64,000 nt of DNA, from the NCBI GenBank assembly GCA_963819815.1, contig CAWFXL010000001.1, forward strand, positions 1-64,000, read 5' to 3'. Each line of letters begins with the position of its first letter. The stretch's first letter is position 1. Below the pieces are notes generated by a model, which was given only the letters and a program-made list of their open reading frames with translations, was not told the DNA's origin and made no database searches. Position numbers and translations under genes: made by a program. Origin of the DNA: an uncultured bacterium. Its GTDB lineage: Bacteria > Babelota > Babeliae > Babelales > Babelaceae. Shown here piece by piece: positions 1 to 64,000 of this stretch.

Positions 1-646
1 CGCCACGTATTGCTCCTGGGTGCGATAGGCGATCTCTGTCGGCCGTCAGATCGACTTCGTTCGGGTTGCGATAGACGACATACCAGATCGCCGCCATCGC
101 GAGGCCGGCGACGCCCATGATCATGAACATGACCCGCCAGCCGAAGCTCAACATCAGGAAAGTGAGGAGCGGCACGGCGATGGCGGTGCCGAGCGACGAG
201 GCGCAGTTGAAGATCCCGGTCGCAAGTCCGCGGTCGCGCGGATGGAACCAGTCGCGGACCACGCGAGCGCCGGTCGGAAATTGCGGCGCTTCGCCCACGC
301 CGAGCAGCAGCCGGGCGGCGAAGAACTGGCCGAAGCCCTGGACGAATCCGCCGATGAAGCTGGGCGAATGACCAAAGGCCGAGGCCGCACGTCAAGAGAA
401 GGCGCGGCCAGAACTTGTCGACCATCGCGCCGGTCGGCAATTGCGAAAACGCATAGGCCCAGAGAAAGGCGGACAGAAGATAGCCCATGTCCGCGATCGA
501 CAGGCCGAGATCGTGGCGGATCGGAGATTGGCGACAGCGAGCGTCGCGCGGTCGATGTAGTTGATCACGCCGGCCACGACCAGCATGGCCAGCGCCGCCC
601 GCTGGATCGATCTCACCCGCGGCGTCGCCTTCAACGCTTCCAACAT
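1..646 (-). CDS. MFS transporter, ACS (anion:cation symporter)-like; 3' end runs off the window; frameshifted
   Basis: N-terminus MLEALK...AMLVVAGVINYIDRATLAVAN is a typical ACS-family TM1; other frames continue with FLWAYAFSQLP and LGVGEAPQFP. Confidence 0.8.
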
Positions 647-885
647 CGCGGTTTCCTCGCCTTGAGATGGCCTGTTTGGCTGTCCGCTCGACTTAAGAGC
701 ATAAAAGCGCCGGCGCGGTCGATGCTCTCGCGAGTTCATTTCATTTTCACCCACTCGCGCCTTCACGTTTTCGTTGGGTCGAGCGTCGCGGGGCGAGGAC
801 CGGAAAACACGATGCTGCCATGGCGAACTGTCCCTCTGGCGCTGCAGCAAACTTGTCGTTAAATACTAAGGGTTACGGTCCGGAG

Positions 886-1786
886 ATGTTCATGCTTGCT
901 CGCCCGCGTCGAAGCGTTCTCTACATGCCCGGCTCCAACGCCAAGGCGTTGGCGAAGGCCGAAGACGCTGCCTGCCGACGCGCTGATCCTCGATCTCGAG
1001 GATTCGGTCGCCCCCGATCAGAAAATCTGCGCGCGCGAACAGGTCGCCGAGGCGGTGCGCGCCGGCGCGCTTCGGCGGGCGCGAGGTCGTCATCCGCGTC
1101 AACGGGCCGCATACGCCGTGGGGAGAAGAGGATCTCGTCGCCGCCTCCGCCGCCGGCCCGGACGCCATTCTCCTGCCCAAGGTCGACGGGCCGGGGCGAT
1201 CATGGCCGCCGCCCGGACGCTGCGCGAATTGCGGCGCGCCCGACCGGACCCGCCTATGGGCGATGATGGAGACGCCGAACGCCGATTTTGAACGCCGGCT
1301 CGATCGCCGCGGTCGCCGCCGACTCGACGTCGCGCTTCGCCGTCATGGTCATGGGCCTCAACGATCTCGCCAAGGAGACGCGGGCGCGGCTCACCCCCGG
1401 CCGCCCGACCATGACCGCATGGCTCGCGAGCTGCGTGGTCGCCGCGCGCGCCCACGGCGTCGACATCATCGACGGCGTCTTCAACGACATCAGGGATCTC
1501 GACGGCTTCCGCGTCGAATGTCTGCAGGGCCGCGACATGGGCCTCGACGGCAAGACGCTCATTCACCCGAGTCAGATCGACATCTGCAACGAGGTGTTCG
1601 CGCCCACCTCCGCGGAGGTGGAACACGCAGCCGCGCATCATCGAGGCGTTCGCGCTGCCGGAAAACGCCGGCAAGGGCGTGATCCAGCTCAACGGCCGCA
1701 TGGTGGAGCTCTTGCACGCCGACATGGCGCGCCGGACGCTCGCCATCGCCGACGCGATCGCGGCGCGGAGCAAGGCGGCGGCTTAG
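886..1786 (+). CDS. HpcH/HpaI aldolase / citrate lyase beta (CitE / malyl-CoA lyase-like); frameshifted
   Basis: RPRRSVLYMPGSN, DALILDLEDSVAP, GLNDL, IDGVFND and GLDGKTLIHPSQI motifs spread over adjacent frames. Confidence 0.88.
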
Positions 1787-1845
1787 ATCGGGCGCTCGAT
1801 TCCGAGGACCGACCAGGCAATGCGAAGGCGCTGACTGCGGTCGTT

Positions 1846-2455
1846 CTACTTCCCGAGATGCGCCTTGAAGAACGAGGCGATCTCCCGAACGCTTCCTTGC
1901 TTTCCGGCAGAGTGTCGTCGAACTCGTACTGAGCGTGCGACTCGCCTTCGTAGACTTGAAGCGTGGCTTCGACGCCCGCCCGGCGCAGCTTGCGATGGAC
2001 GCGAACCGTGTTGCTCAACAACAGATCGCGGGTGCCGGTGGTCAAGATGGCGGGCGGGAACCCGTGCATGTCGCCATAGACAGGCGAGATCAGCGGATCC
2101 TTGAGGTCATGCCCGTTGGCGTAGATCACGGTGGCGGCGTCGCAGAAGCCGTCGCGCGACACGAGAACGTTGTCGACCTTCTCGTTCGTATAGAAGCTGT
2201 CGCCGGTCTTGGTCGCATCGGACATCGGCGTGCTCGCGGCGACCGTGAAGCGCACGGCAACTCCTGCTCCGCGCGCGTAGAACAAGCTCGAGCGGTGAGG
2301 CGCGCCGCCGGCGGACGGTGCCGAATACGCCGATGTTCTTGGCGGGCGTGTCCTTCAGCAACGCCGTTATAGACCGTGACCGCGTCATCGACTGCGGCAG
2401 GGAAAATAAGCGTCGGGCGGCATCCGATAGTCGACGGAGATGACCTTGAAGCTGC
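1846..2455 (-). CDS. Alpha/beta hydrolase (HSL-family esterase), 5'-truncated
   Basis: KVISVDYRMPP, GVFGT/SAGG nucleophile elbow (split by an indel), DPLISPVYGD..GFPPAILTTGTRDLL and YEGESH; the N-terminus is replaced by IS630 sequence. Confidence 0.8.
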
Positions 2456-2459
2456 TCCG

Positions 2460-3184
2460 TCAATCCGGCAATGGATGATTCCCTCGGGCGTGCCCGATTA
2501 GCCTGGGAACAGCACGTAGCAGCCGCCGTGGAAGACGTGGATCAGAGACCTTGTCCTGAGTTCTCGAGGCGCGAATCGTCGTCTGGCGTGAGGATGTGGA
2601 CGAGAACATCGTCAAACAATTGACCGCTCGAGACTGACGCGCAGCCGATCCAGCTCGCCAAGCCGGCCAACCGGCGCCGCCACGATTACGAATATGAGCG
2701 CAACGGCGTCGCGCAATCTCTTCATGATCTTCGCGCCGCTCGAGGGGTGGCGGCGCGTCGAAGTGACCGACCGCCACGCCGCAGTCGACTACGCGAAAGT
2801 CCTCAAAGACCTATCCGACGTGCATTTCCGCCGCCGCCGAGAAAATCGTGCTGGTTCAGGACAACCTGAGCACCCATACGGCGGCCTCGCTCTACGCCGC
2901 CTTCCCCGCCCCCGAAGCCCGCCGCCTCGTCGAAAGGTTTGAATGGCGTTACACGCCCAAGCACGGAAGCTGGCTCAACATGGCCGAATCCGAGCTCGCC
3001 GTTCTGACCAGGCAGTGCCTGACCCGCCGCATCCCCGACAAGCAGACCCTCGACAAAGAAGTGGCCGCCTGGGAGCGCCACCGAAACAAGCACCACGCCA
3101 AGGCCGATTGGCAATTCACAACTCACGAAGCCCGCGTCAAACTCAAAAGGCTGTACCCTCAGTTCGAATGACTCGGGCGACTAG
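2460..3184 (+). mobile_element. IS630-family element, 3' half (DDE transposase fragment plus right end)
   Basis: HDYEYERNG..NLFMIFAPLEGWR, LVQDNLSTH, YTPKHGSWLNMAESE and ADWQFT..ARVKLKRLYP; ends ...GACTCGGGCGACTAG (TA/CTAG target typical of IS630). Confidence 0.88.
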
Positions 3185-4179
3185 GCCTTTTGAAAGAGCC
3201 CAGCGGCCTCGGCGATCAGCTCGAAGGAACGCAGCCGCAGAGGTTTCTCGTAGACGTCGGAGACGACGATCAGTTCGTCGGCCCCGGTTTCCTCGACGAG
3301 CGCGGCCATGCCTTTGCGGACCGTGTCGGGCGAGCCGACAATCGAGCGCGCCAGCATCCGCATCGCCTGCGCCTTCTCCATCGGCGTCCAATAGCTCTCG
3401 ATGTCGTCGATCGGCGGCTGGCTCAGGCCCCGCGCGCCGCGGAAGATGTTGGTGAACGACATCTGCTGGGTCGTGGCGAGCCGGCGCGCTTCGTCGTCGC
3501 TTTCCGCCGCGATGATGTTGACGCCGACCATTGCATACGGCCGGTCGAGCTGCTCCGACGGCTTGAAGCGGCTCGCGATAAATCTCGAGCGCCGCGAATC
3601 AGATGATCGGGCGCGAAATGCGACGCGAAAGCGTAAGGCAGCCCGAGTTCGGCGGCCAGCATCGCGCCGAAATGGCTCGATCCGAGGATCCAGAGCGGCA
3701 CTTCCGTTCCCGCCGCCGGCACGGCCTGGATGCGCTGGCCGGGGCCCGCCGGGCGCCAGGAAGGCCTGCAGCTCCAGAACGTCCTGCGGGAAGTTCTCGG
3801 CCGCCTCCGGCGGACGACGCAACGCGCGCAGCGTGAGCTGATCCGTGCCTGGCGCGCGGCCGAGCCCGAGGTCGATGCGGCCGGGAAAAAGCCGCGCCAG
3901 CGTTCCGAACTGCTCGGCGATGACGTAGGGCGCATGGTTCGGCAGCATGATGCCCCCCGCCCCGACCCGAATGGTCGTCGTCCCCTCGGCGAGATGAGCG
4001 AGCACGATCGATGTCGCGGCGCTGGCGATGCCCGGCATGTTGTGATGCTCCGCCACCCAGATGCGCCGGTAGCCCCATTTCTCGGCGTGGGCGGCGAGGT
4101 CGCGAGCATTGTCGAGGGCGCCGCGCGCGTCGGTCTCTTGCGTGACGCGAACAAGCTCGAGGATGGAGAGCGGCGTCAT
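3181..4179 (-). CDS. LLM class flavin-dependent oxidoreductase (luciferase-like monooxygenase)
   Basis: [30 protein letters not shown] and [12 protein letters not shown]; compensating indels mid-gene. Confidence 0.92.
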
Positions 4180-4207
4180 GAGACGCCTGCGGCCGGACGC
4201 CCGCTCA

Positions 4208-4645
4208 TCAGAGCTTCCTCAGCCTCACGATCACGTCGATGGCCGCGACGCTCATGCCGTCGGGAGGCGGGATCTCGAACTCCGGCAGCAAGTCCTCGGG
4301 GATGTCGGACAGTTCTTCCGTGTCCTCGCGATAGAAGTGGTAATGCGGCCCGGTCTTGGTGTCGTACCAGAGCTTGGCGTCGTAGATCGCGATCTCCCGC
4401 AGGAGCCCGCAGCGCGCAAATTCGTTGAGCGTGTTGTAGATCGTGCCGAGCGTCGGCGCGAACTGGATCGACCGCGTCTCGTGATAGATCATTTCGGCGG
4501 TGAAGTGCCGGTTTCCCGCGCCGAAGATCGCGCGGGCGAGATCGAGCCTCTGGCGGGTCGGACGCACCCCCGCGGAGGCGAGCTTGCGCACGAGCACGCC
4601 GTAGCAGACATCGGGATGCGCAGCGCTCTTCGTTTCCATGGACAT
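4208..4645 (-). CDS. irr: Fur-family transcriptional regulator, Irr-like
   Basis: GVRPTRQR...RHFTAEMIY...[15 protein letters not shown]...[10 protein letters not shown]...[13 protein letters not shown] matches the Irr layout. Confidence 0.72.
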
Positions 4646-4836
4646 CACATGTCGCTGGCGGACGGCCGGAACCATCCTCGCCCGCGAATTCCTGAACTTG
4701 ATTGAACAGACTTTGTAATCCGCCTCGGCCGCGTTCGCAACCTCAACCTTGGCGGGCGGGCGCGCGGTCGCCCCACTCGCTGGCGGGCGCGTCGCAATTT
4801 CTCATATGGTTCATGTGAGCCGGTTGATGTGGAGGT

Positions 4837-5262
4837 TGGCCTTGGCGATTGCGGGCGGGTGTCTTTGCGGGGCGGTGCGCTACGAGATCAAGGCCGACGC
4901 GCCGCTCGGCGCGCGCTATTGCTGGTGCCGCGTCTGCCAATATCTTGGCGCGGGAACCGGGGCGGTCAGCGCCCTTTTCCGCACAGAGGACGTCGCCGTT
5001 TCCGGTCCGCTGACCGATTACGTCTGCAAAGCCGACAGCGGCGCGACCATGCACCGGCGTTTCTGCGCCCGGTGCGGGACGGATGTGTTCAGCGAGGCGG
5101 AAGAGCGGCCGAACTCTTATCTTCGTGCGCGCAGGCTCGCTCGACGATCCCAATCTGGCGGCGCCCACGGCGACCATCTGGACCAAATCCGCGCCAGATT
5201 GGGCATGCTTCGACCCCAGTCTGCCTGAGGTTGAAGGACATCCGCCCCCGCTGAAAGTCTGA
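4837..5262 (+). CDS. GFA / CENP-V family Zn-binding protein; frameshifted
   Basis: GGCLCGAVRY, CWCRVCQ and RRFCARCGT cysteine motifs. Confidence 0.88.
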
Positions 5263-5309
5263 GCGCAGGCGGCGTCTACACGCGGCTGAAGGGGCCACGG
5301 CCGACAACA

Positions 5310-5608
5310 ATGCTGTTCATGGTGATCGAGCATTTCCGCGACAACGACATGGTTCCGGTCTACCAGCGCTTGCGCGACAGGCGGCCGATCCCTGCCGGAG
5401 GGGCTCGAATATGTCGACAGCTGGGTCGAGGCCAACTTTTCCCGCTGCTTCCAGTTGATGCGCTGCGACGATCTCAGGCTCATCCAGGCGTGGATTCTCG
5501 AGTGGCGCGGCTCAGGCGTGACGTTCGAAATCGTCCCCGTCGTCACGAGCGAGGAGGCGCGGGCGGTGGTCGAGCCCTATCTCGAACCTCCGGAGCGGAC
5601 CGGCCTGA
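5310..5608 (+). CDS. DUF3303-like small protein; frameshifted, end approximate
   Basis: MLFMVIEHF...GLEYVDSWV...RCFQLMRCDD...FEIVPVVTS. Confidence 0.65.
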
Positions 5609-5712
5609 GAGATCGGCCGGCGGCCGGCCAGCAGGTTGATAACGTCACATTTTGCGTGCATGCATGGCCTCCCGCGGCGACGCGCCGCGATTTCGGGAGG
5701 AAATTGAAGCCG

Positions 5713-6240
5713 ATGTCCCTTTCGCTCTATCAGAGCAGCGTGCCGGTCTACGAGCGCTCGCTCAACGCTTTCCTCGCCATTCTCGACAAGGCGGAGGAGC
5801 ATGCGACGGCGCGCAAGTTCGATCCGAACAGCTATCTCGCCATGCGGCTGAGCCCGGACATGTGGCCGCTTCGTCCGCCAGGTCCAGGGCTTCTGCGATC
5901 ACGCCAAGAACTCGTCGTTCCGGCTGGCCGCCAAGGACCCGCCGGTCAAGGAGGACAAGGAGACGACACTGGCCGAATTGCGCGCGCGCATCCAGGCGAC
6001 GCTCGACATGCTGAAATCGATCGACGCCAAGGCGATGGAAGGCGGCGAGATCGCGCGAGATCGTCATCCCCGCCGGCGCCAACAAACTGAAGCTTCCCGG
6101 CGCCGACTATCTCCTGCATTTCGCCATGCCGAACTTCTATTTTCATCTGACCACGGCTTACGACATCCTGCGCGCAAGCGGCGTCGAGATCGGCAAGCGC
6201 AACTTCATGGGCGCGGTCCCGAACCTCATTCGGCGTGTGA
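5713..6240 (+). CDS. DUF1993 family protein; frameshifted
   Basis: MSLSLYQSSVP...RLSPDMWP...MPNFYFHLTTAYDILRASGVEIGKRNF. Confidence 0.85.
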
Positions 6241-6251
6241 GAGCATCGATC

Positions 6252-6606
6252 ATGGCCATCACCAGACTGCACGCCGGGCCGCGCATGTCGCAGGCCGTCG
6301 TTCACGGCTCGACCGTCTATCTCGCCGGCCAGGTCGCCGATCAGGCGAAAGGCAAGAGCGTCGGCGACCAGACCAGGGAGATCCTGGCTGCGATCGAGCG
6401 CCTGCTCGGCGAAGGCCGGATCGGACAAGACCAAGATTCTTTCGGCCACCATTTATCTCGCCGACATCGCCACATTCGCCGAGATGAACGCGGTGTGGGA
6501 CGCGTGGGTCCCCGCAGGACATGCGCCCGCGCGCGCGACCGTCGAGGCCAAGCTGGCCGCGCCGGCCTACACGGTCGAGATCGCCTGCATCGCGGCGACG
6601 GGCTGA
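6252..6606 (+). CDS. RidA/YjgF family protein (YoaB-like); frameshifted
   Basis: [47 protein letters not shown]. Confidence 0.88.
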
Positions 6607-6673
6607 GCCGCTCGGCGCGGCGGCCGAGTCGAGGTCGCCGCTCCGATTTCATCTGTGGAGGAGACCGATTTCG

Positions 6674-8154
6674 GTGCTTGACCCGTCGAACGACAACGCC
6701 AGGGGGCCGTTCGAGCGGGTGGCGAGCCCGGCGAGGCGGTCGACCGGCTCGTTCGCCTCTATGACGAGGCGACTGAGGCCCTGCACGGGGCGGTCGAGCG
6801 CTTTCTCAAGGAAGGCGAGCCGCCCTCGAGCGCGACGCGCGCCCTGTTCCGCTATCCCGAACTGCGCCTGATTTATGCGCCGAACGGCCCTGCGCTCTCG
6901 AGCCCGCGCGCCTTCGCCAAGTTCAGCGAACCCGGCGTCTACGCGACGACGGTGACGCAGCCGGCCGAGTTCCGCGCCTATCTGCTCGAGCAGCTCGAGC
7001 CGCTGGTCAGCGAATACGGCGCCACGATCGAGGTCGGCGTCGGCGCGCAGGAGATCCCCTACCCTTATGTGATCGAGAGCGGCGACGAGCTGACGCGCGG
7101 CGGCGCCGACGCCGCCGAACTCGCGCGTTTTTTTCCCGTGCCCTCGCTCGCCACGATCGGCGACGAGACGGCGGACGGCGAGTTCGACTTCGGCCCCGAG
7201 CGGCCGCTCGCCCTGTTCGACGCGCCGCGGGTCGATTATTCGCTGCGCCGCCTCGTGCACTATACCGGCTCCGACTGGCGGGCGATGCAGCCGTGGGTGC
7301 TGCTCACCAACTACCACCGCTATGTCGACCAGTTCGTCCAGTGGGGCCTGAAGCAGCTGCACGCCGGAGCGGGCGTCGAGAAGGTCATTCTGCCGGGCAA
7401 TGTCGTCATCAACTCGTCGATCCCGCCGGCCGAGGCCGAGGCGCGGGCCGGCGCCGTCGCCTGGCATCGGTTCCAGATGCCCGCCTATCATTGCGTGCGC
7501 GCCGACGGGCGCGGGATCAGTCTCGTCAACATCGGCGTCGGGCCCTCGAACGCCAAGACCATCACCGACCACATCGCGGTCCTGAGGCCGCATTGCTGGC
7601 TGATGATCGGCCATTGCGCCGGCTTGAGGCAGTCGCAGGTGATCGGCGACTATGTGCTCGCGCACGCCTATCTGAGGCGCGACAACATCCTCGACGAGGC
7701 GGTGCCGCTGATGATGCCGATCCCGGCGCTCGCCGAAGTGCAGGTCGCGCTGCAGGAGGCGGTGGCCAAGGTCACCGGCGACCGGGGCGAGGCGCTGAAG
7801 CGGCGCCTGCGCACCGGCACCGTCGTCACCAACGACGACCGCAATTGGGAATTGCGCTGGTCGCAGGAGCGGCGGCTCATCAACGTCTCGCGCGCCATCG
7901 CCGTCGACATGGAATCGGCGACCGTCGCCACCCAGGGCTTCCGCATGCGCGTGCCTTACGGCACGCTGCTTTGCGTCTCCGACAAGCCGCTGCATGGCGA
8001 GATCAAGCTGCCCGGCGCCGCCAACGCCTTCTACGAGCGGGCGATCGCCGAGCATCTGCAGATCGGCATCGCCGCGATCGGGCCTGTTGCAGAGCACGAC
8101 GCCTCGCTGCACTCGCGCAAGCTCAGGAGCTTCGACGAGCCGCCGTTCCGGTGA
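6674..8154 (+). CDS. amn: AMP nucleosidase
   Basis: RVDYSLRRLVHYTG, LTNYHRYVDQF, FQMPAYH, VNIGVGPSNAKTITDH, AVDMES and SRKLRSFDEPPFR C-terminus. Confidence 0.95.
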
Positions 8155-8160
8155 GGGTGG

Positions 8161-8787
8161 CTAGCTGATCACCATCACCGGCGTGCCGACGTGCACCCGG
8201 TTATAGAGGTCGATCGCGTCCATGTCGCGCATGCGGATGCAGCCCGAGGACACGTGCCCGCCGATTTCCGACGGCTCGTTGGTGCCGTGGATGCGGATGA
8301 GCGTGTCCTTGTTGTTCTGGAAGAGATAGAGGGCGCGCGCGCCGAGCGGATTGTCCCACCGGCCCTGCGAGCGGGCCGTGCTGCTTGTAGACCTGGAACT
8401 GCGGCCAGCGCTCCATGATCGAGGCGGTCGGCATCCAGGTCGGCCATTCCTTCATCGCTCCGACCTCGGCGCGGCCGGTCCATCCCATATATTCGGCGCC
8501 GCTTGCGATCCGGTATTGGATCGCCTGGCCGTGGGGCAGGACGTAATAGAGATAATTCGTGGTGGTGTTGACGATGATGGTGCCCGGCCTCTCCTGGGTC
8601 GAATACTGGACGATGCTGCGGTGGGTGGGGATCTTCCACTCGTCCGGCTCCGCGAGCGCCATCATCTGCTTGTCGCGCGCCGTGAGCTGCGGGTCCGGAA
8701 GCCCAGACTTGAATGACCGGCGTGCAGCCGCTCACCAGAGCCGCCAGGGCCAGCACAAGCCCCACAATCGAACACATTCGTCTTCAT
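8161..8787 (-). CDS. L,D-transpeptidase (YkuD/ErfK), lipoprotein-like; frameshifted
   Basis: PGTIIVNT..YLYYV, KEWPTWMP and IRIHGTNEP..IGGHVSSGCIRM (catalytic His/Cys). Confidence 0.9.
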
Positions 8788-9066
8788 AGCCGCCCCGTCG
8801 ATCACACCGCTAACGATTTTGTTACCATAAAACTTAACGGTTTCACCAAAGTTACCGAGCGTAAGCCCAGACGCCATTCACAAAACCGCGAGCGGCGCCT
8901 GGATGTCCCGATCCAAGGTTTCGCCACAAAGGCTTTTAGCGAAACCGCTCAGTTAAGTCCAACGACTTGTTGCGAGGTCGTTTGCCGAAACTTACCGATC
9001 GAGGCAAAAATGCGACAGTCGACAAATGTTCCCGATCACTCGGCTAACCCTAACGGGAGTGAAAAG

Positions 9067-9881
9067 ATGACCCAATGGCCGGCGCGCCTGGTTCTCGTCG
9101 GGGCCGGAAAGATGGGCGGAGCGATGGCGCAGGGCTGGCTCGACGCCGGCGTCCCCGCATCCTCGCTGACCATTGTCGAGCCCAATCCGTCGGCCGAGAT
9201 CGCTTCGCTCGCGGCGCTCGCGGCGTTGCGCTCAACCCCCACATGGCCGCCCCGCCCGAGATGCTCGTGCTCGCGGTCAAGCCGCAGAGCCTCGACCAGG
9301 TCGCGCCGCAGATCGCCGCGCTCGCGGGCGAACGAACGCTCCTATTGTCGATCATCGCGGGCAAGACGATCGCCAATCTGATGGCGCGGCTTCCTCAGGC
9401 GCGCGCGGTCGTGCGGGCGATGCCCAATACGCCGGCTGCAATCGGCCGGGGCGTCACCGCGGCTTTCGCCAACGCGGACGTCAACGCGGAGCAACGGGGC
9501 TGGTGCGAGCGCCTGCTGGGCGCCGTCGGGAGGTTCTACTGGCTCGAGGACGAGAAGTTGATCGACGCGGTGACAGCGATCTCCGGCTCCGGTCCGGCCT
9601 ACGTGTTCGCCCTCACCGAGGCGCTCGCCGCCGCGGCCGAGAGATTGGGCCTGCCGGCGGAGCTGTCGACGAGCCTGGCCCGCGGCACCGTCGAGGGCGC
9701 CGCCGAACTCATGCGCCGCGAAAGTGCGACCTCGCCCGCGACGCTGCGCCGCAACGTCACTTCGCCCGGCGGCACCACTGCCGCGGCGCTCGCCGTGCTC
9801 GAGGAGGCAGGCGGGCTCGAGGATCTCATGATTCGGGCGACGGCCGCGGCCCGCGCACGCGCCGCAGAGATGGCGGGGTAA
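9067..9881 (+). CDS. proC: Pyrroline-5-carboxylate reductase; frameshifted
   Basis: LVGAGKMGGA, LAVKPQ, RAMPNTPA, DAVTAISGSGPAY and VTSPGGTT. Confidence 0.95.
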
Positions 9882-9948
9882 GCGGGTTCCTTGGCGGCGG
9901 GCGGCTGAACGCATACATTATCAGAGGATCAGCAACGAGGAACGCGCC

Positions 9949-10677
9949 ATGGCGACGAGACCGAAAAGCGAGGGCAAGTCGGCGCCCACCGATACGCGCG
10001 GCAAGGTCGTCGACGCGTTGATGGAGCTCGCGGCGGAAACGCGTTTCGAAGACATTTCGATCCGCGACATCTGCAAGGCCGCCGGCGTCTCGTTGGCGGA
10101 TTTCCGCGACGTCTTCCCTTCCAAGGGCGCCGTGCTCGCAGGCTTCTCGCGCCGCATCGACCGCGCCGTCCTGGAGCAGGACACAGGGGAGCTTGCGGAT
10201 GAGAGCCCGCGCGAGCGCCTGTTCGACGTCCTGATGCGCCGGCTCGAGGCGATGGCGCCCTATCGCGAGGGCCTTCGCGAGGCGATCGCATGGCTGCGGC
10301 GCGAGCCGGTCGCCGCCCTGGCGATGAATCAGGCGGCGACGAACTCCATGCGCTTCATGCTCGAGGCGGCCGGCATCGAAGCTCAGGGCGCGGGCGGCGC
10401 CGTCAAGCTCCAGGGCCTGGCGCTCGCATGGGCGCGGGTGCTTCAGGTCTGGCTCGACGACGAAGACCCTGCCCTGTCCAAGACCATGGCGGAACTGGAC
10501 CGCGTCTTGACGCGCGGCGAGCAAGCGGCCGCGGGCGTCGACCGGCTGAGCGCGCTGGCGAGCCCGTTTACTGCGCTCGCGCAGGCGGCGTTCGAGGCTG
10601 GCCGCAGGGCGCGGAGAGGGGGAGGCCGCTCGGCGCGCAAGGACGACCACGGCGACGAGGACGTGACCACGCTCTGA
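9949..10677 (+). CDS. TetR/AcrR-family transcriptional regulator
   Basis: N-terminal HTH (ISIRDICKAAGVS...FPSKGAVL); intact 242-aa ORF. Confidence 0.85.
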   Translation: MATRPKSEGKSAPTDTRGKVVDALMELAAETRFEDISIRDICKAAGVSLADFRDVFPSKGAVLAGFSRRIDRAVLEQDTGELADESPRERLFDVLMRRLEAMAPYREGLREAIAWLRREPVAALAMNQAATNSMRFMLEAAGIEAQGAGGAVKLQGLALAWARVLQVWLDDEDPALSKTMAELDRVLTRGEQAAAGVDRLSALASPFTALAQAAFEAGRRARRGGGRSARKDDHGDEDVTTL

Positions 10678-10689
10678 GCGCAGCACACG

Positions 10690-10783
10690 TCCGGCGGAGC
10701 ATCGGCGCTGGAATCACGCCTGGGCCGAACAATCTCATGTTGATGACTTCGGGCGTGAAATACGGTCTGGAACGCACCCGAGC
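10690..10783 (+). pseudogene. LysE-family translocator fragment
   Basis: ITPGPNNLMLMTSGVKYGLERT is a LysE N-terminal signature; homology stops abruptly. Confidence 0.6.
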
Positions 10784-11360
10784 GCAATGTCACGGGCGTA
10801 TACTTTTTCGCCGCTCAAATGGAGCCGAAGCGGCTTGGGCTCCTACGCGAATTGGTTCCAACCGCCGTCATGATCGCCGTACTTCTGAACCCGGCGTATC
10901 CGAATGCCGAGACAGAGGCGAAGGAGGTTCAAGAAGCAGCTCGCGCACTCGGAGTACAAATTCAAGTCTTGCGCGCGAGCACAGAGCAGGAAATTGACAC
11001 CGCCTTCGCTGCTTTAGTGCAGCTTCGTGCTGGCGCGCTGCTCGTCTGTGCCGATTCATTCTTCAACAGCCGGCGAAATCAAATTGTGGCGCTGGCAGCA
11101 TCCCATGCCATGCCGACAATTCACCAAGAGCGCACATTCGCCGAGGCCGGCGGGCTGGTCAGCTACGGTACGAGCCTTACCGATGCGTATCGTCAGGCTG
11201 GCGTTTATGCGGCGCGATTCTCAGGGGCGAGAAGCTGGCGGAACTGCCGGTATTGCAATCGACCAAGTTCGAGTTCGTGATCAACTTCAAGACTGCCAAG
11301 ACGCTCGGCCTTGAAATCAGTTCACAACTCCTCGCCCGCGCCGACGAGGTTATCGAATGA
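10784..11360 (+). pseudogene. ABC transporter substrate-binding protein (ABC_sub_bind type), 5'-truncated
   Basis: NVTGV..KRLGLLRELVP...GGLVSYG...[16 protein letters not shown]...ARADEVIE*. Confidence 0.82.
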
Positions 11361-11835
11361 CGCCCCGCCCCCCAACCGGAGCGCCTTTTTCCAAGCAGAC
11401 TGTTATCAAAAGGTACGCCAATCGCCTGCCTTGGCTTGGGGCTTTATTCCGTTATCTAAAATCGATCTGAAATGAGAAGCCATCGGGACGGCGCTCCGCA
11501 ACAAGAGGCTCATTTTCACCGACATCGCTGGCCATGCACAAATCGGTGTTGGGCGGGGCTACCCCGACGCTGGCCGACATGGCTGCCGCGCTGAAGAAGT
11601 TCCCGCGATACGAGGTCGAATGAGTTCCCAACGAAGTTCACAATGGCAAACCGTGGAGTGTTAGATGCCGAGTGAAGCACGAGGGGCGGACGCGAATGAA
11701 ATCGAAGCAGCGGCGGATCAGCGTGGCGGTCTTGTTACGCCAATCTTCTGAATAGCCCTTCCACGAGTGCATGATTTGAGCTTAATCTACAGACGCTGCC
11801 AAACTGCACATGCTCAAGCCGAGGAAGGAAATCTC

Positions 11836-12213
11836 ATGAACATCAAGTATGCGTTCGGGATCGGAGCAGGCTTCGCTCTCGGAGCCGTCGCAGTCCAAGG
11901 CTTGCACGCTCAGGGAAAACCTCCCGCTTATTACATCGCTGAGATCACAGTGAAAGATCAGGAAGCGTTCATGAAGGAATTTGCGATACCCGGTATGAAA
12001 CCGATCCAAGAGGTAGGTGCCAAATTCCTTGCACAAGGCAGCAAACCTGTATCCTTACAAGGCGAAACGCCCCCGCGCGTCACTGTTATTCAATTCGAGA
12101 ACATGGATAAAGCACAAGCGTGGTGGAACTCTCCGACCACCAAAGAACGACAAGTCATTGGTGACAAATATGCGACGTTCCGATCCTATCTCGTCGAAGG
12201 CACCTCGCCATAG
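11836..12213 (+). CDS. DUF1330 family protein with N-terminal signal
   Basis: PPAYYIAEITV.D...GAKFLA.G....QGE.PPRVTVIQFENMDKAQAWWNS; RBS GAGGAAGGA upstream. Confidence 0.82.
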   Translation: MNIKYAFGIGAGFALGAVAVQGLHAQGKPPAYYIAEITVKDQEAFMKEFAIPGMKPIQEVGAKFLAQGSKPVSLQGETPPRVTVIQFENMDKAQAWWNSPTTKERQVIGDKYATFRSYLVEGTSP

Positions 12214-12934
12214 TCGGCCAGGACAACCGCAACATTGCCGACCAACCAATCGGCAATCGTGCCGTCTGATCGCCGTAGCCCTCGCTCAAGGCCCTGGCGC
12301 TTCAAGGCTGCATGCCAAAGTGCTGTCGCTGTCGAGTTGACGGGCAGCCCGTTCTTCTTGGCGTTCTCAGCGCAGTAAGCGGCGCATCTGCGGACGACCC
12401 CCTGCTGCGAGATCGACGTGAAGCCAGGGACCTCCTCGGGCGGCCCTTCGATCATCAATGCCAAGCGCCAGCGCCAGCGAAACAGGGCCGTCGAATTGGC
12501 GTGGCTGCGGGTGAGCGTCGGCGGGCCGGATGAGGAGCAATTCCATTGGTAGGCTGTAGGTCGTCCAATGGCAGGCAGCATAATTTGCGACTTGGGCGAC
12601 CGTCTCGCTGGCCTGTGGATAGGACTGGCTCCTATAGGTGCCCAATGAACTCCTGAGAAGCCTGTAGGAAGCGCGCGGAAGCCTTGCGGGAACTATGGAA
12701 GGCGGGAAATCGGCCTTCTGGAAAGGCCCGTTTTATCGAGGTTTCTAGGGCCTCAGTTTCGACAAATCGCCGTTTCGTGACCCAGACACTGCGGAGCCTT
12801 TTGGCGGGCCTGAGGAAGCCCAGGGGAAGCCCGTGGAGTTCATTGTGGTCATTGGGAGCCATTGGGCGAACAACGGGCTCCCTGGCGGGCGGGCGAATGA
12901 GATAAGCTGTCGTCCTCGTGATCGGGGATGGCTG

Positions 12935-13918
12935 ATGAGACGGCGCGAGTTTATCGCGGGATTAGGTGGCGCGGCGGCGTGGCCATTCTTGACGCAGGCG
13001 CAGACCGAGGGTGTGCCAAAAGTCGGGTTTCTCGGTGGAGGATCACCTGACACATCGGCCTATCTCCTAGCCGCCTTTCGGCGAGGACTGAGCGACAGCG
13101 GTTTTATCGAAGGCCAGAATGTTGCGGTTGAGTATCGTTGGGCTCAAGGACACTTTGATCGTTTGAACGCGCTCGGAGCGGAACTAGTCGAGCGCAAGGT
13201 CGCTGTCGTCGTGGCGAGCGGCTCGGCTACCCCCGAGTTGGTCAAATTGGTTTCGGCAAGTGTGCCGATGGTCGCGGTATTTCCAGGTGATCCAGCCAAA
13301 TCTGGTCTGGTCGCAGGTCTTAATCGCCCAGGCGGCAACATTACGGGCGTCAACATGTTCGCCTTCGCTCTTGGGGCTAAACGCTTTGAACTGCTGCATG
13401 AGTTGGCTCCGCAGGCGAAGCTGATCGCGGTTCTAGCAAATCCGAGTATGCCATCCCCAGACGCAAAAAATGACCTCCAAGAAGTTGAAGAAGCGGCGCG
13501 TGGACTAGGACAGCAACTGGCAGTCTTACGTGCTACGAGCGAAAACGAGTTCGAGCCAGCATTTGTCGATATGAAGGAACGAGGTGCGGACGCATTGCTG
13601 GTGATGGCCGATCCCTACTTTAATAACAGGCGGGCACAAATCGTAGCGTTGGCGGCCCGCCATGCAATTCCAGCAATTTACGAGTGGCGCGAGTTTGCGA
13701 CCATTGGCGGCCTGATGAGTTACGGCAGCAGTATCACGGATGCCTATTACCAATTAGGAGTTTACACGGCGAAGATCATCAAAGGGGACACACCCGCCGA
13801 TCTACCAATAATTCAAACGATCAAGGTCGAATTGGTCCTGAACTTCAAGACCGCCAAGGCGCTTGGATTGACGTTTCCACTTTCCTTGATCGGCCGCGCC
13901 GACGAGGTCATCGAATGA
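12935..13918 (+). CDS. ABC transporter substrate-binding protein (ABC_sub_bind), Tat-like signal
   Basis: MRRREFIAGLGGAAAWP...GFIEGQNVAVEYRWA...LNRPGGNITG...GGLMSYG...RADEVIE. Confidence 0.92.
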   Translation: MRRREFIAGLGGAAAWPFLTQAQTEGVPKVGFLGGGSPDTSAYLLAAFRRGLSDSGFIEGQNVAVEYRWAQGHFDRLNALGAELVERKVAVVVASGSATPELVKLVSASVPMVAVFPGDPAKSGLVAGLNRPGGNITGVNMFAFALGAKRFELLHELAPQAKLIAVLANPSMPSPDAKNDLQEVEEAARGLGQQLAVLRATSENEFEPAFVDMKERGADALLVMADPYFNNRRAQIVALAARHAIPAIYEWREFATIGGLMSYGSSITDAYYQLGVYTAKIIKGDTPADLPIIQTIKVELVLNFKTAKALGLTFPLSLIGRADEVIE

Positions 13919-14892
13919 GACGACGCGAGTTCATTGGAGCTTTCGGTGGTGCTTTGGTTTGGCCAATGTTGGCGCAGGGTCAACAGGCGACCCGAATGGC
14001 CACGGTAGGATGGCTTACGGCACAACAGGCCAGCAGCCTTACGCCTTACATAGATGCGCTCCGTGCTGGATTTGCAGAACTCGGTTACATCGAAGGTCGT
14101 AACCTTGCGATTGTATTTCGCTACGGCGATGACGCTCTTGAGCGTGTACCTGAGCTTGCCAGGGAGCTTGCCCGCATCCCGGTTGATGTCATGATGGTGC
14201 AAGGCGCAGCCGTACCCATTGTCAGCAAGTTGGGACTGAGCGTTCCGCTCGTCTACGTGTTCAGCGGCGACCCGGTGTCCGCTGGATTTGCCGACAGCCT
14301 CGCCCGCCCACGCGGGAACATGACCGGCCTGACCTTCATGGCGGCCAATCTCAATGGAAAGCGGTTGGAGATGTTGCGGGAGATCATGCCGGACCTGCGG
14401 CGGGTCGCCATCATCGCCAATCCTGAACACCCCGGCGAGCAGATCGAGCGGGGGTATTCGGAAGAAGCGGCGCAACGGCTGGGCCTGGACCTGGGCTATT
14501 TTCCCACAACAAACCATGACGAATTGGCCCGTGCCCTAGCAAAGATGGATGGCGATCCACCACAAGCTATTTCTTTGTTCGCTGACGGCTTCGCGATAGA
14601 GAACCGCCAGACGATCATAGATTTCGCAATGGCGCATCCCATACCAGTCGTGTCAGGCTGGCCGATCTTTGCCAAAAGCGGCGCGCTCTGTACGTACGGA
14701 CCTCGGCTTGTAGCCTCGTATCGGCGCTTGGCTTACTACGTTGATCGTGTTCTGAAAGGTACGAAGCCTGCTGATCTTCCGATTGAGCAACCCATCACAT
14801 TCGAGCTTGTAGTTAACCTGCGGACAGCAAAGACCCTCGGCTTGACGGTTCCTACAGCATTGCTGGCGCGTGCCGACGAGGTCATTGAATGA
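13915..14892 (+). CDS. ABC transporter substrate-binding protein (ABC_sub_bind), Tat-like signal
   Basis: MRRREFIGAFGG...GYIEGRNL...SLARPRGNMTG...KPADLPIEQP...RADEVIE; ATGA overlap with the previous gene. Confidence 0.92.
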   Translation: MRRREFIGAFGGALVWPMLAQGQQATRMATVGWLTAQQASSLTPYIDALRAGFAELGYIEGRNLAIVFRYGDDALERVPELARELARIPVDVMMVQGAAVPIVSKLGLSVPLVYVFSGDPVSAGFADSLARPRGNMTGLTFMAANLNGKRLEMLREIMPDLRRVAIIANPEHPGEQIERGYSEEAAQRLGLDLGYFPTTNHDELARALAKMDGDPPQAISLFADGFAIENRQTIIDFAMAHPIPVVSGWPIFAKSGALCTYGPRLVASYRRLAYYVDRVLKGTKPADLPIEQPITFELVVNLRTAKTLGLTVPTALLARADEVIE

Positions 14893-15100
14893 GGCGGCGC
14901 GAGTTCATAGCGGGCGTCGGGAGCGCGCCCGCCAGTTCGTCGGCGGTGAGTGCCAAGTCGTCGCAGCATTTTCACGCGACGAAACACCCGATCATTAAAG
15001 CCTTTGATCCACCAGAGGGGTGGGGCTGGTGTGAGGTCGACGAACTGATGTTCGATCTTTCGGCCGAGAGACACCGCATTTGGGGCCGATTGCGCGATTA
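14889..15100 (+). pseudogene. Chimeric remnant: MRRREF leader fused to the C-terminal piece of a UBP-type zinc-finger-like protein
   Basis: MRRREFIAGVG followed by HFHATKHPII..FDPPEGWGWCEVDE. Confidence 0.55.
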
Positions 15101-17733
15101 TTTAGGTGCCGCGAGGCGATGGACGTTTAACGCGTCGGCCGCGAGCCGGGGCCTGAAGCGCGACAGGTATGGCGCTGTTCGGCTTATGGACGATCCAGCG
15201 ACCTTGGCGGGCGTGCCGAACGCCACCAAATGACCGCCTTCATCACCTGCACCAGGGCCGATATCTATGACCCAGTCGCCGCCGGCGGCAACGCGCATGT
15301 CGTGCTCCACCACGATGACAGTATTGCCGGTTTCGACTAGCCCGTCGAGTTGTGCGATGAGCTTCTCGACGTCAGCCGGATGCAGTCCGGTGGTGGGCTC
15401 GTCAAGGACGTAGAGCGTTTGGCCACGTTGATCCGCTGTAGCTCTGTGGCAAGCTTGATCCGCTGGGCCTCGCCGCCGGAAAGCTCCGTCGCTGGCTGGC
15501 CAAGTCGCAGATAGCCGAGGCCAACCTGCCGCAGCACATCGAGGGACCGGCGCACCTGTGCCTCCTCCGCAAAGAACACGAAGGCGGCATCGACCGTCAT
15601 TGCCAGTACGGCGGCGATGTTCTTGTCGCGGTATTTTATTTCAAGGGTTTTGGCGTTGTAGCGAGCGCCATGACAGCTTGGGCACGGTGCATACACGGTG
15701 GGCAGGAACAGCAATTCGACGCAAACAAAGCCTTCGCCCTCGCAGGTCTCGCAGCGGCCTTTGCCAACGTTGAAGGAAAAGCGTCCAGCGTCGTAGTGAC
15801 GGGCGCGCGCCGACTTGGTGGCCGCGAAGATCTTGCGAACGTAATCGAACAGCCCTGTGTACGTCGCGAGGTTGGATCGCGGAGTGCGTCCGATCGCCTT
15901 TTGGTCGACGACCACCAGTCGCTTGACGCCCTCCATTCCGCTCGCGATCCGGCCGCCGAGTGTGGTCACGACGGTCCGCTCAAGTTCGTCGCCTTCATCG
16001 TCGATGGAGGGGATGTGATGGCCGAGTTGTTTTGCAACCAATTCCACCAGGACCTGGCTCACCAGGCTCGACTTGCCCGAGCCGGAAACGCCAGTCACGG
16101 TGGTGAATACTCCCAACGGAAAATCGACATCGAGTTCATGTAGGTTGTTGCGACTGACGCCACGCAGACGCAACCAGCCCTTGGGCGAGCGCGGCGTTCG
16201 GTTTGGCACAATGTCGTCGCCGAACAGGTAACGGCGGGTTTGCGATTGCTTCTACCTGCTTGAACCCTTGCAGCGGACCGCTGTAGAGCACGTGGCCACC
16301 GAGTTCGCCGGCAGCCTGGCCCGACGTCGACAATCCAATCCGCGTGGCGGATCACATCGATCTCGTGTTCGACCACGAACAATGAATTGCCGGAGGCTTT
16401 CAATCGGTCGAGCGCCGTCAACAGCGCCTCGGTATCCGCGGGATGCAGTCCGGCGGACGGCTCGTCGAGCACGTAGACGACGCCGAACAGATTGGAACGC
16501 ACTTGGGTTGCCAGTCGCAGGCGCTGCAGTTCGCCCGGAGAAAGCGTCGGGGTACTTCGCTCCAGCGATAGATAGCCAAGCCCGAGGTCAAGCAGAACCG
16601 TGATCCGGCCGCCGAGATCCTCGGCGATTCGCTGCACCACCAGCGCCTTCTCCGGATGCTCCGCCTTAAGCTGGTCAGGGTAGCGGCGGTGGCCTCCGCA
16701 TGCGGACGCAAGAGGTCGGCGAGCCTGGTCAGCGGGATCTGGAGATGTCGGCAATATCGAAGCCGGCGAACTTGACCGACAGCGATTCGCGGCGAAGCCG
16801 CTTGCCATGACAGAGCGGGCATTCGGTACTTACCATGTAACGCGATACCCGCTTCTTGATCGACGCGCTTTCAGTGGTGGCAAAGGTGTTCAGTACATAT
16901 CGCCTGGCGCTGGAGAAATTGCCGCGGTAACTGGGCTCCTCCTTGCGTCTGATCGCCCGTCGCGCCTCGTCCGCGTCATACCCGATGTAAACTGGGACCA
17001 CCGGATGCTCGTCGGTAAACAGGATCCAATCGCGGGCTTTTTTCGGCAATTCGCGCCACGGACGATCGACGTCGTAGCCGAGCGTAATCAGCATGTCGCG
17101 CAGGTTGCCGCCATGCCAGGCGGGCGGCCAAGCGGCAATCGCGCGCTCGCGAATGCTTTTGGAAGCGTCCGGCACCATCGAGCTTTCGGTCACCTCGTAG
17201 ACCCGACCGAGCCCATGGCATCGGGGACAGGCTCCGGCCGGCGTATTGGGCGAAAAAGCCTCGGCATCGAGATGCGCCTTGTGTCGTGAATAATCCCCGG
17301 CGCGCGAGTACAGCATGCGAAGGAGGTTGGACAGCGTCGTCACGCTGCCGACGGAAGAGCGCGTGGTGGGCGACCCGCGCTGCTGCTGCAAGGCTACGGC
17401 AGGCGGCAGGCCATCGATTTCGTCAACCTCGGGAACCGCCATCTGGTGAAACAAACGCCGCGCATAGGGTGAGACGGATTCGAGATAACGCCGCTGCGCC
17501 TCCGCGTAGAGCGTGCCGAACGCCAGCGACGATTTGCCGGAGCCGGACACGCCGGTAAACACCACCAGGGCATCGCGGGGAATGGCTAGATCGATGCTTT
17601 TCAAATTGTGCTCGCGTGCTCCCCGCACGCAGACGAAGCCGCGCGGAGACTTTTCCGCGGCTTCTAGAAAACGAGGCTCATTGGTTTCCACATTTGCACA
17701 AACCGGACAAGCAGAGCGAAGTTCCGAAGACAA
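15098..17733 (-). CDS. uvrA: UvrA-family ABC ATPase (class II UvrA / DrrC-like); frameshifted
   Basis: RGAREHNLK, two Walker A motifs [18 protein letters not shown] and LSGGEAQR signatures, CxxC zinc fingers, [11 protein letters not shown]. Confidence 0.9.
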
Positions 17734-17964
17734 TGATGGTCATCGATCCGCGCAGCGATCGGCCTCGTCGCAGCCGCATCCCTGCGGCGCAGATCAACGC
17801 GCTCCCGAAGCTGCAACGCCGCCTTGCCAAAGGGCAGAAAGGAGTAGCTGCGTCGCCGCCCCTAGTTGGGTGACTGCGCCGGATTGCTTGAGAGCCAGTC
17901 CGCTTCTTTCGGCAAGGCGCTTCGAATCAGCGAGACCGCATCCAGCGCGACCAGCCATGAGCGG

Positions 17965-18550
17965 GAAACGGAGTAATAGGCGAACCTTCCGTCGGGAGCG
18001 ACGCGCATATCGTTCAGGTAGCTGGCCGGACCAGCTATCTCCGCACTCATCGGAAAGATTCGCTTCACGTTGTTCGACTTAAGATCAATCTCGACGACCT
18101 TGGGTCCACCCTTCACTGTCTTCTCGGCATTTGGAGCCGCCGGATCAACGACCCAGAGTGAACCGCGTTGGTCAGCAACAACGCTTTGAACGGAAACAAA
18201 ATGATCATTAGGCGACATTGCGGACATAAGCGCGTTACGCCAGGCGTTCCATTCTTCATTCGGGTATGGCTTTGTCGATCCATCTGGCATGAGTTCGGCC
18301 ACCGAAACCGGCGCATCTTCGGTCCAGCGCGGGAAGTTCACGAATATGCGGCCGTCTGGCGCGACTGTGACTCCGGTCACCTGATGGTCGAACGTAGCGA
18401 CGGCTTGCAGCCGTCTGTCGTGTTTTTCAACAAGGGGAGCGACAAGCCGCTGTGCCTTAGACGCAATATCTTGTGTTGCGGATTGCGCATGACACCGGTC
18501 GAAATGGATAGCAGGACTGCCACGCAAGAGCCGAAGAGCATTGAACGCAT
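17965..18550 (-). pseudogene. Major royal jelly / Yellow-like (SMP-30-type beta-propeller) protein, 3'-truncated
   Basis: QVTGVTV..DGRIFVNFPRW, KPYPNEEWN, FVSVQSVV.D..GSLWVVD and SYLND; homology lost after DGRFAY. Confidence 0.72.
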
Positions 18551-18685
18551 GATGTCGTCCTATCGACGAGAATGTTGGGCTAATCTCGTCTTTCTGAGAT
18601 CGTTCCCTACACTGGGCTAAACTTTATCGCCGTTCAACCAGCGCGGCACACAACGTTGTCGGCCGATGCGTCCTCGAGCGCGGGG

Positions 18686-19467
18686 TCGACTCCCTTCACG
18701 GCGGGGATCGACATGATCGCGGCGCCGATGCGACCGTCGAGCTTGCGGTCCCACGACACGTGCGAGCCGAGCCCGACGGGCAGCCCGTCGACGACCACCT
18801 CGCAGATGCCGCCGAGCGTGTTGCCCGCTCGCTTGATCTCGTCGATGTAGGCGATCATCCGCGCCTCGGCGTCGGCAGTCGAGCGTGCGCAGCGGCGACG
18901 CGTCGGCGGCGGCGTTGAGGTCGCGCGGGCATCGCCGACGGACGCACGGCGTCGATGCCGCCCAGGTGCACGAGGTGGCTGCCGATGCGGACGCCGAACT
19001 CCTGAGGAAACGCTTACAGACGGCGGCGGCGGCGACGCGCGCCGTGGTCTCGCGCGCCGACGCGCGCTCGAGAATGTCGCGCGCGTCGTCGCGGTCGTAC
19101 TTGAGCATGCCGGTGAGGTCGGCGTGGCCGGGGCGCACGCGCGTCACGGCGCGTTGCGGCGCGGCGGCGCCTCGGCGTCCGCCGCGGGCGCCGGATCCAT
19201 GATCTCCTGCCAGTTCTTCCAGTCGCGATTCTGGATGAGCATCGCGATCGGCGAGCCGAGCGTCTCGCCGGCGCGGACGCCGGAGAGGAATTCGATCGCG
19301 TCCTTCTCGATCTGCATGCGGCGTCCGCGGCCGTAGCCCTGCTGGCGGCGCACAAGTTCGGCGTCGACGTCGTCGGCGAGCAGCGGCAGGCCCGCGGGCA
19401 TTCCTTCGAGAATGCTGACGAGTGCTGGGCCGTGCGACTCGCCGGCGGTGGTGAATCGAAGGTGCAT
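18686..19467 (-). CDS. aroC: Chorismate synthase, 3'-truncated at a junction; frameshifted
   Basis: [51 protein letters not shown] and SIPAVKGV. Confidence 0.93.
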
Positions 19468-19486
19468 CGTGGAAGGGTAAACAGTA

Positions 19487-19517
19487 AGACGGCGCGCGTG
19501 AACCACGCGCGCCGTCT
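19487..19517 (-). terminator. GC-rich hairpin, probable terminator/processing site after the pil operon
   Basis: Perfect 14-bp stem AGACGGCGCGCGTG-AAC-CACGCGCGCCGTCT just past the stop of the large lipoprotein gene. Confidence 0.6.
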
Positions 19518-19525
19518 CGGGACTG

Positions 19526-22112
19526 CTACAAACCGGGCATCACGGCGGTCCTGGCTTGATGTCGTTGGCCGTGAGGTCGATCACCACCAGGCCCTGCGGG
19601 CTCACGGCGTACAGCTTCATCACGACACTCGGGCGGATCTCCCGGCATCGGACCACTCGCCCGCAGCGGGCCATAGATCGGTGTTCTTGAGCTGCAGCTT
19701 GCCGCGATTGATGTAGTAGGCGATGTCGACGATCTCGATGACACCGCTCGCTCGCGCCGACGAACGCGAGGCGCTGACGTCATCTGGCGTGCAGGATGCC
19801 GTCGGCGCTCGGATGGAAGGTGATGCCGGCGCCGTTGTCGAACGAGTCGTACTTGCCCTGCAGGCGCAGGTGGAACGGATCGCTGACCGTCGCGAAGAAC
19901 GACTGCGACCCGTGCGACGCGACCGTGCCGCCGGTGTAGTCGAGCGCCAATCCGAAGACCTGTTCCGACGCGTTGTCCGTGAGATCGGAGATCGTGACGA
20001 GCGGCGAGAAGAAGTTCGGCACCGGGCCGATGGAGTCGGCGACCATGATGACGCGACCCGCAGCCGGTCTTGTGGCCTTCACCGAAGGCGATCCAATTGC
20101 GGTTGCCGCTCGCAGCCGCGAACGTGGTGTCGGTCAGGGGCAGCGTGGCGACGTCGAGGCGCAGCACCGCCTCTGCGTCGCTGCCGCCCGCGACGGCCGC
20201 GGCGACGGCGTTCAGGGAATGGTGTCGGAGACGGCGATCAGTACCCGTCCTCTGGCCGTACGGATGGTCCCAGATGAACAGCGTGTCGGACGTCGACGAC
20301 GAGGGCAGCGTGGCGCCGATCGCGATCGAGTCGACGTTGAACAGCGCGTACGTCTGATTCCGTCGACTTGATGACCGTGCCGTACTGCCAGATCTGGCGC
20401 GGATCCGGAACCGGCAGGCTCGGATCGAGCCAGCGAATGCGTTCCCGCCGGCGCAGTGACCGTGGGACGCGTGGAGTAGAAGATGCGACCGCCCTTGGAC
20501 TGCGCGAGGTACTGCGGGCGATCGGAGTAGCTGAACGGTCCGGCGCCGGTCAGGCGGATCTTTCCGGTGTTCTCGTCCTTCTGAACCGTGATCGTGAAGA
20601 CGTACGTGTTACGCGTGAGAATACGATTCGGAAGATCCTCGCGGAGTACTTGACGCATCCGTCGATCCGATGAACACGCGGCTGATGTTCGTACCGCCAG
20701 AGTTGGCGACGAGCAGCGTATCAGGATTGTTGGAGATGGAGAGGCCCCACGGGAGCGAGCCGACCGGAATGCTCGCCGGCGAGAAGCCCTTCGCCTGCGC
20801 CGAGCTCTGCCAGACGTCGAGCAGATTGAACGCCGTGTTCGAGAGGAACACGTTTCCGCGCGTGGCATCGACCGCGATGTCGCCGATCGTTCCCTGCTGC
20901 GGCAGCGCGTAGGTCCGGCCATAGACGACGAGCGTCGAGTCGACCAAGCGCCGCGTTGATGTCGCCTTCCGGCGTTCCTCGACGTCGGCCGGCACTGCGT
21001 AGCCGACGCGTCCCGCCTGATCGACGGCGAACGCGGTGATGCCGAAGCTTCTTGCCCTGCTGTGACGGCGGCAAGCGCGAGCGCGACGCTCGCTTGCACG
21101 TTGGCGTTGAACGGCGCCGGCAGCGTGACGGTGTCGCGCTGAATGATGGTGTTCGGTGCTGAATCGCGAATGATCAGACCGACGGTCGTGATGCCCTCGC
21201 CGGTGGCGCGGACGATGACCGAGTCGGAGTACTCGCTCTTGGGCAGAACCGTTTGCGTCACGCGCGGGCTGCGCGGCGTTGGCGCTGCGCACGAACACCG
21301 CGACCGGCGAGGCCGATCCAGGCTGGCGGTCGACGTCGATGGCGGTCGCGGTGACGGTGATCCGTGCCGCGGAGCGGCGCGTTGATCGGAATGCGCGCCA
21401 CCGCCGTGAACGTGATGTCTCGGGGGTTGGTGGTGTAGACCTGCGTGAACGACGTATCGAGCTTGGTCGGCCAGTTCGCCTCGCCCGTGCACACGAATGT
21501 CGATGCGACCCACACCGTTCGGATGCTGCGCACGCGCCGACGACGTTCAGGCCGACGCCCGGCGGGAATGCTGTCACCGTTCGTCGGAGACGACGACGGT
21601 CACTTTCGGACCGGCGACGATCTCGATGCGATGCGTCACCGTGTCGGCACCGCCGTGCGAATCGGTCGCGATGACGACGATGACGAGACTGTCGAGCGTC
21701 GTGTCTGCGAGGTTCGCCGGCTGCAGATAGCGGCGGATCGTCGTGTCGCGAAGTCCCGGACCGGAAGCTACCCGGTCGCCGGAATCGGACACTGCTTGTA
21801 GCGCGGCGTCTGCGTGAACGTGCCGAGGTCGGTGCTGCCCGTCTCCGTCACGCCCGCGATGGTCGCGTTCTTGAGCGACTTGGTGTCGTGCAGCCGGACG
21901 GTGACGAGGACGGAGTCGCCGACGTTGATCAACGTGCCGACGACCGGCGAGTCGATCACGATCGAGGGCGCCGTCGTGCTGGACGTCGGCGACGACGGAG
22001 ACGAGCCCACCGAAGTGGGAATGGTAGTCGCCGTTGGGGTTCGCGTGTCGCAACTCGCGACGAGCATGACTCCCGCGGACAACGCGGCTAGACGAATGAG
22101 AACAGGTCGCAT
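19526..22112 (-). CDS. Large (~860 aa) putative lipoprotein with Ig-like N-terminal region and beta-propeller-like C-terminal region; frameshifted
   Basis: Lipobox-like LVASC; Thr/Val-rich beta strands; YVTN-like [11 protein letters not shown]...[16 protein letters not shown]; pieced together from several frames. Confidence 0.62.
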
Positions 22113-22133
22113 CGTATTACTCCGGAAGCCCGA

Positions 22134-24145
22134 TTACTGACGGTTGTCGGGCTGCTGCCCGTCATCGATGATGTGCGGCGTGATCAGGATGAGGAGATCG
22201 CGCTTCGTCTCCGTCCGATTGGTCACGCCAAAGAGTCGGCCGATGATCGGGAGATCGACGAGTACGGGGATACCCGACTTGCTGATGCTCACCGTGGTCT
22301 GGGTCAAACCACCCATGACCGTCGTCTCGCCGTCAGCGACGAGCACTTCGTTGTCGACCTTCTGCGTCGGAAAGACGGCGCCGACGTCGTTCGCTTGGAA
22401 CTGCACGTCGGAGTTCTCGACGTGGACCTTCATCTGCATCTGACGATTCGCCGTGATCTGCGGCGTCACGGTGAGGATGACGCCCGTCTGCTGCATCGTC
22501 GACGGTGGCGCGCGGCGCGTTGCTCGTCGTTGCCGGTCGACGATCCTGCGTCGATGACGCGGATCGGCACCTGCGTGCCGGCCGTCAGGTTCGCCGTGCG
22601 ATTGTTCAACACGCTCATGCTCGGCTCGGCCTGAATGTCGAGCAGGGTATTCGTCTGCAGCGCTTCGAGGAACGTGGTGAAGTCGTAGTTCCCCATCGCC
22701 GTCGAGTAGACGAGCTGCAACGCGGCGCCCGGAACGCGGGCCGAGGCGTTGGCGATCGCCGAGACGGCGTTGCCGCCGAGCAGAATCTGTCCAGCGTCGG
22801 TCAGCGGCTTGCCGGCCGAGTCGAGACGCGGAACGATGTCGTTGAAGAACTGTGACTTCGAACCGATGTCGTAGCGGAGGCCGAGACCCTCGAGGGTCGA
22901 ACGATCGACGAGGATGATCTTGGCCTTGAGGTTGACCTGTGGCTGGCGGAGATCGAGGCTCTTCGCGTACTCGACGAGCTCGCCCAGCGCCTGCGGGATG
23001 TCGGTGATGCTGATCGAATTCGTGATCGTGTCGGCCGTGACCGTGCCGCGCGTCGGGCAGGCGAAGCTCTGAATCGAGCCAGGCGCCTGCGGGTTCGCCG
23101 ACTGGGCAGCCGCCGCCGCGCCCACCGCGGCGCAGGTACGCGTGAGGCGCGCAGCAACCATTTCCTTCACGCCGGCCGCACGTGAGTAGTTGAGGCGCAC
23201 GGTGCGGTTTGCCAGCGGAATGGTCGCCTGGCGCGCCGCGATCGCTTCATATGTGTCGATGACGATGACGCCGTCCGGGTTGACCGAGACGTCGTAGCCG
23301 TTGGCATTCATGATCTCTTTCAGCGCCACGTCCCACGGAAGGTCGATGATGCTCGCCGTCACTTTGCCGGTGACGTTCTTCGACGGGAGGATGGTGCGGC
23401 CGGTGAAGGCGCCGAACATCGCCAGCACGTCGGCGATCGAGGCGTCTTCCCAGTTGTTCGTGATGTGTGCTTCCTGGCGCTGCTGGCGAATCTGCGTCGC
23501 CGTGCGCGTGTCGTGCGATGCGAACGCGAGCTCGCGACGCGGCGTCGAGTCGATCACGATCGTCGGCGCTGGCGTTTCCTTCTGCACCGGGATCGGAACG
23601 ACCACTTCCTTCACTGCCGGCGCGGACGGCGCCACACTCGGCTCGCTGGCGACTCGCTTCGGCGCCGAGACCTCGCGCACCGTGCTCGTCGTGCTCGCCG
23701 AGCCGACCTGCCACGGCTCGAACTTGTCGGCCGACGCGTCGACGCTGATTTTCAGCTCGCCGTTGTCGTTCGACACCGTATAGGCATGCGGCGCGTCGAG
23801 CGTGAACACGACGCGGACGATCGTCTTCGTGAACTGTGAGTAGCGGATGCGCGTGATACCGCCGCGCGCAACGCCATCGTACGCGTCGCCGTCGGGCAGA
23901 CCAAGCGTGGCGCCGGCGACATCGACGCACGATCTTGTCGGGCTTCACGAGCGTGAAGTGCTTGAACGTGATCGAGCCATCGACGCGAACGACGACGTCA
24001 GCCCGTCCAGTCCGCGGCACGCACGCTCAGCGAGACTGACGGTCGCGTCATTGAAGGTCGGAGTTGCCGGTGCGGCAGCGGAGCGACCTCCGATCGCGCC
24101 GAACGCAGCAAGCATCGCCGAGGCGAGCGTCCGGATTGGAATCAT
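22134..24145 (-). CDS. pilQ: Type IV pilus secretin with AMIN domain; frameshifted
   Basis: PWDVALKEI, LDLRQPQVNLKAKI, TGVILTVTPQI, VADGETTVMGGL, GIPVLVDLPIIGRLF and LLILITPHI. Confidence 0.92.
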
Positions 24146-24807
24146 TTTCCCCTCGCTTTGGTGGTGTCGCGCAGAACCAGAGAGTCCTGTCGCGTCGTGC
24201 CGAATTCATCGATCGTGAAAACGACGGTGGTGTAGCGGATGTTCGAAACCCGCATGCGCCCGAGCGTGGACCCCGTCGTCACACGGTACTGAGCGTTGGT
24301 GCCCACATCGCGAAGCGTCGCAACCGAGTGACGCCCCGAGTGGTCGTACAACACGCCGGTCAAGCGAAGGTCGCTGATGGCCGGGCGCAGTTCATTCGTC
24401 GTGAGCAGAGAGTTGAACGGATCGCGCCGTCCGTCGGCGCCATATTCGAACGACTCGCGGTAGATCGTCGGCGGCGGGCTGGCGGTGTCCGGCGCCGGCG
24501 CGGCAGCCACCGCTTTGCCGCTCTTGTCAGCGGCGTGGGCGGGGGCACCCTTCGTGGTCGACGCCACCTTCATGTTCTTGGCGGGCGTCGGTGCGGCCGG
24601 CGTCACGGTCTTCGTCGGAGCAGGCGTCGTCGCGGCCGGAGCGGCCTTTGCCACGACACCTTCAGGATGCTGCTCGGCTTCGGTGTGCGCGTTGGTCGCC
24701 GCCACTGCTTTCTGCGTCGCCTTGCGCGCGTTCGCGAGCGGATCCTGCGCGCCGGACGTACGAGAGACGACGACGAGCGCCGCGCTGAGAATGAACGCGC
24801 GCATCAC
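24142..24807 (-). CDS. pilP: PilP-like pilus assembly protein
   Basis: Position between pilO and pilQ; signal peptide; Y..GRRDPF..L and LRLTGVL motifs. Confidence 0.65.
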   Translation of the reverse strand: MMRAFILSAALVVVSRTSGAQDPLANARKATQKAVAATNAHTEAEQHPEGVVAKAAPAATTPAPTKTVTPAAPTPAKNMKVASTTKGAPAHAADKSGKAVAAAPAPDTASPPPTIYRESFEYGADGRRDPFNSLLTTNELRPAISDLRLTGVLYDHSGRHSVATLRDVGTNAQYRVTTGSTLGRMRVSNIRYTTVVFTIDEFGTTRQDSLVLRDTTKARGK

Positions 24808-25421
24808 GGTGCACCTACCTTCGATGACGACGGCTGCTTCACGGAGGTGTGAGCGACATAGGTCTGGATGCCGAATTTCGCATCGAGGAACTGCTCGTTC
24901 TTTTTCGCCCTGCGCTCACCCTGTCGCGAGCTCGCGGTCAGCGTGAGGTTGATCGGCGAGACGATGCGCGGCATCGAACCGACATTGCCGAGGAACTCGG
25001 CCACCTGATGCCATGGGCCGGTCACGCCAATCTTGTAGCGATAGGTGTCGAACTGATCCCCGTTGACGACGCCGTCCGGCTGCACATCGGCCAGCTCGAG
25101 GCCCGCGCGACGCGCGGCCGTGGAGACCGACTCGAGCAGCGCGGGCACTTCGTTCTCCGTGGGCACGAGGCGACGCAGCACCTCGAGCTCGCGGCCGAAG
25201 GCATCGGCTTCCGTCTTCATCTTGGTCGCGCTGCCGCGGGCGACTTCGATCTTGCTGAGTTTGTTCAGCGAGTCGAGCGTATCGAGTCGGACCTCGATCG
25301 CCTGGAGGTCGTTGTTCTTCGGCGACCACACGAGCTGCTGGTACGCGGCGCCGAGGCCAACGGCCAACAGACCGAGGATGAGCAGCTTCTGATCGCGGGG
25401 GTTCTGTGGAAGGAGCGCCAT
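24804..25421 (-). CDS. pilO: Type IV pilus assembly protein PilO
   Basis: Single TM, coiled coil, LVPTENEVPALL, VTGPWHQVAEFL..VGSMPRIV. Confidence 0.88.
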   Translation of the reverse strand: MALLPQNPRDQKLLILGLLAVGLGAAYQQLVWSPKNNDLQAIEVRLDTLDSLNKLSKIEVARGSATKMKTEADAFGRELEVLRRLVPTENEVPALLESVSTAARRAGLELADVQPDGVVNGDQFDTYRYKIGVTGPWHQVAEFLGNVGSMPRIVSPINLTLTASSRQGERRAKKNEQFLDAKFGIQTYVAHTSVKQPSSSKVGAP

Positions 25422-25423
25422 GG

Positions 25424-26182
25424 TTACCTCACCGACAGCGTGAGCGGCACGCGATGCAGCATCAGCGAATCCGGGCGGGTATACCCGATCGTGAGCTGGA
25501 ACTGCGCCACTTCTTTGCCCTGCTCCACCGCGAGCTCCGACTTGTCGAGCTGCACGTTGGAGAGGTATGGGGACGCTTCGAGGTCCTTCATGAAGCGCGT
25601 GACCGCCTGGATGTCGACCGTGCGACCTGAGATGCGGATCGAGATGTTGTCCTTCGGAATGGCCGTGTCCATGCGCCGCGGTACCTTGCGCTTCTTGGCG
25701 GCGGCCGACGTGTCTTCGGCAGCGCCCTTCGGCGTCACGACGACGTTGTTGCTGCCCTGCGGCGTGCCCGTGAACGACACGGCGGTGAGCCACGTGTACT
25801 GCGGCAGCGCGCGGCTGATCTCGTCGAGGACGTGCGGCCAGACGTAGCGGTCTTCGTCGATGCTGCGGATGACGTTGACCTGGCGGAGGAGCGTGTCGCG
25901 CGTGGCTTCGGCGCGGTAGCGATCCTTGAGGAAGTTCGCATAGCGCGTCGAGTCGCGGAGCGCGACTTCATGACGTTCGTTCAGCGTCGCTTCGCGTGTG
26001 CCCTGGAGCGTGTACAGGACGCCGACACCGACGGCGCTCACGATGAGCGCGGCGACGGAGCCGATCAGGAACTTGTCGCGAAGACGACCGGAGAAGCCTG
26101 CGGCGAAGGCGCCGAAGTCTACCGTTTTGGCGCGCGCGGCCTTCTTGCGTCCAGCGCCGGGGAGAAGATTGATTTCGATCAT
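25424..26182 (-). CDS. pilN: Type IV pilus assembly protein PilN
   Basis: MIEINLLP PilM-binding motif, TM segment, LDEISRALPQYTWLT. Confidence 0.92.
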   Translation of the reverse strand: MIEINLLPGAGRKKAARAKTVDFGAFAAGFSGRLRDKFLIGSVAALIVSAVGVGVLYTLQGTREATLNERHEVALRDSTRYANFLKDRYRAEATRDTLLRQVNVIRSIDEDRYVWPHVLDEISRALPQYTWLTAVSFTGTPQGSNNVVVTPKGAAEDTSAAAKKRKVPRRMDTAIPKDNISIRISGRTVDIQAVTRFMKDLEASPYLSNVQLDKSELAVEQGKEVAQFQLTIGYTRPDSLMLHRVPLTLSVR

Positions 26183-26223
26183 GGGCGTGGCCTCGGGGGC
26201 TTAGCTGCGGCCGTTCTGGGAGA

Positions 26224-27264
26224 TCATGCGACCTCCCGAAGCGCCAGACCGATGGGGAGCATCAGCAGCGGCGCAATCTCATCGGTGACGAGCGATGCGA
26301 GCGCACCGTCGCGGACCTTCAGGTTCGCGAGCGGGTTTGCCTGACGCACAGTGAGGCGCAGGCGCGCGGCGAGCATGTCATTGAGGCCCGGAATGCGTGA
26401 GCCACCACCGCAGGTATAGAGCGATCGCATGGCGCCGGCGCGCGAATTCTGCGCGAGATAGGCGGCGGCACGCTCGACACCGACAGCGATTTCTTCGCCG
26501 CGGCTTTCGATGACCGAGTCGAGGTGCGGCGAGCGATCGTACCCCTGCAAGAGCTGCTGCGCAGCTTCGGCGCTCAATCCGCGCTCGCGCTGCAGGTCTT
26601 CGCGAAAGCGGCGCGTACCCACGGTGAGATCACGCGTGAGGAGCGGAACGCCTTCATCGAGAATGTTGATGTTGGTGACGTCGTGGCCGATGTTGAGCAG
26701 GCCGACGACGCCGTTCATCGCGTCGGGGTGATTCACTTCGAACGCGTTGTGGAGCGCGAACGCTTCGACGTCGACGACAGCGGCGTCGAGTCCGGCGTCC
26801 GTACAGACACGAACCCGCGACTCGATCAGCTCGCGCTTGGCGGCGACGAGCAGCACGCTCATCTCGACGCCATCGGCATCGGGATCGAGAATCTGAAAGT
26901 CCAGCTCCACCGACTCCATGTCGAACGGCACATGCTGCTCGGCTTCCCAACGCATGAGCTCGCGCGCCTGCTGCTCTTTCACGCGCTCGATGGAGATTTT
27001 CTTGATGATGACGTCGCGACCGCCGACGGCGGTGACGACCGCCTTGCTGGTGATCTGCGCGCTGGCCAGCGCGGTCTGGATCGCATCGGCCACAATGCCG
27101 GGGTCCATGACTTCGCCCTCGACGATCGCGTCCGCGAGCAGCGGGGTCACCGTCACGCGAACCAACTCGGGTTCGCGCTTCGAATGGTCGATCACCGCGA
27201 CCTTGATCAATCCCGAACCGATGTCGAGACCGACGGTTGTTTTCTTCCGACCAAACAAAGCCAT
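26224..27264 (-). CDS. pilM: Type IV pilus assembly protein PilM (actin-like)
   Basis: VGLDIGSGLIK, WEAEQHVPF, LDFQIL, VLLVAAK, CGGGSRIPGL and IGLALR. Confidence 0.95.
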   Translation of the reverse strand: MALFGRKKTTVGLDIGSGLIKVAVIDHSKREPELVRVTVTPLLADAIVEGEVMDPGIVADAIQTALASAQITSKAVVTAVGGRDVIIKKISIERVKEQQARELMRWEAEQHVPFDMESVELDFQILDPDADGVEMSVLLVAAKRELIESRVRVCTDAGLDAAVVDVEAFALHNAFEVNHPDAMNGVVGLLNIGHDVTNINILDEGVPLLTRDLTVGTRRFREDLQRERGLSAEAAQQLLQGYDRSPHLDSVIESRGEEIAVGVERAAAYLAQNSRAGAMRSLYTCGGGSRIPGLNDMLAARLRLTVRQANPLANLKVRDGALASLVTDEIAPLLMLPIGLALREVA

Positions 27265-27466
27265 GGTAGTGCTCAGTGAGCGAGTGGACGGCTTGCTGGG
27301 AGACAGCAATCGCGAAATGCGATGACGGTAGGAACTACTTTCGTGCAATTCGACCGTGTCGTCTGTCGACGCGTCTTCGCGTCAACAAGCTGTCATTCCA
27401 CCCGAACACGACCGACAAACCAGCAGGTAACAGCAGAGTACGCTTACGTGATTGCCATCACAGGAT

Positions 27467-28426
27467 TTAGAAGATCTCTGTCCAACTTCGCTGTTGCACG
27501 ACGCGCAATTGTGAGATGCGTCGCAGTGCACGAGCGACAACACACGGCGAGAACTTCATCACACCGCCGCCAATATCGATTGCGAATTGTTCAATACTCG
27601 GCGTCGCAAACGACAGCAGTGCACCTGTGACCGACAACTCATTCGTGCTCACAACGATCGGTCCGCGAGCGATGATGATGCCGTTGAGCGTGAACGGTCC
27701 GACAATCGAAACACTTCCGTCCGCGATCATAACACCCTGGAACGAACTGTTGCTGATGACAGTATCGGCACGAACATGAATTGCTCCACTCGGGCTTTCG
27801 ACGACCTGCCGTTGCCACGTCGCTTGCGCGTAGTGCGCTGGATCACCAGCGCGCGCGTCGACCGCGCTGATCACGCTGTCCGCGGTCGTCACTGCCCCTC
27901 CGGGCGCCACCGTGACGGCGGCAAATGATGCCGCGGCGCAATCCGCGTCGGTCGAGGTGTCGGCGGTGACCGCCAGGCCCCCGCGCAGTCGAACCGCACC
28001 GCGCGCCATCAACGGAGACATCGGCAGGGGCACGAGAGGTCGCCAGCGTGCGACGAGATTGACGCGCCGACGTCCGACGTCGCGCCCCGACAGCTCCGCG
28101 TCGGCGACCAGCCAGAGCACATTGTCCGGCAGCCGCGTGACCGCGACGGTCGTGGCGATTGCCAGCGGTGAGCCCGCGTTCACTGCGAACGTGCTTGCGC
28201 GACCGAGCGGGAGATCAGCAAGCGCCGTTGACGTATCCGACAGAATCGTGTACACCGCAAAGTCGGCACTCGCCATCAGCGCCGCGTCCGATCGACTCGA
28301 TTCCGCCGAGCGTTGCGCCAACGTCGATGTCGATACCACGCCGCCGATGAGCAGGGCGATGAGCGCGACGATCACGATGGCCGCGAACAACGCGACGCCG
28401 CGCCGGCTCCTTCGAGGCGCGATCAT
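27467..28426 (-). CDS. PilX-like minor pilin
   Basis: RRG|VALFAAIVIVALIALL class III-like signal lacking Glu5; C-terminal SWTEIF. Confidence 0.7.
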   Translation of the reverse strand: MIAPRRSRRGVALFAAIVIVALIALLIGGVVSTSTLAQRSAESSRSDAALMASADFAVYTILSDTSTALADLPLGRASTFAVNAGSPLAIATTVAVTRLPDNVLWLVADAELSGRDVGRRRVNLVARWRPLVPLPMSPLMARGAVRLRGGLAVTADTSTDADCAAASFAAVTVAPGGAVTTADSVISAVDARAGDPAHYAQATWQRQVVESPSGAIHVRADTVISNSSFQGVMIADGSVSIVGPFTLNGIIIARGPIVVSTNELSVTGALLSFATPSIEQFAIDIGGGVMKFSPCVVARALRRISQLRVVQQRSWTEIF

Positions 28427-29313
28427 CGCCGATTGTGAAGCAAGATCCACTGCCCGGCGGAATCGACGCGCTTGGTGCCGCTGATGGAGAGCGCTCTCGA
28501 AACGCTGCGCGTCTGTCCACGGACATCGATGCGCACGAGGGCGATCGCTCTCGTGTCCACAACCGGTGGTGGAATCGTTGCCCCGATCGAATCGACATAC
28601 CGGAACCCGAGGCCGCGCGACGGCGGCGAGAGAAACGGACCGCTCACCGGTTGCACGGTGTTGAAGCGCGCAGTCACGTTGTTCCAGTCCCGCTGGCCGA
28701 GATACCACTGGCCATCGGATCCGCGGTACAGGCTATAGCGCATTGGACGCGTGATTCGAATCGGCGCGCCGAGCGGCCCGCTTGCCGTGAGCCCAGTGAG
28801 TGTGAGTGCGACGCGCGCCGTGGTGCGCGCGGCCGTACTCAGACGAGGACCGCGGCTCGCACAATCGCCCGGCGGCGCCGACGTCACCCCTGCGATCGGC
28901 AAGGGGCGCCATTCCTCAGCGGAGTCCGTCGCGGCGAGCACCCATGCGGTGTCCCCCGCCTCGATCGGCGATAGTACGCCGCCGTAGACGACTGCTCCAT
29001 CGCTCGGCGGAGAAAGCACGAGTCGACCGCCGCTCGTGTCGCAGCCGACCGACGTGGCGATCGTGGCGCGGATCTCGAACGACGTGTCTCGCGCTTCGCG
29101 AATGTCACCCGCAACGCTGGAGACTGCGCCCAGGTCGATTGGTAGAACCGAGAGCGCATCGCCGAGTTGCGCAGCGAGCGCGGTGTTCTCCTGGAGATCG
29201 CCAACGACTCGCTGCTGCCGTGCACTGATCGCCGCGACGAGCGCGAGTGCGATCCCAGCGATCACCACGGTGACCATGAGCTCGAGCAGCGTCACCGCTC
29301 GCCGCGCTAACAC
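28423..29313 (-). CDS. PilW-like minor pilin
   Basis: RRA|VTLLELMVTVVI prepilin motif. Confidence 0.75.
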   Translation of the reverse strand: MLARRAVTLLELMVTVVIAGIALALVAAISARQQRVVGDLQENTALAAQLGDALSVLPIDLGAVSSVAGDIREARDTSFEIRATIATSVGCDTSGGRLVLSPPSDGAVVYGGVLSPIEAGDTAWVLAATDSAEEWRPLPIAGVTSAPPGDCASRGPRLSTAARTTARVALTLTGLTASGPLGAPIRITRPMRYSLYRGSDGQWYLGQRDWNNVTARFNTVQPVSGPFLSPPSRGLGFRYVDSIGATIPPPVVDTRAIALVRIDVRGQTRSVSRALSISGTKRVDSAGQWILLHNRR

Positions 29314-29651
29314 GGGAGCCGCGTGTGAAGTGCGACGGCTTTGTCGACGCCGGCAACTGTGAACGTGACGCTGTCGAATATCTCGCGCACGCCGTTGACC
29401 GGCGACATCGCTCCCCAGAATTCGCGAATGCCTCCCGCGCTCGTCATCGCGCCGGTCGTCGCGGCACAAGCGCCCGCGCCAAGCAGTTGCAGACGGTCGA
29501 TGGCGAGACGAGCGGCAATCGTGCGTACGCGGACTTCTGTCGTCCGGCGCACCAACGTCGACCCGGCGGCAACGAGCGCGAGCAGCGCGACGTCGACGAG
29601 AACGACGGCGATCAGGACTTCGATGAGGGTGAACCCGCGGCGCCGACGCAT
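29307..29651 (-). CDS. PilV-like minor pilin
   Basis: RRG|FTLIEVLIAVVL prepilin motif, 114 aa. Confidence 0.8.
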   Translation of the reverse strand: MRRRRGFTLIEVLIAVVLVDVALLALVAAGSTLVRRTTEVRVRTIAARLAIDRLQLLGAGACAATTGAMTSAGGIREFWGAMSPVNGVREIFDSVTFTVAGVDKAVALHTRLPC

Positions 29652-29745
29652 GGCGCCAACCTACCGACGACGCCCGCTAGACTCGCATCAATCGAGCGCG
29701 TGCCGTGTCGCGCATTGGCAATCTCTGATCCCCCGAACGCAGCAA

Positions 29746-29777
29746 ACCCCCGGCGACGCTTTCGCGTGACCGGGGGC
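29746..29777 (-). terminator. Hairpin downstream of pilA
   Basis: CCCCCGG-cgacgc-tttc-gcgtga-CCGGGGG stem; followed by TTTG on the minus strand. Confidence 0.55.
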
Positions 29778-29846
29778 TTGGGACCAAGCACCTTTGCTCG
29801 GGGCTGGGCGCCGGGCCGAATGCCCGGTGCCAGTGTTCATCCAACT

Positions 29847-30234
29847 TTACTTACAAGCCGGCTCGCCTTCGGCCGCGGTCGGAATCGTCGGGTTGGTCGT
29901 GTTGATGCAGATACCGCAGGGCTGCGTCGCCGGCAGCTGCGAGTGCGTCACCGTCGCCGTCCAGAGGCCCGCGCCGGTCACGATCGCCGGCGAGCTGACG
30001 CCCGGTCGAGCTCTGGAACTTCAGGTCGGTGATCGTGGCCGTGTACTTCGAGCTGTCGGCGAAGAACGCCTCTTCAGCGGTGACCAGGTTGCGGAGGTCC
30101 GACTTCATCGCCGTGACGTACGCCTTCGACTTCGTGTTCGCGAACTTCGGAATCGCGATCGCGGCCAAGATGCCGATGATGACGACGACGATCAGAAGTT
30201 CGATGAGGGTAAAGCCCTTGCGCATTTTGAGCAT
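29847..30234 (-). CDS. pilA: Type IVa major pilin; one indel near 30,001
   Basis: KG|FTLIELLIVVVIIGILAAIAIPKF; removing one G restores ...SSTGVSSPAIVTGAGLWTATVTHSQLPATQPCGICINTTNPTIPTAAEGEPACK*. Confidence 0.9.
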
Positions 30235-30296
30235 GTCGATGGTTCCCGAGAAGGAGGTGAGGGGAAGCGTCCTGCTACTGCCCGGCGGGCATTATG

Positions 30297-30310
30297 GCAA
30301 CGTGCGGACC
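30297..30310 (-). promoter_or_regulatory. Putative sigma-54 (-24/-12) promoter of pilA
   Basis: Minus strand GG-TCCGCACGTT-GC (GG-N10-GC with TTGC) about 60 bp upstream of pilA; a PilR-type activator is encoded nearby. Confidence 0.6.
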
Positions 30311-30326
30311 CAACCGCTCCATCGAT

Positions 30327-30355
30327 GGCAAATCGCTGTATTACAACGACTTGCC
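30327..30355. promoter_or_regulatory. Imperfect palindrome upstream of the pilA promoter (IHF-like or activator site)
   Basis: GGCAAATCGCTGTA-T-TACAACGACTTGCC: 14-bp arms with 2 mismatches. Confidence 0.45.
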
Positions 30356-30361
30356 AACATT

Positions 30362-32124
30362 CTACGGCGGTGGATCGCCCGCCTTGCCTACTGCCTTTTG
30401 CACGGTATCTGGCAGTTTGCTAGGCGGGGCCCCGACTTCCGTCACCGGCCTATTCCCGGTGGAATCTCGATCACGCGTGCTCGCCATCGCCGCGACGTCG
30501 TAGGCGATGATCTGGTGCAGCAACGAAAACAGACCGCCGGCTCGAACCGCCTCGAGCGCCATTTCCTTCGACTCGCCGAATCGCCCTTGGTTCATCAAGC
30601 ACCAGGCGTATTCTGTGCGGCCGTCCAAGCGGAGTCGGCTCGATCTCGTGCGACCAACGATAGAGGGGAATCGCCGCGCGCACATGCCGCCTTCGCGGTA
30701 CGCCTCCGCCAGGTTGAAGGCCAGAAACGGGTCGTACGGGAAAAGGCGCATCCCTTCTCGGAGCTCCGATTCGCCAAGGCGTTCGCGTTGGTGCTGCACG
30801 TCCCACGCGCCGAGCATGAAGTACGCGCGATAGGACCGGGGCGAGTCGGCGACCGACTGGCGAAAGAGCGTTTCGTTGTCGCGCCACACGCGGGTCCGGT
30901 TCCGCTGCGGATCCCGGCGAGATCGAGTAGCGCCGCGCACGTCACCGGGGCGGCGAACGTCCACGCGCGGATCCGCGCGGGCGTGACGCTCAGCCCCTCG
31001 GCGATCGCGACGGCGAGCGCACCGACGAAGAACATCGCGCCGACGCTGGCGAGAAACATCGTGCGCTCGGCGACGACGATGCCCGCCGGGATCAGGAAAT
31101 TGCTCGACGGCAAGCAGCGCGAGGCACGCGAAGCGCGATGCCGAAGACATCACCGGTTGGCGTCGCCGCAACAGACATGCCGCCGCCACGATCGCGACAG
31201 GAGCAGGAAGCCCGGGAGTCTGGACGAAGCTCAGACCCTGCGCGATGTCGACGTCGGGCGGACCGTAGTCCGACGCCAGTCGCGCGGGCCAGAAGAACAG
31301 CCGCAGCCATTCGGGGACGACGCCCACCGCCGTCAGCACGCGATCACCGGGGTGATGCGGAGGACGGCGAACGGCGTGAACGGGGCGAATCCGCCGATCG
31401 AGTGGTCGGCGAGGACGATGCCGCGCGCGGCGAGGAATCCGAGGGCGACGGCGAGCATCCCGAGGTAGAACGGCCGCAGCATCCGCGCGCGGTCGCGCGG
31501 GAGCGCCGCGTCGGAGATGACGGTGAGCTCGGCGGCGACGAGAATCGCCGGGAGCACGATCCCGTGCTCCTTGGCGAAACAAGCCACGGCATAGAGCAGC
31601 AGAATCGCAAACCGCCGTCGGCACACGCAGCGTTCCCTGCATCCGGTCGCGAAGATAGAGGGCCGTGGCGGCCAGCACCGCGACAGCGACCGACAGCTCC
31701 GACTGGCCGACGACGTTGGCGACCGCTTCGACGTGCACGGGGTGTACCGCGAACAGCGCGGCGGCGACCCACGCGGCCCAAAGCGGCAAGCAACCGGCGA
31801 GCGACGAGGAACACGAGCCACGCCGCCAACGCGTAGAGACCGATGTTCACGGCGTGGAAGACCATCGGGATTCAGATGGCCGAGCACCGCACTCGACTCG
31901 AAAGCGAGAATGGTGAGCGGACGATAACCGTCGCCGCCGCCGGCACTTCGGCCAGTACGACAGGCGGAACACGTGCCACCAGCCGTGAAGGTCTTCGTCA
32001 CCGGATTCTGCTCGACGATGTACGCGTCGTCGTAGGTGAACCGTTGACGATGCCGATCGCCGACGACGCACAGCGCGAGCGAGCACGACCGACGGCGCCG
32101 CCGCGCGGCGCAGCGACCGCTCAT
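30362..32124 (-). CDS. TMTC-like GT-C membrane glycosyltransferase with C-terminal TPR; frameshifted
   Basis: [72 protein letters not shown], then TPR-like helices. Confidence 0.82.
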
Positions 32125-32880
32125 GAGAAGAGATTGAACTTGGTGATGTGCCAGAACGCCGCGATGCCGTCCTTCCATCCGATCTTCTTGCCTTCGGCGT
32201 AGGTGCGGCCCGAATAGGAGATCGGCACCTCGAAGATGCGCGCACCGGCGCGCGCGAGCCGCGCGGTGATCTCGGGCTCGAAGCCGAACCGGTTCGGCGT
32301 AGGAGCGGCGCAGCGAGCGCGCGATGTCGCCGCGCATCGCCTTGTAGCAGGTCTCCATGTCGGTGAGGTTGAGGTTCGTCAGCATGTTGCTGTACGTCGT
32401 GAGGCAGCGGTTGCCCACCGAGTGCCAGAAGTACAGCACGCGGTGCGGCCCGCCGAGGAAGCGCGAGCCGAAGCACGGCGTCGGCGCGCCCGTCGAGGAT
32501 CGGCTCGAGCAGCGCCGGGCCAGTCGTGCCGGGTCGTACTCGAGGTCGGCGTCCTGCACGATCACGACGTTGCCCGGTGCTCGCGGCGAGAGCGCCTGCG
32601 GATCGCCGCGCCCTTGCCGCGGTTTTCCTGGATGGCGGATCGAGCTGGTCGATGCGTCCCTGCGCGAGGAGCCGCTCGAGGATCTCGCTGCGTGCCGTCG
32701 GTCGAGTGGTCGTCGACGCAGATGATCTCCTTCGCGCATCGGCGTCGCGTGCACCTGATCGACGATGAGATCGATCGTGTCGCGCTCGTTGTAGACGGGC
32801 ACGAGCACCGAGAGCGTGACGACGGCGCGGTCGAGGGCGTGCGCGCGCGACGGTTGGGCGAGCGCGGGCCGATCGCTCAC
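32121..32880 (-). CDS. GT2 glycosyltransferase, DPM1/polyprenol-phosphate sugar synthase-like; frameshifted
   Basis: [44 protein letters not shown] and [22 protein letters not shown]. Confidence 0.88.
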
Positions 32881-34258
32881 GCTTCGACTCCGTAGCGCGA
32901 CGAGCTTGCGATACAGCGTCGACGGATCGATGCCGAGCACCTCGGCGGCGCGCGACTTGTTGCCGCTCTCGCTCTGCAGCACCCACATGATGTACGCGCG
33001 CTCGACCACCTCGAGCGTCGGGTTTGGCGGCGTGCGCGTCGACACGAGCGGCTCGGCGCGTCGCTCGGTGACGCGCTCCGGGAGCGCGCTGACGTCGAAT
33101 CTCGTCGCCTCGGCGTCAGGATCACCGCGCGCTCGAGCGCGTTCTCCAGCTCGCGCACGTTGCCGGGCCAGTCGTATACTCGATCATCACGTCGAGCGCC
33201 TCGTCGGTGAGGTGCTTCGGCTCGGCTTCCGCGCCGTCGGCGATGCGATGGAGGAAATGCTCGACGAGCAGCGGGATGTCGTCGCGCGCTGGCGCAGCGG
33301 CGGCAGGTGCAGCGCGATGACGTTCAGCCGGTAGAAGAGATCGCTGCGGAAGTTGCCGACGCGAATCTCCTCGTCGAGATCGCGGTTCGTCGCGGCGACG
33401 ACGCGCGTGTCGACCGGGAATGGCATCCGTCGCGCCGACGGGAATCACTTCGCGCTGCTGCAGCACGCGCAGCAGCTTCACCTGCGTCGCCGGCGTGGTC
33501 TCGCCGATTTCGTCGAGGAAGAACGTGCCCTTGGTCGCCGCGCCGAAGAGACCGATCTTGTCCTTGATGGCGCCGGTGAACGATCCCTTCACGTGACCGA
33601 ACAGTTCGCTCTCGAGCAGGCTCTCGGGAAGCGCGCCGCAGTTGATCGAGAGAAACGGCCCTTCGGTGCGCGTCGACAGCTCGTGGATGTAGCGGGCGAT
33701 GACTTCCTTGCCGGTTCCCGACTCGCCCTGAATGAGCACGGTGGAATCGGTCGGCGCCACGGTCTCGACGAGGCGCAGCACGTCGAGCCACGTCTTGCTC
33801 GTGCCGACGGCCGACGCGATCGCCCTGCCGCTCGTGGCGTCGAATCTCCTGCTTGAGCGACTTGTTCTCGACGCGAAGCTTCCGATGCTCGGCGGCGCGC
33901 CGCAGGATCGCGACCAGCTCGTCGTTGCGGAACGGCTTCTGGATGTAGTAGAACGCGCCCTCGTTCACCGCCTGCATCGCCGACTGCAGCGTGGCCTGCG
34001 CGGTCATGAGGATGACCGGCACGTCGGGATCGCTCTGCCGCGCGGCCGCGAGGATCTCGACGCCGCTCACGTTCGGCATGCGGATGTCGGTGAGCACGAT
34101 GTCCGGCGACAGCTCGCCGATGCGCTCGAGGCCCGCCTTGCCGCCGTGCGCGATGATGCGGGGCGAATCCCTCGTTGCGCAGCAGGATGTTGAGCGAGTC
34201 GAGAATGCCCGTTTCGTCGTCGACGACGAGCACGCTCGGCTTGGATGCAATCGGTCAC
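32877..34258 (-). CDS. pilR: Sigma-54-dependent response regulator (PilR/NtrC type); frameshifted
   Basis: Receiver [73 protein letters not shown]. Confidence 0.85.
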
Positions 34259-36031
34259 GAGAGACTTCCTGGCCGCTGGCGGCCAATTGGGCGACGCGGT
34301 GTGCCGGCTGTGGTCGCCAGGCTGCCGCATCGCAACCGGTTTGGCGGAGGGAGAATCACGGTGAAGCGCGTGCCCGCGTGCTGCTATCGACGAACACGAG
34401 TCCGCGGTGCGCCTCGATGGCGCGGTGCACGACGGCGAGACCGAGGCCCGCTGCCGTTCGCTTTCGTGGTGAAGAACGGATCGAACATGCGGTCGCGGAT
34501 TTCGGCGGGGATGCCCGGGCCCGCGTCGGTGACGCGCGAATCGACACCGTGTCGCCTTCGAGGCGCATGCCCGACGGAATCTGGTCGCCGCCGACCACGC
34601 ACGACTTCGATGCGCACCTCGCCGCCGGTCGGGCGACGCCTGCACCGCGTTGAGCGCGAGGTTGAAGATCGCGCGGTGCAGCAGATCCTCGTCGCCTTCG
34701 ACGCGAATCGGCCGTCGCCCTCATCGACCTCACGCGACACTTCGACTGTCGGCGGCGATCGGGATGCGCGCCGGCGAGGCTTGCCGCGCCGCGCGCGACG
34801 TCGCGCCGAGGTCGACCGTCTCCGTGCGCGCCACGCGCACGCGCGCGAAGTCGAGGAACTCGGAGAGGAGTCGCGACAGACGATCGGACTCGCGCATCAC
34901 GAGGACCGCTGAGCGTCTTGTGATCGTCGGAGATCGCGGGCATCCGCGAGATCTGCTCGACGGCGCTGCGAATCGACGCGAGCGGATTCTTGATTTCGTG
35001 CGCCAGCGACGCGCTCAGCTCCGCGATGCCCTCGAGGCGCTCGGCGCGCAGCCGCAGGACTTCGAGGCGCTTCTGGTCCGAGATGTCCTGGAAGATCGCC
35101 GTCGCGGTTCGCCCGCCTCCGTCGTCATCGTGCTCGGTGTAGGTCGTGGTGACGCCGACCGACAGGCGACGCGTGGCGTTGGTGACGAACAGCTCTCCGC
35201 GCGTCGTGCGAATCTTCGACTCGGCGGCCTGGCGAATGGCGTGCGACAGCTCTGGGGCAACGCGTCCGATCACGTCGAGAATCGGCTCGCCGATGCGATC
35301 GGCGAGCTCGAGACCGAGCAGTTGCTCGGACGTCGGATTGGCGTAGAGCAGTCGACCGGCGACATCCACGGTGACGACGCCGCTGCGGATGTTGCGCAGA
35401 ATGTCTTCCGCCTGAAGTCGCGTGCGCTGGAGGGCGGCGACGAGTTGGTCGGTGCCCTCCCCCGTCGCGCGCAGCTCGGCGCTGAGGTAGCGAATGACGA
35501 GCGCGACGATCGCGATGATCGTGATCTGTAGCCAGACCGTCGGATCGGGAAGCCAGACGGCGCGCGGCGTCGTCGGTGGCCGCAGAAAGACCACCACTTC
35601 GACGAAATAGAAGACCAGTCCCACGGCCGCCACGAGCAAGCCGCCACTCGCGGGAACGAGCAGCGACGACGTCGCGATGACCAGGATGTAGAGCGCCGAG
35701 AACGGCGAGCCGACACCGTTCGTGACATGGACGACCGCGGTGACGACCGCGAGGTCGAAGATCGCCTGCGCGTACAGAAAGCTCTGGCTGAGCGGCTTTT
35801 TGTATATTTCCGAGTGGACCGCCGACGCCACCGTCACACGGTCGACAGCGCGAAGACGAGCGACGGCGACGAGCGTGCGATCGGCCGTCGATCTCTGACC
35901 AGCGGGAGATCGCGGCGATGAAGATCGCGACTCGCGAGACACATTCGTCCGATGTAGACCCATCGGATGAGTCGTCGCGGGTCGAGAATTAGCTTGAGCG
36001 CCGGCTGAGTTTGGCGGGACGCGAGTCGCAC
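34255..36031 (-). CDS. pilS: Membrane sensor histidine kinase with PAS domain (PilS type); frameshifted
   Basis: PilS-like TM region ([23 protein letters not shown]), PAS, H-box [27 protein letters not shown] and GLGLA. Confidence 0.82.
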
Positions 36032-36168
36032 GTGGTGTGGAGTTGCAAACTGCTAGAGTTTCCGAGCGGCGCTAACCATTGCAATCTGCTATACGAGCGT
36101 TGACGATCCGCGCGGGACTCTGGTTACTGGCGCGCAGCGCTAAATGTTTGGCGCCCGAGGAACGTGAA

Positions 36169-36602
36169 ATGGACGACGCGACACATCTGAACGTGACTCC
36201 GACGCTGTGGATTCCACGCGGTCGAGTTGAGCTATCGGGCGTCGCGCGCCGGAGGCCCGGGCGGACAGCACGTCGAACACGTCGTCGACGCGGATCGAGC
36301 TGATTTGGGATCTGCCCAACTCGCGCGCCGTTTCAGACGATGAGCGAGAGCGGATTCGGACGAAACTCGCGTCGCGACTCGACTCCGACGGGAGCGTTCG
36401 CGTGGTCGCGAGCGACCGACGCAGCCAAGGGCAGAATCGGCAATCGGCGGAGATCAGGCTCGCGTCACTGGTTCGGCACGCGCTGCACGTTCCCAAGACC
36501 CGTCGGGCGACGAAACCGACGAAGGCATCCAAGGAGCGGCGCCTGACGGACAAGAAGCGGCAGGGAAATAAGAAGCGCGACCGCCGCGGCGACGCCGACT
36601 AG
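36169..36602 (+). CDS. arfB: Alternative ribosome-rescue peptidyl-tRNA hydrolase ArfB; frameshifted
   Basis: GGPGGQHV (GGQ motif), RSQGQNR, basic tail RRATKPTKASKERRL..KK. Confidence 0.9.
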
Positions 36603-37318
36603 GCGCTTTGATGGACGCGGCTCTTGAGCGCTGCGAGGGCAATCCGAGCGTGCTTCGCCGCGGGTAGGTCGGGATATCGTTCGACGAGGCGGCGCAGTTC
36701 CACCAGCGCGCGTCCGGGATCGGCCAACGGACCGGCGCAGAGGTCGACCAAACGGTTGGTTGCGTACACGTCCTCCCCCGGTGTGACCGTGGGGATGCGC
36801 TGTACTTCGCGAAACAACTCGGCGGCGCGGCGATAGTTGCCCTTCTCCTTTGCATACAACTCGGCGGCCTTGATCCGCGGATCGATCGCCTCTGGCTTCT
36901 CGATACAAATGGCTTCGAACGAGCGGAGGGCTTCGTCGACCTCACCGCGCATGACGAGCGCCTGCTCTCGCGAGTACTGCTCCCGATACGGCGTGCTGTC
37001 GCCGCCCATCGTGAACCTGTTGAAGCCGTTTCCGGCCGCCGCGGAGGCGGCCAATCCAACGCCGATCGCGCACGCGCCTAGCACCGCACCGCATACGAGG
37101 CTGAATGCAGCGGCGGTAATGGGCGACATCTGCGGGTTGATCTTGTGGGCGATCGCCGCGCCAAGCGGGAGGGAAACCCCGAAGGTCGTGAGGCCGAACC
37201 CCGACGCGCGAAGGATCAATCCCGCGTCTGGCCCCAGCCGATCGAACATCGTGCGCTTGTACGGCGCGGCTGAATCACTCTTCGATTCGACGTTTTCGGG
37301 ACGCAGATCGGCGGACAT
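36599..37318 (-). CDS. Hypothetical two-TM protein with TPR-like C-terminus
   Basis: Two hydrophobic segments, then YSREQALVMRG..DEAL..FE and ALVELRRLVERYP helical repeats. Confidence 0.6.
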   Translation of the reverse strand: MSADLRPENVESKSDSAAPYKRTMFDRLGPDAGLILRASGFGLTTFGVSLPLGAAIAHKINPQMSPITAAAFSLVCGAVLGACAIGVGLAASAAAGNGFNRFTMGGDSTPYREQYSREQALVMRGEVDEALRSFEAICIEKPEAIDPRIKAAELYAKEKGNYRRAAELFREVQRIPTVTPGEDVYATNRLVDLCAGPLADPGRALVELRRLVERYPDLPAAKHARIALAALKSRVHQSA

Positions 37319-37660
37319 TGCGTGGGATGAATTCAATGGGACGGCATTGGTTGCGAGCGCCTGAGTAACAACGACCACTCGGCCGCCCTCTGGGCAACGA
37401 TAAACAGACGCACTGGGAACGACGACCGACATCGTCGCAAGTCGTAGTCGGGCTTTCACACGTGTCTACGTGACGTGCGCGCCCCGTCGGACGGTTGTTG
37501 GGATGTCGAACCGGCATACCAAATGCCGGCCCGCACCCCGTTCCGGTCCCTTCCCCCCGGCCACATGTTAGTAACGCGCCGCTTCGCTCCCACGCGGTGC
37601 CCCGGCCCGGGGAGTTTGGCCCCGAGCTTTCCCCCCAACTCCCTTAGGGAGGCGTGTACG

Positions 37661-40600
37661 ATGACATCGATGAGGCTTCGACGCCTCGCCATCAGTGCGG
37701 CATCTGCCGCGCTGCTGACGACCGCTGCCGCTGTTGCAAGCGCGCAGGGTACGCTCACCGGCACTGTGACAACGCAGCCCGGTGGTACTCCACTTCAAGA
37801 AGCTCGAATCCTAATTCTAGGAACGAGCCGCGTCGGTTCGAGTGGACCCGACGGCAAATACTCCATCCCGGGAGTGCCAGCCGGCACCGCGGAAATCCGC
37901 GTGATTCGCGTCGGCTATCAGGAGCAGAAGAAATCGGTCCGCATTCTCGACGGTCAGAAGGCGGTGCTCGATTTCGCGATGAGCACCACGGTCGTGCAGC
38001 TGCAGGAAGTCGTCACGACGGCGACGGGTGAGCAGCGTCGCGTCGAAGTCGGCAACGCGGTGGAAAACCTCTGCGGTCGCCAAGCTCACCGAGACGCGCG
38101 CCGGTCCGCACGATCTCCGACGTGCTGAACTCGCGCGTCCCGGGCGTGATGGTGCAGCAAGGCACGCAGACGGGCGCTGGTCAGCGCATTCGCGTGCGAG
38201 GCGTCAGCAGCATCAGCCTCTCGAACGAGCCGATCTTCATCATCGACGGCATCCGCATGAGCTCGAACAACGGCTCGACGTCGTTCGGTAACGGCGGCGC
38301 GGATTTCAGCCGTCTTGGTGACATCAGCCCAGAAGACATCGAGAATATCGAAATCGTCAAGGGCCCGTCAGCGGCAACGCTCTACGGCACCGACGCAGCG
38401 AACGGCGTCGTCGTGATCACGACGAAGAAGGGTCGCGCTGGTTCGTCGAAGTGGACCGCGTATGGTGAAGGCGGCGTCCTCGACGATCGCAACTGGTATG
38501 CGGACAACTATACGCTTGCCGGAATGAACCCGACGACCAAGGCGAAGCTCGTTCTGTCGGGTCAGTGCAATCTCGTCATGGTCTCGCTCGGCACGTGCGT
38601 GAAGAGCGACGGCACGAAGGGCTACGACAGCCTTCGCGTCTACAGCCCGATCAAGGATCCGACGGTCACGCCGCTCGGCCTCGGCAACCGCCAGGCGGGC
38701 GGCCTTCAGGTGAACGGCGGCACGGAGCAGATTCGCTACTTCATGTCGGCGGGCCGCGACAATGAAGTGGGCGTGTTCCAGCTCGACCCCTACGAGCGGA
38801 ACCGCTTCGACTCGCTCGGCATCACGATCCACCCGTGGCAGGAGCGTCCGAACAGCCGCCTCCTGAACAACTTTCGCGCGAACGTCAGCGCGCAGGTCAA
38901 CCCGCAGTTCGACGCCGCCATCAACTTCGGCTACAACACGGTCGAAGCGCTGACGAGCAACGAGTCGAACAACACGGTGGGCATCGGCTCGCAGGCATTC
39001 GGCGGCCCTGGATACCGGAACAATGGTCTCATCAGCGGTCTCACCGACTCGCTGGTCGGCTATCGCGCCGGCACCCCAGGCCAGATCTGGGCCGAGAAGC
39101 TGCAGCAGAACGTCAACCGCATGGTGCTGTCGTCGAACCTCAACTGGCGTCCGACGAGCTGGTTGCAGACGAGAGCGAACCTCGGAACGGACTTCGCCGA
39201 TCGTAACGACACGCGCCTTCACATGAACGGCGAAGGCTGGCCGCTCAGCACGACGTATCGCGACGGTCAGGCGTTCAATGCCCGTACGAACATCACCAAC
39301 CTGTCGGCCGACCTCGGCGCGACGGCGAACTACAATCCGTCCCGCTTTTCGTGGCTGAACTTCAAGACCACGCTGGGCACGCAGTACAGCAACTACCGCC
39401 TCGATCAGAACAGCGCGGGCGGCACGACGCTTCCGCCGGGCGCCGTCACGGCGAGCGCCGGCGCGACGGCATCGGCCTCGGAAGGCTTTACCATCCAGAA
39501 GACGTGGGGCATTTTCGTCGAGCAGTCGGCCGCGTTGCGCGATCGTCTGTATCTGACCGCCGCCGTCCGCTCCGACCAGAACAGCGCGTTCGGCACCAAG
39601 TTCCAGCGGGTGTTCTATCCGAAGGCGAGCCTTTCGTGGGTCATCTCCGACGAGGATTTCTTCCCGCGTAGCAGCATCTTCCGCGCGATCAGCAACCTCC
39701 AGCTGCGTCTCGCGAACGGCGCCTCCGGCGTACAGCCTGGCCCGAACGACGCGCTTCGCACCTACTCGGCGAGTTCGGCCAGCATCAAGAACACCGACAC
39801 GCCGATTGAGACGTTCACTGCCATCGGCAACGACAGCCTGAAGCCCGAACGTTCCACCGAGTGGGAAACCGGCTTCAACTCGAAGCTCTTCGACAACCGG
39901 GTCCAGCTCGACGTCACGTACTACTCTCGCGTGACGCACGACGCGCTGATCAGCGCGATCATCGCGCCGTCGCTCGGCTCCGGATCGACGAGACAGAACA
40001 CCAATCTCGGCTCGATCAAGAACGCCGGGTTGGAAGTGACGCTTGGCGGTCAGCTGCTCGATCGCAGACAACTCGGCCTCGACTTCCATCTGACGACGTC
40101 GATGAACGCCAACAAGGTCGTGAGCCTTGGTTCGACCGCGCCGCAGATCGGTGTGTCGAACTGGATCGTACCGGGCTATCCGATCAGCGGCATCTGGGCA
40201 AAGCCGATCGTCGGGTGGGACGACAAGAACGGCGACGGCATCCTGACCGTGGATGAGGTCAAGATCGTGTCGGACACCGTCTGGGCCACCGATCCGAAGA
40301 CCGGCCTCAAGTCCGTCCTCGGCGTCGGAACGTTCCGCGGATATGCCGAGCCCCGCTACCTGACGTCGTTCACGTCGGGCATCGACCTGTTCAACCACAG
40401 GATCCGCATCCAGAACCTGTTCGACTGGCGCGGCGGCAATAAGTACTACAACAACACGGAGCGCATTCGCTGCACGCGCCCGAACTGCAACGGCCTGTTC
40501 AACCCGGCCGCGTCGCTCGAGGAGCAGGCGATGGACGTGGCGGCGATCTTCTCGCCGGAAAAGACGCTCGACGGCTACATGCAGCCCGGCGCGTTCGTGA

Positions 40601-40833
40601 AGTGGCGCGAAGCCACCGTGACGCTCGAGATCCCGCAGGCGCTGCTCTCGCACACGCGTGCGCACGGCGGCAGCCTCGTGTTCGCGGCCCGCAACCTCAA
40701 GAAGTGGACGAACTACCGCGGCAGCGATCCGGAAAGCGACTACACGGCAACGGGTGGCGGCGACGCGCCGAACGAGTTCCAGACGTTCGCGCAGCCGACG
40801 ATTTTCCAGTTCCGCCTGAACTTCAACTTCTGA
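37661..40833 (+). CDS. SusC/RagA-family TonB-dependent outer-membrane transporter; one frameshift near 38,070-38,110
   Basis: Signal peptide, carboxypeptidase-regulatory-like N-domain, LQEVVTTATG, IRVRG.SS, EPIFIIDG, DIENIEIVKGPSAATLYGTDAANGVVVITTKKG, LKPE, C-terminal F. Confidence 0.93.
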
Positions 40834-40852
40834 CCCTTCGCCAACCACTGAT

Positions 40853-42301
40853 ATGAGATTGCAAATGAGAAGTGGCCGAGCGGTCACTACGACACTCGCC
40901 ATAGGGGCCGTCCTCGGTCTCTCGGCGTGCGATACCCTCAAGGACAACCTGCTCGAGGCGATCAACCCCTCGATCATCGATCCGTCCTCGGTGCAGTCGG
41001 CCGCGGGCGCAACGGCGGTGCGCAACGGCGCGCTGTCGCGGCTCCGCACCGCAACCGCTGACGGCGAGAGCTCCTGGCTGTTTGGCGGCCTTCTGGTGGA
41101 CGAATGGGCGACCAGCTCGACGTTCGTGCAGAACGACGAGACCGACCAGCGCCAGATCCAGCTCAACAACTCGACCGTGAACAACACGCTGCGCGCACTT
41201 TACCGTGTGCGTACGTCGGCGACCCAAGCGATCGGCTTGCTCAACCAGTACAAGCCGTTGCCGTCGTCGGACATCGCCGAGATGTACTTCGCTCGCGGAT
41301 TCGCCGAGATGCAGTTGGCTTCGGACTTCTGCAACGGCATTCCGCTCAGCGACGGTGCCAGCGAGACGGCTACGCTTGGCAAGCCGCTGCCGGTCAAGGA
41401 CGTGTTCACGGTGGCGAGCGCGTCGTTCGACACCGCGATGACCCTGAGCAGTGGGACCGACGCGGCCAGCGTTACGATCAACCGTGCGGCGCGAATCGGT
41501 AAGGCGCGTGCGTTGCTCGGAATGGGGCTGAGCAACGCGGCGGCCGCCGCCGCGCTGGTCACGGCGATTCCGACGACCTTCCGCTACGACGTCACGGCGT
41601 CGCTGACGGGTGGCACAAACACGCTGTGGGATCAGCCGACCAGCCAGAATCGCTACACCGTTGGCGACAGCATTCAGGGCAACGGACGCAGCATTCTGGT
41701 GAAAAACGCAATCCCGTTCTTCTCGGCGAATGACCGTCGCGTTCCGGCGCACTACAAGATCGGATCGAACGGAAAGGACACCGTGAAGTCGCAGGATGGC
41801 GGCACGTTCGTCATCCAGGTCGACAGCCTGTGGGGCCCGTCGACGGCCGTTGCCATCACCGCCGGTCTCGACGCGCGCCTCATTGAAGCAGAAGCAGCAC
41901 TTCAGGCGAGCAACCCGGCTGGAATGATGACGATTCTGAACGCGCTTCGCGCGGCGCCACAGCAGCTTACCGCGTCGAGCCCAACCTCGACCGGAACGCA
42001 TCCGGGGTGGACGACGCCGGCGTTGCCGGCGCTCACCGACCCGGGCACGACGGACACTCGCGTCAACCTGCTGTTCCGTGAGAAGGCGTTCTGGACGTTT
42101 GGCCGGGGATTCCGGCTGGGCGACCTCCGCCGGCTCATTCGCGACTACGGTCGCGCGGCCGACGGTTCGAACGCCGGTGGCTACCCGATCGGCACGCACT
42201 ACAAGGGTGGCGTCTTCGCTGGTGATCTCCAGCTGCCGGTCACGACCGACGAGCAAAATGGCAATCCGAACTTCAGCGCCTGTCTCGATCGGAAGGCGTA
42301 G
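40853..42301 (+). CDS. SusD/RagB-family lipoprotein
   Basis: Lipobox LSAC, RLIEAEAAL, LNALRA and FGRGFRLGDLRRL; directly after the SusC-like gene. Confidence 0.87.
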   Translation: MRLQMRSGRAVTTTLAIGAVLGLSACDTLKDNLLEAINPSIIDPSSVQSAAGATAVRNGALSRLRTATADGESSWLFGGLLVDEWATSSTFVQNDETDQRQIQLNNSTVNNTLRALYRVRTSATQAIGLLNQYKPLPSSDIAEMYFARGFAEMQLASDFCNGIPLSDGASETATLGKPLPVKDVFTVASASFDTAMTLSSGTDAASVTINRAARIGKARALLGMGLSNAAAAAALVTAIPTTFRYDVTASLTGGTNTLWDQPTSQNRYTVGDSIQGNGRSILVKNAIPFFSANDRRVPAHYKIGSNGKDTVKSQDGGTFVIQVDSLWGPSTAVAITAGLDARLIEAEAALQASNPAGMMTILNALRAAPQQLTASSPTSTGTHPGWTTPALPALTDPGTTDTRVNLLFREKAFWTFGRGFRLGDLRRLIRDYGRAADGSNAGGYPIGTHYKGGVFAGDLQLPVTTDEQNGNPNFSACLDRKA

Positions 42302-42344
42302 GATTGGGGGCACTCGTTGGGCTTCGGCCTGACGAGGGACGGAG

Positions 42345-42381
42345 AAAGGGGAGGCGGGCTTCCGCCTCCCCTTTTCTTTTT
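42345..42381 (+). terminator. Rho-independent terminator
   Basis: AAAGGGGAGGCGG-GCTT-CCGCCTCCCCTTT followed by TCTTTTT. Confidence 0.85.
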
Positions 42382-42624
42382 CCTAACCTGACGGCCGATC
42401 CCGCTCACCGGGGAAGTCGACGGGTGAAGTGTCTAGAGGGAAATCGCCATGATGACGGTAGGGTGCTTGCCGTGAGGCAAGGCGAACCCGGCAGGCATCT
42501 TGACGGAACGGGGGATCGGTTAGTCCTTCTGTGGTATTGGTAATGGTGTGGTGGTGGGCGGCACCCGGGAGTTCGACGCGTTGGGGCTTGCGCCGTTCTC
42601 GGCGAAATTCGGCGGAGTTTGGTG

Positions 42625-42640
42625 GGGCACGTCCCTTGCG
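42625..42640 (+). promoter_or_regulatory. Putative sigma-54 promoter
   Basis: GGGCACGTCCCTTGCG, near consensus TGGCACG-N4-TTGC, about 90 bp upstream of the ATG at 42,728. Confidence 0.65.
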
Positions 42641-42727
42641 CCCCCGGGCGAGGGCAAAACCCCGAGTGACCAACCGCTTGGATCTCGGAAAGACTCTTTG
42701 CTGCGGATCGTTCCGCGGGGACCTTCA

Positions 42728-45700
42728 ATGACCCGACTTCGCATGCGCTGGGCAGCGGCCATCGTGCCGCTCGCGGCGCTTTTTGCGTCCACTCCAGCCC
42801 AGGCCCAGGAGTACTTCGGCCGGAACAAGGTCCAGTATGAGACCTTTGCCTGGAAAGTCCTGAAGTCGGATCACTTCGACAACTTCTTCTATCCGCCGGA
42901 GTCGCTGATCGTGCACGATGCGGCGCGCATGGCGGAACGCTGGTACTCGCGGCACTCGGACACCTTCCGGCACGCGTTCGACCGCAAGTCGCTGGTGTTC
43001 TACGCCGACCACCCGGACTTCGAGCAGACCAACGTCATCGGTGAGCAGCTCGAGGAAGGCACGGGCGGCGTGACCGAGTCGAACCGGACGCGCGTGATCA
43101 TGCCGTTCACCGGCAGCTACGCGGACAACGAACACGTGCTCGGCCACGAGCTCGTACACGTTTTCCAATACAACATCGCTGAGGGCACGCCTGGCGGCGG
43201 ACTGATGCGCCTCGACGCGCTCCCGCTCTGGCTCATCGAAGGTATGGCCGAGTACTTCTCGCTCGGCCGCGAGGATCCGCTGACGGCAATGTGGATGCGC
43301 GACGCCGTGATGCGGAACAAGTTCCCGACGATCAAGCAGCTGACGATGGACCCGCGCTTCTTCCCGTACCGCTACGGCCAAGCGCTGTGGGCGTACGTCG
43401 GCGGACGCTGGGGCGATCGCGCGATCGTCGACGTGTATCGCTCGGCGCTGCGACTCGGGTGGGATGCCGCGCTCGTGCGCGTGCTCGGCGAGAACAGTGA
43501 TTCGCTGTCCAAGGATTGGGCCGCCGCGAATAACGCGATGTACCTGCCGCAGGTCGCCGGCCGCAGCATCCGGACAGCATCGGTACCAGGCTCGTTGGTC
43601 TGACGCGCAGCGGCGACTACAACCTCGCGCCGACGCTCAGCCCCGACGGCAAGTTGTTCGCGTTCTTCTCCAGCACGAAGAATCTGTTCGGCATCGATCT
43701 ATTCGTCGGCGACGCGACGACCGGCAAGATCATCAAGAAGCTCGGTGGCCCTTCGAGTGATCCGCACTTCGACGCCATCAGCTTCATCAATTCCGCAGGC
43801 GATTGGTCGCCGGACGGAAGTGAGTTCGCGTTCGTCGTGTACGCCGAAGGCTCCAACGAAATCGCGATCCTCGACACCAGGACGACGAACGTCGAACGCC
43901 GCATCAAGCTTCCCGGCATCGGCGCCGTGAACAGCGTGTCGTGGTCGCCGGATGGGCACACCCTCGCCTTCTCCGGCCAGGCCGGCGGTATCAGCGATCT
44001 CTACCTGCTCGATCTCAAGGCCGAGACGATTCGTCAGCTCACGAACGACCGCTACGCGGACATTCAGCCGACGTGGTCGCCCGACGGCAAGACGATCGCC
44101 TTCTCGACCGATCGCGGCGCCCAGACGGATTTCAATACAGCTCAAGTTCTCGCCGCTCCAGCTGGCGACGTACGATGTCGCGACCGGTCGCATCAGCGTA
44201 TTCTCGCCGTTCGCGCACGGCAAGCACATCAACCCGCAGTTCTCGCCGGACGGCAAGGAGATCTTCTTCGTCTCGGATCAGGACGGCTTCCCAGACATCT
44301 ATCGGCTGAATTTGGCCAGCAGTCAGGTCTTCCGAGTCACGACCGTTGCGACCGGTGTCAGCGGCATCACGGCGATGTCACCGTCGCTCTCGGTGTCACG
44401 TCAAACGGGAAAGCATGTTGTTCTCGACGTTCTACGATCAGGGCAACGAAATTCGTGGATTCGAGGCGTCGCAGACCGTGGGTACGGCGGTGGCCGCGCC
44501 ATCGGTTGCGTGGGAAGGCGCTCAACTACCGCCACCGCAGGTGACGCGCAGCCTGGTCTCGAGCTATCTCGCGGATCCCTTCGCCGGACTTCCGAGCGGC
44601 AACGAGTTCGTCGTCGAGCCGTACCAGTCTTCGTTCTCGCTCGACGCCATCGGTCAGCCGAGCTTGGGCGTCGTTGCCGGCGGACCGTTCGGCACCGGCG
44701 TGGCGGGCGGCGTATCGATGATCTTCGGCGATCAGCTGAGCGACCGTCAGATCTTCGCGGCCATCCAAGCGAATGGAACCGTGAAGGACATCGGCGGCGC
44801 TCTGCAGTACTACAACATGAAGAATCGCTGGAACTACGGCGGCGGCGTCGAACACATCCCGTATCTCACGGGGCAAGTCTACCTGAAAGACACGACGTTG
44901 AGCTCGCAGGGCGGCCCGGTCGCCGCGTACTCGATCAATCAGATCCTGCAGCGCGTCTACATCGATCAGGCGGCCGCGTTCACTCAGTATCCGTTCTCGA
45001 TGACGAAGCGACTCGAGATTACGGCCAACATCACGCACTACGGCTTCGACACCGAGTTGTTCAAGACGACGTTCGTCGGCAACACGATCGTCGATCAGAG
45101 CGATGAAAAGCTGACATCGGTCTACCAGCCCGTCTGGTTCGCCGAGCCCTCCATCGCGCTCGTCGGCGACAACTCGTTCTCGGCGTTCACCTCTCCGGTC
45201 CAGGGTGAGCGTTATCGCATTCAGCTCACGCCGACGTTCGGATCGGTCCAGTACCAAACGGCGCTGGTCGACTACCGGCGCTACATCTTCATGCGTCCGT
45301 TCACGGCGGCCTTCCGCGGTGTATCGCTCGGCCGTTACGGAAGCGGCGCCGAGGATCCGACCACGACATGGCCGATCTACCTGGGCGACGAGACGATGAT
45401 CCGCGGGTACGGCTACAGTTCGTTCTCGAACGACGAGTGTCAGGTCAATGGCACCACGCGTGGGCAGCGCGGCTGCACAGGTCGGGTGCCCGACGTTCCA
45501 GCGTCTGTTCGGCAGCAAGGCGGCCGTGTTCAACGCTGAACTCAGAATTCCGCTCTTCGGAACAGAGGGATTTGGTCTGATCAACTTCCCGTTCCTCCCG
45601 ACGGAAGTCTCGCCGTTCTTCGACGGCGGCGTTTCATACACGAACAACCAGGCGCCGGATTTTCGGCTGACGCGGTCGGCAAACGACATTCCGGTCAAGT

Positions 45701-45906
45701 GTCAGGCGACCACGAACTCGACGCCGGCGCAGATTCAGCAGCAGGCGTACTATCCGTGCGCGGATCGCATTCCGGTGTTCTCGACGGGCCTCTCGTTCCG
45801 CTTCAACCTGATGGGCTACGCGATCATGGAAGCGTACCTCGCGCATCCGTTCCAGCGCCCGCAGAAAAATTGGGTCTGGGGATTCCAACTCGCGCCAGGC
45901 TGGTAG
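42728..45906 (+). CDS. Secreted fusion protein: gluzincin-like metallopeptidase + TolB/PD40 beta-propeller + Omp85-like barrel; frameshifted
   Basis: Signal peptide; HELVH...WLIEGMAEY; repeated WSPDG/FSPDG; IRGY, NAELRIPL, PFFDGG; terminal aromatic ...WGFQLAPGW. Confidence 0.78.
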
Positions 45907-45938
45907 AAACCTAGGCGCTAGACACTAGGCGCTAGAAA
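45904..45938 (+). repeat. Heptamer tandem array (CTAGRCR)n
   Basis: tagaaac CTAGGCG CTAGACA CTAGGCG CTAGAAA. Confidence 0.7.
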
Positions 45939-45943
45939 TTCGG

Positions 45944-45980
45944 AAGGCGCGGAGCCGTTGGCTCCGCGCTTTTTATTTTC
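45944..45980 (+). terminator. Rho-independent terminator (possibly bidirectional)
   Basis: GCGCGGAGCC-GTT-GGCTCCGCGC followed by TTTTTATTTT. Confidence 0.85.
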
Positions 45981-46047
45981 TCCGCGGGTTCGACGATCGA
46001 GGTCTGTTGCGCGGCGATGGTTCGCGAACCCACAGCTCTCCGAGACC

Positions 46048-46411
46048 TCATGACCCCTCGACGCGCTTGCGAAAGGCGGTGATCATCGCGGCGAGCTCTC
46101 CCGGCTCGCCCATGAGATCCCGATCCTCGGCTCTGAGCAGGCCAACGTCGTCGAGCTCCTCGATCGCATCATCGACCTCGTTCGCCGACGCGCATGCAAT
46201 GCGCAGGCAATGCGCAGAAACTGCGCAAACTGAGCCGGCGTTCCTCGGCCAGAGCCCTCCGAGATATTGTATCGAATCGAGATCGCGGCACGAATGAGCT
46301 GATCTCCTCGACGAAATCGCTCCTCAGGCGGAAGGCGTGGACGAGGCGGTGCACTCGCGTCGTCAGAACGCGTGCACGCTGCCAGATCGCGAGTTTTCTG
46401 AAGTCGCTCAC
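46048..46411 (-). CDS. Four-helix-bundle protein (23S rRNA intervening-sequence protein / Avd-like); frameshifted
   Basis: DFRKLAIWQRA...DQLIRAAISIRYNISEGSGRGT..QFAQFLRIA. Confidence 0.82.
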
Positions 46412-46499
46412 TCGGCGCTCTCTGGGAATCAGGTGCGCCTGTATTCGCCATGCCACGCGCACCAGCACAACCAAAGGCGCGCAGCGCCAATCCTTATCT

Positions 46500-46528
46500 C
46501 TGGCGCCTGGCGCCTAGCGCCTAGTGCC
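46500..46528 (-). repeat. Heptamer tandem array, inverted relative to 45,904-45,938
   Basis: + strand c TGGCGCC TGGCGCC TAGCGCC TAGTGCC; minus strand GGCACTA GGCGCTA GGCGCCA GGCGCCA. Confidence 0.72.
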
Positions 46529-48836
46529 GAACGACAGGTCCCCAATCATACAGTTCGCGATATACTTCCGCGTTCCGCTGCACGAGCCGCACATAGTCCC
46601 TCGTCTCGGCGAACGGAATTCGCTCGGCGAACAGCTCGGGATCGTCGGCGCCGGCCTTCGTCACCCAGCGCGTGACGCGCGAGCCGCCCGCGTTGTACGC
46701 CGCGAGTACGCGCGGCACGGCGCCGTGCTGCTTGATGAACGTTGCGAGATGCGCCGTGCCGAGCTGCAGGTTCGCGTCGGGGTCGAAGAGTAGCGCGGGA
46801 TACCACATCGGATAGGTGAGCGCCCGCGACACTTCTTCGCCGACCGACGGAAGGACTTGCATCAAGCCTCGAGCGCCGGCAACGGAGACAGCGCGCGGAT
46901 TGAAGCCCGACTCCTGTCGAATCAGCGCCGCAACGAGCACCGGATCGAGCGCGTTCGTCTTCGCGTCGAGTGCGAGCTCGTCGAGATCGAATACCGGAAA
47001 GAGCAGGCGGTACGTCCGCGCATCGCGGTGTCCCGCGTCGACGAGCTTTTGCGCGAGGCGAATCGCCCGCGACGATTGGCCGCGCTGAATCAGCGCGAAC
47101 GCGGCGGCGGCGAGACGTTGCGGCGATCCGTTCGCCGCGTCGTCGAGCGCATCGTATTCGAGCCGCGCCTCGACGTCCATCCCGAGCCGCTCGAGCAGCG
47201 CGATGCGCGCGACCGCGCTGTCTATCGCAGCGATGCGCGGCACTGAATCGCCGGCGCTCGCTGGTGCCCACGGTTTGCCGCCTAACCGCTTCGCGCTCGC
47301 GAAGGCGTAGTACGAGATGGGCTGCTGCGCCATCACTCGCTGCCACCGCTCCTTCGCCGTCGACTGATTCCCCGCGTCAGCCCAGGCGCGTCCACTCCAG
47401 AAGGTCGCGGCAAGCGACTCGTCGGAGCGCGGCATCAACGTGGTGAGCGAGTCGAACTCCTGTGCGGCCGCCGCGGCATTGCCGGAGGCGAGAGCGATGA
47501 TCGCTGCATTGAATCGCGCGTTCGCGGCGCGTGCGCTCGTCGGATAGGCGTGATAGAGCTGCTGATAGAGCGTGCGCGCCACGTCGTCGGTTCCAGCGTC
47601 GGTCGCGAGATCGGCGAGCAGGAAGAGCGCGGCGCTCGCCGACGCAGTATCCATCGGAAACCCAGCGACTGTGGCCCGAAGCGCGGCGATCGTTTCATCG
47701 CGCGTACCCGACGTCAACAGCACGCGCCCACGCTGATACGCGGCCTGTCCGGCCAGTGGTCCCTGCACTGCTTGTAGTTGTGCGAGCGCGTCCCGCGTAC
47801 GACCGACGCGCGACAACGCCTGCGCGTAGAGCAGGTGATCGTTCGGCACGATCAGCGTCGGCACGCCGAGCGCACGCGCAAACGCGGTGACGGCGCGCGC
47901 CGGCGTTCCCGTCGCCGTGCCACGCGCTATTGTGATTTCCTCGGCGGGCGTGAATGACGTGAAGCCGCGGTCGAGCACGTCCACGGCGCTGCGTGCGTCC
48001 ACAGTGTTCGGGTGCGCGCGAATGACGGCGAGCAATTCGTTCTTCACGACCTCGCGCGTCGCGGTATCCGGCGCGACGGACAGCCGAAGACGAAGCGACT
48101 GCACCGTGGCGCCGAGCGTCGCGAAGCGCGATGCGGCGCCGAGCGCGTCGCTGAATCGCTCTCGCGCCTGCGCCTCCGTCCACGCGACTCGGGGCTTGGC
48201 CGGCGCGAGTGAGACCTTTGCGAGGAGCTTGGCCCGCTGCACCGAGTCGACCTCGCTTCCCGCCGCGCGGAGGAAGAGCCACGACCGAACGGGGACAAGG
48301 GTCTCGGCGGCAAGCGTGTAGGTGGCCGCCGCGCTGTCGAACATGTTGTTGCGCTCGAACGCGCGCGCGAGAAGCGTGAGACGCACGGCGCGAATCGTCG
48401 GGTTCTTGGCGTCGCGCAACGCGGCCGCCGCGCGCGGACGTGCGACCGTGTCCGCACCACGCTCGAGCGCCGACCGCGTGAGCAATTCGCGTCCGTCGCC
48501 GCCGAACTCGGTGTCGAGCCATGGTTCGTTGGCGATCAGCTTCTCGACCTCGGGCCAACCGCCCCATCCGGCGGCAGCGCGAGCGGCCACGAGCAACGCC
48601 GCGGGCGTTCGCTCGCGCGAGTCGCGAAGCACCCGCGCCATGATCTGCGTCGCCCGCCACGGATGTCCCTGATCGATCGCGGCCTGCGCCTGCTTGAGCG
48701 GCGTGCTCTGAGCAATCGCCGAGGCAGCAGGGTCCTCACCGAGTGTCACCGACGCGACATCTCCGCCGGCATTCGACTCATGTGAGGAATTGCAGGCGAG
48801 CAGACCGGCGACAACGAACAGAAGAAAGCGCTTCAT
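46521..48836 (-). CDS. Slt70-like lytic transglycosylase, lipoprotein with TPR repeats
   Basis: Lipobox LLAC; ALIRQESGF, GARGLMQV, AAYNAG and ETRDYV. Confidence 0.92.
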   Translation of the reverse strand: MKRFLLFVVAGLLACNSSHESNAGGDVASVTLGEDPAASAIAQSTPLKQAQAAIDQGHPWRATQIMARVLRDSRERTPAALLVAARAAAGWGGWPEVEKLIANEPWLDTEFGGDGRELLTRSALERGADTVARPRAAAALRDAKNPTIRAVRLTLLARAFERNNMFDSAAATYTLAAETLVPVRSWLFLRAAGSEVDSVQRAKLLAKVSLAPAKPRVAWTEAQARERFSDALGAASRFATLGATVQSLRLRLSVAPDTATREVVKNELLAVIRAHPNTVDARSAVDVLDRGFTSFTPAEEITIARGTATGTPARAVTAFARALGVPTLIVPNDHLLYAQALSRVGRTRDALAQLQAVQGPLAGQAAYQRGRVLLTSGTRDETIAALRATVAGFPMDTASASAALFLLADLATDAGTDDVARTLYQQLYHAYPTSARAANARFNAAIIALASGNAAAAAQEFDSLTTLMPRSDESLAATFWSGRAWADAGNQSTAKERWQRVMAQQPISYYAFASAKRLGGKPWAPASAGDSVPRIAAIDSAVARIALLERLGMDVEARLEYDALDDAANGSPQRLAAAAFALIQRGQSSRAIRLAQKLVDAGHRDARTYRLLFPVFDLDELALDAKTNALDPVLVAALIRQESGFNPRAVSVAGARGLMQVLPSVGEEVSRALTYPMWYPALLFDPDANLQLGTAHLATFIKQHGAVPRVLAAYNAGGSRVTRWVTKAGADDPELFAERIPFAETRDYVRLVQRNAEVYRELYDWGPVVRH

Positions 48837-48906
48837 CCAGGAGCGAGAAGATCAGAAACCGTACCGCCCGGTCCGAGCAACAGCGACCGCTCGACGATCT
48901 CTGAGA

Positions 48907-50205
48907 TTAACGCACAGCTCGCAGCGTCGCTGGAGTCAGGCCCAGGGCGCCGCTGTCACGGCGCGCTCTGTTCTTCCGGTTCCCCTTGTCGACGTACATC
49001 GCCCGGTCGGCTCGCTCGATCGCCGTGGACAGCTGCTCGGAACTGGCGTAATCGGCGGTACCCAGGCTGACCTGGAGACCAATGGCGTCGCCCGACGCGG
49101 CGCGCGCCGGCTGCGCCTCCTCGATGGCCTGTCGAAGGCGTCCAAGCACGTTTGACGCGTGCGCTGAGGGCAGCACGACGAGGAATTCGTCGCCTCCCCA
49201 GCGATACAGCTTGTCGTAAGGACGAAGCGCACCGCGCAGCACCTCAGCGCACCGGCGAATGAGCTGATCGCCGACCGCATGACCATGCTGGTCGTTGGCT
49301 CGCTTCAGATTGTCGAGGTCGGCGATGACGACCGTGCCGAACGTGGCGCGAACCATCTCGAGTCCGACGCCTTCGGCGAACGCGCGCCGGTTGAGCGTGT
49401 CGGTGAGCGGGTCGTAGAGCGCGGCTCGCCGTAGACGGTCGTGCGTCAGCCGAAGCTCGGACTGGGCGTCGTCGACTTCTCGCTTCGCGTCCTCCATGAG
49501 CAGGAGGATCATCGCGTAGCCGAGCAGCACGTTGAGCGACAGATCGAGATACGAATTGTACGCAGTGATCCAGAGCGAGGCGTCGATGAAGGGGGTCGGC
49601 GCGCCAAGCAGGACGATGACGAACACGCCTCCGTAGATGCACCAGAGGACCGCGAGGAGTCCGAACGCTGCGCCGGTCGCCGTGCTGCCAACAGTTCGGC
49701 GCGGTCGCGGCAGCGACAGCATCGTCCACGCGCAGTACCCGAAGACAGGGAAGGCGACGGCGCTCTGCCAGACCACCATCTCGTTCAGGCCGCGGTGCAC
49801 GAGCATCGACGACACGGTGCCGAACAGCGCGGCGAGGAGCCAGAGATGCCGCGTGGCGCGAACGCCCGCCGTCGTTCCGACGAGATAGATCAGCGTGCCG
49901 CGGACGAAGAGCACGAACCCGACGACCTTGCTCGCCTGATAGACGAGGTAGAGGTAGCGAGTTGTAAGGTCGCCCTCCTCGAGTTGCACCCCGGTGATGC
50001 CGGGCACGAGGATGTAGCGAAGCACGAGCGCGGTGATCGCGATCGCGAACGCCACCCACGCCGCTGCCCACGCGGTGAAGTACGCTCGCCGCAAGACGAA
50101 CCGGCGAAGCGTCAGGAACAGGGCAATCAGCATCAGGGCGCCGCCCAACTGCACGACTACGCCCACGAACGCGAGGACGGGAAAGGTTTGCTGGTGAGGC
50201 TGCAT
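48907..50205 (-). CDS. Multi-TM diguanylate cyclase (GGDEF)
   Basis: About 7 TM helices; DPLTDTLNRR, DLDNLK.AND.HGH..GD, and RPYD I-site five residues before GGDEF. Confidence 0.9.
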   Translation of the reverse strand: MQPHQQTFPVLAFVGVVVQLGGALMLIALFLTLRRFVLRRAYFTAWAAAWVAFAIAITALVLRYILVPGITGVQLEEGDLTTRYLYLVYQASKVVGFVLFVRGTLIYLVGTTAGVRATRHLWLLAALFGTVSSMLVHRGLNEMVVWQSAVAFPVFGYCAWTMLSLPRPRRTVGSTATGAAFGLLAVLWCIYGGVFVIVLLGAPTPFIDASLWITAYNSYLDLSLNVLLGYAMILLLMEDAKREVDDAQSELRLTHDRLRRAALYDPLTDTLNRRAFAEGVGLEMVRATFGTVVIADLDNLKRANDQHGHAVGDQLIRRCAEVLRGALRPYDKLYRWGGDEFLVVLPSAHASNVLGRLRQAIEEAQPARAASGDAIGLQVSLGTADYASSEQLSTAIERADRAMYVDKGNRKNRARRDSGALGLTPATLRAVR

Positions 50206-50448
50206 TGCGGCGTCGGCGCCGGTCAGAGGAGGTCGAACAGCCTTACGTAGCTCGACGCCTGATATCCCGAGTCGTCACGCGATGCACGACGCCGGAACCA
50301 ACGGTCGCAAAATCCATGAGTCATCGGGCTTCCTGCAAGCGAAACAACGGCCTGAAGCAGAGCTTCAGACCGTTGTTTCGTGCCGCGGAGGAGAGGACGT
50401 GCCCACCCGCACGCCCGCGCTCACTCGCGCGTCGGAACTGTTGGAGCC

Positions 50449-50967
50449 CTAAAGGCCCTCTGAGCCCGGCTTCCCGAACCCTGGGCGACCACGGCCCTTG
50501 GCCCCTCGATTCGCCGCATGCTTTTGGAGTTGCGCGACATTGGCGTCGAACTTCGCCTGGTTCTCCGGCGAGAGCGCGGCGCGAACGTCGTTGCGCTGCG
50601 AAAGCATCAGTTGCTGCATCTGGTCGCGCTGACCTTTCGACTTCTCCCACAGTGCTCGCACGGCAGCGGAGTCTCCGCGCTGTCGGGCCGCACGCATGGC
50701 TTCCATGTCGGGTTTGTCCTGCTTGCGAAGCGCCTTCATCTGCGCCGCGTGCTGCGCGTCGATCGAGTGGAGCTTCGCCTTCTCGGCGTCGCTCAGCGTG
50801 ATGCCGCGGAGCAACGGATCGCGACCTGGGCCCTGTCGCCGAGCGCCGTGCCCGGCCCCGTGTGCTTGGGGAGTTTCGGGGGCGGACGTTGGCTGCTGGG
50901 CAGACGCGACCGCGACAGCACCGAACGTGAGCAGTGCCGCGGCCAGCGTCGAACGAATATGACTCAT
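50449..50967 (-). CDS. Spy/CpxP-family periplasmic chaperone-like protein
   Basis: Signal peptide; LSDAEK and LSPENQ LTxxQ-like motifs; helical Q/M/R-rich body. Confidence 0.75.
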   Translation of the reverse strand: MSHIRSTLAAALLTFGAVAVASAQQPTSAPETPQAHGAGHGARRQGPGRDPLLRGITLSDAEKAKLHSIDAQHAAQMKALRKQDKPDMEAMRAARQRGDSAAVRALWEKSKGQRDQMQQLMLSQRNDVRAALSPENQAKFDANVAQLQKHAANRGAKGRGRPGFGKPGSEGL

Positions 50968-51111
50968 GGTGGACCTCCACCATTCAAGGTTGGGGCGCGC
51001 GTTTGCGCCTTCACCCGGTAGACGCCTGCCTTTTGCCCACGTTAATGGCCCGTCTGTGAGAGCCAAACCCAACGGGCGCTGGAACTTTGGAACAAACTTA
51101 GTGTGACTGTC

Positions 51112-51513
51112 TCACGCGTTCGGGGAGTACGCCACGGCGCTTATCTCGACGAGGATCCCCCGCAGATTCGCGCCGAGCGCGGTCCGGGTCGGATAGGGCG
51201 ACGGCATGAGCTCCTTGTACGCGGTGTTGAAGCGGCCCCAATCGTCGATGTCGGCCAGGTAGACGATTACCGAGACCACCTCGGTGAGCGACGCCCCCGC
51301 CGCGGTCAGCGCACGTTGTACATTGGCAATGACCTGCTTCGTTTGGGATTCGATGTCGTCGCCGACGAGCGCGCCCGTCACCGGGTCCCGCGGCACCTGT
51401 CCCGACACGAAGACGAAACCGCCCGCGCGCGCAGCCGGTGAATACGCGCCAGCCGGCGGCGGCACATCGCCGCCGAGCATCACAGGTTGCCACTGCCGTT
51501 CGCGCTCTGTCAT
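51112..51513 (-). CDS. ridA: RidA family enamine/imine deaminase
   Basis: GAYSPA, FVFVSGQVP, FNTAY, PYPTRT (catalytic Arg) and LVEI. Confidence 0.88.
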   Translation of the reverse strand: MTERERQWQPVMLGGDVPPPAGAYSPAARAGGFVFVSGQVPRDPVTGALVGDDIESQTKQVIANVQRALTAAGASLTEVVSVIVYLADIDDWGRFNTAYKELMPSPYPTRTALGANLRGILVEISAVAYSPNA

Positions 51514-51550
51514 CTTCCGTCTCCACTTGATTGAGGGTCGTGCACCGAAA

Positions 51551-52131
51551 ATGCCGCTGACGATCGCTGAGCTCGAGACGCCAATTCCCGTCGTCGACCT
51601 GGACCGCCTCGCTCGTAATCTCGACCGGGCAGCCGAGTACGCAAAGGCGCACGGCCTGGGGCTCCGGCCACATATCAAAACCCACAAGTCACCCCGCATC
51701 GCGGGTGAGCAGCTGACCCGCGGCGCCGTGGGCGTAACGTGCGCGACCCCGTACGAGGCCGAGGTCATGAGCGAGGTGTGCAGCGACATTCTCGTTGCCT
51801 ACCCACCGGTCGGCCCGAAGCGCGCCGCGCGACTGGCCACGCTCGCGAGGAAGGTGCGACTCACCGTCGCGCTCGATTCGATTCAGGCCGTCGACGATCT
51901 GGCGCGCGCGGCGACTGAGGCCGGAAGCAAGATCGGTGTGTGCGTCGAGCTCGATCTAGGAATGCACCGCGTTGGGCTCCCGGTCGTCGACGACGCCATC
52001 GCGCTCGCGCGCGCGGTGCGTGAACGGCCGTCGCTCGAGTTTGCCGGCATCGCGTTCTATCCGGGGCACGTGCGTGAGCCAGTCGATCAGCAAACACTCA
52101 AGCTCGACCAACTCAAGACGACGATCGGCGC
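51551..52131 (+). CDS. PLP-dependent D-amino-acid enzyme (D-threonine aldolase / DSD1-like, alanine racemase fold), 3'-truncated at a junction
   Basis: LETP..VVDLD, LRPHIKTHKS, ELDLGMHRVG and YPGH. Confidence 0.85.
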
Positions 52132-54275
52132 GGTTTTAACCCTTCTTGATACTCATAGACTGCATTATTAATCATTTCACCAATATCATCACCACTGAAT
52201 CCTTCGGTTGCCGAGAGAATCTTATCGTAGAAGTCAGGTGATAGGGCATGTGGGGTACGAGAGACGACCTCAATACTATTTTGATGAAGATAATAGTTAA
52301 TAATTTTCTTCCTTTTTGCATAGTCTGGAAGAGGAATTTCAATAGTCTTACAGCGACGCATCACTGCGGGATCAATGTTTTCAGGATAGTTAGTCGTACA
52401 TATAACAAATATACGAGGATCATGTCGATACTGGTCAAGTGTGGTGATAAACGATTTAAGTGCTCTGTTATCCTCTTGGGTGCTACCATGAGGTTGTAAG
52501 CGTGAACTTGTTCCATCGATTTCATCGATGAGAATGATACAATTACCCAGTTTTAATGCTTCTGCAAAGAGGGCATCTAATTTCGCTTTACCGGAGCCTT
52601 GGTAGGCGTCCCTAAAGTCACCACCACCTGCATAGACAATTTTTCTACCAGCAGCACGTGCCATGACTTGAGCGATCGTACTCTTACCAGTACCAGGAGG
52701 ACCATAGAGGAGGAGACAATTTTTAAGTTTAGTGCCAGCTGATCGGGGAGCAGCTTCTCGTTTCATCTGCTTAATACAGATGGCTACCTCATTAGGAATC
52801 TTGCCACCAAAGAGATCCTCCAAAGAAGGAATTTCGTCGTCTCTGAGGTTCACTAATGGCGCATCATAATTCACACTATTTTTTTTAGCAGCGGCAGTGG
52901 TATCGGTACTCGCTTCCTCTTTTTCTCCCAATAAGTCTTTAATGAAATCATCTTTCTTTTTTTCAGGAGCAAGTTTTTTCGCGATTTGGAGCGCCTCTTG
53001 TACCGTATCTACAAGCGCAGTTATGGCTTCTTCATATTGGCGATCTTTATTGTGCGGATCAGTTACGGTAAACGTTACCTTATCATGCATCTTGGTAATG
53101 ACACATGAGGTCCATTGCTTTTCAAAGCTTATGAGGAAAAGCGCCTGAAATTTCTGAGGTTTTTTTTCAAGCTCAGTGCGGAGCCATGACAGTTCAAGAT
53201 TATTGGAGATACGTTCTTCAAGAGGGTGCTGACTCGTATACTCTAAGAAATGAATGTTTTCAAGGGCAACCGCTGAAAACTGATCAGGTGGATAGTGTGG
53301 AGGAATTGAATTTTTCGTGATCGCTTCTGCGAGCTCTTTTATTTCTGTGGCCGAGAGCCAGCTGCCATCGGGAAAGGATGAAGGTGAAGGACCGTAAGTT
53401 AAAGAGTAGACCCTAGTTCCGTTAACGTGCAGTTCATTGTGATTTTTTCCTTGTTTGAGCTCGCCCTCTAGAGAAGGTACAGTTGCAAGGTAGGATTCAA
53501 AGAGCTGACGTCCGAACGCAACTCCTTTTTTATTGTTTGTTTCGGCTGACTCTTGTTCGAGTGCTCTATAAAGGTCTTCAGTAGTTATGCGAAAGGTACC
53601 CCCTTTTTGAGAGTGCGCATGAGCTGCTCGCTGTGCAGCCCCAGGTATAAGACGTGCGAGATAATCTATTTCAGTGCGTTGAAGTGGTGTTCTGTCATCA
53701 TTAATAACGACTACAGCCTTTTGAGTTTGCAGAATATAAAAGTCCATCGAACTAATTTCTTTATACGGAATCGCATGAGTGCCCAATAGATGCAATAAGA
53801 ACTGATCTTCAAGATACCCTTTTAAGGTGCTTTCAAATCGATTTTGAATAATAGTTGAGCGCCATGCTGACTTTTCATGCGCAAAGAGCTGTTCAGCTAA
53901 CGAGCGATCATGCATTTTGCGTAGAAAGGCATTTTTTTCAGGTTCTTGTGCATAAGGAAGCACACTAGAGATAAGGCCATTATGGAGCGCGACATATCCT
54001 GAGCTTGCCTTAGTTTCTTCATAGCCAGAATCTTCACCACCAAAGATTGCGCTCAAATATTGAGCATAGGCGACATCTTTAATCTTTGCATGAACTGGTT
54101 CTGTAATTTCCAGAAGAGATTGTGCGGGTACTAGCTCAGGTAGGTCATTTTCATCTTCATCAAGACCCTGGTCAGATAATGCTGAGGTATGATCTAGTGT
54201 CGGATCTGGGTAAAGCGAGCCAGTAATACCTATAACTAAGAGTAAGCTAAGTAGAGATTTCTTAGGGATCATCAT
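52132..54275 (-). CDS. Signal-peptide protein with unknown N-terminal domain and C-terminal classic AAA ATPase; 3'-truncated at a junction
   Basis: Walker A GPPGTGKS, Walker B ILIDEID, SRH TTNYPENIDPAVMRR and TEGFSG. Confidence 0.88.
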
Positions 54276-54496
54276 GGGTCACCTCATGAAATTGGAGTAG
54301 GATATTTTTTATTATCAGTACTACATTCCTGTCTCTAATCATATATGATTTTATGATTTTCGGAAGTTTATTTTTTATGGATTTAAAATCAAAGTTTGAT
54401 TCATATGACTAGAAATGATTTGGATCGGAGCTAGACAAGAAGGGATGGCGTTAGCTATTTTAATTGAATCGTCATAAGGAATCCCATCTCCTCGTT

Positions 54497-56206
54497 TCAG
54501 GAGCAGGTTTTTTGATCGGCTTGCAGCGCCTCTTGTACTAAATCTACAAGCTTAGTTATGACTTCTTCATTTTGGCGATCTTTATTGAGCGGGTCAGTGA
54601 CGGTAAACGTTACCGTATCCTGCATCTTGGTGATAACACACGAGGTCCATTCCTCTCCGAAGTTTTTTATAAGTAGGAGCGCCTGAAACTTCAGAGGTTT
54701 TTTTTCAAGCTCGGTTTGGAGCCAGGATAGGGTAAGATTATTACGGAATTCTTCAAGAAAGGTCTTACTTGGATATTCTAAGCAACGAATGTTTTTAGGC
54801 AGAACCGCTGTTACTGTAGTTTTCTCCGGATATCCTAAGAATTGAATTTGTCCAAGAGTAGCCGCTATATCTACGACTGAGAGCCAGCTACCATCTTGAA
54901 AGGGTGTAGGCGAAGGACCACGGGTTAAAGAATGGACCATGGCTGAGAGCCAGCTACCATCTTGAGAGGTTGCAGGTGAAGGACCATAGGTTAAAGAATG
55001 AACCATAACTCCATTAACATACAGTTCGTTATGATTTTTTCCTTGTTTGAGCTTCCCCTCTAGGGTGGGTATCTTTGCAAGATAGGTTCCATAGAGTCTA
55101 AGTACAAACATCTCGGCCTCTTTATCGACCGGGTTGTCCGAGTTCCAAGCGGCTGGATTTTCTTTTAAAATTGCTTCATAAAGGAGTGCAAAAAAGACAT
55201 CTGGAGGAGTGATTATAAATTCTTTTTTAAAGTACTCATGGGCTGCTCGTTGTGCACACCCTGGTATAAGTTTTGTGATACACTCAATTTGAGCCCGTTG
55301 TAGAGGTGTTGCATCATCATTAATGACGACAGCACCCTTTTTTGTGCCCAGAATAAAAGGTTGCAATGCGGAATCATGAGGACCAAATTCTTCAATATGG
55401 GTTCCCGAAAGATGCAATAAGAAGTGTTCTTGAAGATACTCAGCTAAGATTCTTTCAAGTCGACTCTGCATGACAATTGAGCGCCATGAAGAATTCTCAG
55501 AAACAAAGAGCGGTGCTGCTGTTAATTGACTATGCATTGAACTAAGCAACCAACATAGCTCAGGTCCCTCAGCATAAGAAAGCATACTAGATATGATACC
55601 ATTATACAGTGCAACGTATCCTGAGTTTGCCTTAGTTTCTTCATAGCCAGAACCACCAAAAATGGCACTTACATATTGGGAATAGGCGACATCTTTAATC
55701 TTTACATGAACGGGTTCTGTGATCGCCTGTGCGGGTACTAGCTCAGGAAGATCATTTTCATCAAGAGTTTGGTCCGATAATGCTGGATTGCTTTGGATGA
55801 CTTCTTGTGTCAGCGGCAGAGGGGACAGAATTGAACCATTATTAGTTGAAATTTGATTACCTTTGGTAACTGATAACGCTGCTGCCCCTGGCAGAGTGGT
55901 CAACGCCCCCGTATTTTGCAGCGCAAGAAATGCCAGTGCTATTTTCAATCGATGTTTTCCGGCAATTTGTGCCCCTGACTTGAAGAGCTCAAAAACTACT
56001 TGCATTGCTTTGGGGCCATAGGAAAGAGCATCTAGAAGTATATCTTCGTCAAGCAGCTCTCTGTTTATAGGCTGTGAATCGGGACCGGACTCACTTTCAA
56101 GGCTGCGAGGAAGCTCAATAGAAGCTGCTGCTAGTGATGTGACAGGAGTCGCCATCACAGTAAACAGCATCCCTATCGCATACCATTCTTTCAACCGCAT
56201 TGACAT
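54497..56206 (-). CDS. Paralog of the N-terminal domain of the adjacent AAA proteins, lacking the AAA domain
   Basis: Shares DLPELVPAQ, SGYEETKA.SGYVAL.NG, DGSWLS and WTSCVITKM.D.VTFTVTDP.NKDRQ with 52,132-54,275. Confidence 0.85.
   Translation of the reverse strand: MSMRLKEWYAIGMLFTVMATPVTSLAAASIELPRSLESESGPDSQPINRELLDEDILLDALSYGPKAMQVVFELFKSGAQIAGKHRLKIALAFLALQNTGALTTLPGAAALSVTKGNQISTNNGSILSPLPLTQEVIQSNPALSDQTLDENDLPELVPAQAITEPVHVKIKDVAYSQYVSAIFGGSGYEETKANSGYVALYNGIISSMLSYAEGPELCWLLSSMHSQLTAAPLFVSENSSWRSIVMQSRLERILAEYLQEHFLLHLSGTHIEEFGPHDSALQPFILGTKKGAVVINDDATPLQRAQIECITKLIPGCAQRAAHEYFKKEFIITPPDVFFALLYEAILKENPAAWNSDNPVDKEAEMFVLRLYGTYLAKIPTLEGKLKQGKNHNELYVNGVMVHSLTYGPSPATSQDGSWLSAMVHSLTRGPSPTPFQDGSWLSVVDIAATLGQIQFLGYPEKTTVTAVLPKNIRCLEYPSKTFLEEFRNNLTLSWLQTELEKKPLKFQALLLIKNFGEEWTSCVITKMQDTVTFTVTDPLNKDRQNEEVITKLVDLVQEALQADQKTCS
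54877..55006. repeat. 66-bp in-frame tandem duplication
   Basis: MVHSLTYGPSPATSQDGSWLSA / MVHSLTRGPSPTPFQDGSWLSV. Confidence 0.9.
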
Positions 56207-56258
56207 TTTTGCTCCTCGATTTTCTACCAGCTATATTCTAGCATATTTATTTTCCAGA

Positions 56259-56375
56259 AATCATCAAGCGCTAACCTGGTTTACGAGTAATTCCAACAAA
56301 TCCCCCGTTTAAGCGAATTCGCAGATTGCACTTCGTCATAACCAGCTCCAAAGTCGTTGGCAATCCGTGGTGTAT
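56259..56375 (-). pseudogene. Degenerate copy of the SAM-binding motif region of the neighbouring methyltransferase
   Basis: PRIANDFGAGYDEVQSANSLKRG vs PGIAIDFGAGYAGVESAYLLKRG. Confidence 0.6.
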
Positions 56376-56576
56376 ATGCTGCGTATGGATATAGTGGAAT
56401 TTGTTGAATGCTGGTTATTTCTTGTACTACGGGCGTACGTGAGGTGGTTGTCCACCGAAAGTCCATAGATTCATGAATCCGAACACAGCATCAGAGATAA
56501 AGAGAAGGCTTATGTAGATCCAGAAGAGTGAGCAGGCTCCCAAAGCCTAAAGTGATAACCTTGCATCGGTAATTCC

Positions 56577-57323
56577 TTATTTTTTTCTTGCAATAACAGA
56601 ATAATAAGGAGGGCCTTCTTGCGGCTCTTCATTTGTCTTTGGTAGCAATGCATTAAGTTCATCAAAATACATAATCTCAAAATCATCAAAAAGCTTTATG
56701 AGCTCGTTTTTTGGCAGTGGAGGAAGATCTCCTACAAAGAAGCTACCGGGCTTGATATGTGCCACTATCTGTTTCCACACCTTTGGAAAATCTTTCACCC
56801 CTTTACTTGATAAAGAGTAGAATGCTATGAAAAGATCGACTTGAGGGATGTAGGTCCAATTGAGATCTTCAAACCGGGATGCTATGGTTCTTAACTGTGA
56901 ACGATAAGGATATATAGCCTTCTGGGAAGCAAGCACTTGAAGCATTTCTTTCACGTGGTCGATAGCAATAACCTGGTATCCGCGCTTAAGCAAATACGCA
57001 GACTCCACTCCCGCATAGCCCGCTCCAAAGTCGATCGCAATTCCTGGCGGTATATGCTTCATTTGAATGTACTCAAAAGCTTTTATTAAAAGTGGGTTTG
57101 CTGGCCTCGTAGGGGCTTCGCGGGGAATAAGGCTGTAAATTAAGTTGCTTTTCGCACGCTTTCTTGCGACTTGAAGAGTTAAAGCAACAGTAACTATGCT
57201 GACTAAGCTGATTCCGATGATAAAATGAAGTTCGCTAAACCTATATTTCACAGGCTCTCTCCGTTGTTTGTATTGCACAAGTATAGTACAAGATACGATG
57301 TAGAGGCCATAGTTTCTCCTCAT
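56577..57323 (-). CDS. Class I SAM-dependent methyltransferase with N-terminal TM anchor (start uncertain)
   Basis: Motif I AIDFGAG, VIAID, and IKPGSFFVG post-II motif. Confidence 0.8.
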   Translation of the reverse strand: MRRNYGLYIVSCTILVQYKQRREPVKYRFSELHFIIGISLVSIVTVALTLQVARKRAKSNLIYSLIPREAPTRPANPLLIKAFEYIQMKHIPPGIAIDFGAGYAGVESAYLLKRGYQVIAIDHVKEMLQVLASQKAIYPYRSQLRTIASRFEDLNWTYIPQVDLFIAFYSLSSKGVKDFPKVWKQIVAHIKPGSFFVGDLPPLPKNELIKLFDDFEIMYFDELNALLPKTNEEPQEGPPYYSVIARKK

Positions 57324-57374
57324 GATGCACTTGGGCCGGACCTTGACTTATCGGCATACTTAAATGGATGATTC

Positions 57375-57407
57375 TGCCGATAACATGCCGATAACATGCC
57401 AATAAAA
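57375..57407 (+). repeat. Three 11-bp direct repeats over the fic start, with an inverted copy upstream
   Basis: TGCCGATAACA TGCCGATAACA TGCCAATAAAA; TTATCGGCA at 57,348-57,356 next to TTGACT. Confidence 0.7.
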
Positions 57408-58505
57408 AACATGGTAAGATTTAAGCCTTTCTATACGATTACATCAAAGGTTGCTCAGGGTCTTATGCGGATTGAAGCAGTTAAAGAGAAGGTACTGTAT
57501 GTACCATTAACTCCTTTTGTTTTAGCTTCGTTGCGTCAATCCGCGAAGCTCTATTCAACTCACTATTCTACGATGATTGAAGGCAATGTCCTTACCCAGG
57601 ATCAAGTAAAAGAAGTAGTTGAACACAAAGGACATTTTCCTGGACGTGAACGCGACGAGCAAGAGGTGAAAGGCTACTATGCGGCGTTAACCCTCGTTGA
57701 ACAATGGGCAGCTCGTGGTACGTCTCTTACCGAAAAAATGATACAAACACTTCATGCTCTTGTGATGTCTGGAGGGCAAGCAAAAAGTAAACCTAGCCCC
57801 TATAGAGACGGTCAAAATGTAATCCGTGATGGAAGAACTGGAGCTATCGTCTACTTGCCTCCTGAGGCTCAAGATGTTTCGAATCTCATGAAGTTATTGG
57901 TTCATTGGATAGATAAAGCAAGTGACGTTCCATGCCCGATTGTTGCTGGTATTGCTCATTATCAATTTGCTACCATTCACCCTTATTATGATGGCAACGG
58001 AAGAACAGCAAGGTTACTCACTACGTTTCTACTTCATCATGGTGGGTTTGGTCTCAAGGGACTTTTTTCACTTGAGGAATATTATGCACGTAATTTAGGT
58101 GCTTACTATGAGGCGATAAGCATTGGTGATTCCCATAACTACTCTATGGGACGTGCAGAAGCAGATATTACGCCGTGGATTGAATACTTCATAGAGGGGA
58201 TGGCGGTCTCGTATGAAACTATATTGAAGCATATGGCTCACTTAGCGGCAAAAGGAACATCTGATCACCGTGATCTGATCAGAGACCTTGACCCAATGCA
58301 GCGTAAAGCGCTTGAGCTGTTTCAAAATTTTAAGATTGTCACGAGCAAGCAGGTTGGAGAGCTCTTTGGATTTAAGCCGCGTACCAGCTCACAGCTCTGT
58401 GCAACATGGGTTGAAAACGGTTTTCTTGAGATTGTAGACCCTTCAAACCGAGGGCGGAAATATAAGCTCTCAAAGCACTATGAAGCCTTGCTTACAAGTT
58501 TATAG
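57396..58505 (+). CDS. Fic family protein with C-terminal winged HTH
   Basis: STMIEGN, Fic motif HPYYDGNGRTAR, C-terminal TSKQVGELFG...GRKYKL. Confidence 0.92.
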   Translation: MPIKNMVRFKPFYTITSKVAQGLMRIEAVKEKVLYVPLTPFVLASLRQSAKLYSTHYSTMIEGNVLTQDQVKEVVEHKGHFPGRERDEQEVKGYYAALTLVEQWAARGTSLTEKMIQTLHALVMSGGQAKSKPSPYRDGQNVIRDGRTGAIVYLPPEAQDVSNLMKLLVHWIDKASDVPCPIVAGIAHYQFATIHPYYDGNGRTARLLTTFLLHHGGFGLKGLFSLEEYYARNLGAYYEAISIGDSHNYSMGRAEADITPWIEYFIEGMAVSYETILKHMAHLAAKGTSDHRDLIRDLDPMQRKALELFQNFKIVTSKQVGELFGFKPRTSSQLCATWVENGFLEIVDPSNRGRKYKLSKHYEALLTSL

Positions 58506-58552
58506 GTGTGGAGCCTACGAGATCAAGTAGGTACCAAAGATATTATTTTAAA

Positions 58553-60874
58553 CTATACGTTGATACCCATAGAATTGAAGAGCGCTTTCCAACCACCTCG
58601 GACGAGTATTTGCCAGAAGCTTTCCTGAACGAGGTTCGTCGCGTAATCATAGTTCCGATTGACAAGTCTGGTACCGAATGGTTCTTTTGCATACTTATCT
58701 GAAGGGTCATTTTTACGCTCATTCTTTTTAAGGTCATTGCGAAGTTTAACTTGTCGCATATAGGCTGAATACACATGCTTATCAAGATCACTTTCTCCCA
58801 TCACCATAAAGAGAGGGATCAAGGGAAGGCGTGCAAATTCACCAAGATTTGAGATGATAGACTTATTAAACAGGTCTATTCCTTGCGTTCTAAAATCAAT
58901 GTTTGGGTGAGGATTTTCGGGCTTTAAGCCTTCTTGAAACTCATAGATTGCATTGTTAATCATCTCACCGATTTCATCACCACTGAATCCTTCAGTTGCC
59001 GAAATAAGCTTATCATAGAAGTCTGGTGAGAGCGCATGTGGAGTGCGCGAAATGATCTCAGTAGCATTTTGCTTAAGATAATAGTTGATAATATTCTTCC
59101 GCTTTGCATAATCTGGAAGAGGAACCTCAATCGGTATGAAACGACGGGTAACCGCAGGATCCATGTTCTCAATATAGTTAGTGGTACAGATCACAAATAT
59201 ATCAGGATCATAACGGTACTGATCAAGACTTGTAATAAATGATTTAAGTGCCCTGTTATCTTCTTGGGTGCTTCCATGGGATTTTATACGCGAACTTGTA
59301 CCATCGATTTCATCGATGAGAACCACACAGTTGCCCAGTCTTTTTGCTTCAGCAAAGATGGCATCTAATTTTGCTTTGCCCGACCCTTGGTAGGAATCTC
59401 TAAAGTCACCGCCACCTGCATAGACAATATTTCTGCCAGCAGCTCGAGCCATGAGTTGAGCAATCGTACTCTTACCCGTCCCGGGAGGGCCATAGAGGAG
59501 GAGACAGTTTTTAAGTGCTATTCCAGAAGGCCGAGGAGGAGCCGCTTGCCGTTTCATTTTCTTTATGCAGATGGTTACTGCATTAGGAATCTTTTCACCA
59601 AAGAAATCATTTAAAGAAGGTATCTCATGGTCCTTGAGATGGGCAAGAGGTGGATCATAGTTCACCTTGTTAGCAGCTGGTTTTTCTTCCTGCTGTACTC
59701 TTCCGAGATTTCTTAATGGATTTTCGTTCTTTATTGGAGGAGCTTTGCGTGGTGTAAGCGCATCCTGAATTGTCTGAGCAAGAACGACCAAGCCCTTTTC
59801 TGTATGACGATCTTTATTCTGAGGGTCAGTCACCATAAAGGTTATCACTTGGCGAAACTTTGTGATGACGCATGAGATCCATTCTTGGTCAAAACGTATA
59901 AGAAAGAGAGCTTGGAACTCGTGTGGATTTTTGACCAGCTGGGTTCGTAGCCACGTAAGCTCGGCATTATTCATTTGATGCTCATCTGGAGTGAGCGTCT
60001 CACTAAATTCTAAGAAGTGGATGTCCTTAGGATGAGTGCCCTCAGGTGAATTTTTCAGTTTATGTTCAGCCAGGTCCTTAAGATCTAAGGCCGTGAGCCA
60101 ACTACCATCGGGGGAGTCGGAGGTATCTTCGCTCGGTCCATAGGTTTCTTTGAGAACCTGCTTTTTGTCTTCATAAATCTCATGTTGATTGTTGCTGCAC
60201 CTTAGTTCTCCTGATATTGGCTTCAGTTCACTAAAATATTTCATGCAGATGCTTTCATCAAAAGCATTTCTTGGAGCTTTTGCCTGTGCCTCTTGTTCAA
60301 GTGCTGTGTAAAACTCTTGAGGGGTAAGCGTAAAAGTTCCCGCTTCGTACCCATGAGCTTTTACAACGCGATCTGTGGCTCCTGGCAAAAGATCTGATAC
60401 ATACATTATTTCAACAAGGGAATCACCATCAAGAGCTTTCTGCATGATGCCGACTTGCAATTGAAAAAGATGCAGATATTTAAGGTACAAATAATTAATA
60501 AAGAATTCCTCTAGACGATTCTTAATAACATGCGATCGCCAGTCTGCAACACGTGCGGTACATGCCGATCGGTCCTGTAGCTTTTCAAATAGGGCGGTTT
60601 TTTGTTCCCCATGTGCCTTAGGTACACTCTGCATAATAAGACCACAATAAAGGGCTTCGTACCCAGAACTCGCTGATCCTTGGGGTAGAGAGAGCTCACC
60701 AGAATGAGTTGAGCGGTACTGGTTATAGGTACTTTGTAAGACTTTTGCTGAATACAGAGGATCAACCTGTGCGCTGGAATTACCAAGCTCTGGCTCTTGT
60801 GGACCTGCATAGAACTTTCCTGCAAGACATATGGTGAGACATATTATGATACAGAAATATCTTCTAAAAAACAT
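58553..60874 (-). CDS. Third paralog: signal peptide + N-terminal domain + classic AAA ATPase + C-terminal extension
   Basis: SASSGYEALYCG, DGSWLT, EWISCVITK..ITFMVTDP.NKDR; GPPGTGKS, VLIDEID, TTNY.ENMDPAVTRRF. Confidence 0.88.
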   Translation of the reverse strand: MFFRRYFCIIICLTICLAGKFYAGPQEPELGNSSAQVDPLYSAKVLQSTYNQYRSTHSGELSLPQGSASSGYEALYCGLIMQSVPKAHGEQKTALFEKLQDRSACTARVADWRSHVIKNRLEEFFINYLYLKYLHLFQLQVGIMQKALDGDSLVEIMYVSDLLPGATDRVVKAHGYEAGTFTLTPQEFYTALEQEAQAKAPRNAFDESICMKYFSELKPISGELRCSNNQHEIYEDKKQVLKETYGPSEDTSDSPDGSWLTALDLKDLAEHKLKNSPEGTHPKDIHFLEFSETLTPDEHQMNNAELTWLRTQLVKNPHEFQALFLIRFDQEWISCVITKFRQVITFMVTDPQNKDRHTEKGLVVLAQTIQDALTPRKAPPIKNENPLRNLGRVQQEEKPAANKVNYDPPLAHLKDHEIPSLNDFFGEKIPNAVTICIKKMKRQAAPPRPSGIALKNCLLLYGPPGTGKSTIAQLMARAAGRNIVYAGGGDFRDSYQGSGKAKLDAIFAEAKRLGNCVVLIDEIDGTSSRIKSHGSTQEDNRALKSFITSLDQYRYDPDIFVICTTNYIENMDPAVTRRFIPIEVPLPDYAKRKNIINYYLKQNATEIISRTPHALSPDFYDKLISATEGFSGDEIGEMINNAIYEFQEGLKPENPHPNIDFRTQGIDLFNKSIISNLGEFARLPLIPLFMVMGESDLDKHVYSAYMRQVKLRNDLKKNERKNDPSDKYAKEPFGTRLVNRNYDYATNLVQESFWQILVRGGWKALFNSMGINV

Positions 60875-61129
60875 AGAGGGCTCCGCTCATTTTTATATCT
60901 TGAGTTGGATCGTAAACCATTTATTAATTATCATGATACGCAAATATGAAATTTTAGAAAGAGGCCAGGTATAATGGGCCTATTAAGGACAGGCCTGCTC
61001 TATAAGTCTTTGGGCAGAGTTTTTTGAAATAAGGGATGCTTCTTCGACCGCTGGGGTTGATAGCTATCAATAATCAGTGCCAAGGGCAATCAAAGCCTCG
61101 TGCGACAGGGTGAAAAGGGAGTTTTTCTC

Positions 61130-63571
61130 TCAGGGGACCACAATCGTTTCAGAAGGTTCTTTGTGAATTCCGTTTCCCGGTTCCCGAGCTAGGAAGGGTA
61201 TAACTGAGTCTCCATTTAAGGAAAGGGCACTTATACCATGCTCAATGAGAATGTCGGCTACTTCAGGGTAGTCGGAGGGAGCTTGACCACAAATGCTCAT
61301 TGGAGTACCAAGGGCTTTCGCTTTATCAAGCGCCATGATGAGCATTTTAATGACGGCAGGATCCCGTTCATTAAAAAGATTGGTGAGCTTTTCAGAATCA
61401 CGATCTACCGCGAGCGTAAATTGAGAAAGATCGTTTGATCCGATAGAGAACCCATCAAAAGAAGTACTAAATTCTTCAAGAAGGATAACATTTGAGGGAA
61501 TCTCACACATCATAAGAATCTCAAGGTTATTCTCGCCGCGGATAAGACTATGCTCGGTAAGTGCTGCCAACGTGCAGCTTGCTTCATAGAGGTTCCGTAC
61601 AAAGGGGACAAGAATCTTAATATTGGTAAATCCCATCTCTTCACGAGCCTTTTTTAGGGCACTACATTCAAGTGCGAACGCGGGGGCATATTCAGGATCA
61701 CAATAACGCACTGCTCCTCTAAATCCAAGCATAGGATTTTCTTCAATCGGCTCAAAGTCTTCACCCGCTAGAAGGTTTCGATATTCATTGGTCTTAAAAT
61801 CCGAAAGGCGTACTGTCACTGGTCGTGGGTAAAAGGCAGCAGCTATCATGCCGATGCCCTGCGCAAGAGTTTCTATAAAGAACGTCTTTGGATCGTGCTG
61901 GTAGGGAATACTGAGGGTCTCGATTTTTTTCTTAATATGCGGATCAGAAATGAGATCAGGCCTACAAACCGCCATAGGGTGCACCTTGATAGCATTTGAA
62001 ATAATAAATTCAACGCGGGCAAGACCAACACCTGACACCGGTAAAAAGGATTGTAGATAGGCTCGGTCGGGATCTGCAATATTGAGAAAAATAGGAACCC
62101 GTGGCTTGGGAAGTGAAGTAAGCCTAGTTTTAGTAATGGTGTACCCAAGAGATCCCTCATACACATAGCCTACGGCACTATGGCTCGTATCGATCGTTAT
62201 CATATGAGAATCATTGATAGTACTTGTAGCATCGCCAGTGCCGATGACTGCAGGAATGCCAAGCTCACGACTTACGATAGCAGCATGACAAGTGCGGCCC
62301 CCTTTATCGGTGACAATAGCTGACGCTTTTTTCATAAGAGGTACCCAGTCAGGATCGGTCATGGTTGTAACCAGTACATCCCCTTGATTAAACTGAGCAT
62401 GTTCATGGATATTTTTTAAGATACGAGCCTTACCTCGGGCTATGCCATGACCAATACTGAGCCCTTTTGTTAAAAGGTGGCATGGACCTTCCTCTAACTT
62501 ATAGTGGACGAGCATATCCATATCTTTTTGGCGACTATACACCGTTTCTGGCCGAGCTTGTACAATATATAGCTGCTCGTCGATGCCATCTTTAGCCCAC
62601 TCGATATCCATAGGGGACCATCGGCCGCTAAGCGTAGTATAATAGTTTTCGATGAGGATGGTTTGCCGAGTGAGCTCAAGAATTTCGTTATCAGAGAGTG
62701 AGAATGAATGTTGCATCTCAAGAGGAACGCTTACATTATCAAGAGAGTTGCCCTTATCTCCATAGATGAGCCGAAACTCTTTCGTTCCAAGCTGCTTTTT
62801 TATAATAGGTCGATAGCCAAGTTCAAGTGTTTGCTTATGCACATGGAATTCATCAGGGTTAACAACCCCTTTCACAATGTTTTCACCAAGTCCATAGGAC
62901 GAGGTAATCACCACGACTTCCTTAAAGCCTGTATCAGTATCGAGAGAAAAAATCACGCCCGAGCTTCCTTTATCTGATCGGACCATCTTCTGGATTCCTA
63001 CAGAGATGCCGACTTTGAAATGATCAAAGCCCTGTTCGATACGATAGACAAGTGCTCGATCGGTAAAGAGTGAAGCCATACATTTTTTTACCGATTCAAG
63101 AAGCTCATGAGAACCTTTAATATTCAGATAGGTATCCTGCTGACCTGCAAAAGAGGCATGAGGAAGATCTTCTGCCGTTGCTGAAGAGCGTACGGCGACA
63201 TCAATGTTTTCTTTTTCATAATGAGAGGCGAGCTGCTCATAGGCCATGAGAATCTCAGTCATAAGCTCATCCGGTAGGGGTGCTTCGTCGATTAGTGCTC
63301 GCAAGGAGGCACCTACTTTTTGTACATGGGTAATCGATGAATCTCGTTCTAGCTGTGCAAGGATACTCCTCATTTGAGGAACAAGCTTATTCTGTTCAAG
63401 ATGGTCCCAGTAGGCTTGTGTGGTTATTGCAAAGCCTAAGGGAATACGCATCTTATGTTCAGGGTCAAGTGCCATAAGATGTTGGATCATCTCTCCCAAT
63501 GAGGCATTCTTACCACCAACAAGAGGTACGTCCTTCATTGAAAGTTCAGTATAGAACTTTATGTATTCCAT
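61130..63571 (-). CDS. ppsA: Phosphoenolpyruvate synthase
   Basis: VGGKNASLGEM, AVRSSATAEDLP.ASFAGQQ, GGRTCHAAIVSRE (phospho-His), EENPMLGFRG and SIGSNDL. Confidence 0.96.
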   Translation of the reverse strand: MEYIKFYTELSMKDVPLVGGKNASLGEMIQHLMALDPEHKMRIPLGFAITTQAYWDHLEQNKLVPQMRSILAQLERDSSITHVQKVGASLRALIDEAPLPDELMTEILMAYEQLASHYEKENIDVAVRSSATAEDLPHASFAGQQDTYLNIKGSHELLESVKKCMASLFTDRALVYRIEQGFDHFKVGISVGIQKMVRSDKGSSGVIFSLDTDTGFKEVVVITSSYGLGENIVKGVVNPDEFHVHKQTLELGYRPIIKKQLGTKEFRLIYGDKGNSLDNVSVPLEMQHSFSLSDNEILELTRQTILIENYYTTLSGRWSPMDIEWAKDGIDEQLYIVQARPETVYSRQKDMDMLVHYKLEEGPCHLLTKGLSIGHGIARGKARILKNIHEHAQFNQGDVLVTTMTDPDWVPLMKKASAIVTDKGGRTCHAAIVSRELGIPAVIGTGDATSTINDSHMITIDTSHSAVGYVYEGSLGYTITKTRLTSLPKPRVPIFLNIADPDRAYLQSFLPVSGVGLARVEFIISNAIKVHPMAVCRPDLISDPHIKKKIETLSIPYQHDPKTFFIETLAQGIGMIAAAFYPRPVTVRLSDFKTNEYRNLLAGEDFEPIEENPMLGFRGAVRYCDPEYAPAFALECSALKKAREEMGFTNIKILVPFVRNLYEASCTLAALTEHSLIRGENNLEILMMCEIPSNVILLEEFSTSFDGFSIGSNDLSQFTLAVDRDSEKLTNLFNERDPAVIKMLIMALDKAKALGTPMSICGQAPSDYPEVADILIEHGISALSLNGDSVIPFLAREPGNGIHKEPSETIVVP

Positions 63572-63579
63572 CGTTTTTC

Positions 63580-64000
63580 CTAAAGATTATCCTGAATCAT
63601 TTTTGCAGGGTTATAGAGGAACGATTCAGGGGTATCTACATCGGCAAGGAATTTGCGTAGAGCAGGACCAAGTTCTGGGTCCTGTAAACTAGTACCTACA
63701 ACAGCTTTTATCCAGCCTAGATGAGAGCCAATATCATAGCGCGTACCCTGTACTTTGTAAGCAAAGATACGTTCACCACTATGTAATAAATTGGTGATAG
63801 CATCAGTAAGCGAAAGAGTTTCTTGGTCGTAGGCCATCATCTCGTCGATGACGGTCATTATTTTTGAGGAGAGCACATAGCGTCCTACAATCGCCAATGA
63901 AGAAGGAGCATCTTTAGGTTGAGGCTTTTCAACTACTTGAGATACCTGGAAAAGGTTTGGTGTAATTGCTTTCTTAATGCCGATGACGCCATACGAAGAG
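63580..64000 (-). CDS. galU: UTP--glucose-1-phosphate uridylyltransferase, C-terminal part
   Basis: YGVI...VEKP...APSSLAIVGRYVL, LTDAI and GTRYDIGS.LG. Confidence 0.85.
   Translation of the reverse strand, partial: SSYGVIGIKKAITPNLFQVSQVVEKPQPKDAPSSLAIVGRYVLSSKIMTVIDEMMAYDQETLSLTDAITNLLHSGERIFAYKVQGTRYDIGSHLGWIKAVVGTSLQDPELGPALRKFLADVDTPESFLYNPAKMIQDNL

Follow-up and report, generated by a model that had tools for sequence, protein, structure and literature searches.

A TMTC-like GT-C/TPR glycosyltransferase gene linked to pilA in Gemmatimonadota, a candidate for O-glycosylation of the type IV pilin

The closest described counterpart of the locus reported here is TfpW, the D-arabinofuranosyl transferase for pilin of the Pseudomonas aeruginosa group IV strains Pa5196 and PA7. 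TfpW is a GT-C encoded adjacent to pilA; it contains DDX, is predicted to form 11 helices, carries TPRs on the periplasmic side and adds sugars to Ser/Thr of the pilin (bioRxiv 10.1101/2020.04.19.049825). The resulting glycan blocks phages (bioRxiv 10.1101/150227). Sets of a GT2, a flippase and a GT-C that modify LPS are common, and in GtrABC and ArnC/ArnEF/ArnT a GT2 lipid-sugar synthase is likewise paired with a periplasmic GT-C (PMC11194591). A GT-C domain combined with TPRs is also the architecture of animal TMTC1-4 (CAZy GT105), of which full-length prokaryotic homologues have already been noted (PMC7801869). In the open-access literature no report on glycosylation of type IV pili or PilA in Gemmatimonads was found; subscription papers may differ in this respect.

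The window, i.e., the whole stretch of 64,000 nucleotides that was analysed, shows a GC content of 59-67% from base 1 to approximately 52,130, and the remaining 1.6-Mb contig one of 38-44%. Approximately 52 kb of Gemmatimonadaceae-like DNA (65% GC) are fused to an unrelated 42%-GC genome. At the join, an alanine-racemase-fold gene and an AAA-ATPase gene are both cut, one on either side, and none of 40 assemblies related to that of the window contains this DNA. The window is probably a chimeric contig end produced during assembly, and due to this chimeric nature the relatives of its assembly were dropped as comparison set. Rfam and tRNA scans of the window gave no matches.

All genes of the set are located on the - strand in the order pilS-pilR-GT2-GT-C/TPR-pilA (Table 1), the regulator being termed pilR-like on the basis of its gene context. 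Compared to the intact proteins of the relative L003, identities are 70% for the pilS-like protein, 88% for the pilR-like protein and for GT2, 82% for the GT-C/TPR protein and 77% for the pilin. A preliminary description of this DNA had reported head-to-tail overlaps from pilS to the GT-C gene and an end of the latter about 130 bp upstream of pilA. Both observations were confirmed, with overlaps of GTGA at 32,877-32,880 (pilR/GT2) and ATGA at 32,121-32,124 (GT2/GT-C) and a distance of 127 nt from the GT-C stop codon to the pilA ATG. Due to the 4-nt overlaps we presume that pilS, pilR, GT2 and GT-C are translationally coupled. pilA would be driven by a separate promoter of the sigma54 type. In 44 out of 46 related loci whose pilin is complete, the pattern GG-N8-TTGC precedes a pilA by at most 260 nt.

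Table 1. Features of the pil locus and of the contig join in the window.
Feature	Position	Strand	Basis and remarks
pilV/W/X-like minor pilins and pilMNOPQ, downstream of pilA	22134..29651	-	no frameshifts in pilM, N, P, V, W and X
pilA, major type IVa pilin	29847..30234	-	Pfam N_methyl; single frameshift at approximately 30,005
predicted sigma54 (-24/-12) promoter of pilA, GG-N8-TTGC	30297..30310	-	direct sequence reading
TMTC-like GT-C glycosyltransferase with C-terminal TPRs	30362..32124	-	frameshifted; intact relatives have 585 aa
GT2, predicted polyprenyl-phosphate sugar synthase, ~250 aa	32121..32880	-	frameshifted
pilR-like sigma54-dependent response regulator	32877..34258	-	Pfam Response_reg, Sigma54_activat, HTH_8; frameshifted
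pilS-like sensor kinase	34255..36031 (ends approximate)	-	Pfam 6TM_PilS E 6.6e-11, PAS, HisKA; frameshifted
join of 65%-GC Gemmatimonadaceae-like and 42%-GC DNA	52100..52170	.	GC step and cut genes

Compared by published description, the enzyme resembles TfpW in being a GT-C whose first periplasmic loop contains DD(X), with a modelled helix number compatible with 11 and C-terminal periplasmic TPRs, in the adjacency of its gene to pilA and, here as predictions, in a lipid-monophosphate sugar donor and Ser/Thr acceptors. However, the gene is mostly situated upstream of pilA in the pilSR operon, or divergent, whereas the TfpW gene lies downstream, and the donor enzyme is a linked GT2 (nucleotide-sugar type) instead of the PRPP/DprE pathway. 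Furthermore, additional GT-C genes and tandem paralogues occur frequently, and the TfpW proline motif YX6PFX7P was observed in none of 54 GT-C members. In view of TfpW and of the bacterial TMTC homologues in print, the label "eukaryote-style" formerly given to this gene pair has to be given up, as does the contrast drawn with TfpW, since the latter itself combines DDX, 11 predicted helices, TPR and pilA adjacency. In contrast to GtrABC and ArnC/ArnEF/ArnT, no flippase is present in the locus, and the TPR tail as well as the pilA linkage point to a protein acceptor. The notion of a two-gene pathway is too simple, with at least one further GT-C gene in 42 out of 79 related loci and a GtrA-type flippase in none of five genomes searched.

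We consider it probable that GT2 and the GT-C/TPR enzyme together O-glycosylate PilA in the periplasm, with a polyprenyl-phosphate sugar as the donor, following the TfpW design. GT2 would load a monosaccharide onto undecaprenyl phosphate, an unlinked flippase would move the lipid-linked sugar donor, and, before the pilus is assembled, the GT-C/TPR enzyme would transfer the sugar on the periplasmic side to Ser/Thr of PilA still anchored in the membrane. Catalysis would depend on the invariant DD of the first periplasmic loop, KE and ER would hold metal and phosphate, and the TPRs would bind the substrate. The extra GT-C genes of relatives may extend or diversify the glycan. By analogy, the benefit is likely a masking from pilus-binding phages or an increased stability of the pilin.

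For the GT-C/TPR enzyme, 1094 homologues were found. Pfam (E<=1) identifies PMT_2 in 40 and TPR_17 in 46 of the 54 members, and a GT-C domain followed by TPRs is present in relatives according to both Pfam and the model. In the predicted model of the relative P0001 (pLDDT 80.7), the GT-C fold is nearest to the protein-modifying STT3 (Z 19.9, rmsd 4.7, 348 aligned residues) and Pmt (Z 18.6, rmsd 4.9, 363 aligned) and to ArnT (Z 17.2, rmsd 4.9, 340 aligned), the fold matches overall covering Z 17-20, rmsd 4.2-4.9 and 328-363 residues. Such Z-scores fail to tell protein-modifying from lipid-modifying GT-Cs. Foldseek alone gave no match of the P0001 model at E<=0.001, entries of TMTC, TMEM260 and TfpW are absent among the fold matches listed, and a sequence search of solved structures (P0001, alignment A1) returned TPR proteins only. 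NCBIfam contains no specific model for this enzyme. The number of long helices in the model is compatible with the 11 membrane helices of TMTC, and a simple hydropathy scan yielded nine segments in each of two relatives, the two sets not being identical. The expectation that the membrane protein matches TMTC/GT-C was thus borne out by the GT-C fold and the kinship to TMTC described below.

In the window, the GT-C motifs YDD (32,034), YRPLT (31,926), [12 protein letters not shown] (31,756), KEHG (31,572), AERTMF (31,071) and WRDNETLF (30,886) fall in two reading frames. DD (as YDD, after the first helix), YRP, KE and ER are invariant in 54/54 members of alignment A1, and the motif order DD, YRP, FAVHP, KE, ER is common to animal TMTC1-4 and the Gemmatimonadota enzyme (PMC7801869). 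The motifs listed in the preliminary description as the TMTC signature set were confirmed; of the TMTC motifs M1 to M7, M1 (DD), M4 (KE) and M7 (ER) are retained along with the TPRs, whereas M2, M3, M5 and M6 differ. In the closest relatives of the window's GT-C, as aligned in A1, SHKSYRP (M2) reads GGDGYRP, RxD (M3) reads QxE, DW (M5) reads DY/EY, and PxxP (M6) is replaced (LPSSN). The end of M7 is F/L instead of Y in A1 and Y in many phylum-wide copies, and RxE and DW occur in some of the more distant copies. Compared to animal TMTC1-4, the TPR tail is short, and the acceptor would be a pilin instead of a cadherin.

The GT2 relatives match Pfam Glycos_transf_2 (E 5e-33), and the best solved matches are archaeal Dol-P-Man synthase (1e-24), ArnC (1e-18) and the GtrB-type sll0501 (5e-17). 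GT2 has no membrane tail; among the 36 long homologues scanned (from 150 hits), five are fused to a GtrA/DPMS membrane domain and one to PMT_2. The former assignment to lipid-sugar-synthase-type enzymes is borne out by the solved matches and the GtrA/DPMS fusions, and GT2 is predicted from its sequence to belong to the polyprenyl-phosphate glycosyltransferase group, as a generic lipid-sugar synthase type. The narrower label of a DPM synthase is not supported, due to nearly as good ArnC and GtrB-type matches and to the fact that no NCBIfam model passes its cut-off, the best being AglJ with 110 bits versus a cut-off of 325. AglJ is of the glucose type. DPM3 matches were found in 0/5 genomes, in a search run without a working positive control. 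GT2 occurs in 63/64 genomes with the GT-C enzyme versus 35/57 without it, counts in which kin are not independent.

A stricter version of pilin glycosylation, in which polyprenyl-P-mannose is supplied by a DPM1-like enzyme and used by a member of the TMTC family to O-mannosylate pilin beta-strands in the manner of animal cadherins, is a special case of the reading preferred above and included in its probability; taken by itself we regard it as doubtful. It is favoured by the rank of the Dol-P-Man synthase among the GT2 matches, by chordate TMTC being the nearest named Atlas cluster when PMT_2 is left aside (score 0.93, 198/256 features), by the JGI label "protein O-mannosyl-transferase" of several GT-C/TPR homologues and by a W-x-A-T-x-T/H stretch conserved among the pilins (alignment A2). 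In the same Atlas, Pseudomonadota TPR clusters (634-646 aa) follow at 0.86-0.87, which is a lead only. On the other hand, the Dol-P-Man synthase is ahead of ArnC by only about 20 bits, the best NCBIfam match of GT2 is AglJ, and the replaced motifs SHKS, RxD and DW are those modelled to contact mannose. TMTC_DUF1736, for which a search had been proposed, is above cut-off in none of five genomes (two weak matches, in other genes) and absent among the 25 families shown for the 54 members, 11 others occurring in at most one member each. Mannose, the sugar named in the preliminary description, is unsupported by these TMTC sugar-contact motifs and by a GT2 of the generic type.

The association to pilA was surveyed in 121 Gemmatimonadota genomes drawn evenly from the phylum, the enzyme being counted as present at a match of at least 112 bits. 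Enzyme and pilin occur together in 58 genomes, of which 56 retain an enzyme copy in the pil locus; 42 of the 100 pilin-bearing genomes lack an enzyme match of this strength. Considering the 88 enzyme clusters, 54 have pilA beside them and 59 are located within a pil locus. In 60 of the 79 best-matching loci pilA is situated at most 6 kb from the enzyme gene, the misses being mostly short contigs, and in 10 loci the enzyme is encoded on the strand opposite to pilA at a distance of at most 1.5 kb. The synteny suggested earlier is therefore conserved, also after inversion, and neither of the two computable observations named as speaking against the proposal, a mismatch to TMTC/GT-C and a lost pilA synteny, was made. 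In genomes without the enzyme, the pilR-pilA slot is empty or occupied by other GT-C genes or another gene, and this interval behaves as an accessory slot, with at least six changes on a quick PilR tree, three of them forced by starred branches. In three close relatives, the GT-C gene was apparently exchanged and pilA was not.

These counts also bear on the reading that the GT-C O-glycosylates periplasmic proteins in general, or other pilus parts (minor pilins, adhesins, PilQ), with PilA as at most one of several substrates. Since 29 of the 88 clusters are located away from pil genes, the family uses, or once used, other acceptors as well; GT2 mostly occurs as a single copy, in many cases unlinked, and thus would serve a cell-wide donor pool, tandem paralogues of the enzyme are common, and within the pil locus pilA is followed by genes for minor pilins. 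Nevertheless, a general enzyme needs neither the retention of a copy in the pil locus nor its position beside pilA after inversion, and we hold this alternative to be improbable. Still less probable is a decoration of lipid or polysaccharide (lipid A, O-antigen) in the manner of ArnT/GtrABC, with mere co-regulation explaining the pil locus. The ArnT match, the frequency of LPS-modifying three-component sets and the matches of additional TPR-less GT-C genes to PMT_2 and GT87 are in agreement with it, but the TPR tail, the TMTC kinship and the close linkage to pilA speak for a protein acceptor, and this reading accounts for the additional GT-C genes more readily than for the TPR enzyme.

The pilin of the window is Ser/Thr-rich and carries two C-terminal cysteines. 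Its Ser+Thr count after mature residue 54 (6/15 before and 12/51 after the break) agrees with the 18/66 given for the globular region in the preliminary description. The use of this richness as an acceptor argument holds in part: enrichment was seen, with a mean Ser+Thr content of 28.6% for pilins beside the enzyme (41 loci) versus 21.3% (11 loci), but phylogenetically independent support was not, the difference resting on three independent pairs at three thresholds and being not significant (median p 1, quick tree). Counter-examples are L170 (0.16) and L173 (0.17) with and L130 (0.31) without the enzyme. Being confounded by phylogeny, the enrichment was rejected as proof of a substrate and is suggestive at most.

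From pilA to pilS every gene of the window is broken, with 45 frameshifts compared to the intact relative (pilA 1, GT-C 12, GT2 12, pilR 7, pilS 13), in-frame stops in none, and no frameshifts in pilM, N, P, V, W and X. The frameshifts are probably assembly errors; a homopolymer bias as proof of sequencing error was dropped, since only 14 of 44 single-base indels lie inside runs of one base. That the locus has decayed to pseudogenes in the window's organism, or that the GT-C protein is a non-catalytic pilin chaperone, would be in line with this uneven distribution and with the few indels in one-base runs but is very improbable given the missing in-frame stops, the high protein identity to intact relatives, the chimeric contig end and the GT-C catalytic motifs invariant across the family.

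At a far more speculative level, and in our view unlikely, animal TMTCs and Pseudomonas TfpW may represent two branches of an ancient GT-C/TPR family. The Gemmatimonadota enzyme would then be a genuine TMTC of bacteria, O-mannosylating the beta-strands of the folded pilin with polyprenyl-P-mannose supplied by the neighbouring GT2. The pilR-pilA slot would be a glycan cassette against phages that recombines throughout the phylum, and PilA would offer a small bacterial substrate on which to model the TMTC mechanism.

If pilin glycosylation by GT2 and the GT-C/TPR enzyme holds true, the majority of the sampled Gemmatimonadota that possess the pilin would sugar-coat their type IV pili with a GT2-fed TMTC-like enzyme, and glycosylation of the TfpW type would extend well outside Pseudomonas and draw on another donor pathway. 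Since the concept is already known from TfpW, the gain would be one of breadth and testability, not of kind. The very large bacterial GT-C/TPR family would gain a concrete candidate substrate, and, with no solved TMTC among the fold matches listed, a bacterial enzyme-substrate pair would provide a tractable model for the human TMTCs.

On the minus strand of the window, genes for a pilS-like kinase, a pilR-like sigma54 regulator, a GT2 glycosyltransferase, and a TPR membrane protein of GT-C type are followed by pilA, minor pilin genes, and pilMNOPQ. Direct reading bore out the 4-nt overlaps, the 127 nt gap between the GT-C gene and pilA, and the motifs listed in the preliminary description, and its Ser+Thr count for the window pilin (18/66) was reproduced from the sequence. 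Since a GG-N8-TTGC pattern precedes pilA in 44/46 related loci, this gene probably has its own sigma54 promoter. The transferase genes are probably read together with pilSR. Just past pilA, an inverted repeat rich in G+C runs into a short stretch of T's and was read by eye as a likely terminator.

Positions of features in the window and in related loci (L-numbers)
Locus	Position	Strand	Feature
window	29,741-29,780		likely terminator
window	30,362-32,124	-	GT-C gene
window	32,121-32,880	-	GT2 gene
window	52,113-60,874		genes of three paralogous secreted-looking proteins
L003	5586-7172		additional TPR-less GT-C gene(s)
L003	8001-9755		GT-C gene
L004	8001-9755		GT-C gene
L005	5582-7201		additional TPR-less GT-C gene(s)
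L136	7727-10834	opposite to pilA	spermidine-synthase-domain protein
L138	7444-10494	opposite to pilA	spermidine-synthase-domain protein
L145	3921-7043	opposite to pilA	spermidine-synthase-domain protein

Over its first 52 kb, the contig has a GC content of 59-67%, over the other 1.55 Mb one of 38-44%, with an abrupt step near 52,130 and one gene cut on either side. None of 40 relatives of the source assembly carries this 52-kb DNA, and Gemmatimonadaceae genomes are collinear with it at ~77-80% identity. The pil locus stems from a Gemmatimonadaceae-like organism and was most likely mis-joined to a small genome with 42% GC. What is found left of the join (1-52,130) should not be credited to the taxon of the assembly; all functional analysis was therefore done on intact relatives. 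In the 42%-GC part, two of the three paralogous secreted-looking proteins contain AAA-ATPase domains, and the first is cut at the join. Compared to the intact relative L003, small indels cause 1 frameshift in pilA, 12 in GT-C, 12 in GT2, 7 in pilR, and 13 in pilS, and none of these five broken genes contains an in-frame stop. Downstream, pilM, N, P, V, W, and X are free of frameshifts, with 1 in pilO and 2 in pilQ; only 14 out of 44 single-base indels fall inside runs of one base. The frameshifts from pilA to pilS are probably an assembly error and not decay.

The gene arrangement is real and conserved. Among the 79 best-matching loci, all from Gemmatimonadota or unnamed bacteria, pilA occurs within 6 kb of GT-C in 60 and GT2 in 59; in 10, GT-C lies at most 1.5 kb from pilA but on the other strand. 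Contig ends cut most of the 19 loci without pilA within 6 kb, but some (L058, L064, L070) truly stand alone. An even draw of 121 Gemmatimonadota genomes, with GT-C matches below 112 bits and 2 unlisted ones left aside, yielded 88 GT-C clusters in 64 genomes. At least 42 of these adjoin pilA, as placed from the best 150 of 299 pilin matches. Individual inspection of the remaining 46 revealed 12 with pilA, 2 with a cut pilin, 3 in a pil locus without visible pilA, and 29 elsewhere in the genome. Except for 6 genomes lacking this pilin type, 56 of the other 58 enzyme-bearing genomes retain a pil-locus copy, so that the synteny with pilA proposed as a check in the preliminary description holds. 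In one genome (L012 and L086), GT2 and GT-C stay in the pil locus without visible pilA and pilA copies lie elsewhere.

At the threshold of 112 bits, 42 of 100 pilin-bearing genomes lack GT-C. For 19 of them, 20 regions were inspected: the interval from pilR to pilA is empty or transferase-free in 7, contains GT-C-like genes of another kind in 3, and is occupied by a spermidine-synthase fusion in a further 3, with 4 solitary pilins and 3 regions cut by contig ends. The fusion, a membrane protein of 1,000 aa (Pfam E 2.5e-13 for the domain in L136), may likewise modify pilin or be otherwise related to the pilus. GT-C presence switches at least 6 times on a PilR tree built quickly from 37 loci. 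In 42 of the 79 loci (L003, L005, and 40 others), one or two additional TPR-less GT-C genes, PMT_2/GT87-like and absent from the window and L004, lie between pilR and GT2. A second two-component pair, a short kinase and a sigma54 regulator, often occurs between pilA and the minor pilins (L011, L019, L023, L036, L040, L045, and others).

Of 8000 candidates scored, 1094 were GT-C homologues (best 585 aa), several of which bear the JGI name "protein O-mannosyl-transferase". In a structure model built from 54 aligned relatives (pLDDT 80.7), residues 1 to about 440 match the GT-C enzymes STT3, Pmt, and ArnT at Z 17-20, and the tail matches TPR proteins. Measured against the seven TMTC motifs of PMC7801869, DD, YRP, KE, and ER are invariant in the aligned relatives, SHKS is altered to GGDG, RxD to QxE, and DW to DY/EY, and PxxP is absent; farther copies within the phylum carry RxE and sometimes DW. 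DUF1736 was undetected in a Pfam scan of 54 members and 5 genomes. In the Atlas, bacterial clusters rank on top (0.97-0.98), and a chordate TMTC cluster comes first (0.93) when PMT_2 clusters are left out. The enzyme is thus a TMTC-like GT-C, yet no TMTC member (CAZy GT105; PMC8476585) by strict motifs. Of its earlier identification as TMTC, the GT-C fold, the TPRs, and the kinship to TMTC stand. In a lineage without this pilin type (L089-L094), tandem arrays of farther, longer TMTC-like GT-C/TPR genes were observed, some adjoining very large secreted-looking proteins.

GT2 has no membrane tail, and its best solved matches are an archaeal Dol-P-Man synthase, ArnC, and sll0501, which place it in the polyprenyl-phosphate glycosyltransferase group. 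No curated model (NCBIfam) assigns it a sugar. Out of 150 homologues listed, 36 long ones were scanned, of which 5 are fused to a GtrA/DPMS domain, 1 to PMT_2, and 10 to a methyltransferase. GT2 was found in 98 of the 121 genomes, mostly as a single copy and often distant from the pil locus: in 63/64 with GT-C vs 35/57 without, counts that include non-independent kin and three matchless genomes deduced from lists. A GtrA-type flippase was found in none of 5 close genomes, with 8 of 14 controls matched in the same search.

Past residue 54, the mean Ser+Thr content of pilins is 28.6% beside the enzyme (41 loci) vs 21.3% in enzyme-less genomes (11 loci, one with its upstream side cut); after phylogenetic correction, 3 independent pairs remain and the difference is not significant. 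In the trio of window, L003, and L004, each gene tested pairs L003 with L004, except for GT-C, in which 186 informative sites favour window and L004 vs 73 for L003 and L004; the flip is confined to this gene. GT-C of window and L004 is 93.5% identical, pilM-pilV only 66-82%. Between L003 and L004, identity is mostly 91-97%, but 86% for GT-C and 86-88% for pilW and pilV. This suggests a recent exchange of the GT-C gene without pilA, though the same picture could come from a mixed consensus.

In group IV strains of P. aeruginosa, according to bioRxiv 10.1101/2020.04.19.049825, TfpW is a pilA-adjacent protein of 646 aa that depends on a DDX motif, is predicted to have 11 helices, carries TPRs in a periplasmic domain, and puts D-arabinofuranose on pilin Thr/Ser; it has homologues next to pilA in other Proteobacteria. 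Its pilin glycan blocks pilus phages (bioRxiv 10.1101/150227; PMC11841053). Compared by this published description, GT-C shares pilA adjacency, the DD motif, and the TPR domain, but lacks the proline motif. Sets of a GT2, a flippase, and a GT-C are standard in bacteria (PMC11194591), and full-length prokaryotic TMTC homologues were already remarked on in PMC7801869, so the "eukaryote-style" framing finds no support. Searches of the open-access literature brought up no publication that deals with this locus in Gemmatimonadota or with a TMTC-like pilin enzyme supplied by a GT2. Because TfpW is a pilA-adjacent DDX/TPR GT-C acting on pilin Thr/Ser and such sets are standard, the locus would work like TfpW, a likeness of architecture and position. 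We consider it likely that the locus is a pilin O-glycosylation cassette.
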